Positions 1 to 44,485 of a stretch of 44,485 nt of DNA are shown here, piece after piece; positions within the stretch are counted from its first letter, which is position 1, and each line of letters starts with the position of its first letter. The position numbers and the translations under genes were made by a program. This DNA is from a virus. Location of the stretch: the IMG/VR virus record IMGVR_UViG_3300045988_082204; one strand, given 5' to 3'. The notes under the pieces were generated by a model. The model made no database searches. It was not told the origin of the DNA and saw only the letters and a program-made list of their open reading frames with translations.

Positions 1-55
1 CAACAGCTCCGTCGTGGCGAGGGGCAACAGCTCCGTCGTGGCGAGGGGCAACAGC
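1..55 (+). repeat. 55-nt terminal overlap, identical to 44431..44485 (circularisation signature)
   Basis: Direct comparison of the first and last 55 nt. The overlap is itself about 2.3 copies of the 24-nt unit caacagctccgtcgtggcgagggg. Confidence 0.95.
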
Positions 56-538
56 CAAATCGTAGACGCTGCACGAAATAATAACATCGAAATCAGCGGC
101 AATGCCCGTATAGTTTATAATCCATCAAACATTGATGAATATATAGATTTTTACGGGCTGGACGCGACTGACACAACGGTCAAGCTGTACAAGGCTGTGC
201 ATTTCTGCGGGAGTGTATACTGCTCAGACTACAACCACGAATTTATCTACCCCATAGGCGACGTTGTTACACCCGATAACGGTTTCGCCGAAAGTGTGCA
301 AATCGAATGCGGAGCCGGTATTCACCTTGCGTACAAGACGTGGGCTGTCGGCTACGGCGCATACTGGCCTGATCTTGCGATTTTGGAATGCGAATGCGAA
401 AAATCCGATGTGCTTGTACCGCTGTATGGCGACGGTAAAGTCCGGGCGCGCAAAGCAAAAGTGCTGCGTGAAGTACCGTTTGAAGAATGCGGATTGTACG
501 GCGAAATAATTGCGAAAAGAAGGGCAAACGATGAATAA
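2..538 (+). CDS. 3' part of the junction-spanning ORF (continues from 44288..44485): short-repeat protein of unknown function
   Basis: The frame of the 14..538 ORF is continuous with 44288..44485 once the overlap is collapsed. It carries GNSSVVAR/GNSQIV/GNARIV-type repeats, then a C-terminal module with an ECGAGIH motif. Confidence 0.6.
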   Translation, partial: NSSVVARGNSSVVARGNSQIVDAARNNNIEISGNARIVYNPSNIDEYIDFYGLDATDTTVKLYKAVHFCGSVYCSDYNHEFIYPIGDVVTPDNGFAESVQIECGAGIHLAYKTWAVGYGAYWPDLAILECECEKSDVLVPLYGDGKVRARKAKVLREVPFEECGLYGEIIAKRRANDE

Positions 539-1049
539 ATACACGATCATCATAGCGCAGGTGTGCGCGATTCTGCTGGCGCTGATAGTCATGGTACTGC
601 TTGCCCTTGATAAAGGGGGCAGCAAGGCCGGCGCGGACGGTGTACCGCCTGAGGTTGATACGAACGGATTGTGCGTAGTGGAAGTGGCAGAGCCGGAATA
701 TGAGATGTACTTTACCGAGGCCGACGTGATAGCCCTCGCACAAATGCTGTACGGCGAGGCGCGGGGCTGCACGGTAGACAATCAGATGAAATGCGTATGG
801 TGCGTACTTAACCGTGTGGATGATGCACGCTTTCCCGACAGTATAATCGGGGTGTTGAAACAACCGCACCAGTTTTACGGATACTCGGATAGCTTCCCAG
901 TTTGGGACGAACTGTCAGCAGTCGCAGAGGATGTGTTGCACCGCTGGTCGTTGGAAAAGCAGGGCGTTGCCGTCAACAGAGTGTTGCCGTCAAGTTATTT
1001 ATACTTCACCGGCACGGGGAAGGAAAATGTATTCAGGGAGAGGTTTTGA
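531..1049 (+). CDS. SleB/CwlJ-like cell-wall hydrolase with an N-terminal membrane anchor
   Basis: ATG 531 overlaps the upstream stop (ATGAATAA). A hydrophobic N-terminus (IIIAQVCAILLALIVMVLLAL) is followed by a LYGEARG...VLNRV...FPDS...QFYGY pattern typical of Hydrolase_2-type enzymes. Confidence 0.75.
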   Translation: MNKYTIIIAQVCAILLALIVMVLLALDKGGSKAGADGVPPEVDTNGLCVVEVAEPEYEMYFTEADVIALAQMLYGEARGCTVDNQMKCVWCVLNRVDDARFPDSIIGVLKQPHQFYGYSDSFPVWDELSAVAEDVLHRWSLEKQGVAVNRVLPSSYLYFTGTGKENVFRERF

Positions 1050-1051
1050 AA

Positions 1052-1651
1052 GTGAGACACCTTGGTGACATCACAAAAATCAATGGCGCCGAGATTGAGC
1101 CGGTGCATTGCGTCATCGGTGGTAGCCCTTGCCAGGATCTCAGTATCGCAGGAAAACGCGCAGGGCTGAACGGTGAGCGCTCTGGACTTTTTATGGAGCA
1201 AGTACGAATTGTTAAGGAGATGAGAGAAAAATATGGAACAGCTTACCCTCGATTTATGGTGTGGGAAAATGTCACCGGAGCATTCAGTAGCAACAAGGGA
1301 GCCGACTTCGCGGCGGTCCTCACGGAAATCATCCGCATCGTCGAGCCGGAAGCCTCCGATATTGAAGTGCCTGAAAAAGGATGGCCTACTTGGGGAGGAT
1401 ACCACGATGAGGTGGGAGGACGATGGAGCGTGGTATGGCGAACTCACGATGCGCAATACTGGGGAGTGCCCCAACGCCGTCGCCGTATCTCGGTTGTCGC
1501 AGATTTTGGAGGAGACGCCGCATCCGAAATACAATTTGACCGCAAAAGCGTGTCAGGGGATATTGCGGAGAGCGGAGCGCCGGGGGAAAGACTTGCCGGA
1601 AACGCTGAAAGCGGTGCTTCTTATGCAGTCCGCATCAGGGGGGGGCTGTGA
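1052..1651 (+). CDS. Cytosine-5 DNA methyltransferase, catalytic-core segment (motifs III-VIII only)
   Basis: GTG 1052 follows AGGGAGAGG. Motifs present: GDIT, GGSPCQDLS (catalytic Cys), ENV, QRRRR. There is no FxGxG motif at the N-terminus. The frame ends at TGA 1649-1651, right after a G8 run. Confidence 0.7.
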   Translation: MRHLGDITKINGAEIEPVHCVIGGSPCQDLSIAGKRAGLNGERSGLFMEQVRIVKEMREKYGTAYPRFMVWENVTGAFSSNKGADFAAVLTEIIRIVEPEASDIEVPEKGWPTWGGYHDEVGGRWSVVWRTHDAQYWGVPQRRRRISVVADFGGDAASEIQFDRKSVSGDIAESGAPGERLAGNAESGASYAVRIRGGL

Positions 1652-2474
1652 CGGAGGCGGCAAAGGAGCGTTAGTGCAGACGGAGAAAAGCGGAACGCTC
1701 GGCACGGAGAACGACCAGACGATTTTTTGCCTTGCAACACAGCAAGGCGGTGCAGAACTGCGGACAGATGACCGAGCGCCCACATTGACCGCAGCGGCTG
1801 GCATGAGCGGGAACAATCAGCCAGTAGTGGCTATCCCCACGGCATATAGCTTTGACAGTTTGTCCAGCAACAGCATGACCAGTAAAAACCAAGGCGGTAT
1901 TGCGGTGCTGTGCCTGAACAATCAGGGCGGGAATGTGATGGGCGTGAGCCATGATGTTTCCGGGACGCTGAGAGAACAGGAGCATGGACACCAGCCGTCC
2001 ATTCTGGATATGAGCCATGCTTGCGACATCATCCGAGACTGCGGCAAGGTAGCCCCCAGCCTGCAAGCAAAAGAAAGCGGAGGGCAAAGCCTGAACCTGA
2101 ATAATACGATACGGCAGAACATGGTGGTACGCCGATTGACACCGTTGGAATGTACCCGCTTGCAGGGTTACCCGGACGGATGGGTGGACATTGGCGACTG
2201 GACGGATGAGAAAGGCAAGAAACACAAGGATGCGGACAGCCCGAAGTACAAGGCACTGGGCAACTCCATCGCTCTGCCCTTCTGGAACTGGATGCTGCGG
2301 CGTATGGCGTGGCATCTGCCGAAGGGCGCAACGCTGGGGAGTTTGTTCGACGGCATCGGAGGGTTCTCACTGATTTGGGAACGCATACACGGTAGAGGCA
2401 CAGCACGGTGGGCAAGCGAGATCGAAGCATTTCCCATTGCCGTGACGAAGAAACATTTTTCGGAGGAAGAATGA
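1233..2474 (+). CDS. Cytosine-5 DNA methyltransferase, target-recognition/C-terminal segment with motifs IX, X, then I and II
   Basis: Frame-0 ORF with RRLTPLECTRLQGYPDGW (IX), ALGNSIALP (X), then LFDGIGGF (I) and WASEIE (II) at the extreme C-terminus. The first ~140 codons overlap the 1052..1651 frame. The true N-terminus is unresolved (own ATG or fusion at the G8 run). Confidence 0.7.
   Translation: MEQLTLDLWCGKMSPEHSVATREPTSRRSSRKSSASSSRKPPILKCLKKDGLLGEDTTMRWEDDGAWYGELTMRNTGECPNAVAVSRLSQILEETPHPKYNLTAKACQGILRRAERRGKDLPETLKAVLLMQSASGGGCDGGGKGALVQTEKSGTLGTENDQTIFCLATQQGGAELRTDDRAPTLTAAAGMSGNNQPVVAIPTAYSFDSLSSNSMTSKNQGGIAVLCLNNQGGNVMGVSHDVSGTLREQEHGHQPSILDMSHACDIIRDCGKVAPSLQAKESGGQSLNLNNTIRQNMVVRRLTPLECTRLQGYPDGWVDIGDWTDEKGKKHKDADSPKYKALGNSIALPFWNWMLRRMAWHLPKGATLGSLFDGIGGFSLIWERIHGRGTARWASEIEAFPIAVTKKHFSEEE
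1638..1645 (+). repeat. G8 homopolymer at the frame switch of the MTase locus
   Basis: Eight consecutive G end 3 nt before the frame-2 stop codon (TGA 1649-1651). Removing one G joins frame 2 to frame 0 (..VRIRGG-CDGGGKGALVQ..). Confidence 0.9.
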
Positions 2475-2575
2475 CATGATAGCGCATAGAAAAAAGCTCA
2501 GGTCAAAGGCCTTTCCCGGCATAGCAAAAGCGATGGCTGAACAGTGGGGATAACGACATTTTAAGGAGAAAAAAT

Positions 2576-2692
2576 ATGACTGATACTGATCTTTTAATCC
2601 AAAACCTAAGGCGCGAAAACGAACGAAAACGACTACGACAACGACTACGAGCTATGCGTTTCGTGCGCACACAAGCTGTGTGCGTGGCTTAG
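2576..2692 (+). CDS. Hypothetical 38-aa basic peptide
   Basis: ATG preceded by AAGGAGAAAAAAT. Reads MTDTDLLIQNLRRENERKRLRQRLRAMRFVRTQAVCVA. It is short and has no recognisable family. Confidence 0.3.
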   Translation: MTDTDLLIQNLRRENERKRLRQRLRAMRFVRTQAVCVA

Positions 2693-2709
2693 TGGAAAGG
2701 AGAGTGACC

Positions 2710-2997
2710 ATGGCTGAATATATTGAACGGGAAGTGGCAATTGATTACATAAAACAGAGCCAATGCAAGAAGTGCTCCGACATCGGATTATGCGGAAACT
2801 GTGCCGTGCTAACAGGGGTAAGGCTTTTTGAAGAAGTTCCTGCCGCCGATGTTGCGCCGGTGGTGCGCTGCAAGGACTGCGAGTACAGCTACGACGAAAT
2901 AAGTTATCTGTGCTGTTCGCACGGTGTTTGCGCCGATTGTGATGAAGTACCGCCGAATTTCTATTGCGCAGAAGGGAAAAGAAAGGAGCCTGACTAA
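2710..2997 (+). CDS. Hypothetical Cys-rich early protein
   Basis: ATG 2710 follows GGAAAGGAGAG. Several CxxC pairs (CKKCSDIGLCGNC, CKDCEY, CADCDE). Confidence 0.6.
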   Translation: MAEYIEREVAIDYIKQSQCKKCSDIGLCGNCAVLTGVRLFEEVPAADVAPVVRCKDCEYSYDEISYLCCSHGVCADCDEVPPNFYCAEGKRKEPD

Positions 2998-3284
2998 TGA
3001 CAGCGGCAGAAGCAAAAAAGATTATACATCCCGACACTACGGCAGAAGCGCTTGCAGAAATCAAAAGCCAGAACGCAAAAGTTGCCGTAGTTGATGAGGC
3101 TTGCTTAGTGGCATGCGCTGCAATCGAAAAGCAGATACCGAAAAAGCCGACGAACTTTGCAATAGACAATAACGGTTACACAATCTATGACTGCGAGTGC
3201 CCAAGCTGCAAACAATCGCATCGAGAGCTTTTTCCGTTTGCTTTTTGCATTCACTGTGGGCAAGCGCTTGAATGGGAAGAATAA
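2997..3284 (+). CDS. Hypothetical protein with a C-terminal zinc-ribbon-like motif
   Basis: ATG overlaps the upstream stop (TAATG). CECPSC...CIHCG pairs. Confidence 0.55.
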   Translation: MTAAEAKKIIHPDTTAEALAEIKSQNAKVAVVDEACLVACAAIEKQIPKKPTNFAIDNNGYTIYDCECPSCKQSHRELFPFAFCIHCGQALEWEE

Positions 3285-3302
3285 AAAGGAGGACTGACAA
3301 AA

Positions 3303-3857
3303 ATGGGAGCAAGACGAATTTCTAACGCGACGAACGAGAAGATAATTGCGCTTATGTCGATGGGCAAGACGGGCGAACAGGCGGCGTTTGCGGTCGGCAC
3401 GAGCGGGAGCTACTGCAACAAACTGTACACTGTGGTAAAGCGCATTGCCAATGAGCAATGGGACGAGTTAATAGAATATTCTCGGTGTGCGACAACCGGC
3501 GGGGTGATTAAATGGGCTTGCGAATACCTTGATACGCAACTGCCGCAGGAGGTCACGAAGACTATTAAGGCGGTACGGTATCGCAGCGCAACGCCCAAAG
3601 CGGCAGAAGCAGCACCGCAGCCCGAGCCGCCAGCAGAGCCGATTGACAACACGGCGGCGGCAATCATCAAACTGCTTGAAAAGCTCGATGAGGCAGTGAA
3701 CACCATAACCGAAGCTGCTGACGATATATGCCAAACGATATCGACGGCGCGGAAGCTCAACGAGGACTGCATAAACGCAAACTTCGATGTGCTGACGGCT
3801 ACACTCCGTGACGGCGTTGAAAGCGTTAAAACGACGATAAGAAAGGGACAAAAATGA
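3303..3857 (+). CDS. Hypothetical early protein (possible N-terminal HTH)
   Basis: 184-aa ORF after AAAAGGAGGACTGACAAAAATG. The central part is Pro/Ala-rich and the tail is helical. Confidence 0.6.
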   Translation: MGARRISNATNEKIIALMSMGKTGEQAAFAVGTSGSYCNKLYTVVKRIANEQWDELIEYSRCATTGGVIKWACEYLDTQLPQEVTKTIKAVRYRSATPKAAEAAPQPEPPAEPIDNTAAAIIKLLEKLDEAVNTITEAADDICQTISTARKLNEDCINANFDVLTATLRDGVESVKTTIRKGQK

Positions 3858-4072
3858 CACGCGGAGATTACATGCACAAGGCGCGATTGGATGCAGGGTT
3901 AAGCATCGTGCGGCTGGCCGAAATATCCGGCATAGCCCAAACCACGATAAGCCTGCTTGAACGCAAATCACTACGCGGCGGCTGGATAGATACTATAGAA
4001 ATCCTTGCCGATGCGCTCGGACTGAGTATCGACGAATACGTAGGCCATAAGGTGGTGACTAAGCATGGGTAA
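3854..4072 (+). CDS. XRE-family HTH protein
   Basis: ARLDAGLSIVRLAEISGIAQTTISLLERKS is a typical HTH_3 pattern. The start overlaps the upstream stop. Confidence 0.7.
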   Translation: MTRGDYMHKARLDAGLSIVRLAEISGIAQTTISLLERKSLRGGWIDTIEILADALGLSIDEYVGHKVVTKHG

Positions 4073-4388
4073 GCAATCGGCATTTGCAAAGGCCGTGCAG
4101 CGTGAAGTGAACATTCAGCTACAGCTTTACGGGCGTAACCGTATGCAGCTTGCAGAGGACGCGGCGTTTATGGCCGCTAATGAAGTGCTAGGCTTAGGTT
4201 CAGGCCGTGCACGGGCATTCGGCGAGGCGTTTGTAAGATACGCAAACGAGATCGCTGATTTGGTAGTAGAAGACAGCAAGGCCGACGACGAGATCGTATA
4301 TGCGAAAACCGTTCTTGACCGGCGTATCCGTGAAATAGTGGGCGATGATAATTTCACGCCATTTGATGAAAGGTATGGTAGGCGATAG
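4065..4388 (+). CDS. Hypothetical protein
   Basis: 107-aa ORF, tightly packed with its neighbours. Confidence 0.55.
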   Translation: MGKQSAFAKAVQREVNIQLQLYGRNRMQLAEDAAFMAANEVLGLGSGRARAFGEAFVRYANEIADLVVEDSKADDEIVYAKTVLDRRIREIVGDDNFTPFDERYGRR

Positions 4389-4390
4389 AT

Positions 4391-4843
4391 ATGAACAACA
4401 AAGTCATGTTTTCCAGCGCTAAGAACGACTGGGAAACCCCGCAGGCGCTATTCGACGAGCTTGATAGGGAATTTAACTTTACCCTTGACGCAGCCGCGAG
4501 CCCGACTAACGCAAAGTGCGCCAAATACTACACCGAAGAAAATAACGGCCTTGCGCAGAACTGGTGCGGTGAAACGGTATTCTGCAATCCACCTTACGGC
4601 AGCAAGGCAACAGGCGAATGGACGCGCAAGTGCTACGAAGAAGCACAGAAGCCGGGAACAGTGGTCGTGCTGCTTATACCGGCGCGGACGGATCGCGCCA
4701 GCTTCCACGACTACATATTAAACAAAGCGGAAATACGGTTTCTGCGCGGGCGGCTTAAATTTGAACAGGGCGGTAAGCCTTTAGATTGCGCACCATTCCC
4801 ATCAATGATCTGTATTTGGAGGTCAACATGGCAAAAAACGTAG
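4391..4843 (+). CDS. Phage Dam-type DNA N6-adenine methyltransferase
   Basis: WETPQALFDELDREFNFTLDAAAS ... FCNPPYG (NPPY catalytic motif). Size and pattern fit small phage N6-A MTases. Confidence 0.8.
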   Translation: MNNKVMFSSAKNDWETPQALFDELDREFNFTLDAAASPTNAKCAKYYTEENNGLAQNWCGETVFCNPPYGSKATGEWTRKCYEEAQKPGTVVVLLIPARTDRASFHDYILNKAEIRFLRGRLKFEQGGKPLDCAPFPSMICIWRSTWQKT

Positions 4844-5343
4844 GCTGGGAAGCCAAAAGCAACCACGACGGCAGCTACACGGTTACCGTTAACGGCAAAC
4901 AATATTATTGTGCAGATACGCATGAATTTCTGCACTTTTTAGAAGATATCGGCGAAAGGTGGGGGATAGTGAAATTCGGAAAGGATGAACGCCGCGAGTT
5001 TTCGACCGGCGCTGTAAGGGATAGTGTGACCGGCAAGGGCGACATGATATCCCTCCCGTGGGAAGCACTCCTGCGGCTGTCTAAGCACTATGAGCGCGGC
5101 GCGGCGCATTACGGGCGCTGGAATTACACGAAGGGTATTCCGATATCATCGTTTATCGACAGCGCTTGCAGGCACTTGGCAAAGTATCAGTGCGGACTTG
5201 ATGATGAGGATCATCTTGCCGCCGCTGCATTCAACGTGCTTGGCGCGATGCTTATGGAAAACACAAGGCCGGAAATGCAGGACTTGCCGTTAAGAAAGGG
5301 AAAGAAAACGTTCGAGTATTTTGAAACGGAGGTAGAAACATGA
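4828..5343 (+). CDS. DUF5664-like protein (all-alpha NTP pyrophosphohydrolase-related domain)
   Basis: ATG 4828 follows GGAGG. The C-terminal half reads LPWEALLRLSKHYERGAAHYGRWNYTKGIPISSFIDSACRHL...DEDHLAAAAFN, recalled as the DUF5664 pattern. Confidence 0.6.
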   Translation: MAKNVGWEAKSNHDGSYTVTVNGKQYYCADTHEFLHFLEDIGERWGIVKFGKDERREFSTGAVRDSVTGKGDMISLPWEALLRLSKHYERGAAHYGRWNYTKGIPISSFIDSACRHLAKYQCGLDDEDHLAAAAFNVLGAMLMENTRPEMQDLPLRKGKKTFEYFETEVET

Positions 5344-5630
5344 AAAGATTACTATACGCAATACGCCTATGGCTGTTAGATGTTCTCGGCGGTGTGCCAA
5401 AGCCGCATTATGATTATTTATATGGCCTGCTGCATAGCGAACGCAAAAAATTCGATGCACTGTGTCACGATTACAATGAAGAAATAGAAGATTACCGCAC
5501 AGCTGTCCAAGAAATCTGCCGCAGAAGCAATAACACATACTACGATTGGTGCTGCGATCAGTGCGCTTGCGACTGCGACAAACGCAACGGCTGGTGTAAC
5601 GATTTTGAACCTGTAAGCTATGGAAAGTGA
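5340..5630 (+). CDS. Hypothetical Cys-rich protein
   Basis: 96-aa ORF with a WCCDQCACDCDKRNGWC cluster. Confidence 0.5.
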   Translation: MKRLLYAIRLWLLDVLGGVPKPHYDYLYGLLHSERKKFDALCHDYNEEIEDYRTAVQEICRRSNNTYYDWCCDQCACDCDKRNGWCNDFEPVSYGK

Positions 5631-5832
5631 CTGTCGTAATTGCCCGGATAGAACGCCGTTTTGCCACGCGGAGTGCGATAGCTACAAAACCTATTGCGCA
5701 GATAACAAGGCCGATAAAGCGGCGAAAAAGGCGTATTTAGAAAAGCATAATGCACCGAACGGCGTATTGATCAACGGCTATATACGCCGAAAGAAAAAAA
5801 CAAGATTATTCAATGGAAAGAGGGTAAAGTGA
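5620..5832 (+). CDS. Hypothetical Cys-rich protein
   Basis: 70-aa ORF reading CRNCPDRTPFCHAECDSYKTYC, with a basic tail. Confidence 0.5.
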   Translation: MESDCRNCPDRTPFCHAECDSYKTYCADNKADKAAKKAYLEKHNAPNGVLINGYIRRKKKTRLFNGKRVK

Positions 5833-6098
5833 ATATGTATTCTATAGAACGGCCATTAGAGCCGCCTGATTTTCCTACCCCCGATTGCATATGCCAGGAA
5901 TGCGACGGCTGGTTTTACGGCGACGATTTAATGTACATTTCCAACGGTCGGCGTTTGTGCCCCGATTGCTTTAGAGAAGAAATCAACGATTTACCGACCG
6001 AAGAACTTGCCGAGCTTATCGGCGCAGAGGTTATAAACGCAGAGGACGCAAGGGAGGTGCATAAACCATATGGGAGAATGCGTTATTGTTTACGGTAA
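5829..6098 (+). CDS. Hypothetical zinc-ribbon-like protein
   Basis: CICQEC...CPDC pairs. The start could be GTG 5829 or ATG 5835. Confidence 0.5.
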   Translation: MNMYSIERPLEPPDFPTPDCICQECDGWFYGDDLMYISNGRRLCPDCFREEINDLPTEELAELIGAEVINAEDAREVHKPYGRMRYCLR

Positions 6099-6693
6099 AT
6101 CCGGCAGCGGAAAAAGCCGAAGCCTACTTAACTTCGGCGAGGACGAGATTTTTCTTGTTAACGTTATCGCAAAGCGCTTGCCGTTTCGAAAAAAATTTAA
6201 GTATACGATGGTCAGCGACAATCCTGTTAAGATTATGAACGGACTGAAAAAGATGCCGGTAAAAACGGCAGTCATCGACGATAGTGGTTATCTAATGACT
6301 AACGCTTTTATGCAAGGCCACTCGGCGCCGAAAAGCGGATCAAGCTCATTCGATCTGTATAACAGCATTGCCGATAGCTTTTGGGGGCTACTGATGTTCA
6401 TTAAAAACGAGCTGCCCGAAGATGTCATTGTATACATAGTCGTTCACGAAGACACAAGCGACTACGGCGAGACCAAAATACGCACAATTGGCAAACTGCT
6501 GAATGAAAAAGTATGCATTGAAGGCATGGCAACTGTCGTGCTGCGATGTGTAGTCCGCGACGGTAAGCATATGTTTATCACGCAGTCTGACGGCAGCGAT
6601 ATAAGCAAGTCGCCGGAGGGCATGTTTGAGCTTGAGATCGAGAACGATTTAAAATTCGTCGATCAAACAATCCGCGAGTACTGGGGGCTGTGA
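6070..6693 (+). CDS. Sak4-like / AAA_24-type P-loop ATPase (recombination accessory)
   Basis: Walker A VYGKSGSGKS and Walker B-like VIDDSG. It lies directly upstream of the DUF669-like gene, which is the usual pairing. Confidence 0.7.
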   Translation: MGECVIVYGKSGSGKSRSLLNFGEDEIFLVNVIAKRLPFRKKFKYTMVSDNPVKIMNGLKKMPVKTAVIDDSGYLMTNAFMQGHSAPKSGSSSFDLYNSIADSFWGLLMFIKNELPEDVIVYIVVHEDTSDYGETKIRTIGKLLNEKVCIEGMATVVLRCVVRDGKHMFITQSDGSDISKSPEGMFELEIENDLKFVDQTIREYWGL

Positions 6694-6694
6694 T

Positions 6695-6904
6695 ATGGCT
6701 AAGTTTGAAAACGGCGTACCCGGTTATGTAGAGGGTACGGCAACCGTCAAGGTATTTTTCCCGATAGACACGACCGGCAAAGCACACATCAACTGCCGAC
6801 AGTGCTATTTCTACAAATGCAATACTTACAGATGCATGCTTAATAACGAAGTGTGCGCCGAACCTGATAAATATGTGGGTGTCAGTTGCCCACTTGAATA
6901 TTGA
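6695..6904 (+). CDS. Hypothetical Cys-rich protein
   Basis: 69-aa ORF reading CRQCYFYKCNTYRC...C...C. Confidence 0.45.
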   Translation: MAKFENGVPGYVEGTATVKVFFPIDTTGKAHINCRQCYFYKCNTYRCMLNNEVCAEPDKYVGVSCPLEY

Positions 6905-6927
6905 AACAAGAAAGGAACAAGTAAACA

Positions 6928-7503
6928 ATGATTAAATCTTACAACGGCTTTAAAGCAGAACGCACCACAGCGCGTGAAACACTCCCGGCAGGCGGCTATG
7001 TAGCTAAGATCATGGACGCAAGCGTTATCGATTACGATTGGGGCAGCGTCCTGAAAATCGATTTCGACGTTGCTGAAGGTGAACACAAGGGCTTTTTCGC
7101 GGCAGACTACCGTGCCAACACCAACGACGATAAAAAGTGGCGCGGTTGCTATCGCATAAACATCCCGAACGAAAGCAACCAGTATTTCGGCAGTCAGAAA
7201 AAGTCCTTTAACAACCTTATAGCATGCCTTGAGGAAACCAATAACGGCTACCACTGGGATTGGGATGAAGCCAAACTCAAGGGCAAGGGACTCGGCGTTC
7301 TGTTCCGTAATAAGGAATGGGAATATAACGGCAATACCGGCTGGACAACCGAATGCTGCGCCGTTACCACTGCACAGGATGTACGCGACGGCAATTTCAA
7401 AATGCCGAAGGACAAGCCTCTTAAAAAGGCTAACACTACATCCGCTTATCCGGCTGCGACGTTCACAACAATGGACGATGATGATAGCGACTTCCCGTTC
7501 TAA
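6928..7503 (+). CDS. DUF669-like single-strand DNA-binding-type protein
   Basis: The N-terminal pattern is typical of DUF669. The C-terminal acidic tip MDDDDSDFPF resembles the SSB interaction tail. Confidence 0.65.
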   Translation: MIKSYNGFKAERTTARETLPAGGYVAKIMDASVIDYDWGSVLKIDFDVAEGEHKGFFAADYRANTNDDKKWRGCYRINIPNESNQYFGSQKKSFNNLIACLEETNNGYHWDWDEAKLKGKGLGVLFRNKEWEYNGNTGWTTECCAVTTAQDVRDGNFKMPKDKPLKKANTTSAYPAATFTTMDDDDSDFPF

Positions 7504-7508
7504 AGCCC

Positions 7509-8033
7509 ATGACACCACGCGAAATCGAAGATGCGCTCGGAGGCATGGTGATATTGGTAGATACGCGTGAACAGGATACACCACGCTTCAGAGCGCGATT
7601 GAAAAGCATGAACTGCCTTTATGAAAGGTGTAAGCTCGATTTTGGCGACTACTCGGCGAAGTTTTCTATAGGCGGCGAATGGCTGATGCTAAACGCCGCC
7701 GTAGAGCGCAAGATGGATTTTTCAGAATTAGCTCAATGCTTCTGCAATGGCCGTGCGCGCTTCGCACGGGAATTTGAACGCGCCAAAGCTGCCGACGCAA
7801 AGATTTATCTGCTTATCGAAAATCAATGCTGGGAGGATGCCTATAGCGGCAACTATCGCAGTCAGATGAAGCCGCAGGCGTTTGTTGCGTCGCTGCTTGC
7901 GTGGTTGGCGCGTTACCGCTGCCAGATCATATTTTGCGATCAACGCACAAGCGGCAATTTGATACACGATATTCTTTACCGTGAAGGACGCGAAATGCTG
8001 GAAAGGATGATGCTAAGTGAATGCAAAACATAA
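7509..8033 (+). CDS. ERCC4/XPF-type nuclease (probable junction resolvase)
   Basis: VDTREQ...GDY...ERK motif series. Confidence 0.65.
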   Translation: MTPREIEDALGGMVILVDTREQDTPRFRARLKSMNCLYERCKLDFGDYSAKFSIGGEWLMLNAAVERKMDFSELAQCFCNGRARFAREFERAKAADAKIYLLIENQCWEDAYSGNYRSQMKPQAFVASLLAWLARYRCQIIFCDQRTSGNLIHDILYREGREMLERMMLSECKT

Positions 8034-8553
8034 AAGCGCATTAATAAAAGATATGCTTGATTTCGCTGTTGTCGCTACAGCTTACGGGCTTGATTTTAAT
8101 CGCGCCGGTTTTGCAAGATGTCCTTTTCACGCCGAGAAAACGGCATCATTCAAAATCAAAAACCGGCATAGCGCCCATTGCTTTGGCTGTGGCTGGTCAG
8201 GCGATATTATCAATTTTACCGGCCAATTATTCAACCTTGATTTTGAACAGTCTACACGAAAGCTGATTAACGATTTCAACTTACCGATAGTGGCCGACCG
8301 CAAAATGACTTTACGCGAGGACAGCGAGATCACAGCAACCTATAATGCGGCAATAACGGAATATAACAAATGCAAGCAAGCCGAAAAAGAGCTCCAGCAG
8401 CGCTATGAGCGCCTCTTATGGGTATATGCTACACTTGATAAGTGGAAGCGCAAATATGCCCCTGAGAGTCCTACAGAGCCTTTAGACGAGCATTACATCA
8501 TTGCCTGTAAGGAAATCGACGGTGCAGCCTATCGGCTGATGCTGTATTCATAA
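8017..8553 (+). CDS. CHC2 zinc-finger protein (DnaG-type primase zinc-binding domain)
   Basis: CPFHAEKTASFKI...HCFGCGWSGDIINF. Confidence 0.75.
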   Translation: MNAKHKSALIKDMLDFAVVATAYGLDFNRAGFARCPFHAEKTASFKIKNRHSAHCFGCGWSGDIINFTGQLFNLDFEQSTRKLINDFNLPIVADRKMTLREDSEITATYNAAITEYNKCKQAEKELQQRYERLLWVYATLDKWKRKYAPESPTEPLDEHYIIACKEIDGAAYRLMLYS

Positions 8554-8563
8554 GGGGGATAGT

Positions 8564-10054
8564 ATGACGAAACTGATTGACTGCAACCAATTAACGGATG
8601 AAGCCATAGCAAACATGGACGCTGCCGAGCTTATAAACTCCGTTTTGGTTTCGTTTGATATCCCCGACGTGATAGAACGCGAACGCATACAGGCGCTTAT
8701 GCAGATAAGAGCGGCAGAAGTTGGCGCAAAAGTAGTCGTTAACCGTCAGCTCGGCGCGTACCGTCAAAAAGACAAGCAACTCGAAGCTGATTTTAAAAAA
8801 TCACAGGCGCAAGATAGAAACGACCTTGATCTACGCTTAAACGACAAAGGCGTACCCGTTCCGATTATCGACAATTTTCTTAAAATCATGCGCGGAAGAA
8901 TGGAATACAGCAGCATTCGTTTTAATGTGCTGCGCAATTCACCTGAGATCACGCATAACGGCGAAATATGCCGATGGTCAGACGCGGATGCGGCACAAAG
9001 CCGAAATTTCTGTGAAGCCAATTACGGCCTGTACAGCGATAAAAAACACTCTGACGCTTTACGCATTTTGTGGAAAGAACGCGAATATAACCCGATAAAG
9101 GACATAGTTGACACTCTTGAATGGGACGGAGAAGAACGTTGCATACATTTTCTCTCTAAATGGGCAAAAGTCGAGGACACCGCCTATACCCGTGAGGTCA
9201 GCCGCCTGATATTCGCTGGCGGCATTAACCGGCTCTATCTGCCCGGTTGCAAGTTTGATGATGTTCCCGTACTCATCGGTGCAAAGCAGGGCGAAGGCAA
9301 ATCCACGCTTGTCAAATGGCTTGCTATTAACGATAGTTATTTTTCTGAAGTAACCGAAATGGACGGTCAAAAGGCCATAGAGCAATTAGAAGGCGCGTGG
9401 ATATGCGAGGTCGCGGAGCTGCTTGCGCTTACCAAAACAAAAGAGCAAGAGGCCGTCAAGTCCTACATAACACGGCAGCGCGACAAATACAGACCGCCTT
9501 ATGACGTTAATGCAATGGAGTTTCCGCGCCGGTGCATCTTTATAGGCACTACCAATAACGAACAATTCTTGCGCGACAAGACCGGCAACCGTCGTTTTTA
9601 CCCCGTAACAGTCAACAGCAATGGTTATGATCTACACGATCATGAGCAGGAATGCCGCGATTATATCATTCAATGCTGGGCAGAAGCGCGTGTGAAATTT
9701 GAGCAAGGCGAAATGCCAGCTTTCGCAGATCGTTCTCTGCTGTCCGAATACAAGCATGCACAGGATGAAGCAATGGAGGATGATTGGCGTATTGGCGTTA
9801 TTGAAAAGTACCTTGATGAGAAGTCACCGGGCGATACCGTATGCATCAAGGAACTCAAATGTGAGGCGCTATTTCCTGACAGTGATTTCCAAAGAGATTT
9901 AACGCCAAAAGAGACGCAAGAAATTTATCGCATCGTTGCTACAATGTCGGAATGGGCAAATGTAGGCAGAAAATACACTGCAAAATACGGTCGCCAAAGG
10001 TGTTGGCAGAAAAAAATAGGGGATATCAAAAATGCTGATGAATTACCTTTTTGA
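8564..10054 (+). CDS. VirE-family primase/helicase-like P-loop protein
   Basis: LIGAKQGEGKST (Walker A), ICEVAEL, FIGTTNN...GNRRFYPV pattern of virulence-associated protein E. Confidence 0.8.
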   Translation: MTKLIDCNQLTDEAIANMDAAELINSVLVSFDIPDVIERERIQALMQIRAAEVGAKVVVNRQLGAYRQKDKQLEADFKKSQAQDRNDLDLRLNDKGVPVPIIDNFLKIMRGRMEYSSIRFNVLRNSPEITHNGEICRWSDADAAQSRNFCEANYGLYSDKKHSDALRILWKEREYNPIKDIVDTLEWDGEERCIHFLSKWAKVEDTAYTREVSRLIFAGGINRLYLPGCKFDDVPVLIGAKQGEGKSTLVKWLAINDSYFSEVTEMDGQKAIEQLEGAWICEVAELLALTKTKEQEAVKSYITRQRDKYRPPYDVNAMEFPRRCIFIGTTNNEQFLRDKTGNRRFYPVTVNSNGYDLHDHEQECRDYIIQCWAEARVKFEQGEMPAFADRSLLSEYKHAQDEAMEDDWRIGVIEKYLDEKSPGDTVCIKELKCEALFPDSDFQRDLTPKETQEIYRIVATMSEWANVGRKYTAKYGRQRCWQKKIGDIKNADELPF

Positions 10055-10106
10055 TGCTTTGCATAATTTTCAAACGCAGAATTTGTATAAAAGCTACAAC
10101 GAGAAC

Positions 10107-10320
10107 GGGACAGGGTATAGACCTGTCCTACCCCTGTCCCGTACCCTGTCCCGTGGCTCAACCCCTTGATTTATCTATCTTTTTTCTCTTTTACAGGACA
10201 GGGGGACAGGTAAATTAATATAAAAAGAGTTTTCCGTAAAATAGAGTATGGTGTACACCATATAAGAAAACGAAACACTTATATAGGGAAACCGCGTGCC
10301 TACCCGTCCCCTGTCCCGTA
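10107..10320. promoter_or_regulatory. Iteron cluster / putative origin of replication
   Basis: About 8 copies of CCTGTCC/GGACAGG in both orientations (10107-10153, 10195-10210, 10303-10320). They flank a T-rich tract (10165-10192) and a perfect 16-bp palindrome, tatggtgtacaccata (10247-10262). The cluster lies just downstream of the VirE gene. Confidence 0.55.
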
Positions 10321-10350
10321 TCAAAAAATTCAAAATTGGAGGTGTTCAAA

Positions 10351-10716
10351 ATGGTCAATTTGTCAATAACTGCAAAAAATATCATACTTCAGGCAGCGCA
10401 AAATTTGCCTTTGCAAGGCGAACAATCACCGGCAGACGAGCTGCTGTATTACCAAGCCCGTGAGCTCTACGATCTTCACGCTAAAGGCATGATAACCGCC
10501 GCTATAGGCGCTGAACGTAAAAGCAAAATAATAGCCGCCTATATAATTAACTCAAATCGTGAGCAGCAATATACTCGAAGCAACAGGCAAATTGCAGAAT
10601 TCTACAAATCAATCGAGGCTGCCGGTTGTAATTATGCCAAAAATCGAACAATCGAAAACGCCGATCAACTATACTACGAAGTCTATCACATGATACCGAA
10701 AGGAGCGAGTATATGA
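10351..10716 (+). CDS. Hypothetical protein
   Basis: ATG 10351 lies 7 nt after GGAGGTG. Confidence 0.6.
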   Translation: MVNLSITAKNIILQAAQNLPLQGEQSPADELLYYQARELYDLHAKGMITAAIGAERKSKIIAAYIINSNREQQYTRSNRQIAEFYKSIEAAGCNYAKNRTIENADQLYYEVYHMIPKGASI

Positions 10717-10916
10717 GTAGGCCAAAAATGACCAAAGCAGAAATTCAGGAAGCGCTTGAAGGCGTAGGCGCTATAGCGGAAGTGTGCGTGGTTTTTTATC
10801 ATGCCGCGTTAGATGCCGGTGCTAACAAGTATGAAGCGGCAGAGTTGACACGCGCATACATAGCGGCATCATTTATGGGTCGCGTCGGTAATACAGAAAG
10901 GGAACAAAATGCCTAA
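10713..10916 (+). CDS. Hypothetical protein
   Basis: 67-aa ORF; the start overlaps the upstream stop (ATGA). Confidence 0.5.
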   Translation: MSRPKMTKAEIQEALEGVGAIAEVCVVFYHAALDAGANKYEAAELTRAYIAASFMGRVGNTEREQNA

Positions 10917-11340
10917 ATACAAATCATCAATATCACCGCGTGTACGGGGTATGGTGGAATGGCAGCTTGAACATTACCGCGAATACAAAGATGAAATACA
11001 GCAATATTGGGCTGATATGATACCGTCGGCAACACCAAAGTATACGGACGGCAAAGGCGGCGGAGAAGTTAGCAGAAACACCGAAAACACCGCGCTGCGC
11101 ATAGCGTCATCTCCTTATCTGGTGCAGACGGAACGTAGCTGCAAGGCGATTGAATATGTGCTTAAAAACGCCGACAACATCGACCGGAGGCTTGTGGAGC
11201 TTGTGTACTGGAAACAGGCTTACACTGTGGCAGGTGCAGCGCAGTTGTTGCATATAAGCCGTTCGGCAGCTTACAGGCGAAAAGACAGAATTCTATACAA
11301 TATAGCGACTGAATTAGGGTATGTTCCAATTAATTTCTAA
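10909..11340 (+). CDS. ArpU/RinA-like late-gene transcriptional activator (sigma region-4-like HTH)
   Basis: Position just upstream of the packaging genes. The C-terminal part reads YTVAGAAQLLHISRSAAYRRKDRIL (HTH). Confidence 0.6.
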   Translation: MPKYKSSISPRVRGMVEWQLEHYREYKDEIQQYWADMIPSATPKYTDGKGGGEVSRNTENTALRIASSPYLVQTERSCKAIEYVLKNADNIDRRLVELVYWKQAYTVAGAAQLLHISRSAAYRRKDRILYNIATELGYVPINF

Positions 11341-11389
11341 AAAAGTGGGACAAAAGTGGGATTTTTGACCCCATAAACTGTGGTAAAAT
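11341..11389 (+). promoter_or_regulatory. Putative late promoter: two AAAAGTGGGA boxes plus an extended -10
   Basis: 10-nt direct repeat at 11341-11350 and 11352-11361 (11-nt period). TGgTAAAAT at 11381-11389. It lies immediately after the activator gene. Confidence 0.4.
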
Positions 11390-11555
11390 GATATTGTGGA
11401 AATGTAATAGATAGACTATTTGTTATCTCCTTATCCCTCTTTTCCTTTCCGGCGGCGGGGGCGGCTCGCGGACATTTTCTCTGTGTTTTGTCATGATGAC
11501 CTCCTTTTCTTCCTTTCTTAATTCCACGTTCCCTTTCCGTGCTCCCGCCGCGAGT

Positions 11556-11600
11556 AAGCAGGCAGCTGAAATATGCTGCTTGCTTATTTTATAACTTTTT
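11556..11600 (+). terminator. Strong hairpin plus U-rich tail inside the late leader
   Basis: 11-bp stem aagcaggcagc/gctgcttgctt (one G-U), 8-nt loop, then attttataactttttt. Confidence 0.5.
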
Positions 11601-11615
11601 TCAGGTAACAGCCGA

Positions 11616-11831
11616 ATGAGTGAAGCACTTAAACGCATGGCAGCAGAATACCGCGCTAATGCCGGTTTGCTGCTTAAACGCATAAACGAATTAAAATCAG
11701 AGCTTGCACGAACTGATTGTAAAACGTCCGACTGGACGCGGCTGCGAGGCAGGATAATGATACTTGAAAGCCTGTACGCCGATAGCATCAGTACAGCAAG
11801 GTATTTAGAAAACTATCATGGGGGTAACTGA
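11616..11831 (+). CDS. Hypothetical helical protein upstream of terminase
   Basis: 71-aa ORF with a weak SD. The position is conserved-looking, but no family was recognised. Confidence 0.45.
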   Translation: MSEALKRMAAEYRANAGLLLKRINELKSELARTDCKTSDWTRLRGRIMILESLYADSISTARYLENYHGGN

Positions 11832-11837
11832 CATGAG

Positions 11838-12410
11838 GTGGTGAATGTGGTAAAGCTAACTGAAAAGCAAAAGCGTTTTGTGCAGGAATATCTTGTGGAT
11901 CTTAATGCTACACAAGCTGCCATCCGCGCCGGATATAGTCCGAAAACAGCAAATCGTATCGGGTCGCAAAACTTGTCAAAAGTTGATATTCAATCTGAAA
12001 TTGAGAAACGGCGAACGGCGCTACGGAGCAAATTAGAAATTACACAGGAAAAAGTATTGCAAGAGCTTGCTGCAATCGCCTTTGCTAACGGCTATGATTT
12101 CGCACAGGTAATTAAACCGGGCGTTGTTCGCATTATACCAACAGAAGAAATACCACAAGATAAACGCAAAGCTGTTGCGTCAATCAAAGAAACAGCAAAT
12201 GGCGCAGAAATAAAGACTTACGACAAAGTACGCGCTTTAGAGCTTTTGGGCAAGCATCTCGGCATATTTGATAGCAATAACAATACTATTACCGAACAAG
12301 AAAACAATATTTTTGAAGTGATTAACCAAAGCACTAACGGAGAGCTGAATACAAGTGCAATATCAGAAATTGAGTACACGTCAAAACCTAACAATGACAT
12401 GGTGGAATAG
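11838..12410 (+). CDS. terS: Terminase small subunit
   Basis: LTEKQKRFVQEYLVDLNATQAAIRAGYSPKTA pattern of P27/Terminase_2-type TerS. The GTG start is uncertain (11838/11847). Confidence 0.85.
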   Translation: MVNVVKLTEKQKRFVQEYLVDLNATQAAIRAGYSPKTANRIGSQNLSKVDIQSEIEKRRTALRSKLEITQEKVLQELAAIAFANGYDFAQVIKPGVVRIIPTEEIPQDKRKAVASIKETANGAEIKTYDKVRALELLGKHLGIFDSNNNTITEQENNIFEVINQSTNGELNTSAISEIEYTSKPNNDMVE

Positions 12411-13578
12411 GCCGGGCTTTAATAACTATGAAGGTATCATTTGCGACGGTTCTATTCGTTCCGGCAAAACTGTTGCCATGACAGTTGGATTTATCATGTG
12501 GGCAATGTTTAATTTTGATGGACAAAATTTTGCACTTTGCGGCAAGACCATAGAAAGTTTGCGCCGAAACGTAACCAGTAATCTTTCCACATGGTTGCGC
12601 GGCGTGTTTACTTTCAAAGAACATCGTACAGAAAACAAAATTGTGGTACGTGCCGGTAGCAAGTCGAACAGTTTTTATTTGTTCGGAGGCAAAGACGAAA
12701 GCTCGCAAGATTTAATACAGGGTATTACGTTAGCTGGTATTTTGCTTGACGAAGTTGCTTTGATGCCGGAAAGCTTTGTTAACCAAGCAACTGGTCGTTG
12801 CTCGGTCACGGGTAGTAAGCTATGGTTTAACTGCAATCCCGCGAGCCCGTCCCATTGGTTTTATACTAAGTGGGTTTTGGAAGCAAAAAAGCGGAATTTG
12901 CTGCATCTTCATTTTACTATGGATGATAATTTTAGCTTATCCGACGAAGTTAGGGCACGATATGAAAGCCTTTATTCCGGCGTGTTTTATGATCGCTTTA
13001 TTCGCGGCTTGTGGGTAGTTGCCGAAGGGCTTATTTATACGATGTTCGATAAGGATAAACACATCGTACCGACTGTTGAACGCCCGTACACCGATTACAT
13101 GATATCGTGCGACTATGGCACACTTAACCCTACGGCGGCTGAACTGTGGGGGCGCTATGATGGCAAATGGTATTGTATACGTGAATACTACTACGACGGG
13201 CGCAAGCAGCAGCGGCAGCGCACAGACGAAGAACATTATGCAGCCGTTGAAGCGTTAGCCGGTGACCTGCCTATTAGAAAGATAATCGTTGATCCGTCGG
13301 CAGCGTCGTTTATTGAAGTCATACGCCGTCACGGGCGCTTTATGGTGGAACAGGCCAGCAACCGGGTTATCGACGGTATACGCGACGTGGCGACGCATTT
13401 AAACGCCGGTGACATTTTATTTAATGACTGCTGCAAGGACTGCATAAGCGAATTCGGCTTGTATCGCTGGGATGAAAAAGCCGCCGAAGACAGGCCGCTA
13501 AAGGTTTCAGATCACGCGATGGACAGCACCAGGTACTTTGTGCGTGCAGCATTTGCACCGTCGAGATTTAGCTTTTAA
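12355..13578 (+). CDS. terL: Terminase large subunit
   Basis: Walker A SIRSGKT, Walker B ILLDEVA and a C-terminal nuclease-like half. GTG start overlaps terS. Confidence 0.85.
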   Translation: MQYQKLSTRQNLTMTWWNRPGFNNYEGIICDGSIRSGKTVAMTVGFIMWAMFNFDGQNFALCGKTIESLRRNVTSNLSTWLRGVFTFKEHRTENKIVVRAGSKSNSFYLFGGKDESSQDLIQGITLAGILLDEVALMPESFVNQATGRCSVTGSKLWFNCNPASPSHWFYTKWVLEAKKRNLLHLHFTMDDNFSLSDEVRARYESLYSGVFYDRFIRGLWVVAEGLIYTMFDKDKHIVPTVERPYTDYMISCDYGTLNPTAAELWGRYDGKWYCIREYYYDGRKQQRQRTDEEHYAAVEALAGDLPIRKIIVDPSAASFIEVIRRHGRFMVEQASNRVIDGIRDVATHLNAGDILFNDCCKDCISEFGLYRWDEKAAEDRPLKVSDHAMDSTRYFVRAAFAPSRFSF

Positions 13579-13590
13579 AGGGGACATTAT

Positions 13591-15084
13591 ATGCCTTTAT
13601 TCAACGAACCGATAGAACAAGAATTGTGGAATTACCGCATTAAAGCCAATCAGCCGATGTCCGAAGCGCAGTTTTTTGCGCGTGAATTGGAAGCTTGGCG
13701 CTGCTCCGAAGCGCGTCGTGAAATGCTCGACGGCGCACGGTACTACAGCGGCGATCAGGATATATTGCGCAGGCAGCGAACGAGCATAGGCGAAAACGGC
13801 CAGCTTGTGGCGGTTGATAATCTGCCCAATAACAAGATTGTTGATAACCAGTATGCAAAGCATGCCGATGTTAAAAAGAATTACATAGTCGGCAAGCCTA
13901 TAACGTTCGCAGGCAAAAACGAAACGTACCTTGATGCGCTTAAAAAGGTGCTGGGCGCACGCTTCATGCGGACGATAAAGAATGCTGTTATTGAAAGCTT
14001 CAACAGCGGTATAAGCTGGCTGTACCCGTATTACGATAGAACGGGGCAGCTGGCTTTTAAACTGTTTCCTGGCTATGAAATCCTGCCGTTTTGGGCAGAT
14101 GCGGAACACACGGTGCTTGATGCGGCTATAAGGTTGTATCAGGTAGAAGTGTATTACGCAAGCGAAAAGAAAATAATCGAAAAGGCCGATATTTTCAAGC
14201 CGGACGGCGTGGCAACGTACATCTTTGAAAACGGTACGCTTACGCCAGATAGCACAAAGCAGAGCTATATAACGCTTACCGATGCCAGCGGCAGCACAGA
14301 GGGCTACAATTGGGCGCATTTCCCCTTGATACCCATAAAGTATAACGCGCAGGAAATTCCGCTCATACGCCGCTGTAGGTCGTTACAGGACGCTATCAAC
14401 CTGATTGAAAGCGACTTTGTAAACAACATGCAGGAAGACGCACGAAATACGGTGCTTATCTTGAAAAACTACGACGGTCAGGATTTGGGCGAATTCCGCA
14501 AGAACATCAGCACTTACGGCGCTGTAAAGGTGCGCACGGTCGAGGGCGTTGACGGCGGTGTTGATAGTCTTGAAATCACGGTGAATGCCGAGAACTATAA
14601 GACTGTACTTGATCTGCTGAAAAAGTCTCTGATAGAAAATCTGCGCAGCTACGATGCAAAAGACGACCGCATGTCAAATTCGCCTAATCAGATGAATATA
14701 CAGTCGATGTACTCGGACATTGACCTTGATGCGAATGACACAGAGGTTGAATTACAGGCGGCATTTGAAGAAATATTGTGGTTTGTGAACACCTATCTTG
14801 CAAGCAAGGGTCAGTCGGTCGATGCCGCCGAGAATGTAGAAGTGATATTTAACCGCGATGTGCTGATAAACGAAACTGAAGCTATCAGCAATTGTGCTGC
14901 GTCCGTCGGCATCATATCCGACGATACGATAGTTTCTATGCATCCTTGGGTAAAAGACCCTGCTGCCGAGCTTAAGAAGCTTGAAAAGCAGAAGGAGGAA
15001 GCAGACCCCTACAGAGCGGCGTTTGAAATGGCGCGGAATAATCAGAACGCCGATGACGGTGCACCAACGATAGATGAAGAATGA
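13591..15084 (+). CDS. Portal protein (SPP1 gp6-like)
   Basis: 497 aa, directly after TerL and before the MuF-like protein. Acidic C-terminus. Confidence 0.8.
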   Translation: MPLFNEPIEQELWNYRIKANQPMSEAQFFARELEAWRCSEARREMLDGARYYSGDQDILRRQRTSIGENGQLVAVDNLPNNKIVDNQYAKHADVKKNYIVGKPITFAGKNETYLDALKKVLGARFMRTIKNAVIESFNSGISWLYPYYDRTGQLAFKLFPGYEILPFWADAEHTVLDAAIRLYQVEVYYASEKKIIEKADIFKPDGVATYIFENGTLTPDSTKQSYITLTDASGSTEGYNWAHFPLIPIKYNAQEIPLIRRCRSLQDAINLIESDFVNNMQEDARNTVLILKNYDGQDLGEFRKNISTYGAVKVRTVEGVDGGVDSLEITVNAENYKTVLDLLKKSLIENLRSYDAKDDRMSNSPNQMNIQSMYSDIDLDANDTEVELQAAFEEILWFVNTYLASKGQSVDAAENVEVIFNRDVLINETEAISNCAASVGIISDDTIVSMHPWVKDPAAELKKLEKQKEEADPYRAAFEMARNNQNADDGAPTIDEE

Positions 15085-16486
15085 TGCATACTGGGCTAAC
15101 CGCATGCGCATCCTTGAGGACGCGCTATTAGATACCGGCTTTGAATACGTTCAGAACCTTGAACGCCAATACGATAAGGCCATACGCGATATTGAAACAG
15201 ATATAGCGCACTGGTATCAGCGATTTGCAAAAAACAACGAAATATCGCTGAACGATGCACGAAAGCTGCTTAATTCACAGGAGCTTAAAGAATTCAAGTG
15301 GACTGTCGAGGAATACATCAAATACGGCAAAGAAAACGCCGTTAACGGTGCATGGATAAAGCAGCTTGAAAACGCGTCGGCGCGAGTCCATATATCGCGG
15401 CTGGAAACTATAAAGCTTCAGCTACAGCAGCAGGCCGAAGTTTTAGCCGCAAAGCAGACGGAAGCCGCCAAGGGCGTTTCGGAGGGAGTTTATAGATCGA
15501 GCTACTATCACACTGCGTTTGAACTGCAAAAGGGCGTAGGCGTAGGCTGGACGCTTCATGCAATAGATGAAAATGTGATAGAAAAGGTGTTATCTCGTCC
15601 GTGGACGCTGGATAAGCAGACGTTCAGTGACCGTATATGGGCGAACAAACAGGCGCTTGTGAACACCGTCAATACGCAGATAACGCAGATGGTAATGCGC
15701 GGCGCTGCACCTGATAACACTATCAAGGTTATTGCCGACCGTTTCAAGGTATCTAAATCGCAGGCCGGACGGCTGGTGATGACAGAAAGCGCGGCATTCG
15801 CCAACGAAGCGCGTAAGGACTGCTTCAAAGACCTTGACGTTGAAAAGTACGTCATTGTCGAAACGCTTGACGGCAAAACATGCAGCCTGTGCGCACAGCT
15901 TGACGGCAAGGTATACCCCATGTCCGAATACGCTATAGGCGTGACTGCTCCACCGTTTCACCCGTGGTGCAGGGGCACAACAGCGCCGTACTTTGACGAT
16001 ATGGACGATATCGCCGAACGCTGGGCGCGAGACCCTGAAACGGGAAAGACCTACACCGTGCCTGGCAGCATGACCTATAAGCAGTGGGCGGCAAAGCAAA
16101 CAGGGCTTGCAAAAAGCGTTAAACCGCTTGAAAAATCTGCGAAAAGTGGTATAATGTCTTTGCCTGATATTGAAATCGGCAAGAGTATTGGAGCAAAAGC
16201 GAAAAACTACGATATAATGGATTTGAGTACGGGCGAAATGTTTCATTTTGCTGAGGGTACGAAAATTCAAAATGTTAAAGTTTTTGCTGGAAAAGGTACG
16301 AACATCGTCTTTAGGCGAGCAAGTTTTTATGCTGAGCGATATGGTGGCAAACCCGAAGATTGGCAGCACGCTAAGGGGTTTGGGGTGCTATCTACAGCTG
16401 ATGGGGATCGTGAAGCTGAAATCCATTGGGTACAATGTGCTGATATTGGCAAACATGAATTTTTCGTAAAGGAGTGGCTGGGTTGA
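15074..16486 (+). CDS. Head morphogenesis protein (SPP1 gp7 / Mu F family) with a ~125-aa C-terminal extension
   Basis: MuF core reads TLDGKTCSLCAQLDGKVY...PPFHPWCRGT. Extra C-terminal module reads ...VFAGKGTNIVFRRASFYAERYGGKPEDWQHAKGFG...AEIHWVQ...FFVKEWL. Confidence 0.8.
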   Translation: MKNDAYWANRMRILEDALLDTGFEYVQNLERQYDKAIRDIETDIAHWYQRFAKNNEISLNDARKLLNSQELKEFKWTVEEYIKYGKENAVNGAWIKQLENASARVHISRLETIKLQLQQQAEVLAAKQTEAAKGVSEGVYRSSYYHTAFELQKGVGVGWTLHAIDENVIEKVLSRPWTLDKQTFSDRIWANKQALVNTVNTQITQMVMRGAAPDNTIKVIADRFKVSKSQAGRLVMTESAAFANEARKDCFKDLDVEKYVIVETLDGKTCSLCAQLDGKVYPMSEYAIGVTAPPFHPWCRGTTAPYFDDMDDIAERWARDPETGKTYTVPGSMTYKQWAAKQTGLAKSVKPLEKSAKSGIMSLPDIEIGKSIGAKAKNYDIMDLSTGEMFHFAEGTKIQNVKVFAGKGTNIVFRRASFYAERYGGKPEDWQHAKGFGVLSTADGDREAEIHWVQCADIGKHEFFVKEWLG

Positions 16487-16665
16487 GAGTTAAATATATT
16501 GGTACTGATTATGTGGCTTTGCCGACTGGTACAATCCGCGAAGTCCTTGCAATAGAAAAAGGTTGGTATCGTATTATGACAGAGCTTGGTGAAGACTATC
16601 TTTTCCCCAAAAGCGTTTTTGAGATAGTGGACGGCAGCGAAGCGGATGTAATTAAAAAAAGCTAA
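16483..16665 (+). CDS. Small hypothetical protein (candidate partner/immunity for the MuF C-terminal module)
   Basis: TTG 16483 lies 8 nt after AAAGGAG (alternative GTG 16474) and overlaps the MuF stop. 60 aa with a VKYIG...GWYRI...FEIV beta-rich pattern. Confidence 0.5.
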   Translation: MRVKYIGTDYVALPTGTIREVLAIEKGWYRIMTELGEDYLFPKSVFEIVDGSEADVIKKS

Positions 16666-16684
16666 CATATTTAACAATCAGTTT

Positions 16685-16713
16685 AAAGCATCGTTAACAG
16701 ACGGTGCTTTTTT
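16685..16713 (+). terminator. Rho-independent terminator
   Basis: 9-bp stem aaagcatcg/cggtgcttt, 8-nt loop, T6 tail. Confidence 0.7.
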
Positions 16714-16736
16714 CATGCCAAAAAGGAGACAGCAGA

Positions 16737-17066
16737 GTGACAATCAACATCTTAGGTGCCAATTGGGCGATTATCGAAAGCAGCGTAAGAGACGATGACC
16801 GTTTGCACGACTGCGACGGTTATTGCGACTGGACAACACGCAAAATCGTTGTTGAACGCGAAATACAGGGTAACTTGTACGACATGGATGCTTACGTTAA
16901 AAAGGTCAAACGACACGAGATCGTGCATGCGTTCCTTGCCGAATGCGGCTTGCATGAATGCTCGGGCGAAACCGACGCGTGGGCAATGAATGAAACAATG
17001 GTCGATTGGTTTGCCCGGATGGGCGAGCGCATCTATAAAGCGTGGACGGAAGCCGACGCGGTTTAA
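16737..17066 (+). CDS. Putative zinc metallopeptidase (HExxH)
   Basis: GTG 16737 follows AAAAGGAGACAGCAGA. Motif RHEIVHAF. Confidence 0.55.
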   Translation: MTINILGANWAIIESSVRDDDRLHDCDGYCDWTTRKIVVEREIQGNLYDMDAYVKKVKRHEIVHAFLAECGLHECSGETDAWAMNETMVDWFARMGERIYKAWTEADAV

Positions 17067-17083
17067 AAAAGGAGGTAAAAGCA

Positions 17084-17293
17084 ATGGCTACGAAAGCTGA
17101 AATAATCCAGTACATCAAAGATTGCGGGCAGGAGATTATTGATAAAGCGCCGGAGCTATACGGCAGCTGTAAATATCCCGAAAACATCAAGATTGAAATC
17201 GAGATAACGCCGGATACCGATTATCCGGAAATCAAGGTAATACACAACTTTATTCCTGAAACATTTATGGATAGAGAGTGGCCAGCTATATAA
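17084..17293 (+). CDS. Hypothetical protein
   Basis: ATG 17084 follows AAAAGGAGGTAAAAGCA. 69 aa. Confidence 0.55.
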   Translation: MATKAEIIQYIKDCGQEIIDKAPELYGSCKYPENIKIEIEITPDTDYPEIKVIHNFIPETFMDREWPAI

Positions 17294-17307
17294 CAATTTA
17301 ATGATCG

Positions 17308-17344
17308 AAGCAGTCAAGCGTTAATTCGCAAGGCTGCTTTTTTC
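17308..17344 (+). terminator. Rho-independent terminator
   Basis: Stem aagcagtc/ggctgctt followed by a T-run. Confidence 0.6.
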
Positions 17345-17442
17345 ATACCCATTTTACCGCGTGCCCAGCGGATAACAAGCAGGGCGGCGCTGAATACGAG
17401 GACTGGCTCGATAAAAAGGAACAGCGCAGAAAGGACGTAAAC

Positions 17443-18096
17443 ATGAAACTGCAATGGTTAAAGGACATCATAGGCGACGTTTACACGGATGATATGGACA
17501 ATGCGGCGGCACAGGCTCTCGGCAAGGACTTTGTATCGCGTGCAGACTTCAACGAAAAGGCCGGTAAGGTAAAGGAGCTTGAAGCGACGGTTACACAGCT
17601 TAACGGCACAGTAAAAGACCGCGACAAGCAGCTTGAAACGCTGAAAGCATCCACCGGCGACATGGCCGCACTGAAAGAACAGATAAGCAAGCTACAGCAG
17701 GACAACGCTGACGCGGCGAAAGCCCACGCAGCGGAGATAAAGCGCCTGAAAATCGATACTGCCGTTGATATGGCCGTGGCGACCGCAAAGGCGAAAAACG
17801 TTAAGGCGGTAAAGGCGTTGCTCGATCTTGATAAAGCAGAGCTTGATGAAGACGGCACAGTCAAAGGGCTGGCCGAGCAGCTTAAGAAGCTTGCAACCGC
17901 TTCCGATAGCGCGTTTATGTTTGAAACCGGAAAGCAGCAGCAGAAATTTGACGGCTTTAAGCCGGGCGAAAAGGGCGGCGAACCTAACGGCGGCATGACG
18001 CTTGAAAGCTTTAGAAAACTGTCGCCGGTCGAACGCTTCAACTTTTCGCAGAAAAACCCCGAAGAATACAAAAAACTATATGGAGGAACTAATTAA
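17443..18096 (+). CDS. Capsid scaffolding protein
   Basis: 217-aa coiled-coil, Ala/Lys/Glu-rich protein immediately upstream of the capsid gene (GP20-like). Confidence 0.75.
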   Translation: MKLQWLKDIIGDVYTDDMDNAAAQALGKDFVSRADFNEKAGKVKELEATVTQLNGTVKDRDKQLETLKASTGDMAALKEQISKLQQDNADAAKAHAAEIKRLKIDTAVDMAVATAKAKNVKAVKALLDLDKAELDEDGTVKGLAEQLKKLATASDSAFMFETGKQQQKFDGFKPGEKGGEPNGGMTLESFRKLSPVERFNFSQKNPEEYKKLYGGTN

Positions 18097-19010
18097 TGGC
18101 ACATCAGATTTATGACAATTTTTATCTGTCGAACGAAATCGAAGATCAGTACAATTCGCACCTTGATCTACAGTCGTTCTGCACTGTAGATAACACACTT
18201 GAAGGCTCTGCCGGCATGCTGCGTAAAATCAACGTTTACAAAGCAACCGACGGTACTGAAAAGCTGGCTATGGGCGCTGGCAACACCAAAAGCATCGAAG
18301 TCAGCTATACTCCGCATGAATACCGTATTCAGCTTGCGCAGAACCGTTTTAAATACTACGACGAGCAGACCATGACCGATCCGCAACTTGTACCCGTTGG
18401 CGCAAAGCACATGGGCACTGACATGTTTAACACCGTCAACAAGGATATTTACGGCGAGTTTGCAAAGGCTACACAGGTTGCTGTTGTCAGCAAGTTTGAT
18501 TTCGGCGCTTTTGCGGATGCACAGTCCATCCTTGCCCTTGAGAACCTTGAAGACGTGACTATTTTCGCGTTTGTCTGCCCCGCCGACGTGGCCGAGCTGC
18601 GCAAGGAGCTGAAGGACACCTTGCAGTATGTTGAGGCATTCGCTAAAAACGGCTATGTCGGCAGTGTGGCCGGTGTAAACATCTACACCAAGAAAGATGC
18701 AACCGCCGGTTCTATCTACATGGCAACCAAGGAAGCTGTAACGCTGTTTAACAAGAAGGGCACGGAGACCGAAACCGAACGCGACCCCAATACCCGTGAA
18801 AACAGCATCTATTCTCGTAAGTACTACATTGCAGCACTTACCGATGAGACTAAGGATGTTAAGATTTTCAAGGGCACTGCAACCGCAGCGTCTGAAACCA
18901 CCGTTACCAGCGGTACTACCTATTACGCCAAAGTCGGCCTGGGTTACGTCGCAGTTACGCCCGCGAGCGGTGATAACCCGAAAACTAAGGGCTGGTATAC
19001 CATCGCATAA
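18096..19010 (+). CDS. Major capsid protein
   Basis: 304 aa. ATG overlaps the scaffold stop (TAATG). Position and composition fit. Confidence 0.8.
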   Translation: MAHQIYDNFYLSNEIEDQYNSHLDLQSFCTVDNTLEGSAGMLRKINVYKATDGTEKLAMGAGNTKSIEVSYTPHEYRIQLAQNRFKYYDEQTMTDPQLVPVGAKHMGTDMFNTVNKDIYGEFAKATQVAVVSKFDFGAFADAQSILALENLEDVTIFAFVCPADVAELRKELKDTLQYVEAFAKNGYVGSVAGVNIYTKKDATAGSIYMATKEAVTLFNKKGTETETERDPNTRENSIYSRKYYIAALTDETKDVKIFKGTATAASETTVTSGTTYYAKVGLGYVAVTPASGDNPKTKGWYTIA

Positions 19011-19021
19011 GGAGGCGCAAC

Positions 19022-19411
19022 ATGGACATACTTTCGACCGCAAAGGAACGTTTAGCGGCGTTTGGATATAAAGTGACGGATGATGACAATTCGGCGCTTG
19101 AGTATAACATACGCCGCGCCGAAGCGTATCTGATAGCGCAGACAAATCAGAAGCAAGTGCCCGAAGGACTTGAATATGTATGGGTCGATATGGCCGTTGG
19201 TATGTTCCTTGCCGACAAGAAAGCTACAGGCGCGTTAGGCGATACATATACGTTTGATGCGCCTGTAAAAAGCGTATCGGAAGGCGATACATCGGTCACG
19301 TTTGCGATATCTGATGCAGGATCAGCCGAAGACCAGTTTAATGCGGTTATCAGTAAAATGATAAATCCCAGCGCGGAAGTAATAGCCGCGTATAGAAAGC
19401 TGGTGTGGTAA
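19022..19411 (+). CDS. Head-tail connector (gp6-like)
   Basis: Position after the capsid gene and size of 129 aa. Confidence 0.55.
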   Translation: MDILSTAKERLAAFGYKVTDDDNSALEYNIRRAEAYLIAQTNQKQVPEGLEYVWVDMAVGMFLADKKATGALGDTYTFDAPVKSVSEGDTSVTFAISDAGSAEDQFNAVISKMINPSAEVIAAYRKLVW

Positions 19412-19771
19412 ATGGCTACGCGTAAAGCAGCACTGCAAAGTCTGTGGCGCGGCGTTTGCAACGTGTATATGCAGGAATATACCGTAAACGGCAAAACAGG
19501 CAGGGACGAAGCTAAAGAGGTTCTGAAGCTTGAAAAGCAGCCTTGCCGTCTGTCGTTTGAAAGCATACAAAGCACGGGCGACGCAAACGGTGCGCCGATA
19601 ATTCAGCAGTCGGTGAAACTGTTCATTGATAGTACGCTGGATATACCGGCAGGCGCTAAGATCGTCGTTACACAAAACGGCGTTACCAACGCATACGCAC
19701 GTTCGGGCGAACCGGCGATATACAAATATCATCAGGAAATCATGCTGATACCGTTCAAGGATTACGCATAA
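19412..19771 (+). CDS. Putative head-closure / head-tail adaptor protein
   Basis: Position and size (119 aa). Called by synteny only. Confidence 0.45.
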   Translation: MATRKAALQSLWRGVCNVYMQEYTVNGKTGRDEAKEVLKLEKQPCRLSFESIQSTGDANGAPIIQQSVKLFIDSTLDIPAGAKIVVTQNGVTNAYARSGEPAIYKYHQEIMLIPFKDYA

Positions 19772-20346
19772 TGGCTAAGTGGGGAAATTGTAAATTCGAT
19801 CAACTGAAAGAATACGCCGAAAGGCTTGAAAAGCTGACGGATGCCGATATTGAAGAACTGTGCATTAAGTGCAGCAAGGAATTAGCGGCGCGACTTTTGG
19901 CATTGGTCATCCCGCGAACGGTTGTAGGCGATTACAGTGTATTGAAAGTCCGCACAGCGCGAAAGGATACCAAATACCGCAAAAAAGGCGAACAGTATAC
20001 CGTGCGTGTCAAGCCCAAATCCGGCAAAATGGGTGGTACGCTGCGGCGCGGTTGGACTTCAAAAACACATGCTGAAGCAGCAAGCGGCAAGGGCAAGAAC
20101 GGGAAACCGATCAAAGAATATGCCGCAAGCTTGCCGGTGTGTAAAGTTAGCGGCTATTACATAATTCAAATCATCAATCCAGTCGAATATGCATCCTATG
20201 TTGAATTTGGACACCGCACAAAAAGCGGCGGCTGGGTCAATGGAAAGTATATGCTGACTATTTCCGAAGAACGGCTAAAGCAGATTTCGCCGGTTGTGTT
20301 GCAGCGGATGATTAACAAGAAACTACACGAGGTGCTGAATGGCTGA
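19771..20346 (+). CDS. HK97 gp10-like neck/tail-attachment protein
   Basis: YASYVEFGHRTKSGGWVNGKYML pattern. Confidence 0.6.
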   Translation: MAKWGNCKFDQLKEYAERLEKLTDADIEELCIKCSKELAARLLALVIPRTVVGDYSVLKVRTARKDTKYRKKGEQYTVRVKPKSGKMGGTLRRGWTSKTHAEAASGKGKNGKPIKEYAASLPVCKVSGYYIIQIINPVEYASYVEFGHRTKSGGWVNGKYMLTISEERLKQISPVVLQRMINKKLHEVLNG

Positions 20347-20773
20347 AATCAACACAAACATTATACTTGATGGCATAACGCTTGCCCTGCGCAAGGCGTT
20401 CCCGGATAGCATGATAACATCAAACGAAGTGAAGCAGGGGCTTAATGTTCCTGCTTTTATCGTGCGTATGGTGTCGTTCCAAACACAGGCGCACCCGATG
20501 CAGAGGCATAAAAACCTGCCGCGCTTTGATATTATCTATTTTCCCAAAGCGGATCGGGAAGAATGCTACAGCGTTTCGGATAAGCTGTGCAAGGTGCTTG
20601 AAGTCATAGCGCTGCCGTCCGGCGATAAGGTGCGCGGCGTGGATATGTCGTCGGAAATAACGGACGATGCGTTGCATTTCTTCATATCTTACAATCACTT
20701 CGTGTATGCGCCTTACTACGATACCACAATGGATGAATTAAAAATCAAACAGGGTGAAGCAAATGAAGGATAA
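20339..20773 (+). CDS. Putative tail-completion protein
   Basis: Called by synteny only (upstream of the sheath gene). Confidence 0.4.
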   Translation: MAEINTNIILDGITLALRKAFPDSMITSNEVKQGLNVPAFIVRMVSFQTQAHPMQRHKNLPRFDIIYFPKADREECYSVSDKLCKVLEVIALPSGDKVRGVDMSSEITDDALHFFISYNHFVYAPYYDTTMDELKIKQGEANEG

Positions 20774-20945
20774 AAAGGCGGCAAAAGCCGCACCGATAAC
20801 CTATACAAAGCAGCAGCTGCTATCATCCAAACGCTACGCAAAGCGGCGCGATCTTGTCGGTGCGCTGCTGGATGACGACGGCGAATATACAATTGATGCC
20901 GTCGATGCTGCTATTAAAAACTATATGAAAGGCAAGGTAAATTAA
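20763..20945 (+). CDS. Hypothetical small protein
   Basis: ATG 20763 lies 6 nt after AGGGTG (alternative GTG 20754). Confidence 0.4.
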   Translation: MKDKKAAKAAPITYTKQQLLSSKRYAKRRDLVGALLDDDGEYTIDAVDAAIKNYMKGKVN

Positions 20946-20946
20946 T

Positions 20947-22287
20947 ATGGCACTTGGTGGCGGTCTGTGGACTGTTCAAAATAAGGTACTGCCGGGTACA
21001 TACATCAATTTCGCCAGCACCGCGAAAGCGTCGGCTGCACTGTCCGACAGGGGCTATGTGGCTATGCCGCTGATGCTGGACTGGGGCATTGATGGCAAGG
21101 TTTTCACTGTTACAAGCGCTGATTTTCAGAAAAACTGCCTGAAACTGTTCGGCCACAACTACAACGATGATGAAATGCTGCCGCTGCGCGAACTGTTCAT
21201 GAATGCACAGACGCTGTATGCGTACCGTCTTAACGGCGGCGGCGCAAAGGCTGCTAACACGTTCTGCACGGCCAAATACACGGGCACTGCCGGTAACAAG
21301 CTGTATGTCGTTATCGCTGCAAACGCCGATAGCACAAGTATGTTCGATGTAAGCCTGTATTACGATACTACGCTGCTCGATGCGCAGACCGTAGCGGCGG
21401 CAACGGCGCTGAAAGACAACGACTTTGTTACATGGAAAACTAATGCAACGCTTGAAGTAACGACTAAAACCGCACTCAGCGGCGGCACTAACGGTACTGC
21501 CAATGCAGCGGCACATCAGGCGGCGCTTGATAAGTTCGAAAGCTACAGCTTTAACACGCTCGGTTGTCCTGTCGATGACACTACTACTGCAAAGCTGTAC
21601 ATGAATTATACAAAGCGTATGCGCGATGAAGTCGGCGCAAAGTTTCAGACGGTTATTTTCAACCTGTCTGCCAATGCGAAAATTGCCGACTATGAGGGAG
21701 TCATCGAAGTTGCAAGCAAGGCGGCTGATTACCCGTCGAACGTTGCAGGCATCGGCCAGTATGCACTTGTTTACTGGGTCACCGGCGCTTCTGCCGGATG
21801 CGCTGTGAACAAATCCAATACCAACAAAAAATACGACGGCGAGTTGTCGATTGACGTTGACAAGACACAGGCTGATCTTGCGGCAGATATCGAAGCCGGA
21901 CGTTTTGTTATGCACAACGTAAACGGCGATGTTCGCGTACTGGAGGATATAAACTCCCTCACTACCACATCGGAAACAAAGGGCGATATCTTCAAGAACA
22001 ATCAGACTATCAGGGTATGCGATCAGATAGCCAACGACGCGGCGGTGCTTTTCAATACGCGCTATCTCGGTGTTGTCGCAAACGACGCGGCAGGCCGTAT
22101 TTCGCTGTGGAATGATATCTGCAAGTTGCATCAGGCGCTTGAGAATATTCGCGCTATCGAAAACTTTGAACCCGATAGCGTGACTGTGGAACAGGGCGAG
22201 ACAAAGCGCTCCGTTCTGTGCACGATCAAAGACCTGAACATTATCAACGCGATGGAACAGCTTTATATGTCCATCGTGATTATGTAA
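20947..22287 (+). CDS. Tail sheath protein (XkdK-like)
   Basis: 446 aa. N-terminus WTVQNKVLPGTYINF. Followed by a tube-like gene. Confidence 0.85.
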   Translation: MALGGGLWTVQNKVLPGTYINFASTAKASAALSDRGYVAMPLMLDWGIDGKVFTVTSADFQKNCLKLFGHNYNDDEMLPLRELFMNAQTLYAYRLNGGGAKAANTFCTAKYTGTAGNKLYVVIAANADSTSMFDVSLYYDTTLLDAQTVAAATALKDNDFVTWKTNATLEVTTKTALSGGTNGTANAAAHQAALDKFESYSFNTLGCPVDDTTTAKLYMNYTKRMRDEVGAKFQTVIFNLSANAKIADYEGVIEVASKAADYPSNVAGIGQYALVYWVTGASAGCAVNKSNTNKKYDGELSIDVDKTQADLAADIEAGRFVMHNVNGDVRVLEDINSLTTTSETKGDIFKNNQTIRVCDQIANDAAVLFNTRYLGVVANDAAGRISLWNDICKLHQALENIRAIENFEPDSVTVEQGETKRSVLCTIKDLNIINAMEQLYMSIVIM

Positions 22288-22302
22288 GAAAGGGGATAAA
22301 TT

Positions 22303-22779
22303 ATGGATCGTATTCATATGGACGCGCTCGATGCGATAGCCGGTGCACAGGCCGAGGCATTTATTACACTTGCCGACGGCAACAGATACCGAATGATAAA
22401 CTTCGTATCCTTTGAAGCAAGCGCGGAGATAAATCTTGTTGAGGTTCCCATTCTCGGCAAGTCCGGCAAGGGCAACAAGCCCACCGGCTGGACGGGTACA
22501 TGGTCGGGCAACGCGCAGTATAACCAGTCTGTTTTCAGGGAAATGATGCTGGAATACAAGCGCACCGGCAAACTGCCGCGCTTTGATATCCAGGTAACCA
22601 ACGAAGATCCCACAGCTTCTAACGGCAGGCAGACGATCATCTTGAAAAACTGCTATTTCAAGGGCGGTATACTTACCAAATTTGATGCCGATGCCGAGAC
22701 GCTTGATGAGGATATCGAGGGCACGTTTGACGATTGGGAGATGCCCGAAAAATTCAACCTGCTTAACGGCATGCAGTAA
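22303..22779 (+). CDS. Tail tube protein (XkdM-like)
   Basis: 158 aa, located directly after the sheath gene. Confidence 0.8.
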   Translation: MDRIHMDALDAIAGAQAEAFITLADGNRYRMINFVSFEASAEINLVEVPILGKSGKGNKPTGWTGTWSGNAQYNQSVFREMMLEYKRTGKLPRFDIQVTNEDPTASNGRQTIILKNCYFKGGILTKFDADAETLDEDIEGTFDDWEMPEKFNLLNGMQ

Positions 22780-22793
22780 AGAAAGGATAATAC

Positions 22794-23225
22794 ATGGCTA
22801 ATTCGCTTTCCGCGTTTCTTGCTGAAAACGCAAAGAAAATTGATAACATAAAGTACGCCGTTTCCGACCGATTTGTGGACGAAAACGGCGATGCTATTGA
22901 ATGGGAAGTAAAGTGCATCACGGCAGCGGAAAACGCGGAACTGCGTAAAACGTGCATGCGCACTGTTCCCGTTCGCGGCGGTCGCAAGGGACAGACCACG
23001 CAGGAATTTGACGAGGCGGCATATACCGCAAAGCTGGCCGCACGCTGCACAGTGTTCCCGAATCTGAACGACGGCGAATTGCAGCAGTCGTACCACGTCA
23101 ACGGTGCTGATAACCTTATTGTCGCCATGCTTACACCTGCCGAATTTGACGATTACACCGTAAAGATAATAGAGCAGTGCGGTTTTAAAACCGGCGAGGA
23201 GCTTGTTGAAGAAGCAAAAAACTAA
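22794..23225 (+). CDS. Tail assembly chaperone, short form (XkdN-like)
   Basis: Position between the tube and tape measure genes. Ends one codon after the slippery heptamer. Confidence 0.75.
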   Translation: MANSLSAFLAENAKKIDNIKYAVSDRFVDENGDAIEWEVKCITAAENAELRKTCMRTVPVRGGRKGQTTQEFDEAAYTAKLAARCTVFPNLNDGELQQSYHVNGADNLIVAMLTPAEFDDYTVKIIEQCGFKTGEELVEEAKN

Positions 23226-23398
23226 TTGATGAGGGCGACCCCGAAGCAAACTATGCTTATTATTGCCTTCATAAATTCCGCTGGGCACCGCATGTTTTTC
23301 TTGAACTATCGCCGCAGGAGCAGGCATTTGTTATCGCGGCGATAGACCGCAAGGTCGAACAGGAAAGAAAAGAAGCGGCCAAAATAAAGAAGAAATAA
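22794..23398 (+). CDS. Tail assembly chaperone, -1 frameshift long form
   Basis: A slip at A_AAA_AAC (23216-23222) into the -1 frame, which is open from 23210 to 23398. Gives ..EEAKKLIDEGDPEANYAYYCLHKFRWAPHVFLELSPQEQAFVIAAIDRKVEQERKEAAKIKKK. Confidence 0.65.
23216..23222 (+). promoter_or_regulatory. Programmed -1 ribosomal frameshift heptamer A_AAA_AAC
   Basis: Canonical X_XXY_YYZ in the zero frame (gcA AAA AAC taa). Confidence 0.65.
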
Positions 23399-23452
23399 GC
23401 GCCGAAGTAAACGGGGTCTGCTACGGCGCTTCCGTTAAAAAGGGGGTCGATT

Positions 23453-25366
23453 ATGGCCACTATCAAAACAGTATTATCGATACAGGACGCGATGACAAAG
23501 CCCCTGCGCAGCATAAACAGGGCGATGAACCTTGTTATCAGCAGCATGGAGCAGATGCAGAAAGCAACGCGCAAGCCTGTTGATACAAAGGCGCTGAAAG
23601 CTGCACGTGACGAACTGGCAAAAATGGGCGCTGCTATCGATGATATTGAAGAAAAAACCGAAAGAGCTGGTAATACTGCCGATAAAACAGCATCAAAATT
23701 CAGAAAAATCATGGCAGCTGTCGGCGGTGTCGCAGCTGTAAAAAAAGCTGTTGAATTATCCGATAATCTTACACAGGCGCAAGGCCGAATGAAGATGCTT
23801 ACCGGCAGCGACGCGGCGGCAAGCCAGATGAATGACGCGATCTATTCACTTGCTAACCGTTCACGCGCAAGCTATTTAGATACGGCTAAGTTTGTAACCG
23901 ATATGGGCACGAATGCCGGTGTAGGTGCAAAGGGCGCGTTTGCTAACACTGATGAACTGCTGCGCTTTTCCGAAAGCGTTAATAAACTATTCGTTATCGG
24001 TAATGCGAATTCTGACGCGCAAAAAGCCGCAACCTTGCAGCTAACTCAGGCTATGGCCTCAGGTGTCCTGCGCGGCGAGGAATTGAATTCGATTTTTGAA
24101 CAATCTACACCGCTTATTCAAACTGTAGCCGACTATCTTGATGTTCCGTTAGGCAAAATCCGCGATATGGCAGCAGATGGGCAGATAACCGCCGAAATTG
24201 TCAAAAACGCAATGATTGCAAGCGCGGACGAAATAGATAAAAGATTCAGTAAAATGCCGTATACATGGTCGCAGATATGGACGGTCGTTTCAAACGTTAT
24301 AATGCGTGTGCTAACGCCGGTGTTCAAGCTCATCAGTGCAATAGCGCAGTTTGTAGCTAATAACTGGTCAATTATCGCACCGATCGTATTAGGCATCGCG
24401 GCAGCATTCGGCGTGTGGCTGTTGGTTACAAAGGGTGCTTACATATGGTTTTCTGCCTTTTATGTAATAACTAAAGCTGTAACGGTCGCACAGGCCGCGC
24501 TAAATGCAGTATTAGCGCTTAATCCGTTGGCGCTTATTATTATCGGCATTATAGCGTTGATTGCACTGATAGCGGCTGTAATCGGAATAATCAATCGCGT
24601 TAAAGGTACGTCCATTTCTGCTATTGGCGTTATATGCGGTGGAATAAATGTTGTTTGGGCTGCTATAAAAAATGCTGGTTTAATGATTGCTAACGTCGCA
24701 TTGGGAATATTAGACATATTTCTTGCGTGTGTGTATAACATCGGCGCGGCATTTTCCAACACAATTGCCGATATTGAAATGCTGTTTTGGGGTTTCTTGG
24801 CCGTCGCAGTTGAAGTCGTTTTAGGTGTTGTAAAGCTACTAAACAAACTGCCGTTCGTGAACATTCCGACTGACGGTTTATCAAGCACCGTAGATACCTT
24901 TATGGGCAAATCTGATGCTGCACTTTCAAAACGTAAGGATTACAAGGAACTTGATGATGCTTTCATGACCGGCTTTAGAACATTTGATGCTTTTGGTTCA
25001 GGTTGGGCAAGCGATGCATATAAATCCGGCTATAATTTCGGCGAAGGTATTTCAAATAAAATAACCGGCTTGGGCGACAGCATAGGAGGCTTATTAGGGC
25101 AGGCGGCAGCCAACACAGAAGCCACAGCCGAGAATACAGGCAGTGCGGCTTCTTCGCTGAAAAACACAAGCGAAGATTTGAAGTATCTGCGCGATCTCGC
25201 CGAGCAGGAAGCAATCAACCGTTTCACAACGGCAGAGGTAAAAATCGACATGACGGGTATGACGAACAGAATATCATCGGACATGGATTTAGACGGTGTT
25301 CTGCGCGTCCTGACTGACGGCTTTGCCGAAGCCCTTACCGTCGCGGCAGAGGGGGTACACGCATAA
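23453..25366 (+). CDS. Tape measure protein
   Basis: 637 aa with a helical N-terminal half, multiple hydrophobic segments and the expected position. Confidence 0.85.
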   Translation: MATIKTVLSIQDAMTKPLRSINRAMNLVISSMEQMQKATRKPVDTKALKAARDELAKMGAAIDDIEEKTERAGNTADKTASKFRKIMAAVGGVAAVKKAVELSDNLTQAQGRMKMLTGSDAAASQMNDAIYSLANRSRASYLDTAKFVTDMGTNAGVGAKGAFANTDELLRFSESVNKLFVIGNANSDAQKAATLQLTQAMASGVLRGEELNSIFEQSTPLIQTVADYLDVPLGKIRDMAADGQITAEIVKNAMIASADEIDKRFSKMPYTWSQIWTVVSNVIMRVLTPVFKLISAIAQFVANNWSIIAPIVLGIAAAFGVWLLVTKGAYIWFSAFYVITKAVTVAQAALNAVLALNPLALIIIGIIALIALIAAVIGIINRVKGTSISAIGVICGGINVVWAAIKNAGLMIANVALGILDIFLACVYNIGAAFSNTIADIEMLFWGFLAVAVEVVLGVVKLLNKLPFVNIPTDGLSSTVDTFMGKSDAALSKRKDYKELDDAFMTGFRTFDAFGSGWASDAYKSGYNFGEGISNKITGLGDSIGGLLGQAAANTEATAENTGSAASSLKNTSEDLKYLRDLAEQEAINRFTTAEVKIDMTGMTNRISSDMDLDGVLRVLTDGFAEALTVAAEGVHA

Positions 25367-26025
25367 TGTATAGTTTCTTTTTCGATGATATGCAGCTGCC
25401 TGTTACCCCGTCGAAGCTGTCCGTTAAAATCAAAGGCAACAATAAAACGTTGACGCTGGTGAACGAGGGAGATATTAATTTTCTTCGTTCGCCCGGCTTA
25501 ACGGAAATCAGCTTTGAAATGCTGCTGCCGATGCTTGAGCAGTATTCTTTCGCATCGGAATATCGCCAGCCTGACTACTATTTAGGCATCCTTGAAAGCT
25601 ATATGACGGAAAAGAAACCGTTTCGTTTCATCGTAAGCCGCGTATCGCCGTCAGGTGACAAGCTTTACGATACGAACATAAAAGTAAGCCTTGAAGATTA
25701 CACGGTGTCAGAGGACGCCACAGACGGCTTTGACGTAACTGTAAGCATAAATCTGAAACAGTATATTGACTATGCGACGAAGAAAGTAACGGTTACGAAG
25801 CCCGATAACAGCAGCAAATCAACGCTGAAAACCGAAACACCGCGTGAGACTTCCGGCAAGCCGACCGCAAAGACCTACACCGTAAAGAGCGGTGATTGCC
25901 TGTGGACTATCGCAAAGAAGTATTACGGTAACGGTGCACAGTACACGAAAATTTACAATGCCAATAAGGACAAGATCAGCAATCCTAATCTGATCTACGT
26001 AGGGCAGGTGTTGACTATCCCGTGA
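25366..26025 (+). CDS. LysM-domain tail protein (XkdP-like)
   Basis: C-terminal YTVKSGDCLWTIAKKYYGNGAQYTKIYNANKDKISNPNLIYVGQVLTIP. Confidence 0.8.
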   Translation: MYSFFFDDMQLPVTPSKLSVKIKGNNKTLTLVNEGDINFLRSPGLTEISFEMLLPMLEQYSFASEYRQPDYYLGILESYMTEKKPFRFIVSRVSPSGDKLYDTNIKVSLEDYTVSEDATDGFDVTVSINLKQYIDYATKKVTVTKPDNSSKSTLKTETPRETSGKPTAKTYTVKSGDCLWTIAKKYYGNGAQYTKIYNANKDKISNPNLIYVGQVLTIP

Positions 26026-26987
26026 AAGTTGACATTTTGATACAGCGTGACAGCACCATCTATTATCCCATTGTTGCCGAAGACGTAAAGCTTACGTGGG
26101 AACGCAAGGGAACGCCCGGCAAACTGACATTTTCCGTTGTAAAGGACGATGTGATATCTTTCGCCGAAGGCAACCCGGTAAAGCTGACAATCGACGGCGT
26201 TGATCTGTTCTATGGCTTTGTGTTTAAAAAAAGCCGTTCGGGTACGTCGCCGAATGTGATTGAAGTTACCGCATACGATCAGCTGCGATACTTCAAGAAT
26301 AAAGATACCTACGTTTATTCCAATAAAAAGGCAAACGAAGTAATCCGCATGATAGCCGATGACTTTAACCTGAAAGTCGGAACGCTTGAAGATACGGGAT
26401 ATGTTATCGGTTCACGCACCGAAGACGATAGCACGCTGTTCGATATCGTGCAAAACGCGCTTGATGAAACGCTACAGGCAAAAACAAAGCTGTATGTACT
26501 GTACGACGATGTTGGCAAGCTGACGCTTAAGAACATCGAGAGCATGAAGCTTGATTTGCTGATAGACGCTGATACTATCGGCGATTATTCGTATACCACA
26601 TCAATCGACGATCAGACGTACAATCAAATCAAGATAACGTTTGAAAATCAGGACAGCGGCAAGCGCGAAGTATTCATTGCAAAGGATAGTGCGAATATAA
26701 ACCGCTGGGGCTTGCTGCAATACACCGATAGCGTTGAATTATCCACATCGGGCGCAGCAAAGGCCGAAGCGCTGTTGAAACTGTATAATTCGCTGACGCG
26801 CACCTTATCCGTATCAAACGCGCTTGGTGATATCCGTGTGCGCGGCGGCTCAAGCGTCATTGTAAAGCTGGGGCTTGGCGATATCAACGTGCAAAGCTAT
26901 CTGATGGTTGAGAGTGTGACGCACAATTTCACGAACGGCCAGCACCTAATGGACTTGAAATTGAGAGGTGGACAATTTGTCAGCTGA
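26022..26987 (+). CDS. Baseplate hub / late-control-D-like protein (XkdQ-like)
   Basis: 321 aa. Called by synteny. Confidence 0.6.
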   Translation: MKVDILIQRDSTIYYPIVAEDVKLTWERKGTPGKLTFSVVKDDVISFAEGNPVKLTIDGVDLFYGFVFKKSRSGTSPNVIEVTAYDQLRYFKNKDTYVYSNKKANEVIRMIADDFNLKVGTLEDTGYVIGSRTEDDSTLFDIVQNALDETLQAKTKLYVLYDDVGKLTLKNIESMKLDLLIDADTIGDYSYTTSIDDQTYNQIKITFENQDSGKREVFIAKDSANINRWGLLQYTDSVELSTSGAAKAEALLKLYNSLTRTLSVSNALGDIRVRGGSSVIVKLGLGDINVQSYLMVESVTHNFTNGQHLMDLKLRGGQFVS

Positions 26988-27309
26988 TTTTGCACCGTTT
27001 CTGAACGACGTAAAACGCGCAGCGGTGGAGGCGGTTAAAGCATCAAAGCCGTTTGCGCTCGTGCTGGGCACTGTAAACAGCGTATCGCCGCTTAAAGTGC
27101 AGATAGATCAGAAGCTTGAGCTAACGGCGGCGCAATTGATGCTTACAAACGCCGTGCGCGATCATTCGGTGTATATCACGCCGGAGGGTGGCGAAAAGAA
27201 AAAATACAAGCTGCATTACGGCCTGAAAACGGGCGAACGCGTTATACTGCTGCGTGCCGACGGAGGACAGAAATTCATTATTTTAGATAGGGTGGTGACA
27301 CCGGCATGA
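26968..27309 (+). CDS. Baseplate spike-associated protein (XkdR-like)
   Basis: Called by synteny. The start is uncertain (GTG 26968 or TTG 26977). Confidence 0.5.
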   Translation: MDNLSADFAPFLNDVKRAAVEAVKASKPFALVLGTVNSVSPLKVQIDQKLELTAAQLMLTNAVRDHSVYITPEGGEKKKYKLHYGLKTGERVILLRADGGQKFIILDRVVTPA

Positions 27310-27704
27310 TACCTGTTGTTGATGATGAACTGTTGACACTGGAAGACGAAACACAGCCGTCATTGACCTACGCGCTTGATGCCGAGAACGGGAGAATACG
27401 CGGCAAGGTGGACGGCCTTGAAGCGGTAAAACAGGCCGTGTATCTGGTACTGAGTACAGAACGTTTTGCGCACCTGATTTATTCATGGAACTACGGCGCG
27501 GAGCTTGACGGCTTTATAGGCCAGCCGAAAGAATACGTTTTATCGGAAATCAAGCGCCGCATAAGCGATGCGCTGTTACAGGACGACCGCATAACGGCGG
27601 TTGATAATTTCAAATTTGAAACAAAAAAGAACGCTGTGCATGTGATATTTACCGTGCATAGCGTTTTTGGCGAAACGGAGGTGACTACAGATGTACGAAG
27701 ATAA
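27306..27704 (+). CDS. Baseplate wedge protein (XkdS / gp25-like)
   Basis: Called from synteny and size (132 aa). Confidence 0.55.
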   Translation: MIPVVDDELLTLEDETQPSLTYALDAENGRIRGKVDGLEAVKQAVYLVLSTERFAHLIYSWNYGAELDGFIGQPKEYVLSEIKRRISDALLQDDRITAVDNFKFETKKNAVHVIFTVHSVFGETEVTTDVRR

Positions 27705-28755
27705 AACCTATGAAGCGATATTGCAGGAAAAGCTTGCACGCGTCGCGTCGTATTTGGATAAGCGCGAGGGGTCTATAATTTACGACGCCCTTGCGCCGAA
27801 TTCGCTTGAAAGCGCAATGCTGTATATCGCGCTGGACAGCGTTCTAAACGAAACGTTTGCCGATACCGCAAGCCGCGAATACCTTATAAAGCGCTGTGCG
27901 GAACGCGGAATAGCGCCGCTTCCTGCAACATACGCGGTCGGCGTGGGCGTGTTCAATATGAACGTGCCCATTGGAGCGCGTTTCAGCTGCGATAAATACA
28001 ACTGGGCTGTTACCGAAAAGATTGAAGATAACAAATTCTATCTTACCTGCGAAACGGCAGGAGCAGACCCCGGCAACTATTTAGGCCAGCTGATACCCAT
28101 TGACTACATCGACGGCCTGACGGCGGCGGCGCTGACAAGCATCAGCATAAACGGCGAGGATGAGGAAAGCACCGACGCACTGCGCGCACGATATCTGAAT
28201 AGCTTCAGCAATCAGGCATACGGCTTTAACCGAAGCCAGTACATCGACGTTACCGAAGCACTGCCCGGCGTGGGCGGCTGTAAGCCCTACAGGGCGTGGA
28301 ACGGCGCGGGAACAGTGAAGCTTGTTATCACCGACAGCAACTATCAGCCGCCGTCTACGGCGCTTGTAAGCACCGTGCAGACGACTATAGATCCCACGCA
28401 GAACAGCGGCGACGGCATGGGGCTTGCGCCCATCGATCACGAAGTCACCGTTGTCGGTGCGACGGGGACGACGATAAACATCTTTACCACGCTGACATTC
28501 CAAAGCGGCTGGAATTTATCCGAATGTGAACCTTACATTGAAGCGACGCTGGATAAATACTATTCAGAGCTTAATGCTACATGGGCGCAGGAAAGCAACC
28601 TGATAGTCCGCATAGCGCAGATAGAAGCGCGGCTGCTTGCCGTTCCCGGTATCGTGGATATCACCGGCACGAAGATAAACAATCAAACCAGTAACTTAAC
28701 GCTGGATAAGGACGCTGTAGCAGTCAGGGGGCTTTTCAGCAATGCGCAACTTTAA
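27691..28755 (+). CDS. Baseplate J-like protein (XkdT-like)
   Basis: 354 aa, with position and pattern of Baseplate_J proteins. Confidence 0.7.
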   Translation: MYEDKTYEAILQEKLARVASYLDKREGSIIYDALAPNSLESAMLYIALDSVLNETFADTASREYLIKRCAERGIAPLPATYAVGVGVFNMNVPIGARFSCDKYNWAVTEKIEDNKFYLTCETAGADPGNYLGQLIPIDYIDGLTAAALTSISINGEDEESTDALRARYLNSFSNQAYGFNRSQYIDVTEALPGVGGCKPYRAWNGAGTVKLVITDSNYQPPSTALVSTVQTTIDPTQNSGDGMGLAPIDHEVTVVGATGTTINIFTTLTFQSGWNLSECEPYIEATLDKYYSELNATWAQESNLIVRIAQIEARLLAVPGIVDITGTKINNQTSNLTLDKDAVAVRGLFSNAQL

Positions 28756-29305
28756 TAATCTACGCACTATCGATCTGAAAGAGTATTTACCCGGTGTTTT
28801 GAAGGACGTTGCGGAAATCCGCGCCGTTATGGATACGGAAACGCCGGAGATACAAGCGCTGTGGGATGCCGCCGAAGCCTGCATGAACGATCAGTTTATA
28901 CAAACAGCTACCGAAGACGGCATAGCGCGGCGAGAAAGCATGCTTGGCATATCGCCGTATGCGTCCGATACGCTCGATGACAGGCGCTTCAGGCTGCAAA
29001 GCCTGTACACTGAAAACGTGCCCTACACGCGGCGCAGCCTGAAAAACTGGCTTGAAACGCTGTGCGGCAAGGGCGGCTATGTGCTTACTATCACAACTTC
29101 AAAATTCAACGTTGATGTAAAAGTCGCGCTGGGCGTAAAGAAGCAGGAAAACGTGATCCGCGAGACGCTTGAACGCATGCTGCCGTACAACATGACCTTT
29201 TCCGTAAGCCTGCTCTATAACATTTGGGGCAGCGTGAAAACAAAGACCTGGGGCAGCGTGAAAACCAAGACATGGCAAAATCTTAAAGAGGAGGTATCTG
29301 CCTGA
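28742..29305 (+). CDS. Tail protein (XkdU / DUF2313-like)
   Basis: Called by synteny. Contains an in-frame 24-nt duplication near the C-terminus. Confidence 0.6.
   Translation: MRNFNNLRTIDLKEYLPGVLKDVAEIRAVMDTETPEIQALWDAAEACMNDQFIQTATEDGIARRESMLGISPYASDTLDDRRFRLQSLYTENVPYTRRSLKNWLETLCGKGGYVLTITTSKFNVDVKVALGVKKQENVIRETLERMLPYNMTFSVSLLYNIWGSVKTKTWGSVKTKTWQNLKEEVSA
29225..29272 (+). repeat. 2 x 24-nt in-frame tandem duplication (WGSVKTKT x2)
   Basis: tggggcagcgtgaaaacaaagacc / tggggcagcgtgaaaaccaagaca. Confidence 0.9.
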
Positions 29306-29991
29306 TGGCTACATATACCACCAATTACAATCTGAAAAAACCGGCTGACAGTGATTTCATCAATATTGCCGATTTAAACGGCAATGCAGATATCATCGAC
29401 GAGGAATTGAAAAAACGGCCTGTTGTCGGCGAAGACGGCAAACTATCAGACAGCCTGCTGCCGGATTTAGCGGGCACCTACGAAGAAAAAGGCGCAGCAG
29501 AAGCGGCGGTAAACGCACACAACACAAGCACAAACGCTCATAACGATATCCGCATCGAACTCGGCAAAAAAGCGCCCGTCCCCATCATTGGCACCGCGCC
29601 GCCGACGACATCGACCGTCGGCGTTGTCGGCCAGGAGTACATCGACACGGCGGCAAAGCTTGTTTATCACTGCACAGCGGCGGCGGCTACGGGGTATACG
29701 TGGGAGGTGTATTCCGCGGGGCGGTCGTCGAAAGTGAATTTAACGCTGTATGCGTCGAGCTGGAGTACGGCAAAGAAATACACCGTCAGCAACGCGAACA
29801 TTACGGCGACATCGGCGGTCGAGCTTCTGCCGCGAGAAAACAACGGGATAACACAGGCGCAGATGGAGGCGCTGTCGGGCGCTATGATAGTCGGCGGCAC
29901 ACAGGCGGCAGGGAGCATTCAGCTCGTCGCGCTGGGCGACAAGCCTACTGTCGATATACCCGTAACACTCATCATAAGGAGGGATTTATAA
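29305..29991 (+). CDS. Tail fibre protein
   Basis: N-terminus MATYTTNYNLKKPADSDFINIADLNGNADIID is typical of Firmicutes phage fibre proteins. Confidence 0.65.
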   Translation: MATYTTNYNLKKPADSDFINIADLNGNADIIDEELKKRPVVGEDGKLSDSLLPDLAGTYEEKGAAEAAVNAHNTSTNAHNDIRIELGKKAPVPIIGTAPPTTSTVGVVGQEYIDTAAKLVYHCTAAAATGYTWEVYSAGRSSKVNLTLYASSWSTAKKYTVSNANITATSAVELLPRENNGITQAQMEALSGAMIVGGTQAAGSIQLVALGDKPTVDIPVTLIIRRDL

Positions 29992-31085
29992 TGCCGCTTA
30001 TAAATCATGCATACGGCGGCGGGGGCACTCCGCAGCTGTGCGGACAGGTGGAGAATTTCAAGGTACTACCCGGAACTGTGGCGCTGACAGCGGCTTTATC
30101 GTGGACAGCGCCCAGCCCCGACGAGGACAACAGCTTTGTCGGCGCTCGCATCGTGCGCAAGACCGGCTCTGCGCCTACGGGCATCAACGACGGCACGGTC
30201 GTCTACGAAGGCACAGCGCTCAGCTACACCGATACCGGTCTGACCGCCGGAACAACGTATTACTATCGCGCTTTTGCCTATAACGCAAGAACTAAATATC
30301 AGACTGAATTACGTGTGGTTAGTGTAGTTGCAAGAAATACAGATATAAGCACTGTGCTTAACGATAATACGTGGGAGGCTATCCGACTGGTTTCTGATTT
30401 AGGACAAGGTGCGAATTTTTGGGCCATTGGAGATTGCAAAGCAGTGACGCTTAACGGGCCGATAACAGTGCTTAGCAAAAGTATCTCGCTTCCCGCGACA
30501 GCCTATCCTTTTATTATAGGCTTTGATCATAACGCTGAAATCGAAGGCGCGAATAGGATACATTTTCAATTTGAAAAGTCGGCTTTGGCGAATGGCCATA
30601 TTGCAAACTTGTTTTCTGCTGCTATAGATACATCTACCGAATTATGGGCTCATACCACTTTTCGTGAAAATCTCGGCCAAGATTTGGAGGCTGATTCATC
30701 GACGCTTCTTGGCAGTCTCCCCGCCGATCTTAAATCAGTGTTAAAAAACGTTGTAAAATATTCTGTGAACGCAATGTCAGCGGAAGAATTAGCAGTTACC
30801 CCGACTACAGACTACATTTTTATACTTTCGGCATATGAAACTCGCGGTAGCATCCAATTTACAAGCCAAACATCAGGTAGAATAAATCCCTATGTGAAAA
30901 AATACCAAAAGCAATATGACTATTATACAGCGGGAAATTCCCCAGTGACTAATAGCTGGTTGCGAGACTTTGCTTACTATAATCCTACAACAAGTGGCGG
31001 GTGGGCATATATAGCTGCTTCAAACGGACAAAACCATGTATCAGGGCAATATTCACATCCTATTTGCCCTGCATTTTGCGTGTAA
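29991..31085 (+). CDS. Tail fibre / receptor-binding protein with an FN3-like domain
   Basis: ATG 29991 overlaps the upstream stop (TAATG). SWTAPS...YTDTGLTAGTTYYYRAFAYN is an FN3 signature. Confidence 0.65.
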   Translation: MPLINHAYGGGGTPQLCGQVENFKVLPGTVALTAALSWTAPSPDEDNSFVGARIVRKTGSAPTGINDGTVVYEGTALSYTDTGLTAGTTYYYRAFAYNARTKYQTELRVVSVVARNTDISTVLNDNTWEAIRLVSDLGQGANFWAIGDCKAVTLNGPITVLSKSISLPATAYPFIIGFDHNAEIEGANRIHFQFEKSALANGHIANLFSAAIDTSTELWAHTTFRENLGQDLEADSSTLLGSLPADLKSVLKNVVKYSVNAMSAEELAVTPTTDYIFILSAYETRGSIQFTSQTSGRINPYVKKYQKQYDYYTAGNSPVTNSWLRDFAYYNPTTSGGWAYIAASNGQNHVSGQYSHPICPAFCV

Positions 31086-31095
31086 GGTGCAAGCT

Positions 31096-31485
31096 ATGGA
31101 ATACATAGTATATAAACGCTTTAAAGCTAAAGGCATTGAAGGACATTTTAATTTGCCATATGGGGCAATAGTAAATGAAGAAAACGGGTTTCTGTTCGCG
31201 GAAGATGGACGCCGGATTTGCGCAGTCACTTCCGAAAATGGCTGGGAGCATTTCAGGCCGAATACGCCGGAGGGCGCATACAGGCTAAATTTGCTTGACA
31301 GACTGTATCGGTATTATAAAAACGGCTGTCATTCTTCGGATTTCGATCCCGAAAAATGGCCGGGAGCGATAAATTATTACTGGAAAAACCTTCTGCGCAC
31401 AATGCCAACGTCAAAATTGATTGAATATTATAGGAAGCGGTTAGGCAAGCCGCCTGAAATGGAGGTGAAACCATGTACGCAATAA
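31096..31485 (+). CDS. Hypothetical protein
   Basis: ATG 31096 (MEYIVYKRF...). 129 aa. Confidence 0.5.
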   Translation: MEYIVYKRFKAKGIEGHFNLPYGAIVNEENGFLFAEDGRRICAVTSENGWEHFRPNTPEGAYRLNLLDRLYRYYKNGCHSSDFDPEKWPGAINYYWKNLLRTMPTSKLIEYYRKRLGKPPEMEVKPCTQ

Positions 31486-31823
31486 AAGTAGACAACGAAA
31501 TCGCCGGATATTCCGACAGCTTCGTATATATCCGGCTGCACACAAACGGCTGCTATGTGCTGTGCAATGAAGCGGAGGCGGAGGGCATATGCGCAAAGAC
31601 GGCAAAGGAATACACCGACGCGGAGACCGGCGAAACGGTAACGCAGATAGCCGACACCGTATTCCGGCTTACCGATGACGGCCTGCACGGCACTGAGCCG
31701 AAGTGCGAGATCGAAACGGTAAACGGCGCACAGGTCGTAGCGGACAAGGACAGCGAGCTGAAAAACGCCGTGAGCACCGGCGACCTTGAGGCGGCATACA
31801 AGGAAGGAGTCAACAGCGTATGA
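31473..31823 (+). CDS. Hypothetical tail-module protein
   Basis: 116-aa ORF, tightly packed with its neighbours. Confidence 0.5.
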   Translation: MYAIKVDNEIAGYSDSFVYIRLHTNGCYVLCNEAEAEGICAKTAKEYTDAETGETVTQIADTVFRLTDDGLHGTEPKCEIETVNGAQVVADKDSELKNAVSTGDLEAAYKEGVNSV

Positions 31824-32263
31824 CAAAGACAGAGGCCATGACCAAAATGAAAGAAAAAGGCGCGGATGATGCGCTCAATCTGCGCGGACGCGCAAGCACG
31901 ATGGACGGCACGGCGATAATCGCGGAGGAAAGCAAAGTGCCGGACTTCGACGCGACGAAGGACTACAGTGCATGTCCCGTGGGAACGCCGGTGGCCGACG
32001 AGGGTCAGGTGTGGAAGCTTATCCAGCCCTATAACGCGGCGAATTATCAGGGCAGACCGTCAACGCTTCGCGCTCTGTGGGGGCTGTGCCACACGAAAGA
32101 CCCTACAAAGGCTAAAGCATGGGTAGCTCCTCTCGGAACGAGCGGCATGTACATGACCGGGGAGTGTTACCGTGATGCCGACGGCAAAGTGTATCGCTGC
32201 AAACAGGACAACTGCGTTTATGACGTGGCCGCGCTGCCGTCGGCGTGGGAGGATGCAGGATGA
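31820..32263 (+). CDS. Hypothetical protein, possibly carbohydrate-binding
   Basis: Trp/Tyr/Cys-rich C-terminal half (GQVWKLIQPYNAANYQG...ALWGLC...YRCKQDNCVYD). The call is weak. Confidence 0.45.
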   Translation: MTKTEAMTKMKEKGADDALNLRGRASTMDGTAIIAEESKVPDFDATKDYSACPVGTPVADEGQVWKLIQPYNAANYQGRPSTLRALWGLCHTKDPTKAKAWVAPLGTSGMYMTGECYRDADGKVYRCKQDNCVYDVAALPSAWEDAG

Positions 32264-32511
32264 TGAACATAACCCCGAAACAGAAAATGGAGGATATAAA
32301 AATGGATTACAAAGAGCGCATGAGAAACGAGTATATCGAACTTAAGGACAAATACGACAAGCTGCACAGAATGCTTGTAAAGTACGACGCGGGCAAGCTT
32401 GATTTTACCCCAACCTGCCCTATAGAGCTCCTGCGAGAGCAGGCGGCAACGATGGGCAAATATCTGTACATACTCGAAACCCGCGCACTGATAGAGGAAG
32501 TAGAGCTATGA
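32260..32511 (+). CDS. Hypothetical helical protein
   Basis: ATG 32260 lies 7 nt after GGAGG. Confidence 0.5.
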   Translation: MMNITPKQKMEDIKMDYKERMRNEYIELKDKYDKLHRMLVKYDAGKLDFTPTCPIELLREQAATMGKYLYILETRALIEEVEL

Positions 32512-32563
32512 ACATTACGGACGACGAAAAGACCCTGAGCGGATTATTGGAGGAGGATTGACG

Positions 32564-32770
32564 ATGTTTAACACTATGGACAACACTATGGACAACACTA
32601 TGGACAACACTATGGATACCAAGCTTCACAACGGCTGCCTGCACAGGCTGCCTTGCGGCTACTGCGTTTCGCTCGGACGCGACTGCCCCAGGCAGACTGC
32701 CCACGCAGCGAATTTTGCATCAAGCAGCGACAGCACGTCAAGAGCTGCGTTTAGCAAACCGGAGGACTGA
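32564..32770 (+). CDS. Hypothetical small protein with an (NTMD)x4 repeat and a Cys cluster
   Basis: ATG 32564 lies 8 nt after GGAGGAGG. Reads MFNTMDNTMDNTMDNTMDTKLHNGCLHRLPCGYCVSLGRDCP... Confidence 0.45.
   Translation: MFNTMDNTMDNTMDNTMDTKLHNGCLHRLPCGYCVSLGRDCPRQTAHAANFASSSDSTSRAAFSKPED
32570..32617 (+). repeat. 4 x 12-nt tandem repeat aacactatggac
   Basis: Three perfect copies plus one variant (..ggat), all in frame. Confidence 0.95.
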
Positions 32771-32772
32771 CG

Positions 32773-33489
32773 ATGGCATTTACAAATTCGCCGCTTGTCA
32801 GCTACACACGGATAAGCCCCTACAGCAGCGGCCGCAAGGGGCACAATATCGATACCATCACGATACACTGCTCGGCGTCGCAGGCGGCAGTCGAGACGCT
32901 GGGCAGACTGTTCCAGACAAAAGCCGCGAGCGCAAACTACGGCATAGGCCCCGACGGCAGAGTCGGAATGTACGTCGAGGAAAGAAACCGCAGCTGGGCG
33001 ACCTCGGACGGAGAAAACGACCGCCGGGCGGTGACTATCGAGGTGGCCTGCGAAAACAGACACCCGTACAAAGTCAATGATGCCGCCTACAAGACGCTGC
33101 TCGACCTTGTGACGGATATATGCAGGCGCAACGGCATTAAGAAGCTTGTGTGGTCAGCCAACAAGGCTGACCGCGTGGGTCACAGAAACGGCTGCAACAT
33201 GACCGTTCACCGCGACTATGAAAACAAGTCCTGCCCCGGGCAGTGGCTGTACGAGCGGCACGAGCAGATAGCGGCCGAGGTAAACAAAAGACTTACGGAG
33301 GATGAAGAAATGGAAAGATGGAAAACGATAGAGGATGTGCCGGAGGGCTTTTACCGCGACACCGTCAGGCAGCTTATGCAGGACGGTATAATCAAGGGCA
33401 AGGGCAACGGCGTTATCGACCTGACGGAGGATATGCTCAGGGTGACGATATACAACAAAAGAATGATTGAAACGATGTTGGAGAAATAA
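32773..33489 (+). CDS. Endolysin: N-acetylmuramoyl-L-alanine amidase (Amidase_2-type) with an SLH-like C-terminal repeat
   Basis: IDTITIHCSAS...ANYGIGPDGRVGMYVEERNRSWATSDGENDRRAVTIEVA. C-terminal part reads FYRDTVRQLMQDGIIKGKGNGVIDLTEDMLRV. Confidence 0.85.
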   Translation: MAFTNSPLVSYTRISPYSSGRKGHNIDTITIHCSASQAAVETLGRLFQTKAASANYGIGPDGRVGMYVEERNRSWATSDGENDRRAVTIEVACENRHPYKVNDAAYKTLLDLVTDICRRNGIKKLVWSANKADRVGHRNGCNMTVHRDYENKSCPGQWLYERHEQIAAEVNKRLTEDEEMERWKTIEDVPEGFYRDTVRQLMQDGIIKGKGNGVIDLTEDMLRVTIYNKRMIETMLEK

Positions 33490-33492
33490 AGT

Positions 33493-33726
33493 ATGGCAGA
33501 GAGCATAATAGTCGCTATCATAACGGGCGTTTTAACGCTCATCGGCGTACTTATCAGCAACAGCAAATCACAGGCGGTAATGGAAACAAAGGTGAACGAG
33601 CTGACACGAGAAGTCAGGGAGCATAACAACTTTGCAAAGCGTATGCCTGTAGTAGAGGAACAGCTCAAGGTGGCAAATCACCGGATAGCAGACCTTGAGG
33701 ACGACATGAAAAATCATCATCATTAA
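33493..33726 (+). CDS. Lysis-cassette membrane protein (N-terminal TM plus coiled coil)
   Basis: IIVAIITGVLTLIGVLI is followed by a heptad-like region. Located between the endolysin and the holin. Confidence 0.5.
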   Translation: MAESIIVAIITGVLTLIGVLISNSKSQAVMETKVNELTREVREHNNFAKRMPVVEEQLKVANHRIADLEDDMKNHHH

Positions 33727-33740
33727 CAGGAGGCACATTT

Positions 33741-34004
33741 ATGAAAATCAACTGGACTGTAAGACTTAAAAACAAAACCTTTTGGCTCGCGCTCGTTCCG
33801 GCGGTGCTGCTGCTTGTTCAGGTAGTGGCGGCTGTGTTCGGCATCGATCTCAAGCTTGACGCGCTGGGAGACAAGCTACTTGCCGTTGTAAACGCGCTGT
33901 TTGCGGTGCTTACCATTCTCGGCGTAGTCACAGACCCGACGACCGCCGGAGTCAGCGACAGCAGGCAGGCTATGGAGTACGATAAGCCGAAGTGTGATAA
34001 GTAA
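33741..34004 (+). CDS. Holin (phi LC3-like family)
   Basis: MKINWTVRLKNKTFWLALVPAVLLLVQVVAAVFG...ALFAVLTILGVVTDPTTAG; two TM segments. Confidence 0.8.
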   Translation: MKINWTVRLKNKTFWLALVPAVLLLVQVVAAVFGIDLKLDALGDKLLAVVNALFAVLTILGVVTDPTTAGVSDSRQAMEYDKPKCDK

Positions 34005-34036
34005 TCCCTTGTAAACCATAAAACGGAGGCCGTTTG

Positions 34037-34222
34037 ATGACTGCAACCATCAAAGAATTTTGCCGGATAAACGGCATTGACGAAGCATCGGCAAACCTTG
34101 CCGATATCATCTATGAAGCTTTGATAGGCGGTGACAATGGAAGCCTTGAAAGAAATAGCGCAGCCGAAGCGAAAATGCAAGCTGCAATTTCCAACGGCAT
34201 TGCGCGAACGGCTGATAGCTGA
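34037..34222 (+). CDS. Hypothetical small protein
   Basis: ATG 34037 lies 7 nt after GGAGG. It overlaps the next ORF by ~90 nt, so one of the two N-termini may be wrong, or the two may be one frameshifted gene. Confidence 0.35.
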   Translation: MTATIKEFCRINGIDEASANLADIIYEALIGGDNGSLERNSAAEAKMQAAISNGIARTADS

Positions 34223-34379
34223 ATGCGGCTTTACGCTTGAAGAAAAGACGATACTTAATCTACGCGCCGACGGATTATCCATCATCGAAATAGCCGACCG
34301 GCGGCATTGCAGTGTTGAAACGATCAACCGGCGTATACGCAGCATCAAAAACAAAATAGCAGACATAGTTAAAGGGTAG
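34137..34379 (+). CDS. Sigma-70 region-4 / LuxR-type HTH protein
   Basis: FTLEEKTILNLRADGLSIIEIADRRHCSVETINRRIRSIKNKI. Confidence 0.65.
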   Translation: MEALKEIAQPKRKCKLQFPTALRERLIAECGFTLEEKTILNLRADGLSIIEIADRRHCSVETINRRIRSIKNKIADIVKG

Positions 34380-34405
34380 CGCATTATGCGTTACCCTGTT
34401 TTTTT
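34374..34405 (+). terminator. Rho-independent terminator
   Basis: 9-bp stem gggtagcgc/gcgttaccc, 5-nt loop, tgttttttt tail. Confidence 0.75.
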
Positions 34406-34418
34406 ATGACACATTATC

Positions 34419-34452
34419 GCCCTGTAACTGACACGTTACGGGGCATTTTTTA
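34419..34452 (+). terminator. Second tandem terminator
   Basis: 10-bp stem gccctgtaac/gttacggggc, 6-nt loop, attttttat tail. Confidence 0.7.
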
Positions 34453-34493
34453 TGCGATGATTTAGGCAGAAAAAAACAAAAGGGGGTTAACCC

Positions 34494-34871
34494 ATGAATG
34501 GAATGTATGGTTACGGAAACGGCTACGGATATGCACCGTCCTACGCGCCACAGATGGGCACAGGAGCGCAGATGCCGCAAAGATGTCAAGTTATCAAAGT
34601 AAACGGCAGAAACGGCGCTGACGCGTTCAGGATGGCCGCTGACAGCTCGGTGTTGCTGCTGGATGAAAACGATCCTATAGTGTGGCTGAAAACGACTGAC
34701 GGCGCAGGTTATCCGACGATAACGCCGTATTCCATCGCGCCTTATCAGCCAGCGCCCGAAGTAAACGTGAATGATCTTGAAATCAGAATAAAGCGACTGG
34801 AGGACATGTTAAATGGCAAATCCGATGATGCAGATGTTAGGGCAAAGCGTGGGAAAGCGAATGCCGAATAA
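34494..34871 (+). CDS. Hypothetical protein with a Gly/Tyr-rich N-terminus
   Basis: ATG follows AAAAGGGGG. Reads MNGMYGYGNGYGYAPSYAPQMG... Confidence 0.55.
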   Translation: MNGMYGYGNGYGYAPSYAPQMGTGAQMPQRCQVIKVNGRNGADAFRMAADSSVLLLDENDPIVWLKTTDGAGYPTITPYSIAPYQPAPEVNVNDLEIRIKRLEDMLNGKSDDADVRAKRGKANAE

Positions 34872-35034
34872 CCCTCTTGCAATGATAGCTGAATTTCGAA
34901 AATTCGCGCAGGGCATGACACCCGAAAAAGCAGGCGCGGAAATTGAAAAGCTTCTAACATCGGGGCGAATGACGAAAGAACAATTTGAAGAATTAAAAGA
35001 ACAAGCAAAATTCTTCATGCAGTTTCTGAAATAG
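34813..35034 (+). CDS. Hypothetical helical protein
   Basis: ATG lies 8 nt after GGAGGA. Overlaps the upstream ORF by 59 nt. Confidence 0.45.
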   Translation: MANPMMQMLGQSVGKRMPNNPLAMIAEFRKFAQGMTPEKAGAEIEKLLTSGRMTKEQFEELKEQAKFFMQFLK

Positions 35035-35083
35035 GCCGGGTCGACACGGTTTATTATAAAAAATCTACGAAAGGAGAAAAACG

Positions 35084-35680
35084 ATGGATAATTACAGTTT
35101 ATCCGATCTTGCATCCGTTGTAGGCAACAAAGATAACGACGGTTTCGGCTTTGGCAGTGGCGGTTTGCTGCTTGTGGTTGTACTGTTCCTGTTCTTTATG
35201 ATGTTCGGCGGCTTTAACCGCGCCGGTGATTATGGTCAGTATGCAACCGCTGCATCACAGCAGGAGATCCTTTTCGGCCAGCAGTTCGGCCAGATTAATG
35301 ATCGCCTTACCAGTATCGGCAACGGCATTTGCAATCTTGGCTACGATGTGCAGGGCAACATAGGCCAGCTCGGTAAAGAGATGGCGCTTGCTCAGAATGG
35401 CACAAACATGACCATTATGCAGACCGGCAACAGCATCCAGGCACAGCTTGCCGATTGCTGCTGCAAGACACAGCGCGCCATCGACGGCGTTAACGCGAAC
35501 CTTGAAGCGAAGTTCGCGGCACTGGAAAAGTCGCAGCTTGAACAGCGCATTGCCGAACAGTCGGCGCGTATTGCCAGTCTTGAAATGGATAACCGTATGT
35601 ATGGCGTAGTCCGCTATCCTAACGGCTATACCTACAACGCCGGTATGTCCCCGTTTTGCGGCGGCGGTTGCTGCGCATAA
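35084..35680 (+). CDS. Hypothetical membrane-anchored protein with Cys clusters
   Basis: N-terminal TM (LLLVVVLFLFFMMFGGF), Gln/Asn/Gly-rich repeats, a CCCK cluster and a C-terminal FCGGGCCA. Confidence 0.55.
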   Translation: MDNYSLSDLASVVGNKDNDGFGFGSGGLLLVVVLFLFFMMFGGFNRAGDYGQYATAASQQEILFGQQFGQINDRLTSIGNGICNLGYDVQGNIGQLGKEMALAQNGTNMTIMQTGNSIQAQLADCCCKTQRAIDGVNANLEAKFAALEKSQLEQRIAEQSARIASLEMDNRMYGVVRYPNGYTYNAGMSPFCGGGCCA

Positions 35681-35774
35681 CCCTAAATGATTATCCGCTT
35701 TAACAGCGTTAGCCCGTGTGGTAAACGCTGCACGGGCATTATTAATATTTAATTAAGAAAGGAATTATAAAATT

Positions 35775-36215
35775 ATGGCTTGCAATTCTAAACTGAAAAA
35801 CGCGCATTACAAAAGCGCACAGAACGCATACAACAACATCGCGCAGACCTTTGTTGCTGCCGGTACGCCCGTTAACGTGCTGGGCATCCTGAACACCGAT
35901 ACCGGCTGTTCGATAGATACCGTCACAGGCGGCTTTGTAGTCGCGTCCAGCGGCCTTTATCGCATCAGCTATGATGTTGTGTTCACGGCTGACGCAGCCG
36001 GTACAGCCGAGCTTAAAGCCTTTAAAGATACCGTCGCGCTGCCTTGCGCTGATGCACAGGTAACGACCGTAGCGAACAACATTTACACACTGCACATCGA
36101 AACCACAATTTATATCCCCGTATGCTGCAATAGCGCTCCCACTATCAGCGCGGCCATAAGCGGCATAGCAGGTACAATCAACCACGTTTGCGCAAGCATG
36201 GTGAAGCTGGCATGA
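35775..36215 (+). CDS. Hypothetical protein, C1q/TNF-like (BclA C-terminal-domain-like) by eye
   Basis: The pattern GGFVVASSGLYRISYDVVF...ELKAFKD...TLHIETTIYI resembles the jelly-roll of BclA-CTD/C1q proteins. Unverified. Confidence 0.45.
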   Translation: MACNSKLKNAHYKSAQNAYNNIAQTFVAAGTPVNVLGILNTDTGCSIDTVTGGFVVASSGLYRISYDVVFTADAAGTAELKAFKDTVALPCADAQVTTVANNIYTLHIETTIYIPVCCNSAPTISAAISGIAGTINHVCASMVKLA

Positions 36216-36691
36216 AAGATAAAATTAAAGCTTACAAAGAAAAGCTTGAAAATGCCATATCTGAATATATGGCCTCACCGTCCACAGAACGGACGTATCA
36301 GGCAGTGCATGGCATGGTAGATTGCTGGGAAGCTATCGACAGCATGGAACAGTGTCTATGCCGCACAGGTAAATTTACTCGTGACGACGCGGAGGCATGG
36401 AACGCTAAAATGCTGAACGACGACGGCACGACCGGCGGACACTGGACGATTACGCAGACAACGGCAGTCGCACAGTCCATCGGCGTAAAATTCGATCATA
36501 TATCCGATTATTGCTGGAACGTCGCAATGAACATGATGTATTCGGATTACTGCACCGTTGCCAACAAATACAACGTAGGCACACCCGAATTTTACGCTTG
36601 CATGGCAAAGGCGTTTTTGTTCGATAAGGACGCGAAAAGCCCCAGTGCAAAGATGGCAGCGTATTACTTTGGGATTGTGGACGTGGAATAA
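36212..36691 (+). CDS. Hypothetical protein
   Basis: ATG 36212 overlaps the upstream stop (ATGA). 159 aa. Confidence 0.5.
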   Translation: MKDKIKAYKEKLENAISEYMASPSTERTYQAVHGMVDCWEAIDSMEQCLCRTGKFTRDDAEAWNAKMLNDDGTTGGHWTITQTTAVAQSIGVKFDHISDYCWNVAMNMMYSDYCTVANKYNVGTPEFYACMAKAFLFDKDAKSPSAKMAAYYFGIVDVE

Positions 36692-36696
36692 ACAAT

Positions 36697-36717
36697 GTCT
36701 GTAATACGTCTGTAATA
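36697..36717 (+). repeat. Putative integrase arm-type sites (P arm): 2 x GTCTGTAATA
   Basis: Copies at 36697-36706 and 36708-36717. The same motif recurs on the other side of the core. Confidence 0.5.
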
Positions 36718-36858
36718 GACGGCATTTTTGCAGCATTTCGGGCGATTTTTATTAAATTTTGCCATGAAATATAATAACTTTTACGGCAAAAACAAAGCCT
36801 TAAAACGCTTAAAACGCGAAAATAGGCAACAATTTAGAGAAAATAATAAAAACGTTTA

Positions 36859-36908
36859 TTTGAATGGCATTCAAGAGGTCAGCGGTTCGATCCCGCTTAT
36901 CTCCACCA
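36859..36908 (+). other. attP core: 3' portion of a tRNA-Ala(GGC) (anticodon arm to CCA); not a complete tRNA gene
   Basis: Anticodon arm tttga/atGGCat/tcaag, variable aggtc, T-arm agcgg-ttcgatc-ccgct, acceptor 3' strand tatctcc, then A and CCA. The T at the position pairing with nt 3 implies G3:U70. No D-arm or 5' acceptor lies upstream. Confidence 0.7.
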
Positions 36909-36918
36909 ACAAATAAGG

Positions 36919-36948
36919 CTCGAAAGTGTAAGCTTTCGGGTCTTTTTT
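36919..36948 (+). terminator. Rho-independent terminator after the tRNA fragment
   Basis: 8-bp stem ctcgaaag/ctttcggg, 6-nt loop, tctttttt tail. Confidence 0.65.
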
Positions 36949-37020
36949 GCGTTTAAGGGTATGTTTTGCCCTGAAAAGTTACTAAATCTGTACCTTGCGT
37001 TTCTGCTGAAAAATGGCCTT

Positions 37021-37041
37021 GTCTGTAGTATGTCTGTAATA
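37021..37041 (+). repeat. Putative integrase arm-type sites (P' arm): GTCTGTAGTA and GTCTGTAATA
   Basis: Copies at 37021-37030 and 37032-37041. Same orientation and same 11-nt spacing as the P-arm pair. Confidence 0.5.
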
Positions 37042-37057
37042 GCGCAACGCGTTTTTT

Positions 37058-38194
37058 TCACAAAGCATCGGTTATTTTGCGCAAATCGGAATAATTTACG
37101 TCCTGATAATACCTTAACATATCGTCACTGGTGTGCCCGATCAATTCAAGCTTGTCTTTATCCGCGCCCTTTACACGCTTCATAAGGGTAGCAAATGTGT
37201 GACGGCAACTGTGCGGCGTGTATGTATAAAAGGTTTTTCCGTCGCGTTCTTGGGTGGGATTATCTATGCCGCAGGCTTCAAGCACGTTATAAAATAAAGC
37301 CCTGTAGCGTTCTACGGTAAAGGCTTTGCCGTCCTTGTCGACGAACACCGCGCCGGACGCTTTACCGGGCGGTAACAGTGCGTCAATGTACGGCTGTATT
37401 TTCGGCGATATCGTAACGATGCGATCTATACCGGCTTCGGTTTTTATGCCGTTTATAAATGCACGTTCAGCGCGGATATACTGTGACGCATCCAGCGCGA
37501 CAAACTCGGTAGGGCGATAGCCTAAGTAACACTGGCAAATGACGTAGGACGCGCCGAACACGTCGTTAACGTGCGCTTTCAGCTTTGGCAGCGCATCATC
37601 AGGCAGGCCGGGCCTGCTGCTGTGTTTGCCGTCAACGGCTAAATACTGACCGTAGTTAAGCTCGGCATAATGGCGCGGTATGGCATATTTGTAGATAAGG
37701 CCGCATAGTGCGCGCATGTTTTCTTTAGTGCGCCGTCCGTGTGGGCATTCGTCGATACATTCCTGCAAATCTTCTATTTCGATATCGCGCAGGTTTAAAT
37801 GATAAACAGCTTCAAAGTATTTATACGCTGATTTATAGCAGTTTATTGTATTTTTACCGGTACGGTGCGTAGGCAGCCACGCTTCATACATCTGCGTAAA
37901 TGATGCGTTTTTAGCCTTTGAAGCTGGCGCTCGTTTAAGGATAGGTATATATTCTATAGCTTCTTTTTTCGTCTTGAAACCGGCCTTAGAACGGGTCTTG
38001 CGATGCACTTTGCCGTTTTCGTCGATTACATATCCTTCGACGATAACCACAGTCCAGCCACTGCCGCGCTTGTAGACGCTGCCTGTACCATTACCGCGAG
38101 ATTTCGGCTTGCGGCCTGCTGCCACACGTGCGCCGCACATATTGCAGAATTTTGAACCGTCCGGTATATCGGCTTTGCATTTTTTGCATTTCAT
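37058..38194 (-). CDS. int: Tyrosine integrase with an N-terminal zinc ribbon
   Basis: Start at MKCKKCKADIPDGSKFCNMCG. C-terminal HSCRHTFATL...LIGHTS...LRYY catalytic pattern. Adjacent to attP. Confidence 0.9.
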   Translation of the reverse strand: MKCKKCKADIPDGSKFCNMCGARVAAGRKPKSRGNGTGSVYKRGSGWTVVIVEGYVIDENGKVHRKTRSKAGFKTKKEAIEYIPILKRAPASKAKNASFTQMYEAWLPTHRTGKNTINCYKSAYKYFEAVYHLNLRDIEIEDLQECIDECPHGRRTKENMRALCGLIYKYAIPRHYAELNYGQYLAVDGKHSSRPGLPDDALPKLKAHVNDVFGASYVICQCYLGYRPTEFVALDASQYIRAERAFINGIKTEAGIDRIVTISPKIQPYIDALLPPGKASGAVFVDKDGKAFTVERYRALFYNVLEACGIDNPTQERDGKTFYTYTPHSCRHTFATLMKRVKGADKDKLELIGHTSDDMLRYYQDVNYSDLRKITDAL

Positions 38195-38258
38195 TATTCG
38201 CTTTGACCCCCTTAGATATTCGCTGAAAATAATTTTATAGCGAATAATGCCCACAGAG

Positions 38259-38819
38259 TCAGTCCTGTGGGCTTTTTGTTGTTTTGGCATCGTGGATTAC
38301 GGTTTTCACCGCAAAGACGATCAGGGCGATTGCAGCAAGCACCACGATAGCCAGGAACACGGCCAGCACCGTTAAGCCGCCGGATTTGAACAAGCCGATG
38401 TTCTTTAGCTGCATATCAAATATGATATATCCCACGCCCACGCACAGCAGAATTGCGCATACACCGACAAGGCAGAATACAAGCGGCCTGTAAACGGCGT
38501 TCATGCGCTTGTGGTGCTCAACGTCATTTTTTGCGCAGGCGTTTTCAATCTCAAGCTCACGGATATAGTCGTTAGTATCGGTGTCGCGCAAACCCAACGT
38601 TTCATCGAGCGACAGGCCGAGAACAACGCATATGGCGGCGACACTGTGGAACGAAACTTGCTTTGCAGTACCGGCGGTTATATTGCATACGGTGTTGTAC
38701 GCGATGCCGGACTTGTCGGCGATTTCCTGATTAGTTAGCCCCGATGCGTCCTTACCTTTGCGGATTTTGGCGAAAACCACAGTCAAATCGGGAATTTCAT
38801 AAGTCGATTGCACGGTCAA
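38259..38819 (-). CDS. Membrane-anchored XRE-family HTH protein
   Basis: N-terminal LTNQEIADKSGIAYNTVCNITAGT HTH. Two C-terminal TM segments (LVFCLVGVCAILLCVGVGYII; LTVLAVFLAIVVLAAIALIVFAV). TTG start after GGAGATGA. Confidence 0.7.
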   Translation of the reverse strand: MTVQSTYEIPDLTVVFAKIRKGKDASGLTNQEIADKSGIAYNTVCNITAGTAKQVSFHSVAAICVVLGLSLDETLGLRDTDTNDYIRELEIENACAKNDVEHHKRMNAVYRPLVFCLVGVCAILLCVGVGYIIFDMQLKNIGLFKSGGLTVLAVFLAIVVLAAIALIVFAVKTVIHDAKTTKSPQD

Positions 38820-38836
38820 TTATCATCTCCAAAGCA

Positions 38837-38874
38837 TTCTTGTTTTCGCCGAAATGTTCTTGTTTTTGGCGAAA
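38837..38874. repeat. Two 18-nt direct repeats upstream of the HTH-TM gene (operator-like)
   Basis: ttcttgttttcgccgaaa (38837-38854) and ttcttgtttttggcgaaa (38857-38874). Further TTTCGGCGA-like copies lie at 38891-38920. Confidence 0.45.
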
Positions 38875-38981
38875 CTATTGAAAAAGCGTCATTTCGGCGA
38901 TTTCGTTATAGATTTCGGAGGTACATTTTGTTACGCTATAACCGTAGCAGATAAAAGGTTTACAAGGGATATCTGTTACAA

Positions 38982-39015
38982 GCCCTGCCTACCGGGTTGC
39001 AGCGGCGGGCAGGGC
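38982..39015 (-). terminator. Terminator-like GC hairpin after the DUF4041 gene
   Basis: 8-bp stem gccctgcc/ggcagggc. The U tail on the minus strand is weak. Confidence 0.4.
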
Positions 39016-39025
39016 GAGTTGAAAA

Positions 39026-40732
39026 CTATGTATTTGCGTTCGCCTGTGCGCGTAATAGCAACGATTCACGGTACTGTTCGGCTGGGGGCGTATCGATAAA
39101 TTCGACGGACTTATCAAAGTTTTCTTTAACTACTTTTTTAATCTCATCAAGAGTGACGTTAAAGAATTCTCTGCGCTGATTCACAAAATTCAGCTTGCGG
39201 TCTGCAAACGCATTATGCAGTGCGGCTTCAAGCTTCGGCGCATCATCGGAAAATATCATTGCATGAATATCAAATTTAAAGGGTACGGACGCATCGCCCA
39301 GCTCGTCAACACGGTCTGAAGGGTCAAGGCGGCGGGTCATGCCGATTTTATACACGTTTTCGCCGAACGCGCCGATATTAGATATAATGTAAACATATCC
39401 GGCGCGCTGGTTTGCTTCACGGTAATCAACTTCCTTGAACGCAGTGTCGATCTTATCAAGCTGCTGTTCGATGTGAGCTTTCTTTTCTTCTATGGCGGCG
39501 GCTTCGTCACCGGTCGCCTGTAAAAGCTGCGCGTTGATTTTTTCCAGCGCATTTTGATAATGCGTCTGTTCCTTTTCAAGCTTGCGGCGTTCTTCTTCCA
39601 ACTCGCGGGCAAGCCGCTGTGCTTCTTTCAGTTCGGCGCGGGCTTCTCGCTGCTCTTCTTTTTCCTGTTGCTTTTTCTGCTGCCACTCAAACGCAAGGTG
39701 AAGTTCATCAAGCTTCATTCCGTAGTAAACGGACGTTATGCTGATACCCATCATAGCACCGAGCTTTGATATGGCCTCACGCGACGCTGTTATGCGCCTT
39801 TCGCTGATTTCGACGTTGTTATATTTGACGTGTTCAACAACGTCGTCACATTCGGCATTGAATGCACGCAAAAGCAGCTTTTGCATGTCGGCGACCATCC
39901 TACCGCCTTTTTTAGTGTCGCCGTCTATAGCCCATGCTGTGCTGCCGCTGACCGCCGTGCCCTCGCGCACCGCGTCCTTTTGACGGGCACGAATTTCAAG
40001 CAGACGCGCCTTGTAATCGTCGGCGCGCATGAAATCATAATGCGGTGTGTACAGTCCAAAGCTTTGAAGCGAAACGACATCTTCAACTTCGGTGATCTGC
40101 TGCTTAACGGCGTTCAATTTTTCTTCACTTTCTTCAATTTGCTTGAGGTATTTATCATATAGGTTTTTTACCTTTTCAAGATCCATACCTTCTGTTTCGA
40201 CGATCCGGCATTTGACTTCATTAAGCTTTTCTTCGTTTTCTGCGATTTCTTTAAGGTACTTATCATTTTGGGCTTTCAGTTTCTGAACGTCCATCTTGAT
40301 ATCAACCAATTCGCTTTGCTCGGGGGTCAGTTGTTCGCGCAGCCTTGCATTTTCGCGACGCAGGCCGTCAAGATCGTCGCTGTGTACCTTACTGTTAACG
40401 CGATACACTGAATTATTTGTTGATAATCCATTGATTTTATCCATAGTGCACTGTTCACCGGCTTCATATCCCTGCGCCGATGATATATTGTTGCTTATCG
40501 GCGACGTGACCGGCTCAGGCGTCGGCTGCACGGGTTTAGCTGGTGGCGCTTCCTTTTTGTTCGGCTTCAACAGTATTGCAGCGATACCTAAGCAAAATAT
40601 AGCACCAAGTATCGTAACCGCTGTGTCATTATCAGGCATTTTCGGAGCAAAAATCAACCACACACCGGCAATAGCGAAGACGACACCATAAATAACCTTG
40701 ATGACGTGCAATATCTTTTTTAATATGTCCAT
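39026..40732 (-). CDS. TM + coiled-coil + DUF4041-like + T5orf172 (MUG113/GIY-YIG-like) protein
   Basis: Two N-terminal hydrophobic segments. Duplicated coiled-coil unit (DKYLKEIAENEEKLNEV / DKYLKQIEESEEKLNAV). SFGLYTPHYDF...LLLRAFNAECD central region. C-terminal GYVYIISN...VYKIGMTRRLDPSDRVDELG. SD AGGGGGA lies 6 nt upstream. Confidence 0.8.
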   Translation of the reverse strand: MDILKKILHVIKVIYGVVFAIAGVWLIFAPKMPDNDTAVTILGAIFCLGIAAILLKPNKKEAPPAKPVQPTPEPVTSPISNNISSAQGYEAGEQCTMDKINGLSTNNSVYRVNSKVHSDDLDGLRRENARLREQLTPEQSELVDIKMDVQKLKAQNDKYLKEIAENEEKLNEVKCRIVETEGMDLEKVKNLYDKYLKQIEESEEKLNAVKQQITEVEDVVSLQSFGLYTPHYDFMRADDYKARLLEIRARQKDAVREGTAVSGSTAWAIDGDTKKGGRMVADMQKLLLRAFNAECDDVVEHVKYNNVEISERRITASREAISKLGAMMGISITSVYYGMKLDELHLAFEWQQKKQQEKEEQREARAELKEAQRLARELEEERRKLEKEQTHYQNALEKINAQLLQATGDEAAAIEEKKAHIEQQLDKIDTAFKEVDYREANQRAGYVYIISNIGAFGENVYKIGMTRRLDPSDRVDELGDASVPFKFDIHAMIFSDDAPKLEAALHNAFADRKLNFVNQRREFFNVTLDEIKKVVKENFDKSVEFIDTPPAEQYRESLLLRAQANANT

Positions 40733-40905
40733 ATTATTCCCCCTAAATTAGATTTACTACACAATATTACCACTCTCAACGGCGAAATTCCACGATTTTC
40801 AACAATTTCGGCTGATTGCTTAATAACAGCAATCTCGACTTGTGTACATTGCCCATATAATCCACCACGCAAATTGTACAAAAAGGATGTTTTACGTTTG
40901 TGCAT
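40720..40905 (-). CDS. Possible small XRE-like HTH protein, translationally coupled to the DUF4041 gene
   Basis: CTQVEIAVIKQSAEIVENRGISP resembles an HTH_3 core. The 3' end contains the SD and start of the downstream gene (13-nt overlap). It has no convincing SD of its own. Confidence 0.35.
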   Translation of the reverse strand: MHKRKTSFLYNLRGGLYGQCTQVEIAVIKQSAEIVENRGISPLRVVILCSKSNLGGIIWTY

Positions 40906-40936
40906 AACAAGAATGGACGAATATACGCAATTGTGC

Positions 40937-40982
40937 TAATATCTTTACAAGATAATAAACGATAAATAATATCTTAACAAGA
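40937..40982. repeat. Two 16-nt direct repeats, 30 nt apart, in the upstream region of the XRE/DUF4041 pair
   Basis: taatatctttacaaga (40937-40952) and taatatcttaacaaga (40967-40982). Confidence 0.6.
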
Positions 40983-40994
40983 CAATTGACAGTT

Positions 40995-41021
40995 AATAAA
41001 AAGCTCCCCGTTTAGGGGAGC
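40995..41021 (-). terminator. Rho-independent terminator (minus strand) ending the toxN transcription unit
   Basis: 7-bp stem gctcccc/ggggagc, 5-nt loop, followed on the minus strand by TTTTTATT. Confidence 0.65.
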
Positions 41022-41042
41022 GAGGGTTAGTTGCAAGCCGCC

Positions 41043-41229
41043 TATTTATAAGTCCCCGAACGGCAGGGGGCAGTTAATAGCAGGTCGCATATTTATAAGC
41101 CGCCTTACGACAGGCGGCAAAGGTGGCCATCATCTCGGTGAGCATTTTTTATTTTACCCATCTCGCGCCCTACGAGATGATCTTCTCGGTGGGACTTCTT
41201 TATTTATACGGCTCGACTCCCTCCGAGCC
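41043..41229. repeat. Array of 29-nt AT-box + hairpin modules, plus a segment with mutually exclusive pairings
   Basis: Three modules of identical architecture: tatttata(a/c), 6-bp GC stem, 8-nt loop, 6-bp stem. They lie at 41043-41071, 41090-41118 and 41201-41229, and each has a different stem sequence. Between them, 41129-41137 and 41159-41165 both complement 41173-41181. Confidence 0.6.
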
Positions 41230-41243
41230 AGTGCTAACATTGA

Positions 41244-41729
41244 TTATCGGTTCGGGTCAAATTGCTTACAGGCTTTTTCAAGCTTCTTGAAATTGCAGCA
41301 AATCTCCTTGAGAAACTTGTTTTCACTGTTTACGACTTCATAATAAGTCCGAGACGCTTTGTTAAGTATATCGGTTTTGTTTCGATTACAGAAATACGCC
41401 TGTTTCTTCAACAGCATTGCGTAATGGGCGCTTGGTTCGTCATCGATATTAAAGGATATCAAAACATCGTCCCTGACAGGTATCATATTGTTAAAGCCCA
41501 GCAGACCCAATCTGCCTTTGTCCATCTTGAGAATATGTATTCCCGGTTTTATTTTTTCGTGAGCCGGTTTAGGTGATTCCATCGGCACAAAATATTTAAA
41601 TTCGCCGACGTGAAGTACGACTCCAACATAAGGGCGCAAATGGTGCTTGTTGAGCTGTACTCGGCTGTCACGGCTGTGTAAAAAGGCGACGTATTTATCT
41701 TTAACCCTATAGATTTTTAAATTTTCCAT
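41244..41729 (-). CDS. toxN: Type III toxin-antitoxin toxin, ToxN/AbiQ family endoribonuclease
   Basis: KIYRVKDKYVAFL...RPYVGVVLHVGEFKYFVPMESPK...LGLLGFNNMIPV...CNFKKLE aligns by eye with ToxN/AbiQ. A tandem RNA-repeat array and a terminator lie immediately upstream. Confidence 0.85.
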   Translation of the reverse strand: MENLKIYRVKDKYVAFLHSRDSRVQLNKHHLRPYVGVVLHVGEFKYFVPMESPKPAHEKIKPGIHILKMDKGRLGLLGFNNMIPVRDDVLISFNIDDEPSAHYAMLLKKQAYFCNRNKTDILNKASRTYYEVVNSENKFLKEICCNFKKLEKACKQFDPNR

Positions 41730-41758
41730 ATATCTCTCTCGTTTATTTCATTTAAAAG

Positions 41759-41787
41759 AGGCGAGACAGGAAATGCCCATCTCGCCT
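41759..41787 (-). terminator. Hairpin between the repeat array and toxN (attenuating terminator, as in ToxIN loci)
   Basis: 8-bp stem aggcgaga/tctcgcct, 13-nt loop. On the minus strand it is followed by CTTTTAAAT. Confidence 0.55.
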
Positions 41788-41893
41788 TTTTCAGTCCCTA
41801 CTTACGGTAAGGGTTCACCGCTTTTTTCTGTCCTGACTTTCGGCTCAGGTTATCCGCTTTTTTCTGTCCCTACTTAAAGGTAAGGGTTTCCCT
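41786..41893 (-). ncRNA. toxI: ToxI/antiQ-like antitoxin RNA: 3 tandem repeats of 35-37 nt
   Basis: Units at 41786-41820, 41821-41856 and 41857-41893. The minus-strand consensus is ..GG..AACC[short hairpin]AC.GAAAAA(A)G. Unit 2 has a different but still self-complementary stem. Confidence 0.75.
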
Positions 41894-41954
41894 CTTGGGG
41901 CTGACATGGAACGGTTGTTTCAATGTCATGGTAAGCATCGCTGCTTACATCTTT

Positions 41955-41982
41955 ATTATACGCAAAGCTTAGAAAAAATCAA
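41955..41982 (-). promoter_or_regulatory. Sigma-70-type promoter for toxI-toxN
   Basis: On the minus strand: TTGATT, 16 nt, TATAAT (plus-strand aatcaa 41977-41982, attata 41955-41960). Confidence 0.6.
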
Positions 41983-42116
41983 CACGGGAGAGTGAACGTT
42001 AACAACATTTTAGCAAAACTCACAAAGCGAAACGTTAGAATACAGCAGAATAAACGAAAAGTCAACTAAAATTAACGAAATATAGCGAATGAGCAAAAAT
42101 GGAAGGGAGAACAAAG

Positions 42117-42230
42117 ATGACGGCAAAAGAAGAACGGGAAATACTGATTAAGGAGCTAAAACGGCTCATCAACGAAGCAAGCAATTACGAATTGCGGTGC
42201 GCGTACATCCTACTGCTTAATATGAAGTAA
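42117..42230 (+). CDS. Hypothetical 37-aa helical peptide
   Basis: ATG follows GGAAGGGAGAACAAAG. Reads MTAKEEREILIKELKRLINEASNYELRCAYILLLNMK. Convergent with the repressor gene. Confidence 0.4.
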   Translation: MTAKEEREILIKELKRLINEASNYELRCAYILLLNMK

Positions 42231-42240
42231 ACACAGCAAC

Positions 42241-42277
42241 AAAAAAACCGGCCTTTATTGGTCGGTCTCTTTTTTTA
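42241..42277. terminator. Bidirectional terminator between the small ORF and the repressor gene
   Basis: A7, then stem accggcc/ggtcggt, then ctcttttttt. The repressor stop codon lies in the loop. Confidence 0.65.
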
Positions 42278-42647
42278 TGTCTTCGACTTCGGCGGCGAGC
42301 TCAAGCAGCTTGCTTTCAAACAGTGCCCATTCGTCCGGCGTAGTCCGTGCAAGCACCGTTATGAACGCCTGTTGTATCGGTGTTCCGTCGTTGCCTAACA
42401 CCTTACCGATAAACGCGGATATTTCATCAGCGCGGCTTACGGCCTTGAACGGCTCACCAATGCCTGAGCGTAACCAAACTTCATCTACATTAAATTCACG
42501 GCAAATATCTTTTATTGTTCGGTCTCCGGGAACACGTTCACCTTTTTCGATCATCCAAACGTAATTTTGCGAAATATTTATTCTGTTGCCGAAATCGGTC
42601 TGCGTAAGTCCAAGATTGGCACGCAACCATTTAACACGTTCGTTCAT
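42255..42647 (-). CDS. CI-like repressor (XRE HTH plus C-terminal dimerisation-type domain)
   Basis: ATG 42647 follows CAAGGAGGTGAAACC. Reads LRANLGLTQTDFGNRINISQNYVWMIEKGERVP. Confidence 0.8.
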   Translation of the reverse strand: MNERVKWLRANLGLTQTDFGNRINISQNYVWMIEKGERVPGDRTIKDICREFNVDEVWLRSGIGEPFKAVSRADEISAFIGKVLGNDGTPIQQAFITVLARTTPDEWALFESKLLELAAEVEDIKKETDQ

Positions 42648-42667
42648 GGTTTCACCTCCTTGCATAC

Positions 42668-42696
42668 ATAATAACACTTCAATCTAACACTGTCAA
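42668..42696 (-). promoter_or_regulatory. Repressor promoter (minus strand)
   Basis: On the minus strand: TTGACA, 17 nt, TATTAT. TAACAC operator-like half-sites at 42672-42677 and 42685-42690. Confidence 0.65.
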
Positions 42697-42727
42697 TAAA
42701 AAACCTTGAAAAAGTGCAAAAACATTA

Positions 42728-42756
42728 TTGACAAGCTCTAACTTAGGTGTTATTAT
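42728..42756 (+). promoter_or_regulatory. Rightward (early/lytic) promoter
   Basis: TTGACA (42728-42733), 17 nt, TATTAT (42751-42756). GTGTTA half-site at 42747-42752. Confidence 0.65.
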
Positions 42757-42800
42757 AATCTCACAAGGTTAGTAAAACAACCACAACACACAGAAAGGGG

Positions 42801-42986
42801 GTGAGGAAAGTAAGCATAGATAAACTTGATTTGCTCATGGGTATTTTCGCAGCGTTCGGTGCTGGCGTGGGTACGGGGATGATTATCATACTTGCGATTG
42901 CTGAGAACACTTTTTCTTCATTTAAAGAAGATCGCATAAAGAGAAAGCAAAAAGCTGCATATCGCCACGAACAAAGACGCAAGTGA
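42801..42986 (+). CDS. Doubtful small TM ORF downstream of the rightward promoter
   Basis: GTG start without usable SD spacing. One hydrophobic segment. Its 3' end overlaps the minus-strand gene 42918..43244 antisense. Confidence 0.25.
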   Translation: MRKVSIDKLDLLMGIFAAFGAGVGTGMIIILAIAENTFSSFKEDRIKRKQKAAYRHEQRRK

Positions 42987-43244
42987 TACTTTACGCGAGA
43001 AACGCGCAAATTCTTCTGAACGTTTTCTCTCAGCCTGTTTTTCGCGATAGTACTCACAATAGCGTGAGCCGTCAGACGTTATGACATATTCATCTGTGCG
43101 TTCTGATAAGGCATAAGGAGCTATAAACCCGAGAGAAATCAAATGGCCTGCATCGGCAGGATGCAGACGTACAACAGCGGCGGTATCAACCGCAAGGATG
43201 ATACGAGTGTCCATATCGGACAGAAAAATCTTGTCGAAATCCAT
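42918..43244 (-). CDS. Hypothetical protein with a C-terminal TM segment
   Basis: ATG follows AAAGGAGGCGCTTTATTA. 108 aa. C-terminal LASLFVAICSFLLSLYAIFF. Confidence 0.6.
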   Translation of the reverse strand: MDFDKIFLSDMDTRIILAVDTAAVVRLHPADAGHLISLGFIAPYALSERTDEYVITSDGSRYCEYYREKQAERKRSEEFARFSRKVSLASLFVAICSFLLSLYAIFFK

Positions 43245-43316
43245 TAATAAAGCGCCTCCTTTTTACAGGAGGGTATCACAAAATGTAAACAATCGCAATA
43301 GAAAGAGGGTGAAAAA

Positions 43317-43469
43317 ATGAGTGAAAAAGAAAAGCAGACCATCAAGACGATGGCCGACATCTTCAGCAAACTGCCTGCCGATAAGCAGCAGTATTTCAAC
43401 GGCTATGCCAACGGCGTAGCGGATATGGCAGAGGCACAGGCCGAGAAGAACGATCAGGATAAAGACTAA
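43317..43469 (+). CDS. Hypothetical 50-aa protein
   Basis: ATG follows AGAAAGAGGGTGAAAAA. Reads MSEKEKQTIKTMADIFSKLPADKQQYFNGYANGVADMAEAQ... Confidence 0.5.
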   Translation: MSEKEKQTIKTMADIFSKLPADKQQYFNGYANGVADMAEAQAEKNDQDKD

Positions 43470-43489
43470 TCAGAAAGGAGAAAAAACGC

Positions 43490-43702
43490 ATGACGCTATC
43501 AGAAGTTGAACGCATGGACGCGACAACGCTGACGCCGGTACAGGTGGCAAGTGTGCTGCACTCTGACCCTCAGCTTATCCGCGTCGCGGCAAGACAGCGC
43601 CCGGAGCTGCTGGGCTTTGACGTAATCATCGTAGGCAACCGCGTAAAAATACCGCGTGAGGCTTTTATTGCGTTTATGCGCGGAAGGAGGAAAGGACAAT
43701 GA
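43490..43702 (+). CDS. Excisionase-type (HTH_17/MerR-like) DNA-binding protein
   Basis: LTPVQVASVLHSDPQLIRVAAR...GNRVKIPREAFIAFM pattern. ATG follows AAAGGAG. Confidence 0.6.
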   Translation: MTLSEVERMDATTLTPVQVASVLHSDPQLIRVAARQRPELLGFDVIIVGNRVKIPREAFIAFMRGRRKGQ

Positions 43703-43893
43703 CAAAAGAAATGGATAAATTTGTAGTTAAACGGCAGTTGCCGCCGGACAAAATCTATTACACGCAGATATCTATTCGCAAAAGCACCAACGAAATACTC
43801 AGGATGATGCAGAACGATACTGGCGCTAAGGTTGCAGACCTGGTTGATGCTATGGTCAAATTCTGTGCGGACAGGCTGGTAGTGGAAGAATAA
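43699..43893 (+). CDS. Hypothetical protein
   Basis: 64-aa ORF; the start overlaps the upstream stop (ATGA). Confidence 0.5.
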   Translation: MTKEMDKFVVKRQLPPDKIYYTQISIRKSTNEILRMMQNDTGAKVADLVDAMVKFCADRLVVEE

Positions 43894-44054
43894 TGATTGC
43901 TTTATTTTTCATAGCCGTTATGGGCGCTGTTTTCATCGTCGGCGGCGTAATATCAGCGCTTGTGTGGTTTGCCAACACAGCCGAGGACGAGTGCGCTAAG
44001 AGACGCGAGCGGTATATCAGAGCGGAGGTGCACAATGCCAAAAACACGCTTTGA
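43893..44054 (+). CDS. Hypothetical 53-aa single-TM peptide
   Basis: TAATG coupling to the upstream gene. Reads MIALFFIAVMGAVFIVGGVISALVWF... Confidence 0.45.
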   Translation: MIALFFIAVMGAVFIVGGVISALVWFANTAEDECAKRRERYIRAEVHNAKNTL

Positions 44055-44274
44055 CCGTGTGCCGCGCGATCCGCTGAAGGAACTCGTTTTAGGCCGAAAA
44101 GCGGCGCTTGATATGTCGCTCACGCGGCTTGCGGAAAAGATGCACATAACGCGTTCACAGCTGAGCACGATACTTGAAAAGCCGTCTGCTAACTGGACGA
44201 TCGGCAATGCAATCGCGCTGACAGCGGCCTTAGATATTCCGATCGCAGAAATGCGCGAGACGATAAAAAAGTAA
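44035..44274 (+). CDS. Small HTH protein
   Basis: ATG 44035 follows GCGGAGGTGCACA. Reads LDMSLTRLAEKMHITRSQLSTILEKPS. Confidence 0.6.
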   Translation: MPKTRFDRVPRDPLKELVLGRKAALDMSLTRLAEKMHITRSQLSTILEKPSANWTIGNAIALTAALDIPIAEMRETIKK

Positions 44275-44287
44275 AAGGGGGACAACG

Positions 44288-44485
44288 ATGAAAGAAATTA
44301 TATGCACATCACAAGCCGAGCTTAATGCCGTAGCCGTAGATTTTGACGGCAGGGTAATTATCAAATTCGGCACACCATATAACCGTGCGATGGTGAACAG
44401 GCGATTTGAATATCCTGTCGAGGCGTGGGGCAACAGCTCCGTCGTGGCGAGGGGCAACAGCTCCGTCGTGGCGAGGGGCAACAGC
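44288..44485 (+). CDS. 5' part of the junction-spanning repeat protein (continues at 2..538)
   Basis: ATG 44288 follows AAAGGGGGACAACG. The ORF runs off the window end inside the 55-nt overlap. Confidence 0.6.
   Translation, partial: MKEIICTSQAELNAVAVDFDGRVIIKFGTPYNRAMVNRRFEYPVEAWGNSSVVARGNSSVVARGNS
44431..44485 (+). repeat. 55-nt terminal overlap, identical to 1..55
   Basis: Direct comparison. Confidence 0.95.

Follow-up and report, generated by a model that had tools for sequence, protein, structure and literature searches.

How is a DNA methyltransferase of the cytosine-5 type (C5-MTase) organized when its conserved motifs begin at III and end at II, and is it made as one chain or as two? 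This question is raised by positions 1052-2474 of the window, by which we mean the whole stretch of 44,485 nucleotides that was analysed (IMG/VR virus record IMGVR_UViG_3300045988_082204); all features described here lie on its plus strand. The locus contains all C5-MTase motifs, in the order III-IV-VI-VIII-TRD-IX-X-I-II. Motif III (HLGDITK, 1058-1078) is followed by motif IV (GGSPCQDLS, 1118-1144), which carries the catalytic Cys and is in frame in the window, by motif VI ((W)ENV, 1262-1273) and by motif VIII (QRRRR, 1472-1486). After the variable target-recognition region (TRD, 1646-2129), made up of mosaic modules by comparison with homologues, come motif IX (RRLTPLECTRLQGYPDGW, 2130-2183) and motif X (ALGNSIALP, 2253-2279), corresponding to PF00145 positions 269-316 and M.HhaI residues 271-316. 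An X-to-I linker (RRMAWHLPKGATLGS, 2298-2342) leads to the AdoMet-binding motif I (LFDGIGGF, 2343-2366) and the acidic motif II (WASEIE, 2409-2426), both aligned to M.HhaI 15-56, and the stop codon occupies 2472-2474. Translation would start at GTG 1052, just past the TGA of the upstream gene (1047-1049) and 8 nt after the SD-like sequence GGGAGAGG (1036-1043); relatives carry AGGAGG about 7 nt before GTG/ATG-(K/R)HLGD. A first-pass annotation made from the letters alone had given this motif order, the span 1052-2474 and a GTG start with an SD site after the upstream stop, and all of them were found in the sequence.

Taken as a whole, the best explanation, which we hold to be highly probable on the sequence evidence, is that this is a cytosine-5 DNA methyltransferase, of predicted activity, belonging to a temperate, contractile-tailed gut phage; that it has the 'Class B' topology; and that a tract of eight Gs places it in a split state, the tract serving as a switch and the split involving a module encoded by an overprinted gene. 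Two overlapping ORFs cover the locus, and the 473-aa fusion, which the annotation had treated as conceptual, arises when one G is removed from the tract. ORF-A, the 'head' (1052-1651, frame 2, 199 aa), carries motifs III, IV, VI and VIII and stops 4 nt past the poly-G run, while ORF-B (1233-2474, frame 3, 413 aa) consists of an alternative-frame (alt) domain, the TRD, motifs IX and X, the linker and motifs I and II. ORF-A matches PF00145 at profile positions 47-129 (Pfam, E 1e-22) and phrog_116 (E 4e-38); ORF-B matches PF00145 at positions 269-316 (E 6e-9) and, with residues 290-411 (IX-X-I-II), phrog_16427 (E 3e-44). TIGR00675 (dcm) is also matched (E 1e-21); as the gene is split, the score stays below the cut-off for the whole protein. 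Motifs I and II, the catalytic motifs IV, VI and VIII, and motifs IX and X placed after the variable region together identify a C5-MTase. The AF2 model of the 473-aa fusion is poor (mean pLDDT 43, from a 40-sequence alignment), and docking of motifs I-II is not visible from it; its top Foldseek matches are all C5-MTases. The ORF-B architecture also occurs in P0241, P0242, P0244, P0249, P0271 and others and in UniProt A0A8S5LZA8, and an exact look-up of the ORF-B product itself gave no record elsewhere.

In the annotation, the enzyme was a genuine circular permutant whose new ends fall between motifs II and III, a reading that our alignments bear out. A homologue profile aligns to M.HhaI in four pieces (profile 5-58 to HhaI 59-112, 133-156 to 146-169, 432-489 to 271-316 and 502-545 to 15-56), so that the termini fall at HhaI ~59 (N-terminus) and HhaI ~56 (C-terminus). 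With a canonical enzyme of Anaerotruncus colihominis, BLASTP pairs fusion residues 3-351 with 48-420 (E 2e-57), 355-420 with 543-596, and 427-469 with 3-43 (67% identity, E 5e-11). The break point comprises four residues of this canonical relative (44-47), and the X-to-I join, correctly foreseen as short, consists of six residues in place of the canonical C-terminal tail and initiator Met. The order is also shared, as the annotation had asked to be checked: the best 80 of at least 599 viral relatives, picked by full-length homology, are colinear across the whole permuted protein, and 77 of these 80 contigs encode it as a single ORF. More than 150 related gut-phage contigs examined have the same motif order, mostly in one intact ORF of 460-775 aa, and among 8000 protein matches the top ones (489-775 aa) mostly reach 99-100% query coverage. 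Because most relatives carry the permuted order as one intact ORF, it is a family trait rather than decay.

The two-ORF look of the window, each ORF with its partial Pfam match, superficially resembles two decayed fragments of neighbouring ordinary MTase genes, or an artefact of linearizing a circular genome. We give these readings practically no credence, since a single ORF spans the X-to-I junction, which is kept in more than 150 contigs, and the ends are complementary to within four residues of a canonical enzyme without any duplicated part. For the same reasons we rejected a prophage/attP split of a canonical gene (the junction is intra-ORF and conserved) and a pair of adjacent MTase genes (the ends complement exactly and no motif is duplicated). 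By sequence comparison, the exact rotation between motifs II and III is confirmed: throughout the family the N-terminus lies at III, the C-terminus after II, and X is joined to I, which is the Class B topology. The chain would begin at the beta-strand of motif III, run through IV-VIII, the TRD, IX and X, cross the join of about six residues and end with I-II. A four-residue break and a six-residue join are as tandem duplication, in-frame fusion and end trimming would predict, and the likely origin is a canonical gene that was tandemly duplicated and fused in frame, after which its outer parts were lost.

In a 2018 survey, Class B occurred among engineered enzymes only, being the most active class there, and was absent in nature (PMC5944983). 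All natural C5-MTase permutants known at that time had their break in the variable region (PMC5944983), which agrees with the annotation's remark that M.BssHII has a different breakpoint. Like the family described here, M.BssHII, M.Alw26I, M2.Eco31I, M.Esp3I and M2.BsaI (Type H) are permuted with X before I; however, the Type H order is IX-X-I..VIII, broken in the variable region with the two domains intact, whereas here the order is III..VIII-TRD-IX-X-I-II and the break, between II and III, cuts into the large domain. Plant DRM2 is a permuted C5-MTase as well, and in DRM2 chains of the PDB the match to the motif IV region is close to the C-terminus. DRM2 is eukaryotic and has another breakpoint, with motifs VI-X ahead of I-V. 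The engineered Class B enzymes have their N-terminus between II and III and their native termini joined directly or by a short linker (PMC5944983), as is the case here. They are laboratory constructs made from CG-specific mollicute enzymes, in contrast to the window's family, which is natural, abundant in phages, and has a long modular TRD, an overprinted gene and a poly-G tract. A literature search for natural II/III permutants reported after 2018 found nothing relevant, and going by this search and the 2018 survey the rotated order appears to be unreported in nature. The engineering work found the II/III permutation to be the best tolerated, asked why nature avoids it, and suggested poor AdoMet affinity in vivo as a cause (PMC5944983). 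An abundant gut-phage family that uses the predicted II/III topology makes this AdoMet-affinity explanation testable on natural enzymes.

The poly-G tract (G8, 1638-1645) has a length that sets which frame joins the TRD-IX-X-I-II body. Seven Gs give a single chain, while eight give the 199-aa head and a 413-aa second protein. In the window's sequence context, G7 loci join the main MTase frame to the body (main-fused, 34 loci), G8 loci join the alt frame to it (alt-fused, 8 loci, of which the window is one), and G6 joins neither. Tract lengths from G5 to G9 were seen among relatives, and a scan of metagenomes found G7 36 times, G8 7 times, and G6 and G5 once each. Tract length predicted the reading state in 58 of 59 non-redundant loci. 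Among 76 metagenome contigs, picked by their flanks only, 46 were main-fused, 19 alt-fused and 2 in the dead frame, and in the viral set the +1 state outnumbered the third frame by about 18 to 3; the relation between tract length and state rests on about 130 contigs in all. The excess of +1 over -1 tracts could come from mutational or assembly bias or from shared ancestry rather than from selection. As the main route we rejected programmed +1 frameshifting of ribosomes on the G run, since many members have no tract and intact G7 genes need no frameshift.

A simple repeat within a coding region, whose length shifts the frame, is a feature of phase-variable methyltransferases. In phase-variable DNA methyltransferases (phasevarions), homopolymer length in the coding region sets the reading frame. 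The window resembles them in this respect, and in both, length variants are common among close relatives; unlike in phasevarions, its out-of-frame state is not simply OFF, but joins a second conserved frame to the body. If true, phase variation would gain a new twist, a homopolymer by which an enzyme alternates between one chain and two. In the proposed scheme, the tract would be a slippage-prone switch between the two architectures. In the G7 state, a single-chain enzyme would be accompanied by a free overprinted protein of ~150 aa. With G8 at 1638-1645, the window's enzyme would be in the split state, in which ORF-A would bring motifs III-VIII, ORF-B would read the overprinted domain from ATG 1233 and then TRD-IX-X-I-II, and the overprinted helical module at the N-terminus of the TRD half might help it to dock onto the catalytic head. 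The sequences themselves show the motif order, its conservation throughout the family, the dependence of the state on tract length and the signatures of dual coding; that the alt frame is translated, that either state is active, how fast the tract switches and what the module does are inferred.

Such a split enzyme is plausible by analogy with an engineered pair and by comparison with canonical relatives. The fragments Mpe[62-279] and Mpe[280-61] complement each other (PMC5944983), and the cut between them is that between ORF-A and ORF-B. M.AquI is a two-polypeptide C5-MTase split between VIII and the distal variable region (PMC3404938), a structure that ORF-A and ORF-B fit; in contrast to the window, M.AquI has the canonical motif order and no sign of an overprinted helical module or a homopolymer switch. 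In canonical relatives from species-representative bacterial genomes, a two-ORF layout of a head plus alt-domain-TRD-IX-X was found in 20 of 63 cases, with motif IV in frame in 19 of the 20, and the alt-to-TRD junction is conserved between L186 and L201, the two two-ORF loci compared. About half of the close relatives have a 4-nt insert (TAGA) after the catalytic Cys codon, which is absent from the window; among permuted viral loci it was found in 13 of 18 alt-fused and 24 of 54 main-fused copies. An element with three recombinases was seen in L006, and the insert may be a trace of it. The length-polymorphic tract, the conserved overprinted coding sequence and the recurrence of the two-ORF state in relatives are observations that go beyond the first-pass annotation.

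Two other explanations of the G8 state have to be weighed. The MTase could be frameshift-inactivated, OFF or decaying, and truncated after motif VIII, with ORF-B an accidental read-through without enzymatic role. Intact relatives do have G7, the TAGA insert is a second lesion, at motif IV, in many close relatives and is enriched in alt-fused copies, and relative to P0121 the window is without ~25 aa in the SNSMKSKN..NQGG module of its TRD. We nevertheless find this reading rather doubtful: in the window motif IV is in frame and both ORF starts keep their SD sites, the +1 state prevails over the third frame both in metagenomes (19 to 2) and in the viral set, 20 canonical relatives, belonging to different bacterial species, have the two-ORF layout as a stable state, and engineered fragments cut at the equivalent place are active as a pair (PMC5944983). 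The eighth G could also stem from erroneous sequencing or assembly of the homopolymer, in which case the phage would really have G7 and a single 473-aa permuted enzyme. Homopolymer runs are prone to such errors, the look-up found the exact ORF-B product nowhere else, and the closest intact homologue, P0121 (84% identity by BLASTP, 92% in a MAFFT alignment), has a G7-type reading. Yet G8 in this context comes back in 8 non-redundant contigs (IMG/VR or genomes) and in 7 metagenome contigs, from different assemblies, and the dead-frame G6 is rare, such a strong +1 excess being unexpected from random error; an artefact is therefore improbable in our estimation.

The split state that we prefer draws on a second coding region, the overprinted +1 frame of 136 codons that runs over motifs VI-VIII (1233-1640). 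Its start context (1214-1223) comprises an SD sequence, AAGGAG (1214-1219), inside the main-frame VKEMRE, and an alt-frame stop, TGA (1221-1223). The AAGGAGATGAG...ATG context is conserved in permuted and canonical relatives, and of 89 non-redundant loci of both kinds 71 have an SD-like site 3-14 nt ahead of the alt ATG. The +1 frame is open in nearly every relative examined, compared with 11-42 codons only for the +2 frame, and randomization of synonymous codons gives a probability of 0.0017 per sequence of meeting no stop. Over the alt ORF, third positions of the main frame lose their diversity and the codon signature passes to the +1 frame, and downstream of QRRRR diversity peaks at alt-frame third positions. 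In that same region the window and its canonical relatives are 0.62 identical in the alt frame and 0.39 in the MTase frame, the corresponding values for permuted relatives being 0.85 and 0.70. Judged by these coding signatures, the +1 ORF from 1233 would encode a nested alternative-frame polypeptide, as is known from M.EcoHK31I. M.EcoHK31I (alpha/beta) is likewise a C5-MTase gene holding a second protein-coding frame; its beta polypeptide, a short one from another part of the gene, supplies motif IX, in contrast to the alt ORF, which covers VI-VIII, encodes no MTase motif, is conserved across phyla and occurs free-standing or fused to the TRD half.

The alt protein is predicted to be disordered over its N-terminal ~80 aa and to form a 3-helix module in its C-terminal part (SRLSQILEETPHPKYNLTAKACQGILRRAERRGKDLPETLKAVLLMQ, 1488-1628 in the window), with AF2 pLDDT above 90 at residues ~100-130. 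A search with a profile of the alt family returned 4448 clusters (50% identity, E up to 0.001), and thousands of called proteins have the alt frame as their N-terminal domain. In alt proteins that stand alone (143-156 aa) there is neither an MTase motif nor a Pfam match. The alt peptide belongs to no family in Pfam, NCBIfam or PHROG, its model matches no PDB structure, and an HMM of the family matches no PDB sequence even at E up to 10. A literature search for an overlapping gene within a cytosine methyltransferase found nothing relevant, and the HNH insertions that lie out of frame in methylases of actinophages (PMC11855218) are a different phenomenon. We also rejected the alt module as an in-frame domain after VIII in relatives, as it physically overlaps the QRRRR codons.

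This lack of any family, structure or literature match, the predicted disorder of the N-terminal half, and a coding case drawn from sequence comparison are what one would expect if the +1 frame were no gene at all, its openness and similarity stemming from conservation of the MTase frame or from a constraint at the nucleic-acid level. We consider that very improbable, given that past QRRRR the alt frame is better conserved than the MTase frame and diversity is highest at its third positions, that it stays open in nearly all loci, from phages of Streptococcus to those of Pseudomonas and Mycobacterium hosts, that its SD and ATG context is conserved, and that it heads so many called proteins.

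The overprinted gene would extend well beyond gut phages. The window's MTase subfamily includes P1 Dmt, CP-T1 gp12 (Vibrio), TC7_028 (Pseudomonas), Javan191_0021 (Streptococcus), Omega gp127 (Mycobacterium) and enzymes of Clostridia prophages, which share with it the signatures QRRRR..VA and RRLTP.ECERLQGFPD. P1 dmt, TC7_028, Javan191_0021, Omega gp127, CP-T1 gp12 and the MTase gene of Akkermansia phage Chantilly all have the alt helical module in their +1 frame, the alt ORF of P1 lying at NC_005856 66710-67201; in the P1 Dmt group the +1 ORF is at the window's position, with the module LSQ(I/V)LE..KY.LS.KAC.GILRRA..RGK.LP. Unlike the window, this group has the canonical order I-X, with no such poly-G tract seen, and P1 Dmt has an additional fused Dam domain. 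Among P1-like viral loci the selection signal is weak yet consistent, its weakness owing to their 88-99% identity. We think it probable, from these comparisons, that the alt gene (about 140-165 codons) is ancient and functional from P1 dmt to gut Clostridia phages, and that it encodes an unrecognized helical MTase partner, a subunit or regulator, that is free in single-chain enzymes and N-terminal to the TRD half in split ones, the poly-G tract switching between the two in the permuted clade. To our knowledge, overlapping genes this long and phylogenetically deep are rare in bacteria and their phages. If the ORF is real, annotation of a well-studied P1 gene has missed an overlapping gene on the same strand that is both long and conserved. 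The alt ORF is unannotated in P1 dmt and in the MTase genes of Vibrio, Pseudomonas, Streptococcus, Mycobacterium and Akkermansia phages, and the profile search suggests the same for related genes by the thousand. Gene callers are inconsistent at these loci, calling the alt ORF in place of the MTase or labelling ORF-B 'cytosine methyltransferase', which makes annotation of the MTase family unreliable.

The relatives come mainly from MAGs of Oscillospiraceae and other Clostridia. From what is established for phage MTases, the likely role of the enzyme is self-methylation of phage DNA against host restriction. Because the TRD region is modular, the enzyme probably has several methylation targets. 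Modules are gained and lost across P0121 (528 aa), P0133 (685 aa) and P0151 (775 aa); the multispecific SPR and phi3T MTases carry several TRD modules in tandem, with one specificity per module, and here the gain and loss is mosaic, among homologues ranging from 464 to 775 aa.

The locus at 1052-2474 is a predicted natural Class B permuted C5-MTase, with motif order III-IV-VI-VIII-TRD-IX-X-I-II and a split state set by a poly-G tract. It is made of two overlapping ORFs on the same strand. ORF-A (GTG 1052-1651, + strand, frame 2, 199 aa) carries HLGDITK (III), GGSPCQDLS (IV), WENV (VI) and QRRRR (VIII), and matches positions 47-129 of the Pfam profile PF00145. ORF-B (ATG 1233-2474, + strand, frame 3, 413 aa) begins with 136 codons containing no MTase motif, continues through the variable region, and then carries RRLTPLECTRLQGYPDGW (IX), ALGNSIALP (X), a short linker, LFDGIGGF (I) and WASEIE (II), matching profile positions 269-316. 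All motifs of the first-pass annotation lie where it had placed them, and its order is accurate; the start it proposed also stands, 2 nt past the stop of an upstream cell-wall hydrolase gene and with GGGAGAGG 8 nt upstream of GTG 1052. A 473-aa fusion is obtained only if the G8 run at 1638-1645 is shortened by one base. The window as a whole, which also encodes terminase, portal, sheath, tape measure, integrase and a second MTase of the N6-adenine type, is a temperate contractile-tailed phage. This second enzyme is encoded 2 kb downstream (4391-4843, + strand, 150 aa), matches phrog_111 (E 9e-56) and has an NPPYG-type motif; the phage thus has at least two MTases.

The permutation is real, exact and shared across the family. 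The homologue profile aligns to M.HhaI in four pieces (5-58 with HhaI 59-112, 133-156 with 146-169, 432-489 with 271-316, and 502-545 with 15-56), and the permuted chain therefore begins at HhaI residue ~59 and ends at ~56. Against a canonical-order enzyme of Anaerotruncus colihominis, fusion residues 3-351 align with 48-420 (E 2e-57), 355-420 with 543-596, and 427-469 with residues 3-43 at 67% identity, meaning that the break between motifs II and III costs only four canonical residues (44-47), while six residues at the X-to-I join replace the canonical C-terminal tail and initiator Met. Tandem duplication, in-frame fusion and trimming would leave just such a pattern, and from it we infer the duplication origin that had been put forward. 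When IMG/VR was scanned with an intact homologue (a single 590-aa ORF), at least 599 relatives were returned; the best 80 (51-100% identity) are all colinear over the whole permuted protein, and in 77 of these a single ORF holds the motifs in permuted order. This shared order, the point on which homologues were to be compared, refutes the idea that the locus is two decayed fragments of ordinary genes. A protein search gave 8000 matches, the top ones 489-775 aa long, mostly at 99-100% coverage and named no more specifically than 'DNA (cytosine-5)-methyltransferase'. Among species-representative bacterial genomes, only ~5 permuted loci were found (Oscillospiraceae, Clostridia and Lachnospiraceae MAGs), along with ~63 canonical-order relatives.

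Natural permuted C5-MTases are known, namely M.BssHII, M.Alw26I, M2.Eco31I, M.Esp3I, M2.BsaI and 22 REBASE entries (Slaska-Kiss et al. 2018, PMC5944983). Every one of those listed is broken in the variable region, whereas the present family is broken between motifs II and III; the remark that M.BssHII has a different breakpoint is thus borne out (PMC5944983). A new N-terminus between II and III is that of the engineered Class B permutants, for which complementation has been shown between the fragments Mpe[62-279] and Mpe[280-61] (PMC5944983); the cut between these two corresponds to that between ORF-A and ORF-B. We found no report of a natural Class B enzyme in the literature after 2018, current REBASE entries lying outside that search. 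On sequence grounds, the family consists of natural Class B C5-MTases.

The 5' part of ORF-B is a putative conserved overprinted gene, which the first-pass annotation did not include and which appears to be undescribed. MTase homology was used to select 77 loci, and in these the +1 frame over motifs VI-VIII stays open for 138-179 codons and has an LSxIL motif, with RGKxLP as well in 74; open stretches in the +2 frame reach just 11-42 codons. The +1 frame is likewise open in loci picked by their C-terminus alone and in nearly all canonical relatives from bacterial genomes. When synonymous codons were randomised with the window's MTase protein held fixed, the +1 frame acquired a mean of 5.05 stops (P(none) = 0.0017). 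Across 79 unique sequences, third-position diversity in the MTase frame drops stepwise from 0.40-0.59 outside the overlap to 0.09 inside, and in its last ~45 codons MTase position 1, which is position 3 of the alternative frame, is the most variable. Amino-acid identity between the window and 59 canonical relatives is 0.52 in the MTase frame and 0.41 in the alternative frame from WENV to QRRRR, as against 0.39 and 0.62 over the 48 codons past QRRRR; over these 48 codons, the values for 154 permuted relatives are 0.70 and 0.85. The start context is conserved, with AAGGAG (within main-frame VKEMRE), an alternative-frame TGA and, in most loci, an ATG 1-6 codons on; of 89 non-redundant loci, permuted and canonical together, 71 have an SD-like site 3-14 nt upstream of the alternative start. 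A profile of this frame matched 4448 clusters (50% identity; E up to 0.001), some of them stand-alone proteins of ~143-156 aa and others long, with the domain N-terminal to TRD-IX-X(-I-II). According to the AF2 model, the N-terminal half is disordered and three helices form a confidently predicted module (pLDDT >90 at residues ~100-130), over whose bases the MTase frame encodes a G/A/S/E-rich linker, so that module and linker would be complementary over the shared bases.

The overprinted ORF is probably older than the permutation and crosses phyla. Searching annotated phages by tblastn with the 61-aa module matched 134 records, and in all six examined the match lies in the +1 frame of an annotated C5-MTase CDS (Escherichia phage P1 dmt, Pseudomonas TC7_028, Streptococcus Javan191_0021, Mycobacterium Omega gp127, Vibrio CP-T1 gp12 and the MTase of Akkermansia phage Chantilly); the frame is open for 135-163 codons in the three records traced in full. 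The cross-phylum alignment conserves the alternative-frame pattern (L/S)LSQ(V/I)LE..P.(K/R)Y(F/Y)LS.KAC.GILRRA..RGK.LP..L..AL, with no conservation of the MTase frame past ..ILFE..G, and nucleotide identity is minimal at alternative position 3 (0.44, compared with 0.59 at position 1 and 0.57 at position 2). Of 53 P1-like sequences, 52 keep the frame open, and third-position diversity collapses within the overlap there too. P1 has no gene annotated at the overprinted ORF, and we found no paper on such an ORF in a C5-MTase gene. M.EcoHK31I comes closest as a precedent, with a beta chain encoded in a different frame of the alpha gene; that chain supplies motif IX, unlike the motif-free overprinted codons of the window. 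An 81-aa 'uncharacterized protein' of Mycobacterium phage Thibault (BFVD G1FGG9) matches the helical module at 41% identity (Foldseek E 5e-3), and some actinophage annotators may already call this frame as a gene. In Faecalibacterium phage Lelie, a phage of a cultured host, the MTase region (orf48-orf49, PP479942 34788-36401) is annotated only as 'hypothetical protein', with the module in +1 relative to orf49.

In the permuted gut-phage clade, the poly-G tract would toggle between single-chain and split layouts. We compared 59 non-redundant loci that have the tract, drawn from phage, viral and genome sets. In the sequence context of the window (T1), the MTase frame runs on into the body at G7 in 34 loci, one further G7 locus joining neither frame; at G8 the +1 frame runs on instead in eight loci including the window, as it does at G5 (one locus), and at G6 neither does (one locus). 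A second context, shifted one base upstream (T2), gives four main-fused loci at G6, nine alt-fused at G7 and one joining neither frame at G8. A G8 run produced by misassembly of this particular contig would leave the intact enzyme one G away, yet such an error seems improbable: 76 human-gut metagenome contigs chosen by flanks only gave T1 tracts of G5 (1), G6 (1), G7 (36) and G8 (7) and T2 tracts of G6 (9), G7 (11), G8 (1) and G9 (1), in total 46 main-fused contigs, 19 alt-fused ones and 2 with the dead frame. This 19:2 imbalance (binomial p ~2e-4, with no correction for shared ancestry) suggests tolerance of, or preference for, the alt-fused state but not the third frame, and with the recurrence of G8 it makes the window's tract a common natural allele.

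The canonical relatives in bacterial genomes comprise 37 single-chain loci, 20 with a head (I-VIII) plus an ORF of alternative domain-TRD-IX-X, and 6 with neither. With motif IV in frame in 19 of the 20, the split layout, reminiscent of M.AquI, looks like a stable design; the alternative-domain-to-TRD junction is conserved between the two split loci compared (L186 and L201), and none of the 20 has a window-type poly-G tract. The helical module may be a partner of the enzyme and, sitting exactly at the chain cut in the split form, may help the TRD half bind the head. In the permuted clade, motif IV lesions affect 13 of 18 alt-fused vs 24 of 54 main-fused copies, so some alt-fused copies may be decaying. 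Gene callers have chosen the +1 ORF over the longer MTase frame and cut the latter up in two contigs (L005 3818-5546, L006 4001-5622), and UniProt A0A8S5LZA8, an ORF-B led by the alternative domain, is labelled 'Cytosine specific methyltransferase'. Another locus with the head and alternative-domain-body layout of the window (L087, ENA ERZ28653768 scaffold_1994; protein P0271) has in-frame TAG where the database protein has Q, and hence belongs to a stop-codon-recoded (TAG=Gln) phage.

In-frame PCQ is missing from 37 of 75 close permuted relatives selected by C-terminus, about half (L001, L004, L032, L038, L051, L081, L091, L094, L100 and others). The loss in 21 non-redundant loci comes from a 4-nt insert, TAGA (TAGC in one case), placed precisely between the codons for the catalytic Cys and the Gln (GGT GGT TCA CCT TGT [TAGA] CAG GAT); motif IV of the window (1118-1144) is free of it. 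The insert yields a 27-codon mini-ORF (VKHLGD..GGSPC*) with its own SD, and variation on both sides is still third-position-dominated, with 8 distinct upstream peptides and no stops. An event that recurs at this particular site, or a bypass of some kind, may lie behind it. At the same point, just 5' of the motif IV CAG GAC, L006 (ENA ERZ28594484 scaffold_793, 130-3960) carries a three-tyrosine-recombinase element whose end is a near-perfect palindrome, CCTGGTTATcCCGAATTCGGaATAACCAGG, overlapping CAGG. The coding sequence of motif IV may be a target of this element, which could also have left the TAGA insert as its footprint.

The variable region (window 1646-2129, compared with homologues P0121, P0133 and P0151) is a mosaic of repeated module types, e.g. 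..TQQGGAELRTDDRAPTLTAAAGMSGNNQPVV.. and ..LCLNDQGGNVMGVSHDVSGTLRAQEHGHQPS.., gained and lost between phages in proteins of 464-775 aa, which suggests multispecific enzymes evolving by module shuffling. One relative (P0327, 605 aa) contains an in-frame HNH-endonuclease-like segment after motif IX and ahead of the GWTDIG stretch that lies 5' of motif X, and the GFP../GWTDIG context is duplicated around this insert, which resembles a homing insertion.

Follow-up and report, generated by a model that had tools for sequence, protein, structure and literature searches.

Homopolymer phase-variable DNA methyltransferases are well known from the phasevarions of Neisseria, Haemophilus, Helicobacter and Campylobacter. 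Genes that overlap over a long distance on the same strand are, to our knowledge, considered uncommon in bacteriophages, and they are removed by annotation pipelines. The nearest precedent for the locus reported here is M.EcoHK31I, a C5 methyltransferase of E. coli HK31. According to the account in PMC2836561, referring to Lee, Kam & Shaw (1995), this enzyme needs a beta chain whose coding sequence sits within the alpha gene in a different frame. Our literature searches found no described nested gene in the methyltransferases considered below beyond M.EcoHK31I. Two-chain enzymes of the M.AquI kind provide a second comparator, in which fragment complementation is efficient at the position of the split (PMC5944983). 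A third is provided by circular permutants. In a 2018 survey of 20,677 REBASE entries, the Type B order, in which the N-terminus lies between motifs II and III and motifs I-II follow motif X, was seen only in engineered enzymes; the natural permutants were of Type H only, Type B was stated to be seemingly absent in nature, and the engineered Type B enzymes were the most active permutants (PMC5944983).

The DNA analysed here is a stretch of 44,485 nucleotides from a virus (IMG/VR record IMGVR_UViG_3300045988_082204), referred to below as the window. An original prediction, made from its sequence alone, had singled out a segment that is open in two frames and ends at a run of guanines. All features of the methyltransferase locus given below lie on the + strand.

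A naturally permuted methyltransferase gene occupying two frames

Positions 1052-2474 of the window constitute a phage cytosine-5 DNA methyltransferase gene that belongs to a naturally circularly permuted family. The gene is divided between two overlapping reading frames. ORF-A (frame 2, 199 aa, 1052-1651) runs from a GTG at 1052 to a TGA at 1649-1651, and an SD-like sequence, GGGAGAGG, can be read at 1036-1043, 8 nt 5' of the GTG. The same start site is an ATG in relatives, and 28 distinct fused relatives begin there. A cell-wall hydrolase gene (PF07486, 510-1049) ends 3 nt 5' of this start codon, and a TTG at 902, in the part of frame 2 that overlaps the hydrolase, is probably not the methyltransferase start. 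ORF-A opens with motif III (VRHLGDITK), followed by motif IV (GGSPCQ, 1118-1144), motif VI (ENV, 1265-1273) and motif VIII (QRRRR, 1472-1486); 3' of motif VIII it continues as an unconstrained tail up to the TGA. The original prediction had assigned motifs VI and VIII to frame 2, and both are read there, in agreement with a PF00145 match of 81 bits over profile positions 47-129 (Pfam cut-off, 22).

ORF-B (frame 0, 413 aa, 1233-2474) begins at an ATG and encodes the nested product described below and then the target recognition domain (TRD), motif IX (RRLTPLECTRLQGYPDGW, 2130-2183), motif X (GNSIALPF, 2259-2279), motif I (FDGIGGF within LGSLFDGIGGF, 2346-2366) and motif II (ASEIEAFP; ASEIEAFPIAVTKKHF, 2412-2435). 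It matches PF00145 with 36 bits, over profile positions 269-316 and a second stretch, against the same cut-off. The two frames together thus hold the features of a C5 DNA methyltransferase, namely motifs IV (PCQ), VI (ENV), VIII (QxRxR), IX and X and motif I (FxGxG).

Reading of the sequence confirmed that both + frames are open across 1233-1651 and that the frame switch coincides with a G8 homopolymer at 1638-1645, shortly before the TGA of ORF-A, exactly at the coordinates first proposed. There is no other G/C run of seven or more in the 44.5-kb window. The peptides ISVVADFGG and SRLSQILEE are, as had been noted, encoded by identical bases in the two frames. The proposal that loss of one G would fuse the frames also held, since removal of one G gives a single 473-aa protein that is colinear with its homologues (..AVRIRGG-CDGGGKG.., compared with ..IRSGCEGGGKG.. 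in the normal-order homologue L002).

The motif order of the gene is III-VIII, TRD, IX, X, I, II rather than the canonical I to X, and L002 reads exactly across the permutation join (..PIRVTTKRLPQ|VKHYGDIS..). The permuted order is common to all of the approximately 80 closest viral relatives. With its N-terminus between motifs II and III and motifs I-II placed after X, the enzyme is a Type B circular permutant. [quoted passage not shown] An AlphaFold2 model of a fused relative gave pLDDT values of 65-93 for the core (residues 1-160) and a poor TRD, with residues 163-414 (linker and TRD) all below 50.

Several neighbouring features were recorded. A phage Dam-type N6-adenine methyltransferase (PF05869, E = 1.5e-30) lies 2 kb downstream at 4391-4843. 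The ORF at 4828-5340, which carries the N-terminal domain of a dATP/dGTP diphosphohydrolase (PF18909, E = 1.3e-15) and adjoins the two methyltransferases, may be part of a nucleotide-pool or DNA-modification module. At the other end, an ORF running from the start of the window (2-538) opens with a tandem peptide repeat (NSSVVARG twice) and gave no Pfam match.

Evidence for a second gene in the +1 frame of the family

The original prediction took the frame-0 segment for a conserved region, and searches bore this out. With the frame-0 peptide (139 aa) as query, tblastn matched 137 phage records, and in those that are annotated the match sits in the +1 frame relative to an intact methyltransferase CDS; among proteins, the segment matches 3035 cluster representatives. 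Streptococcus phage Javan191, for example, contains a nested ORF of 131 aa with an ATG start, and phage NatCom_9291 one of 129 aa. Comparison of these sequences indicates that a second gene is nested in the +1 frame of this methyltransferase family, in permuted and normal-order members alike.

The sample used here was gathered by similarity in the methyltransferase frame only; it comprises approximately 200 loci from viral contigs and bacterial genomes, the latter ranging from Anaerostipes to Streptococcus, Clostridium and Veillonella. Of 191 loci, about 190 have a +1 frame across the WENV motif that stays open over 132-171 codons, compared with just 20-50 codons for the +2 frame of the same loci. 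Only in L191 is the nested frame shortened, to 77 codons, inside a methyltransferase ORF that is itself intact at 691 codons. In normal-order genes the nested ATG is fixed 9 codons 5' of the WENV Trp and the stop follows directly after ..ALE.QA..; in permuted relatives the first nested ATG is less fixed, lying up to approximately 19 codons 5' of this Trp and being absent in a few. The nested ORF lies wholly inside the methyltransferase gene in the G7 relatives and the normal-order homologues, and in the window it runs on into the TRD half.

The frame is also open in distant phages. It extends for 163 codons in P1 dmt (3.8 stops expected), 153 in Vibrio phage 24 (5.3 expected) and 159 in gp127 of mycobacteriophage Omega, and within the QNRER..GHLRG clade for 171 codons in Streptococcus phage Javan618 (5.7 expected) and 154 in C. 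difficile phage phiCDHM19, where 9.2 stops are expected at 30% GC and none is present. When codons were drawn from the usage of each gene, the 3.8-9.2 stops expected in these phages corresponded to a probability of an open frame between 0.01 and <0.0002, and to P < 0.001 where 5-9 stops are expected. Permutation of synonymous codons gave 1.8 expected stops and a probability of about 0.09 per sequence, with 42 of 45 non-redundant sequences open. As a control, E. coli dcm has merely 6 open codons over ENV in the nested frame. Chance openness was rejected at the level of the family, though the window on its own, with synonymous codons drawn from the gene, gives P = 0.06.

In the data collected here the nested gene always accompanies a methyltransferase gene and was never found apart from this family. 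It occurs across bacterial phyla in methyltransferase genes that are intact and unsplit, which indicates that the nested frame is not a by-product of a frameshift. This point was missed by the original prediction: judged from these comparisons, the second frame is independent of the frameshift, and the G8 tract merely fuses the nested gene to the TRD half.

Annotation of these loci is uneven. Public gene calls for L083 (2820-4187) and L084 give the nested ORF, of 153-154 aa, and drop or truncate the intact methyltransferase ORF of 455 codons. Because gene callers often report the nested ORF instead of the methyltransferase, databases contain thousands of wrongly labelled entries, with hundreds of stand-alone 'hypothetical proteins' that are the nested frame. 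The annotation of mycobacteriophage Omega (L206, 1107-2411) divides the methyltransferase between two CDS, gp127 and gp128, and the 159-codon nested frame ends within gp127. Two further proteins, P0020 and P0063, have motifs III-V joined in frame to nested-frame sequence, with the shift just after K-E-M-R, a layout that constitutes a third frame arrangement of the gene.

Selection and start signals in the nested frame

The original prediction proposed a search for suppressed synonymous variation, and this was found on pairwise comparison of 38 normal-order sequences of <85% nucleotide identity. In motifs I-V, where there is no overlap, the methyltransferase frame has a pS of 0.79 and a pN of 0.19. 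Within the overlap, pS falls to 0.57 over motifs VI-VIII (pN 0.23; nested-frame pN/pS 0.98) and to 0.28 in the linker after VADF, where methyltransferase-frame pN is 0.32 (pN/pS 1.14) and the nested frame has a pN/pS of 0.40. Diversity at methyltransferase codon positions 1, 2 and 3 is 0.25, 0.14 and 0.60 outside the overlap and 0.44, 0.26 and 0.24 after VADF, where the nested-frame wobble position is the most variable; the switch occurs at KRIYLVADF. It follows from these two data sets that conservation of the nested protein is limited to the last ~50 codons (~1491-1637 of the window), while the first ~85 codons are stop-free with their letters set by methyltransferase motifs VI-VIII. The nested frame of the window can accordingly be divided into a leader (codons 1-86, 1233-1490), which lies over motifs VI-VIII, and a conserved module (..SRLSQILEETPHPKYNLTAKACQGILRRAERRGKDLPETLKAVLLMQS, 1491-1637), which lies over the linker of the methyltransferase frame. 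The earlier view that both frames are protein-like therefore stands in that both appear to be coding, and has to be restricted in that selection on frame 0 is confined to the module.

The 5' limit of the nested frame in the window is a frame-0 stop (TGA, 1221-1223) that is forced by the Met-Arg codons of K-E-M-R. A purine-rich, SD-like stretch, 1214-1226, precedes the nested ATG and includes AAGGAG at 1214-1219 and GAGAG at 1222-1226. Of 45 normal-order representatives, 38 use AGG for the Arg of K-E-M-R, compared with 16% AGG among the remaining Arg codons of these genes, and this codon yields GAGG 10 nt 5' of the nested ATG. The spacing between SD and ATG is long: it measures 10 nt in normal-order members of the family, and in the window AAGGAG stands 13 nt from the ATG. 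Open frame, start and stop are thus kept beyond the demands of the host frame, and the second frame is under purifying selection, as expected of an overlapping gene.

Predicted structure of the nested product

AlphaFold2 modelling with 40 sequences predicts that residues 1-95 of the nested protein form a disordered leader (pLDDT ~50), rich in Ser, Lys and Arg, with a short helix at 87-91, followed by helices at 104-117 and 123-135 with pLDDT values of 86-90. The module, which has 18 invariant columns among the 40 sequences, is predicted to be a small basic helical hairpin (GILRRA..RGK.LP). No Pfam family was matched by any of the 40 members, and searches with the module against PDB sequences (E <= 10) and with Foldseek (E <= 0.001) returned nothing. 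The only match was to phrog_16143, 'DNA methyltransferase', in 31 of 40 nested members, and this family probably holds proteins of the ORF-B type.

In hhalign comparison of the nested profile with Dcm, the only match was to the segment right after motif VIII (..TLAQLLDPMVEAKYILTPVLWKYLYRYA; P = 0.003-0.004, probability 9%). Homology of the module to this in-frame Dcm segment is suggestive only. The module overlaps the strand of motif VIII instead of lying 3' of it, so that simple descent from the in-frame segment needs extra steps. Alignment of the whole of ORF-B to Dcm returned the motif IX-X block only.

Length states of the G tract

The original prediction had suggested comparing tract length among relatives, and it does vary, with G7 giving a fused gene and G8 a split one. 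G7, with one ORF, is the commonest state in close relatives. The window-type split by G8 is found in L033, L034, L036, L037, L038, L052, L063 and L077; the tract of L010 is G6, G9 and interrupted tracts also occur, and in one sub-lineage G6 is in frame and G7 split. L022 is split (+1) with the G run replaced by caGGAGTctgtgac (~3090-3110), so that the split state exists without a slippery tract. The nearest virus record (G001) gave no match to the methyltransferase region.

Tract length differs between otherwise identical sequences in two lineages, as it does in phase-variable genes. Contigs with G8 (L034, L036, L037 and L213-216) and a contig with G7 (L021) have 900-nt flanks that are 100% identical, and the same is true of L033 and L018 in a second lineage. 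In the sister lineage G8 is shared by four assemblies from four studies. Its exact ORF-B protein, P0457, is present on 190 contigs and the exact fused protein on 4, the 90% cluster of the latter having 83 members. The abundant G8 allele is clonal, and its abundance is therefore no proof that the split enzyme works. Shifts of the +1 kind occur in at least 9 sequence backgrounds, compared with a single -1 state. These comparisons point to a real, fast-changing length polymorphism of the G tract.

Two overlapping genes encoding a split enzyme, one of the explanations first offered, describe the architecture that the window displays. It is also common: the first 200 residues of ORF-B have matches in 3647 protein clusters, and more distant ORF-B proteins such as P0028, P0041, P0099 and P0147 have other junctions.

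A proposed nested subunit and its alternatives

We think it fairly likely that the permuted gene, the nested gene and the G-run toggle belong together, with the nested module acting as a subunit of the enzyme. The nested gene has a conserved SD and a start ~9-19 codons 5' of the WENV Trp, passes through a stop-free leader over motifs VI-VIII and ends in a ~50-aa helical module, encoded where the methyltransferase frame is merely unconstrained linker. The G run just 3' of the module changes in length much faster than point mutations build up. At G7 the locus encodes a single full-length chain, with the nested protein (145-156 aa) as a separate product. At G8, as in the window, it has two overlapping ORFs, a 199-aa piece with motifs III-VIII and a piece of 413 aa, the TRD-IX-X-I-II half, which begins with the nested protein. 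We infer that the main chain reads one piece of the enzyme out of frame and that the nested module is this piece, which would serve as a subunit in trans at G7 and in cis on the TRD half at G8. With the module in cis, the G8 form would be a two-chain enzyme comparable to M.AquI rather than simply an off state.

By analogy with the beta chain of M.EcoHK31I, the nested protein is probably a methyltransferase subunit. In both systems, going by the description in PMC2836561, the second polypeptide lies wholly inside the methyltransferase gene in another frame, and the main chain of M.EcoHK31I reads the beta segment out of frame. The two differ in that M.EcoHK31I beta carries motif IX, whereas in the present gene motif IX is read in frame with the TRD half and the nested module lies over motifs VI-VIII and the linker; moreover, the nested gene is family-wide across phyla and can become joined to the TRD half through the G run. 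Fusions of the nested protein to the TRD half, which bear on the subunit idea, are common and have diverse junctions. Compared with two-chain enzymes of the M.AquI kind, the overlap here is 419 nt long and is itself a conserved coding module, the window lineage exists as a single chain too, and the permutation causes the second chain to carry motifs I-II as well.

Classic on/off phase variation is possible, if doubtful, as a reading of the same data: G8 would be the OFF state and ORF-A and ORF-B inactive fragments, with the nested gene real and its fusion to the TRD half incidental. Methyltransferases switched by homopolymers are a well-known kind, and the likeness to phasevarion methyltransferases extends to a G run within the ORF that differs in length between otherwise identical sequences, here including G6 and G9 alongside the G7 and G8 forms with identical flanks. 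The preponderance of +1 states, in at least 9 backgrounds compared with one for -1, argues against it, as do the split of L022 without any homopolymer and the other junctions of diverse ORF-B proteins; going by sequence, these points speak against an OFF state and do not show that the enzyme is active. The present case further differs from phasevarions in that the gene belongs to a phage and the shifted state is a two-ORF architecture joining the nested gene to the rest of the enzyme, not a truncation.

We give tentative credence, too, to the idea that the nested protein serves some separate purpose with no bearing on catalysis, as a regulator of the gene, an anti-defence factor or a DNA/RNA-binding factor, lodged where it is tolerated. 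A small basic helical hairpin behind a disordered leader, as predicted, and the lack of a fold relative detectable by Foldseek would suit such a protein, and proteins born by overprinting are described in PMC8227390 as usually accessory in role. This sits poorly with the absence of the nested protein apart from the methyltransferase family in the collected data, with its repeated fusion to the TRD half and with its weak but correctly placed similarity to the Dcm segment after motif VIII.

A sequencing or assembly error was the first explanation offered by the original prediction. For this particular contig a miscall is conceivable but unlikely. In its favour, homopolymers are error-prone and G7 is the commonest state among relatives; the true phage would then have G7, a single 473-aa gene and a nested ORF ending 15 codons past the tract, as in most relatives. 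As a general explanation error is unlikely, because G7 and G8 occur with identical flanks and one G8 allele is carried by 190 contigs of the sister lineage, and because four assemblies from four studies carry the same shift, which recurs in at least 9 backgrounds.

Programmed recoding, in which the ribosome (+1) or RNA polymerase would slip on G8 to give full-length enzyme from the G8 allele, we regard as improbable. A +1 slip of tRNA-Gly in GGG GGG would re-pair perfectly, and the frame-2 stop is two codons downstream; this stop is not adjacent to the run, however, and no stimulator was identified. A conserved recoding signal at the G run was rejected, the tract being absent or interrupted in many fused relatives, which have G5, G6 or interrupted runs (agagggggc, aggggtggc, ccgaggcggatgc), and split relatives differ from one another in both tract and junction. 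Conservation of the nested frame far 5' of the run is, moreover, not something that recoding requires. The slippage-prone tract of the original prediction thus survives as a heritable length polymorphism between sequences with identical flanks, and not as a conserved recoding signal. That there is no nested gene at all, the second open frame resulting instead from conservation of the methyltransferase frame together with base composition, is scarcely credible, given a frame that stays open at 30% GC despite 9 expected stops, a wobble signature that switches frame, a conserved SD, ATG and stop and a closed nested frame in the dcm control, even with the P of 0.06 for the window alone and a leader whose sequence is dictated by the methyltransferase frame (pN/pS ~1).

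Implications for phage methyltransferases

The window enzyme and its relatives show that a permutation type reported to be absent from nature exists as a natural family. The nested overlap is conserved across bacterial phyla in a very common phage gene, including that of the model phage P1, and the presence of the nested frame in P1 makes the nested gene directly testable in laboratory E. coli. The homopolymer toggles the gene between a one-chain and a two-chain architecture and, should the nested protein act as a subunit in the way favoured above, would not simply turn the enzyme on or off. A wider possibility, which we put forward with considerable reserve, is that a large clade of C5 methyltransferases from phages, plasmids and conjugative elements, including P1 Dmt, consists of obligate two-protein enzymes with a nested subunit, and that the G run of the permuted gut-phage members switches between a free and a TRD-fused subunit, both forms being active; if so, the free-subunit and fused forms may differ, for instance in their specificity or stability or in how they are regulated. 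Without a subunit role, the nested protein would be a widespread phage protein that has no assigned role. If it is a subunit, many 'orphan' phage methyltransferases would have been expressed and assayed without a partner that they need.

Follow-up and report, generated by a model that had tools for sequence, protein, structure and literature searches.

Within the window (the whole 44,485-nucleotide stretch of viral DNA analysed here), the minus-strand gene at 39026..40732 encodes a 568-aa protein that ORF, profile and BLASTP evidence identified as a homologue of SNIPE (PD-λ-1), a single-gene anti-phage nuclease. The gene lies between the integrase gene (37058-38290) and a ToxN/AbiQ gene (41244-41729; PF13958, 1.3e-52; AbiQ, 5.6e-46), all three on the minus strand. 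Ahead of toxN we found three antitoxin RNA repeats with 36-nt spacing (41783-41896), followed by a terminator (41759-41787); the Rfam ToxI match at these repeats reached 30 bits, below the gathering score of 50. The original prediction had called the same reading frame, its position in a prophage lysogeny module and its ToxIN neighbour, and all three proved real. It had missed the gene that separates the integrase from the 568-aa gene (38259-38819), which encodes a 186-aa protein with an HTH_26 domain and a C-terminal TM segment.

Family assignment

Comparison of the 568-aa protein with profile libraries revealed matches to both PD-Lambda-1 profiles of PADLOC, PDLC03976 (E=7.9e-155; residues 124-566 against positions 36-478 of 491, or 90% of the profile) and PDLC03977 (1.3e-148), as well as to PHROG 1847 (6.4e-152). 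When aligned by BLASTP with the annotated 500-aa PD-lambda-1 protein encoded by Escherichia phage PhiR26_1, it was 42% identical across 414 residues (E=2e-96). These sequence comparisons clearly place the protein among the relatives of SNIPE, a previously characterised membrane-anchored nuclease. PD-λ-1 was discovered by functional selection (Vassallo et al. 2022, PMC9519451) and was renamed SNIPE when its mechanism was dissected (Saxton et al., Nature 2026, PMC13190303). The view that this architecture has no characterised precedent was therefore mistaken, as the family has been known since 2022. SNIPE homologues are present in 44 deposited phage genomes, and PF13250 (DUF4041) is already labelled 'SNIPE' in the precomputed Pfam annotation of a public collection. 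A sequence search of the PDB with the full 568-aa protein as query returned no match at E<=0.01.

Domain architecture

Analysis of the protein from its N-terminus revealed only two hydrophobic segments, at residues 10-29 and 39-56, for which Kyte-Doolittle means over 19 residues exceeded 2.0, compared to at most 0.96 in the rest of the protein. The first (40646..40705, minus strand; mean up to 2.37) falls within an AlphaFold2 helix spanning residues 2-28 and is kept in full-length relatives, and the second (40565..40618, minus strand; mean up to 2.51) corresponds to a predicted helix at residues 37-54. Lys and Arg residues occur on both outer flanks of the pair and the intervening loop, PKMPDNDTA, is acidic, which by the positive-inside rule suggests a TM hairpin with both termini in the cytoplasm. 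TM helices occur inside the first 70 residues of 66% of SNIPE homologues and two TM helices in 7% (Saxton et al., PMC13190303), and our protein would be an example, predicted from its sequence and model, of this minority two-TM class. Residues 1-123 fall outside the PD-Lambda-1 profile match and differ in type from the corresponding part of E. coli SNIPE.

The hairpin is followed by a linker rich in Pro, Ser and Asn (residues 57-117; 40382..40564, minus strand), with eight Pro, seven Ser and seven Asn among its 61 residues; AlphaFold2 pLDDT is below 50 over residues 59-117, consistent with disorder. Next is a predicted coiled-coil stalk (residues 118-223; 40064..40381, minus strand), modelled as helices at residues 118-133, 137-179 and 185-223 and giving weak matches to SMC/Rad50 coiled-coil profiles. 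The stalk contains repeat units, DKYLKEIAENEEKLNEVKCRIVETE and DKYLKQIEESEEKLNAVKQQITEVE, beginning at residues 157 and 193. Alignment of relatives showed that residues 182-217 (40082..40189, minus strand) are found only in the window protein and one relative (P0002) and are missing from the 532-aa relatives (P0003-P0009; 87-89% identical). Because the shorter proteins lack exactly these 36 residues, the stalk repeat represents a lineage-specific duplication.

The DUF4041 core (residues 285-340; 39713..39880, minus strand) matched PF13250 from position 1 to position 56 of 56 (E=4.6e-22; 78.1 bits, the cut-off being 27), and it is here that the AlphaFold2 model is at its best (pLDDT 83-92). In E. 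coli SNIPE, DUF4041 binds DNA and senses the phage tape measure protein (PMC13190303). The two domains share 39% identity, and at the sites where E. coli SNIPE tunes its binding of the tape measure the residues are not the same (W257 to His345, E264 to Gln352 and K305 to Gln393), indicating that neither the target range nor the partner proteins of the E. coli system can be transferred. A long, charged α-helical linker (residues 346-443; 39404..39697, minus strand; AlphaFold2 helices 334-405 and 409-434) lines up with what is called the 'downstream α-helix' in E. coli SNIPE.

The C-terminal nuclease domain (residues 445-537; 39122..39400, minus strand) belongs to the T5orf172/MUG113 group of the GIY-YIG clan (PF10544, 5.1e-19; PF13455, 3.9e-20) and is 73% identical to that of E. 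coli SNIPE. None of 48 homologues departs from GYVY (445-448), YKIG (461-464), R467/R468 or E502. Pairwise alignments place Glu502 (codon 39227..39229, minus strand) opposite the catalytic Glu414 of E. coli SNIPE, whose replacement (E414A) abolished both defence and nuclease toxicity (PMC13190303). The full-length AlphaFold2 model had a pLDDT of 68.6, and the nuclease domain modelled alone showed a β-β-α-β-α topology at pLDDT 62, since its homologues, being 84-100% identical, form an alignment too shallow for a confident model. A Foldseek search with this domain model retrieved the GIY-YIG proteins Slx1, HIGLE, UvrC-N and BH0048 only as weak matches at E=0.9-3.4 and nothing at or below 0.001, and the full-length model gave coiled-coil noise and no significant match in the PDB. 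In sum, the succession of segments that had been described for this protein was recovered in full: the two hydrophobic segments, the Pro-rich linker, the coiled coil with its internal duplication and the second, highly charged coil are all present, and HMM searches bore out every domain call (DUF4041, T5orf172 and MUG113).

Upstream region

The start codon of the 568-aa gene (ATG at 40732) is preceded at a distance of 6 nt by a Shine-Dalgarno sequence, AGGGGG (40739..40744, minus strand), that is kept in five relatives. Both elements lie inside the 3' end of a 61-aa ORF (40720-40905), as had been noted, and this ORF in turn lies in an untranslated leader of about 210-220 nt (40733..40951, minus strand). 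The ORF had been described as XRE-like, with an HTH_3-like core, and as the partner of the large gene in a two-gene module. We found that it has no HTH or any other match in Pfam (E<=1), PADLOC, PHROGs or NCBIfam, has no Shine-Dalgarno sequence ahead of its ATG and is not predicted by public gene callers. Among relatives its frame is broken by a stop at codon 15 (L086) and cut down to 51 aa (L003 and L086), and its variable columns are distributed over codon positions 1, 2 and 3 as 11, 14 and 14, with no bias. The family match, the intact frame and the codon-position bias expected of a small protein are thus all missing, and we regard the ORF as spurious. Conservation of the leader DNA reaches 87-94% in close relatives, and in more distant SNIPE loci (L090-L092 and L032) the upstream region is unrelated.

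A structured leader RNA or riboswitch was considered and rejected: the single-sequence fold had a z-score of −0.40, none of 50 pairs covaried in an alignment fold of five relatives, and no Rfam match lies within the leader. The conservation of the leader is in line with the close kinship of these phages, and we therefore dropped this reading.

Upstream of the leader, a consensus scan found a promoter-like site, TTGTTA-17 nt-TATTAT (40952..40980, minus strand), with nine of 12 consensus matches, from which its function is presumed. Its counterpart in L003, TTGTTC-17-TATTAT, is alike in hexamers and spacing. The two 16-nt direct repeats that had been reported here, 30 nt apart, are real and flank this site (TCTTGTWAAGATATTA; 40937..40952 and 40967..40982, minus strand): the two matches compare with 0.02 expected by shuffling, and two copies occurred in none of 100 shuffles. 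The distal copy overlaps the −35 element and the proximal copy spans the expected transcription start, making the pair, from its sequence and placement, a candidate operator. L086, L087 and L089 have recognisable forms of both copies, and L003 has the proximal copy only. The repeat occurs nowhere else in the window, even at two mismatches, which rules out a general cI/cro operator motif.

Neighbourhood and carrier phage

A survey of homologue neighbourhoods showed that in relatives, as here, SNIPE occupies a lysogeny slot between a cI-like repressor gene and the integrase gene. The defence and toxin-antitoxin cargo just upstream of SNIPE varies among these relatives, being ToxN, CptN, HicAB together with ToxN, or nothing. 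These arrangements show the slot from cI to the integrase to be, in this phage group, a hotspot for the exchange of defence and toxin-antitoxin cargo (ToxIN, CptIN, HicAB and SNIPE). In L001, L003 and L089, the closest relatives, SNIPE is followed by an HTH and TM gene of 184-186 aa. Because the upstream 61-aa ORF is non-coding and the flanking genes differ between relatives, the SNIPE locus is a single-gene locus with no obligatory partner.

The carrier, which encodes a tail sheath, is a temperate contractile-tailed phage of gut Clostridia.

In addition, the 240 nt between toxN and the SNIPE promoter (41000-41243) contain orphan arrays resembling type III antitoxin RNAs (Rfam 6A and CptI-like). 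A 47-nt array of the window is a candidate antitoxin for the CptN homologue of L086, and the 6A units are candidate partners of an ORF of 135-142 aa in L096/L097. No remnant of cptN or of a 6A-associated toxin gene was detected in the window by tblastn, and the name of the 6A motif does not occur in the main text of Weinberg et al. 2017.

Discussion

Our analysis indicates that the 568-aa gene very probably encodes a defence nuclease of the SNIPE (PD-λ-1) family, an item of accessory cargo of the lysogeny module that provides the lysogen with direct, injection-coupled defence. Family membership by sequence, domain order, the catalytic residue, the hydrophobic anchor and the prophage context were all observed here. 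The gene is thus a further member of a known defence family, at the usual prophage position of that family, and not a new kind of system.

Like E. coli SNIPE (PD-λ-1 of ECOR26, RCP76574.1; CDS XSB42081.1 of prophage PhiR26_1), the system consists of one prophage-borne gene whose product contains, in order, an anchor, a coiled coil, DUF4041, a long charged helix and a C-terminal T5orf172/GIY-YIG nuclease. The DUF4041 and nuclease domains are offset by +88 residues (285-340 and 445-537 here; 197-252 and 357-448 in E. coli PD-λ-1; PMC9519451 supplement), and the catalytic Glu is kept (E414 there, E502 here). Whereas E. coli SNIPE has one N-out helix, the window protein has a two-TM hairpin with both ends predicted to be inside, some 60 additional residues of disordered, Pro-rich linker and, through the 36-aa duplication, a longer stalk; the total length is 568 aa here and 500 aa in E. 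coli. Moreover, the host here is a Gram-positive gut Clostridium, so the ManYZ/λ-type partners of E. coli SNIPE should not be assumed.

The family is also represented in a Gram-positive host by PD-Lambda-1 of Streptococcus thermophilus (EU01), which protects against siphoviruses from its native chromosomal locus (PMC12322248); it differs from the prophage-borne gene studied here in being chromosomal, and we liken the two by description. Of two S. thermophilus homologues that are 98.5% identical, one was active and the other inactive (PMC12322248), indicating that small differences can alter activity and that family membership is no guarantee of function.

E. coli SNIPE, the product of a single gene, is a protein of the inner membrane and cuts phage DNA at injection; infected cells survive, so that defence is non-abortive (PMC13190303). 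By analogy with the work on E. coli and S. thermophilus, the window protein would be expected to localise to the membrane with its functional domains in the cytoplasm and to act as a nuclease on DNA at injection, and any phage specificity would rest on the same analogy. We propose that its own promoter (about 40952-40980) would drive transcription through the leader of ~210 nt, and that the two-helix hairpin would insert the protein in the cytoplasmic membrane. The Pro-rich linker and coiled-coil stalk would keep DUF4041 and the GIY-YIG-type nuclease in the cytoplasm, right below the membrane, and the tethered enzyme would spare the chromosome, as its E. coli counterpart was shown to do. During genome injection by a superinfecting phage, DUF4041 may engage the incoming complex of DNA and tape measure protein, and the nuclease, through catalytic Glu502, may cut the phage DNA on entry. 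Under this mechanism the lysogen would survive, which corresponds to direct defence and not to abortive infection. The original prediction had suggested a sensor-effector acting in exclusion or abortive infection. The general picture of a nuclease tethered to the membrane and shielding the lysogen against other phages stands, but abortive infection does not, given the direct action of E. coli SNIPE (PMC13190303).

Two more elaborate readings, for which we see a small chance, are that the hairpin, tether and duplicated stalk define a SNIPE subtype adapted to Gram-positives, and that the slot with its antitoxin RNA arrays serves both defence and counter-defence. If the first holds, the N-terminal module would dock on a different DNA-entry channel, and stalk length would act as a ruler for the depth of the nuclease below the membrane, altered by the clean 36-aa duplication. 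If the second holds, the orphan 6A-type and CptI-type arrays would be decoys against abortive-infection toxins.

Less probable still is that the protein, although SNIPE by descent, works in another mode in Gram-positives, either as a narrow superinfection exclusion factor acting via a different membrane partner or under the control of the adjacent HTH-TM gene (38259-38819). The N-terminus, with its hairpin, linker and extended duplicated stalk, is indeed unlike that of E. coli SNIPE, the tape-measure-tuning residues differ, and the HTH-TM gene accompanies SNIPE in the three closest relatives. However, the latter gene does not lie beside SNIPE in L090 and L092 and is absent from the E. coli system, and the core domains and catalytic residue are strongly conserved. 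In addition, siphoviruses but no myoviruses were among the targets of E. coli SNIPE (PMC13190303), and the carrier is a sheathed phage, so exclusion of its own type is not the default expectation.

It is very unlikely that the gene encodes a selfish homing-type endonuclease of the T5orf172/GIY-YIG type, or a phage nuclease serving replication, recombination or degradation of host DNA. The gene is carried by a phage, T5orf172 domains are reported to be frequent in phage homing endonuclease genes (PMC10448857), and a C-terminal nuclease domain is shared with stand-alone T5orf172/MUG113 GIY-YIG nucleases, which include phage homing endonucleases and PADLOC PDC-S57 (E=4.7e-19 against residues 442-537). 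Yet the stand-alone nucleases lack the membrane anchor, coiled coil and DUF4041, whereas the TM segments, coiled coil, DUF4041 and nuclease of the window protein fit SNIPE end to end. Furthermore, the gene shares the lysogeny module and the strand of cI and the integrase and is inserted neither in nor beside a conserved phage gene, and its neighbours are defence and toxin-antitoxin cargo.

Finally, we give almost no credence to a two-gene module in which a 61-aa XRE-family regulator is translationally coupled to a membrane sensor-effector of abortive infection or toxicity, because the overlap of the ORF with the Shine-Dalgarno sequence and start codon and the conservation of the leader in close relatives are outweighed by the non-coding character of the ORF, the unrelated upstream regions of distant loci and the direct, non-abortive action of SNIPE as one gene (PMC13190303).

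In sum, the assignment to SNIPE adds a well-supported homologue, borne by a temperate phage, for gut Clostridia, a group without experimental SNIPE data, and is of modest value in itself. The 568-aa protein and its 532-aa relatives nevertheless form a natural stalk-length pair through which the role of tether length in injection-coupled cleavage may be approached.

Identification of a SNIPE homologue

Comparison of the 568-aa protein (39026–40732, minus strand) with defence-system profiles revealed matches to two PADLOC PD-Lambda-1 models (E=7.9e-155 and 1.3e-148) across residues 124–566, covering ~90% of the profile, and Pfam PF13250 is already named SNIPE in the precomputed annotation of a public collection. 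PD-λ-1 was recovered from E. coli ECOR26 in a functional selection (PMC9519451), and its characterisation in 2026 brought the new name SNIPE (PMC13190303), so the original prediction that no characterised system shares this architecture does not hold. Using the annotated PD-lambda-1 CDS of Escherichia phage PhiR26_1 as the E. coli comparison sequence, we found 42% identity across 414 residues (E=2e-96), and regional values of 39% for DUF4041, 32% for the linker helix and 73% for the nuclease domain. Residue E502 aligned with E414 of E. coli SNIPE and, together with the motifs GYVY, YKIG and RR, was invariant across 48 homologues.

The domain order predicted from the sequence was borne out for the N-terminal segments, the linker, the duplicated coil and both conserved domains. 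Membrane-grade hydrophobicity was confined to residues 10–29 and 39–56 (Kyte-Doolittle means 2.0–2.5; maximum elsewhere 0.96), and an AlphaFold2 model built with 48 homologues as input (mean pLDDT 68.6) placed helices at residues 2–28 and 37–54. Both hydrophobic helices carry flanking Lys residues at their outer ends and are joined by an acidic 9-residue loop; by the positive-inside rule, this charge pattern suggests a hairpin whose two termini are cytoplasmic. In the model, a disordered Pro/Ser/Asn-rich linker (59–117) is followed by helices across residues 118–223, a best-modelled domain (~237–345, pLDDT 83–92) that includes Pfam DUF4041, a helical region at 334–434 (334–405 and 409–434) and a C-terminal β-β-α-β-α module. 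Pfam matches to DUF4041 (residues 285–340, E=4.6e-22), T5orf172 (residues 445–537, E=5.1e-19) and MUG113 (E=3.9e-20) were all well over the gathering score. The internal duplication in the coil is real, as in 532-aa relatives with 87–89% identity exactly residues 182–217 are missing.

In a large protein collection, >7,900 proteins matched at E<=1e-10, and 44 deposited phage genomes encode homologues. Homologues in reference genomes, both MAGs and isolates, were mostly from Lachnospiraceae, Oscillospiraceae and other Clostridia, and the exact 568-aa protein is also encoded on a 45.6-kb metagenome contig with gene order unchanged.

Organization of the lysogeny module

A temperate-phage lysogeny module occupies the minus strand from 37058 to 42677, and the plus strand in the rest of the window encodes a helicase/primase, large terminase, portal, head morphogenesis protein, major head protein, tail sheath and a 637-aa tape measure protein. 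Read from 42677 downwards, the module comprises a cI-like HTH_3 repressor (42255–42677); a promoter, three 36-nt ToxI-like repeats and a terminator (41759–41982); a ToxN/AbiQ toxin (41244–41729); a 240-nt hairpin-repeat stretch closed by an intrinsic terminator (41003–41021); a promoter-like site bracketed by two 16-nt direct repeats (40937–40982); a leader of roughly 210 nt; the SNIPE ORF; a 186-aa HTH_26 protein with C-terminal TM helices (38259–38819); and a tyrosine integrase with an N-terminal zinc ribbon (37058–38290).

SNIPE adjoins the integrase in every related prophage compared. In this phage group, cargo is swapped at a hotspot between cI and SNIPE: the interval is empty in the related contigs L003 and L089, and it holds CptIN (with a CptN homologue) in L086, ToxN and HicAB in L090, and ToxIN in the window.

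Several other features of the module were also observed. The zinc ribbon of the integrase (Zn_Ribbon_1/DZR) is N-terminal to its Arm-DNA-binding and catalytic domains; taken at its longest, the ORF has 410 aa and overlaps the gene upstream, and public calls use a later start that gives 378 aa. The 186-aa protein looks like a membrane-anchored XRE-family regulator because of its predicted N-terminal Cro/C1-type HTH (HTH_26, E=7e-6) and C-terminal hydrophobic helices; its position between SNIPE and the integrase is kept in L001, L003 and L089, and the gene is absent in L090 and L092. Directly downstream of cI lies an antisense 43-aa ORF, MEGRTKMTAKEEREILIKELKRLINEASNYELRCAYILLLNMK (42099–42230, plus strand), which is identical to the copy in L003 (5637–5768) and is called as a 37-aa gene by public gene callers in several relatives.

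A complete ToxIN locus and putative orphan antitoxin-like arrays

The predicted ToxIN locus beside the SNIPE gene was confirmed as a complete type III ToxIN/AbiQ-like locus (41244–41982, minus strand), with a promoter-like TTGATT-16-TATAAT (41955–41982), three ToxI-like repeats at 36-nt spacing (41783–41896) and a terminator (41759–41787) ahead of toxN. Because the Rfam ToxI match was sub-threshold (30 bits vs 50), we class the antitoxin as a divergent ToxI/antiQ type.

Between toxN and the SNIPE promoter, the 240-nt interval is not plain spacer but contains two ~51-nt units followed by two 47-nt units. The tandem ~51-nt units (41133–41234, minus strand) lie directly downstream of toxN, and the second (41133–41183) is a significant match to the Rfam 6A RNA (RF02925, 55.7 bits vs gathering 41.2). 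In three IMG/VR contigs (L096, L097 and L099), tandem 6A-like units, bounded by a promoter and a terminator, directly precede a 135–142-aa ORF that had no Pfam, PADLOC or PDB sequence match and has the N-terminal motif RPY..G..W.VPL(S/R)S in common with ToxN and CptN. This arrangement is a type III toxin-antitoxin layout, and the 6A motif may therefore represent a type III antitoxin that has gone unrecognised. If so, the copies in the window are orphans, as the window lacks an ORF of this type.

The tandem 47-nt repeats (41026–41119, minus strand; a GC hairpin, then UUAUAAAUA) lie upstream of the terminator at 41003–41021 and are ~93% identical by eye to a pair in L086 directly upstream of a CptN homologue (PDB 4RMO, E=2.8e-21). 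The L086 locus (1957–2562) is a CptIN arrangement; E. rectale CptIN has two 45-nt repeats (PMC4627078). No cptN was found across the window, so its 47-nt array is an orphan CptI-like, antitoxin-like array closed by that terminator, and, on the same reading of 6A, two orphan antitoxin-like arrays follow the complete toxIN. The 47-nt array may be left over from recombination or may serve as a decoy against abortive infection; the pseudo-ToxI of ΦTE (PMC3475682) offers a parallel that makes such a decoy role conceivable for the orphan arrays. In two phage contigs, L093 (2278–2640) and L095 (1916–2278), an orphan 6A unit lies ~300 nt ahead of an Rfam abiF RNA (RF03085, 37.8 bits vs gathering score 37), with no toxin gene on the strand of these RNAs, which suggests that mixed arrays of orphan antitoxin-like RNAs recur in phages.

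Putative promoter and leader of the SNIPE gene

The two 16-nt direct repeats noted upstream of the SNIPE gene are genuine: TCTTGTWAAGATATTA occurs only at 40937–52 and 40967–82 (0.02 matches by chance in shuffles), and the copies bracket a promoter-like TTGTTA-17-TATTAT (40952–40980). Both copies are kept in L086, L087 and L089; L003 repeats the promoter hexamers and spacing as TTGTTC-17-TATTAT, but without the distal repeat. The motif is absent from the cI/cro region, and the repeats are plausible as a putative operator.

The 61-aa ORF originally read as XRE-like is non-coding leader DNA. It had no match in Pfam (even at E<=1), PADLOC, PHROGs or NCBIfam, has no Shine-Dalgarno ahead of its ATG and is left uncalled by public gene callers in every related contig. 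The upstream DNA is 87–94% identical among four close relatives, in which the frame meets a stop at codon 15 (L086) or ends at codon 51 (L003 and L086), and its 39 variable columns are split 11/14/14 across codon positions 1/2/3, showing no codon-position bias. A structured leader RNA was also considered and rejected, with a fold no better than shuffled sequence (z=-0.40), covariation at 0 of 50 predicted pairs and no Rfam match. At more distant SNIPE loci the upstream region is unrelated.

Implications for SNIPE function

E. coli SNIPE is anchored by a single inner-membrane helix, and its DUF4041 and GIY-YIG domains are cytoplasmic; defence is lost with the E414A substitution or when DUF4041 is deleted, and without the TM helix the nuclease is toxic and goes to the nucleoid (PMC13190303). 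It associates with ManYZ and the tape measure protein, fragments injected λ DNA but not induced prophage DNA, targets siphoviruses but neither myoviruses nor podoviruses, and is a direct defence because infected cells live on (PMC13190303). By homology, the window SNIPE would be tethered to the cytoplasmic membrane and auto-inhibited there, its DUF4041 would recognise the complex of incoming DNA and tape measure protein, and the protein would cleave DNA during injection, with survival of the cell. The sequence itself supports family membership, domain order, the predicted catalytic residue, the hydrophobic anchor and the lysogeny-module location.

In contrast to the single helix of E. coli SNIPE, the window protein has a predicted two-TM hairpin, and it carries other residues at the E. 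coli specificity-tuning positions. Because these residues differ and DUF4041 and the N terminus diverge, the membrane partner and phage range of E. coli SNIPE cannot be transferred to the window protein, all the more so since small sequence changes can abolish the activity of PD-Lambda-1 proteins (PMC12322248). Family members vary most in their N-terminal region, where 59% of homologues have one TM helix and 7% have two (Saxton et al., PMC13190303), and the window protein belongs to this two-TM minority. An active family member is present in Gram-positive S. thermophilus (PMC12322248). In sum, the SNIPE family and this type of locus are known, and the window protein adds one member, distinguished by its two-TM hairpin, Pro-rich tether, 36-aa stalk duplication and Clostridial phage host, all of which fall inside the variation already described for the family.

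Follow-up and report, generated by a model that had tools for sequence, protein, structure and literature searches.

Organization of the toxIN locus

The window, by which we mean the whole 44,485-nt stretch of viral DNA analysed (IMG/VR record IMGVR_UViG_3300045988_082204), carries a toxIN operon on its minus strand. It comprises a promoter, three repeats of ToxI, the cognate antitoxin of ToxN, an attenuating terminator hairpin and an intact toxN gene. Behind toxN, a repeat search revealed four head-to-tail tandem units on the toxN strand (41235-41026, minus). This array starts 14 nt past the stop codon of toxN and extends to the terminator of the operon. The features are listed in the direction of toxN; S1 and S2 are the stems and L1 and L2 the loops of the pseudoknots described below.

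41955-41982, minus: toxIN promoter (TTGATT, 16 nt, TATAAT)
41789-41896, minus: three 36-nt ToxI repeats (model R3: 50.3, 49.2 and 44.8 bits)
41759-41787, minus: attenuating terminator hairpin between toxI and toxN
41244-41729, minus: toxN, 161 aa, intact (Pfam ToxN_toxin, E = 1.3e-52; PADLOC AbiQ, E = 5.6e-46)
41184-41235, minus: TenpI-type unit 1, Rp1-like (model R1: 32.5 bits); S1 41229-41224 with 41215-41210, S2 GGGA 41221-41218 with UCCC 41194-41191, L2 41209-41195
41133-41183, minus: TenpI-type unit 2, Rp2-like, the Rfam 6A match (RF02925: 55.7 bits; R1: 72.6 bits); S1 41179-41173 with 41165-41159, S2 GGGC 41170-41167 with GCUC 41143-41140, L2 41158-41144
41119-41132, minus: junction spacer UGAUGGCCACCUUU, the 5' half of a tenpI terminator that is whole in the related loci L119 and L130
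41073-41122, minus: CptI-type unit 3 (model R2: 67.3 bits); S1 41118-41113 with 41104-41099, L1 U 41112, S2 GUCGU 41111-41107 with GCGAC 41088-41084, L2 41098-41089
41026-41072, minus: CptI-type unit 4 (R2: 72.6 bits; 100% identical to Rp2 of the related locus L093); S1 41071-41066 with 41057-41052, S2 GCCGU 41064-41060 with GCGGC 41041-41037, L2 41051-41042
40998-41025, minus: CCUC (41022-41025), the 5' half of the cptI hairpin of L093, and the strong intrinsic terminator of the operon

The region behind toxN is thus an array of type III antitoxin RNAs that lacks the matching toxins (an 'orphan' array), in which two TenpI-type repeats (units 1 and 2, 41235-41133) are followed by two CptI-type repeats (units 3 and 4, 41122-41026). 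The units scored 32-73 bits against covariance models of the repeats found upstream of tenpN and cptN. Model R1 was built from 58 TenpI units, R2 from cptI repeats and R3 from ToxI repeats. The default cmsearch run gave one unit per pair, apparently owing to the 1-3 nt by which neighbours overlap, and units 1 and 3 were scored separately. The repeat search had returned the CptI-type units as a 47-nt tandem pair (41026-41072 and 41073-41119, 77% identical) and the TenpI-type units as a repeat spaced by 51 nt (41129-41154 and 41180-41205).

The initial annotation, made from the letters of the window, had proposed an array of three hairpin modules, each with a 9-nt AT box and a 6-bp stem, and had argued for a structured RNA. 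All three modules lie exactly where it placed them, and the reading as an array of structured RNA, encoded on the same strand as toxN, is supported. The number and kinship of the modules needed revision. There are four units, the fourth being the Rfam 6A match at 41183-41133, and the common plan of hairpin and AT box is shared by members of two RNA families, module 3 being TenpI (unit 1) and modules 1 and 2 being CptI (units 4 and 3). The AT box itself is a real feature of the sequence. TATTTATAM occurs six times in the window against 0.9 expected, a count reached by 0 of 100 shuffles, and three of the six copies are inside the array.

As evidenced by covariation, every unit of the array folds as an H-type pseudoknot with S1, an A-rich L2 and S2. 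The 6-bp stem of each module corresponds to S1 and the AT box to L2, and the second stem, in which the hairpin loop pairs with 4-5 nt after the AT box, had been overlooked. The same correction applies to the UUAUAAAUA box, read at first as a motif cut by ToxN; it is the A-rich L2 of CptI- and TenpI-type pseudoknots (PMC4627078, PMC13682666).

Neither tenpN nor cptN was found in the window by tblastn with 7 TenpN and 14 CptN queries. The single match was that of the CptN of L093 to toxN itself (E = 0.003), as expected for distantly related toxins. Therefore, this gut phage encodes one toxin, ToxN, but antidotes to three toxin families. Upstream of the array the minus strand has a single promoter-like site, at 41955-41982. 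Given that no promoter of its own was predicted for the array, it is probably transcribed by read-through and would form the 3' end of the toxIN RNA. The level of array RNA may be low, since the toxI attenuator stands in front of the array.

Units 1 and 2 are TenpI repeats of Rfam family 6A

The initial annotation had recommended a covariance-model search against Rfam. The sole significant match in the whole window was the 6A RNA (RF02925) at 41183-41133 on the minus strand, with 55.7 bits against a curated threshold of 41.2; this is unit 2. Unit 1 was missed by the Rfam model. Rfam describes 6A as an sRNA of unknown function, and the main text of the paper that reported its discovery does not discuss it. 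We found that 6A loci in one genome, in viral contigs and in metagenomes mostly sit upstream of tenpN, which identifies Rfam 6A as the repeat that makes up the TenpI antitoxin in type III systems of the tenpIN family. In genome G141, a promoter, two perfect 52-nt 6A units and a terminator hairpin precede a 142-aa ORF that scored 140.5 bits against NCBIfam TenpIN (cut-off 90). All five independent loci with the 6A sequence pattern among the viral contigs carried a pair of units together with a terminator and a homologue of tenpN. The metagenome set held 57 loci with at least 300 nt downstream, two of which were false coding matches. In 46 of the 55 true loci, tenpN started 40-60 nt past the last 6A unit, and nine had no tenpN. 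The tenpN gene was truncated at four 6A loci (L126, L145, L147 and L165). Of 151 likely host genomes, all from the order to which the genome with L072 belongs (titled Faecalibacterium prausnitzii), one had a match to the Rfam 6A model.

The pairing of S1 and S2 was assessed in an alignment of 58 distinct TenpI units, those of the window included. S1 was paired in 95.9% of cases, with covariation in 7 of 7 pairs. S2, which joins four loop bases with the four bases after the A-run, was paired in 98.7% and showed compensatory changes in three of its four pairs. None of 500 shuffles gave values as high, and the slid controls reached 29-42% pairing. S2 occurs as GAGC/GCUC, GGGC/GCCC, GGAC/GUCC, GAAC/GUUC, GAGU/ACUC and GGGA/UCCC; in the window it is GGGA/UCCC in unit 1 and GGGC/GCUC in unit 2. 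The Rfam 6A model does not contain this stem. An H-type pseudoknot with a long A-rich L2 has been seen in TenpI by cryo-EM (PMC13682666) and was predicted by Nadig et al. (PMC12283969).

The repeats resemble TenpI of TenpIN (PMC3401426; PMC12283969; PMC13682666) in further respects. They form two non-identical tandem repeats of about 51 nt, with a long S1 and a short S2. They also share the conserved unit boundary, in which CACCGAGA, or in general CAC(C/U)GAGA, is followed by AGAU. A 12-mer that the initial annotation had found repeated is indeed present twice and corresponds to this boundary. At its 3' end unit 2 has GAGA followed by UGAU, compared with the usual GAGA followed by AGA. Unit 2 matches Rp2 of the complete tenpIN locus L130 at 49 of 51 positions; this Rp2 lies upstream of tenpN and under a promoter common to L130 and the window. 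The GGGA/UCCC variant of unit 1 is found in Rp1 of L130 as well. A search for a tenpIN locus with the exact tail of unit 1 gave nothing new in viral or metagenome contigs, and L130 came from a later search with the general 6A pattern. Unlike TenpI, whose repeats lie between a promoter and a terminator upstream of tenpN, the array is located 3' of toxN, with neither a tenpN gene anywhere in the window nor a predicted promoter for the array itself. Moreover, its tenpI terminator is halved and fused to CptI repeats.

The initial annotation had also pointed to mutually exclusive helices between the modules. The underlying 9-nt inverted repeat (41129-41137 and 41173-41181) is exact. However, the region forms the hairpin of unit 2, and the distal alternative arm is not conserved, as it reads GAGAATATCT in L070 and GATAAT or GACAAT in other relatives. 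We therefore rejected a switch between alternative helices.

Units 3 and 4 are CptI repeats

A sequence pattern derived from units 3 and 4 found 15 viral loci. In L093 (identical to L103; record G157), the window's toxIN promoter and leader hairpin are followed by two 47-nt units, a hairpin and a 156-aa ORF. This ORF scored 118 bits against NCBIfam CptIN and matched the CptN of PDB 4rmo with an E value of 2.6e-21. Unit 4 is the repeat identical to the second of the two L093 units, and unit 3 is about 90% identical to the L093 repeats, so that both units have homologues among the repeats in front of a genuine cptN gene. Twelve further independent cptN loci, from Clostridia genomes, all had tandem upstream units of the same plan, in which S1 and a 4-7-bp S2 are combined with a short L1 and with an L2 of 6-13 nt that is rich in A and U. 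In the close CptI subfamily 91.8% of cells were paired, with compensatory changes in two S2 pairs.

In its crystal structure, CptI is a pseudoknot of 45 nt whose L1 is a single base and whose A-rich L2, 9 nt long, contains a kink U (PMC4627078). Units 3 and 4 are like this CptI of Eubacterium rectale (PDB 4RMO; Rao 2015, PMC4627078) in forming two tandem repeats, of 47 nt here versus 45 nt, and in their S1, one-base L1 (U), 5-bp S2 and A-rich L2 (10 nt here, 9-10 nt in the two) with U 'kink' positions. Outside this architecture the sequences are unrelated. The 6-bp stem of module 1 is present, although a G.U pair in it becomes a C.A mismatch, the second pair of the S1 of unit 4, on the transcribed minus strand. 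The same mismatch occurs in genuine cptI repeats of L093, L119 and L179. Unlike CptIN, the window has no cptN next to its CptI repeats, which are part of a composite array followed by a terminator and then by a PD-Lambda-1 gene.

Type III cassettes alternate beside the repressor gene

We compared the locus with its relatives. No similar DNA was found among GenBank phages by blastn, and the nearest records of the window were viral contigs. The loci were gathered by toxin homology or by sequence patterns, so the frequencies given for them are rough. The comparison showed that alternative type III cassettes (toxIN, cptIN or tenpIN) occupy the position beside the repressor gene under one shared promoter-leader. 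Elsewhere the window's promoter-leader precedes cptIN in L093/L103, a complete tenpIN allele in L130 and a toxin-less array in L119. The five loci L002 and L004-L007 share with the window both the repressor-side and the PD-Lambda-1-side flanks; the block of about 1.1 kb comprising toxI, toxN, the array and the terminator is absent from them. The locus is a variable-cargo spot beside the repressor gene.

Eleven other contigs (L070 and L183-L192) encode an identical ToxN. All of them keep the tenpI pair, and six have the cptI pair. Thus, toxIN with two tenpI units only was found in L070 and in 4 of the 10 further contigs, and toxIN with two tenpI and two cptI units in the window and in the remaining 6 of 10, which have different backbones and different downstream cargo. 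With ToxN 100% identical throughout, the ToxN-linked copies of the array are all recent descendants. The sister phage G157, like L193, has the reciprocal layout, in which cptIN is followed by a second promoter, three orphan toxI units and two orphan tenpI units. In L119 the shared promoter is followed by two cptI units and one tenpI unit, and no type III toxin was found in its 13.9 kb. L130 carries no orphan cptI or toxI beside its tenpIN; one toxin plus the antidotes to others is therefore not a rule. L003 has two toxI repeats and a terminator and lacks toxN, and L012 has a tenpI pair. In addition, a late intergenic region of 14 related phage contigs, between tail-fibre-like and lysin-like genes, holds a single cptI-like unit and a single tenpI-like unit. 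The two late-region records that were scanned whole, G158 and G159, had no type III toxin. The window has no copy of these late-region units. Finally, L179 (genome G349) carries complete tenpIN and cptIN systems in tandem beside a prophage repressor.

Two other assignments of the array were rejected. It is not the antitoxin of the downstream 568-aa gene, which encodes PD-Lambda-1/SNIPE; the relatives L002 and L004-L007 have this gene and lack the array, and a model search of all 68 PD-Lambda-1 homologue loci detected type III RNA units only in L003 and L012. Nor is it a tRNA fragment or attachment site, as ARAGORN found no tRNA in the window.

Possible origin of the array

The junctions of the array look like recombination scars. 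The 14 nt after unit 2 are the 5' half of the tenpI terminator of L130 and L119, and the CCUC after unit 4 is half of a cptI hairpin. All junctions lie between units, none cuts a pseudoknot and every unit is complete. The array probably arose through illegitimate recombination among type III cassettes or tandem cassettes, which removed the toxin genes and left the antitoxin repeats in place. A tenpIN-cptIN tandem of the L179 type is a plausible ancestral state. The substitutions in the orphan copies are few and keep the pairing, and those in paired positions are all wobble-compatible transitions; they are too few to show purifying selection.

Possible functions of the array

The leading functional reading is that the array acts as a set of decoy antidotes against the TenpN and CptN of rivals, to which we assign a probability of roughly one half. 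A decoy or second processed RNA was among the options of the initial annotation. TenpN or CptN, whether produced by the host, by a rival phage or by a prophage in the same cell, would cleave the array RNA at the unit boundaries and, after the CptIN and TenpIN structures, would stay locked in inactive 2:2 toxin-RNA complexes. The phage or lysogen would thereby be protected from abortive-infection and addiction toxins, in the way that the pseudo-ToxI of phage PhiTE acts on ToxN (PMC3475682). One CptI or TenpI repeat suffices for antitoxicity (PMC4627078, PMC13682666), and the window has toxin-less type III repeats on a phage, as does this precedent.

With the same identity, the array may instead be a functionless recent remnant of cassettes that lost their toxins, its repeats hitch-hiking with toxIN until they decay; this has a substantial probability, short of even odds. 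A toxin-antitoxin locus can survive no deletion other than that of the toxin only, and orphan arrays should therefore appear even in the absence of selection. The truncated terminators at the junctions, the complete tandem in L179, the four truncated tenpN genes, the several loci without any toxin and the toxI repeats of L003 agree with such decay. The cptI pair is also dispensable, as evidenced by its absence from 4 of the 10 further ToxN-identical contigs, and the near identity of the copies means that there has been little time for decay. However, loss of toxins from a passive remnant does not readily account for units that are all complete, with junctions that never fall inside a pseudoknot. 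At least five different junctions are seen among the recurring orphan arrays, the arrays of G157 and L119 have their own or a shared promoter and a closing terminator, and single units are kept in the late region of 14 phages, two of which were scanned whole and have no type III toxin. Phage genomes, moreover, are compact.

The locus beside the repressor may be a hub in a type III arms race, where toxIN, cptIN and tenpIN are exchanged on a shared promoter-leader and each phage collects antidotes for the alleles that it lacks, so that one transcript would both arm the lysogen with ToxN and confer on phage or lysogen immunity to the TenpN and CptN of competitors. We put this forward tentatively, as a possibility somewhat short of an even chance.

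The array could also act on its own operon, as a 3'-UTR element that stabilises or tunes the toxN mRNA or as a second antitoxin or decoy for ToxN, as the initial annotation had considered; we hold this to be improbable. In its favour are the place of the array between the toxN stop codon and the operon terminator, its presence in 12 of 12 instances of the exact ToxN, and A-rich stretches that resemble ToxN-type cut sites. On the other hand, ToxN homologues of 59-89% identity have no such array, and the ToxI model R3 had no match in the array and matched only 41789-41896, as the initial annotation implied in calling the array distinct from the upstream ToxI repeats. From these two results we conclude that the array is not the partner of ToxN. 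The Rfam ToxI model gave the ToxI repeats of the window 30 bits, which is below its threshold. The same units also occur apart from toxN in G157, L119, L130 and the 14 late-region loci. [quoted passage not shown] Each type III toxin tested was neutralised by its own cognate repeats (PMC3401426).

The remaining alternative, in which the hairpins are generic filler (REP-like repeats, a terminator stack, an insulator or a DNA array bound by protein), would suit GC-rich hairpins beside AT-rich intergenic boxes and the minimum-free-energy fold of the region (z = -2.8, built from long-range helices and uninformative for pseudoknots), but it is refuted by homology to the repeats of tenpN and cptN loci and by the covariation of S2, and the multi-terminator stack suggested at first is contradicted by the four unit hairpins, which are followed by UAUAAAUA-type A-rich loops and no U-run, so that only 41021-41003 (minus; GCUCCCC-UAAAC-GGGGAGC, then the U-run that ends the operon) scores as a terminator, as the initial annotation had correctly recognised for the 3' end of the array.

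Comparison with known systems and significance

Antitoxins of type III, antitoxins without a toxin and an antitoxin mimic of a phage have all been described before. The pseudo-ToxI of the Pectobacterium phage PhiTE is, like the array, a phage-borne, toxin-less and intergenic type III antitoxin repeat; it is able to neutralise an Abi toxin of type III, and its gain or expansion was due to recombination (PMC3475682). Whereas PhiTE mimics one family, ToxI, and needed expansion, the array joins two other families. Its units are full-length, near-identical to natural antitoxins and attached to an intact toxIN operon in a temperate gut phage, with a function that is predicted here. The chromosomal ccd system is an anti-addiction module. 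Orphan DarG-like phage antitoxins (PMC11257639) are similar in that a mobile element carries an antitoxin without its toxin, which could act against a toxin whose gene lies elsewhere. Unlike the array, an RNA that covers several toxin families, the orphan DarG-like and ccd antitoxins are proteins. As far as we found in the literature, the link between Rfam 6A and TenpI, together with its pseudoknot stem, is new, and so are composite arrays of natural temperate phages in which antitoxins of two other families are joined to a third, intact system, the reciprocal arrangement being present in a sister phage.

The Rfam family 6A, unexplained so far, thus gains a function as the TenpI antitoxin, along with a covarying stem missing from the Rfam model. 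Toxin-less antitoxin arrays are common, as the 9 of 55 true 6A loci without tenpN and the 4 more with a truncated tenpN indicate, and annotators should be warned of them. Natural phages carry full-length antidote RNAs for toxin families that they do not encode. If the array is inactive, it still documents the swapping and decay of type III cassettes at a phage hot spot. An active array would represent the first RNA counter-defence in nature to act on several families of type III abortive-infection toxins and would extend the single laboratory-evolved precedent of PhiTE; and should the locus prove to be an arms-race hub, temperate gut phages of this group would possess a multi-specificity RNA counter-defence array.

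Sequence flanking the inserted cassette and the downstream gene

Two direct repeats, overlapped by a promoter-like site, lie just 3' of the terminator of the array (the four antitoxin RNA units without toxins of their own that follow toxN).

Window 40937-40996: pair of 30-nt direct repeats (77% identity), 5' of the PD-Lambda-1 gene
Window 40980-40952, minus strand: promoter-like site
Window 39026-40732, minus strand: PD-Lambda-1/SNIPE gene, 568 aa (PADLOC, 514 bits)

Within each 30-nt repeat is a short operator-like palindrome, ATCTT-N3-AAGAT. In addition, several short direct repeats with a spacing of ~1095 nt (repeat families D5, D6, D9, D13 and D20) link window 40860-40985 to 41940-42080. 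These repeats show that the sequences upstream of toxI and of the PD-Lambda-1 gene are related by duplication, the former being a diverged copy of the latter, so that duplicated promoter-region sequence flanks the inserted cassette.

The PD-Lambda-1/SNIPE gene itself is variable cargo. It is missing from G157, the record that carries cptIN together with toxin-less toxI and tenpI, and in contigs with the same toxIN cassette its place is taken either by a gene for a BLIP/DUF3862-like protein or by different genes.

Other Rfam motifs adjoin the toxIN cassettes of two relatives.

L072:1855-1932: Skipping-rope RNA, 77 bits, upstream of toxIN (contig titled Faecalibacterium prausnitzii)
L076:3168-3242: Gut-1 RNA, 56.7 bits, downstream of toxN (Acutalibacteraceae MAG)

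Single antitoxin units in related phages

Fourteen related phage contigs (L087-L092 and L094-L101) carry one cptI-like and one tenpI-like unit apiece.

L087:2404-2660: example copy of the unit pair

The cptI-like unit is identical to window unit 4 (CptI-type) at 44/44 positions, and the tenpI-like unit is 98% identical to window unit 2 (TenpI-type). The two are ~100 nt apart, the spacer is flanked by A-runs, and the pair has a tail-fibre-like gene on one side and a lysin-like gene on the other. No type III toxin was found in G158 or G159, the two of the 14 records that were scanned whole. The insert is absent from the window, where the equivalent position is 32256-32263.

Within the CptI subfamily, the second pair of the pseudoknot hairpin stem S1 varies.

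Window 41070 with 41053: second S1 pair of unit 4

In the A2 alignment (columns 6 and 23), six of the nine units have a C.A mismatch at this pair, among them the two genuine repeats of L093, the locus from G157. C-G takes its place in window unit 3 and in several of the orphan copies.

Other toxin-less and composite arrays

Two more toxin-less arrays each adjoin a PD-Lambda-1 homologue.

L003:1620-1735: two ToxI repeats and a terminator, without toxN
L012:4000-4100: TenpI pair of a second subtype, resembling the tenpI of L179

Two metagenome contigs (L160:3790-4150 and L149:1-360) have toxin-less tenpI units directly followed by a ToxI array, after which a toxN homologue comes in L149. These are additional composite arrays, with a unit order different from that of the window.

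Finally, locus L179 (genome G349) has a complete tenpIN and, directly after it, a complete cptIN.

L179:1900-2920, minus strand: tenpIN-cptIN tandem

Its tenpIN scored 135 bits against NCBIfam, and the tandem adjoins an apparent repressor gene, called by eye from the translated C-terminus only. Two type III systems arranged in tandem like this are a plausible precursor of the composite orphan arrays.
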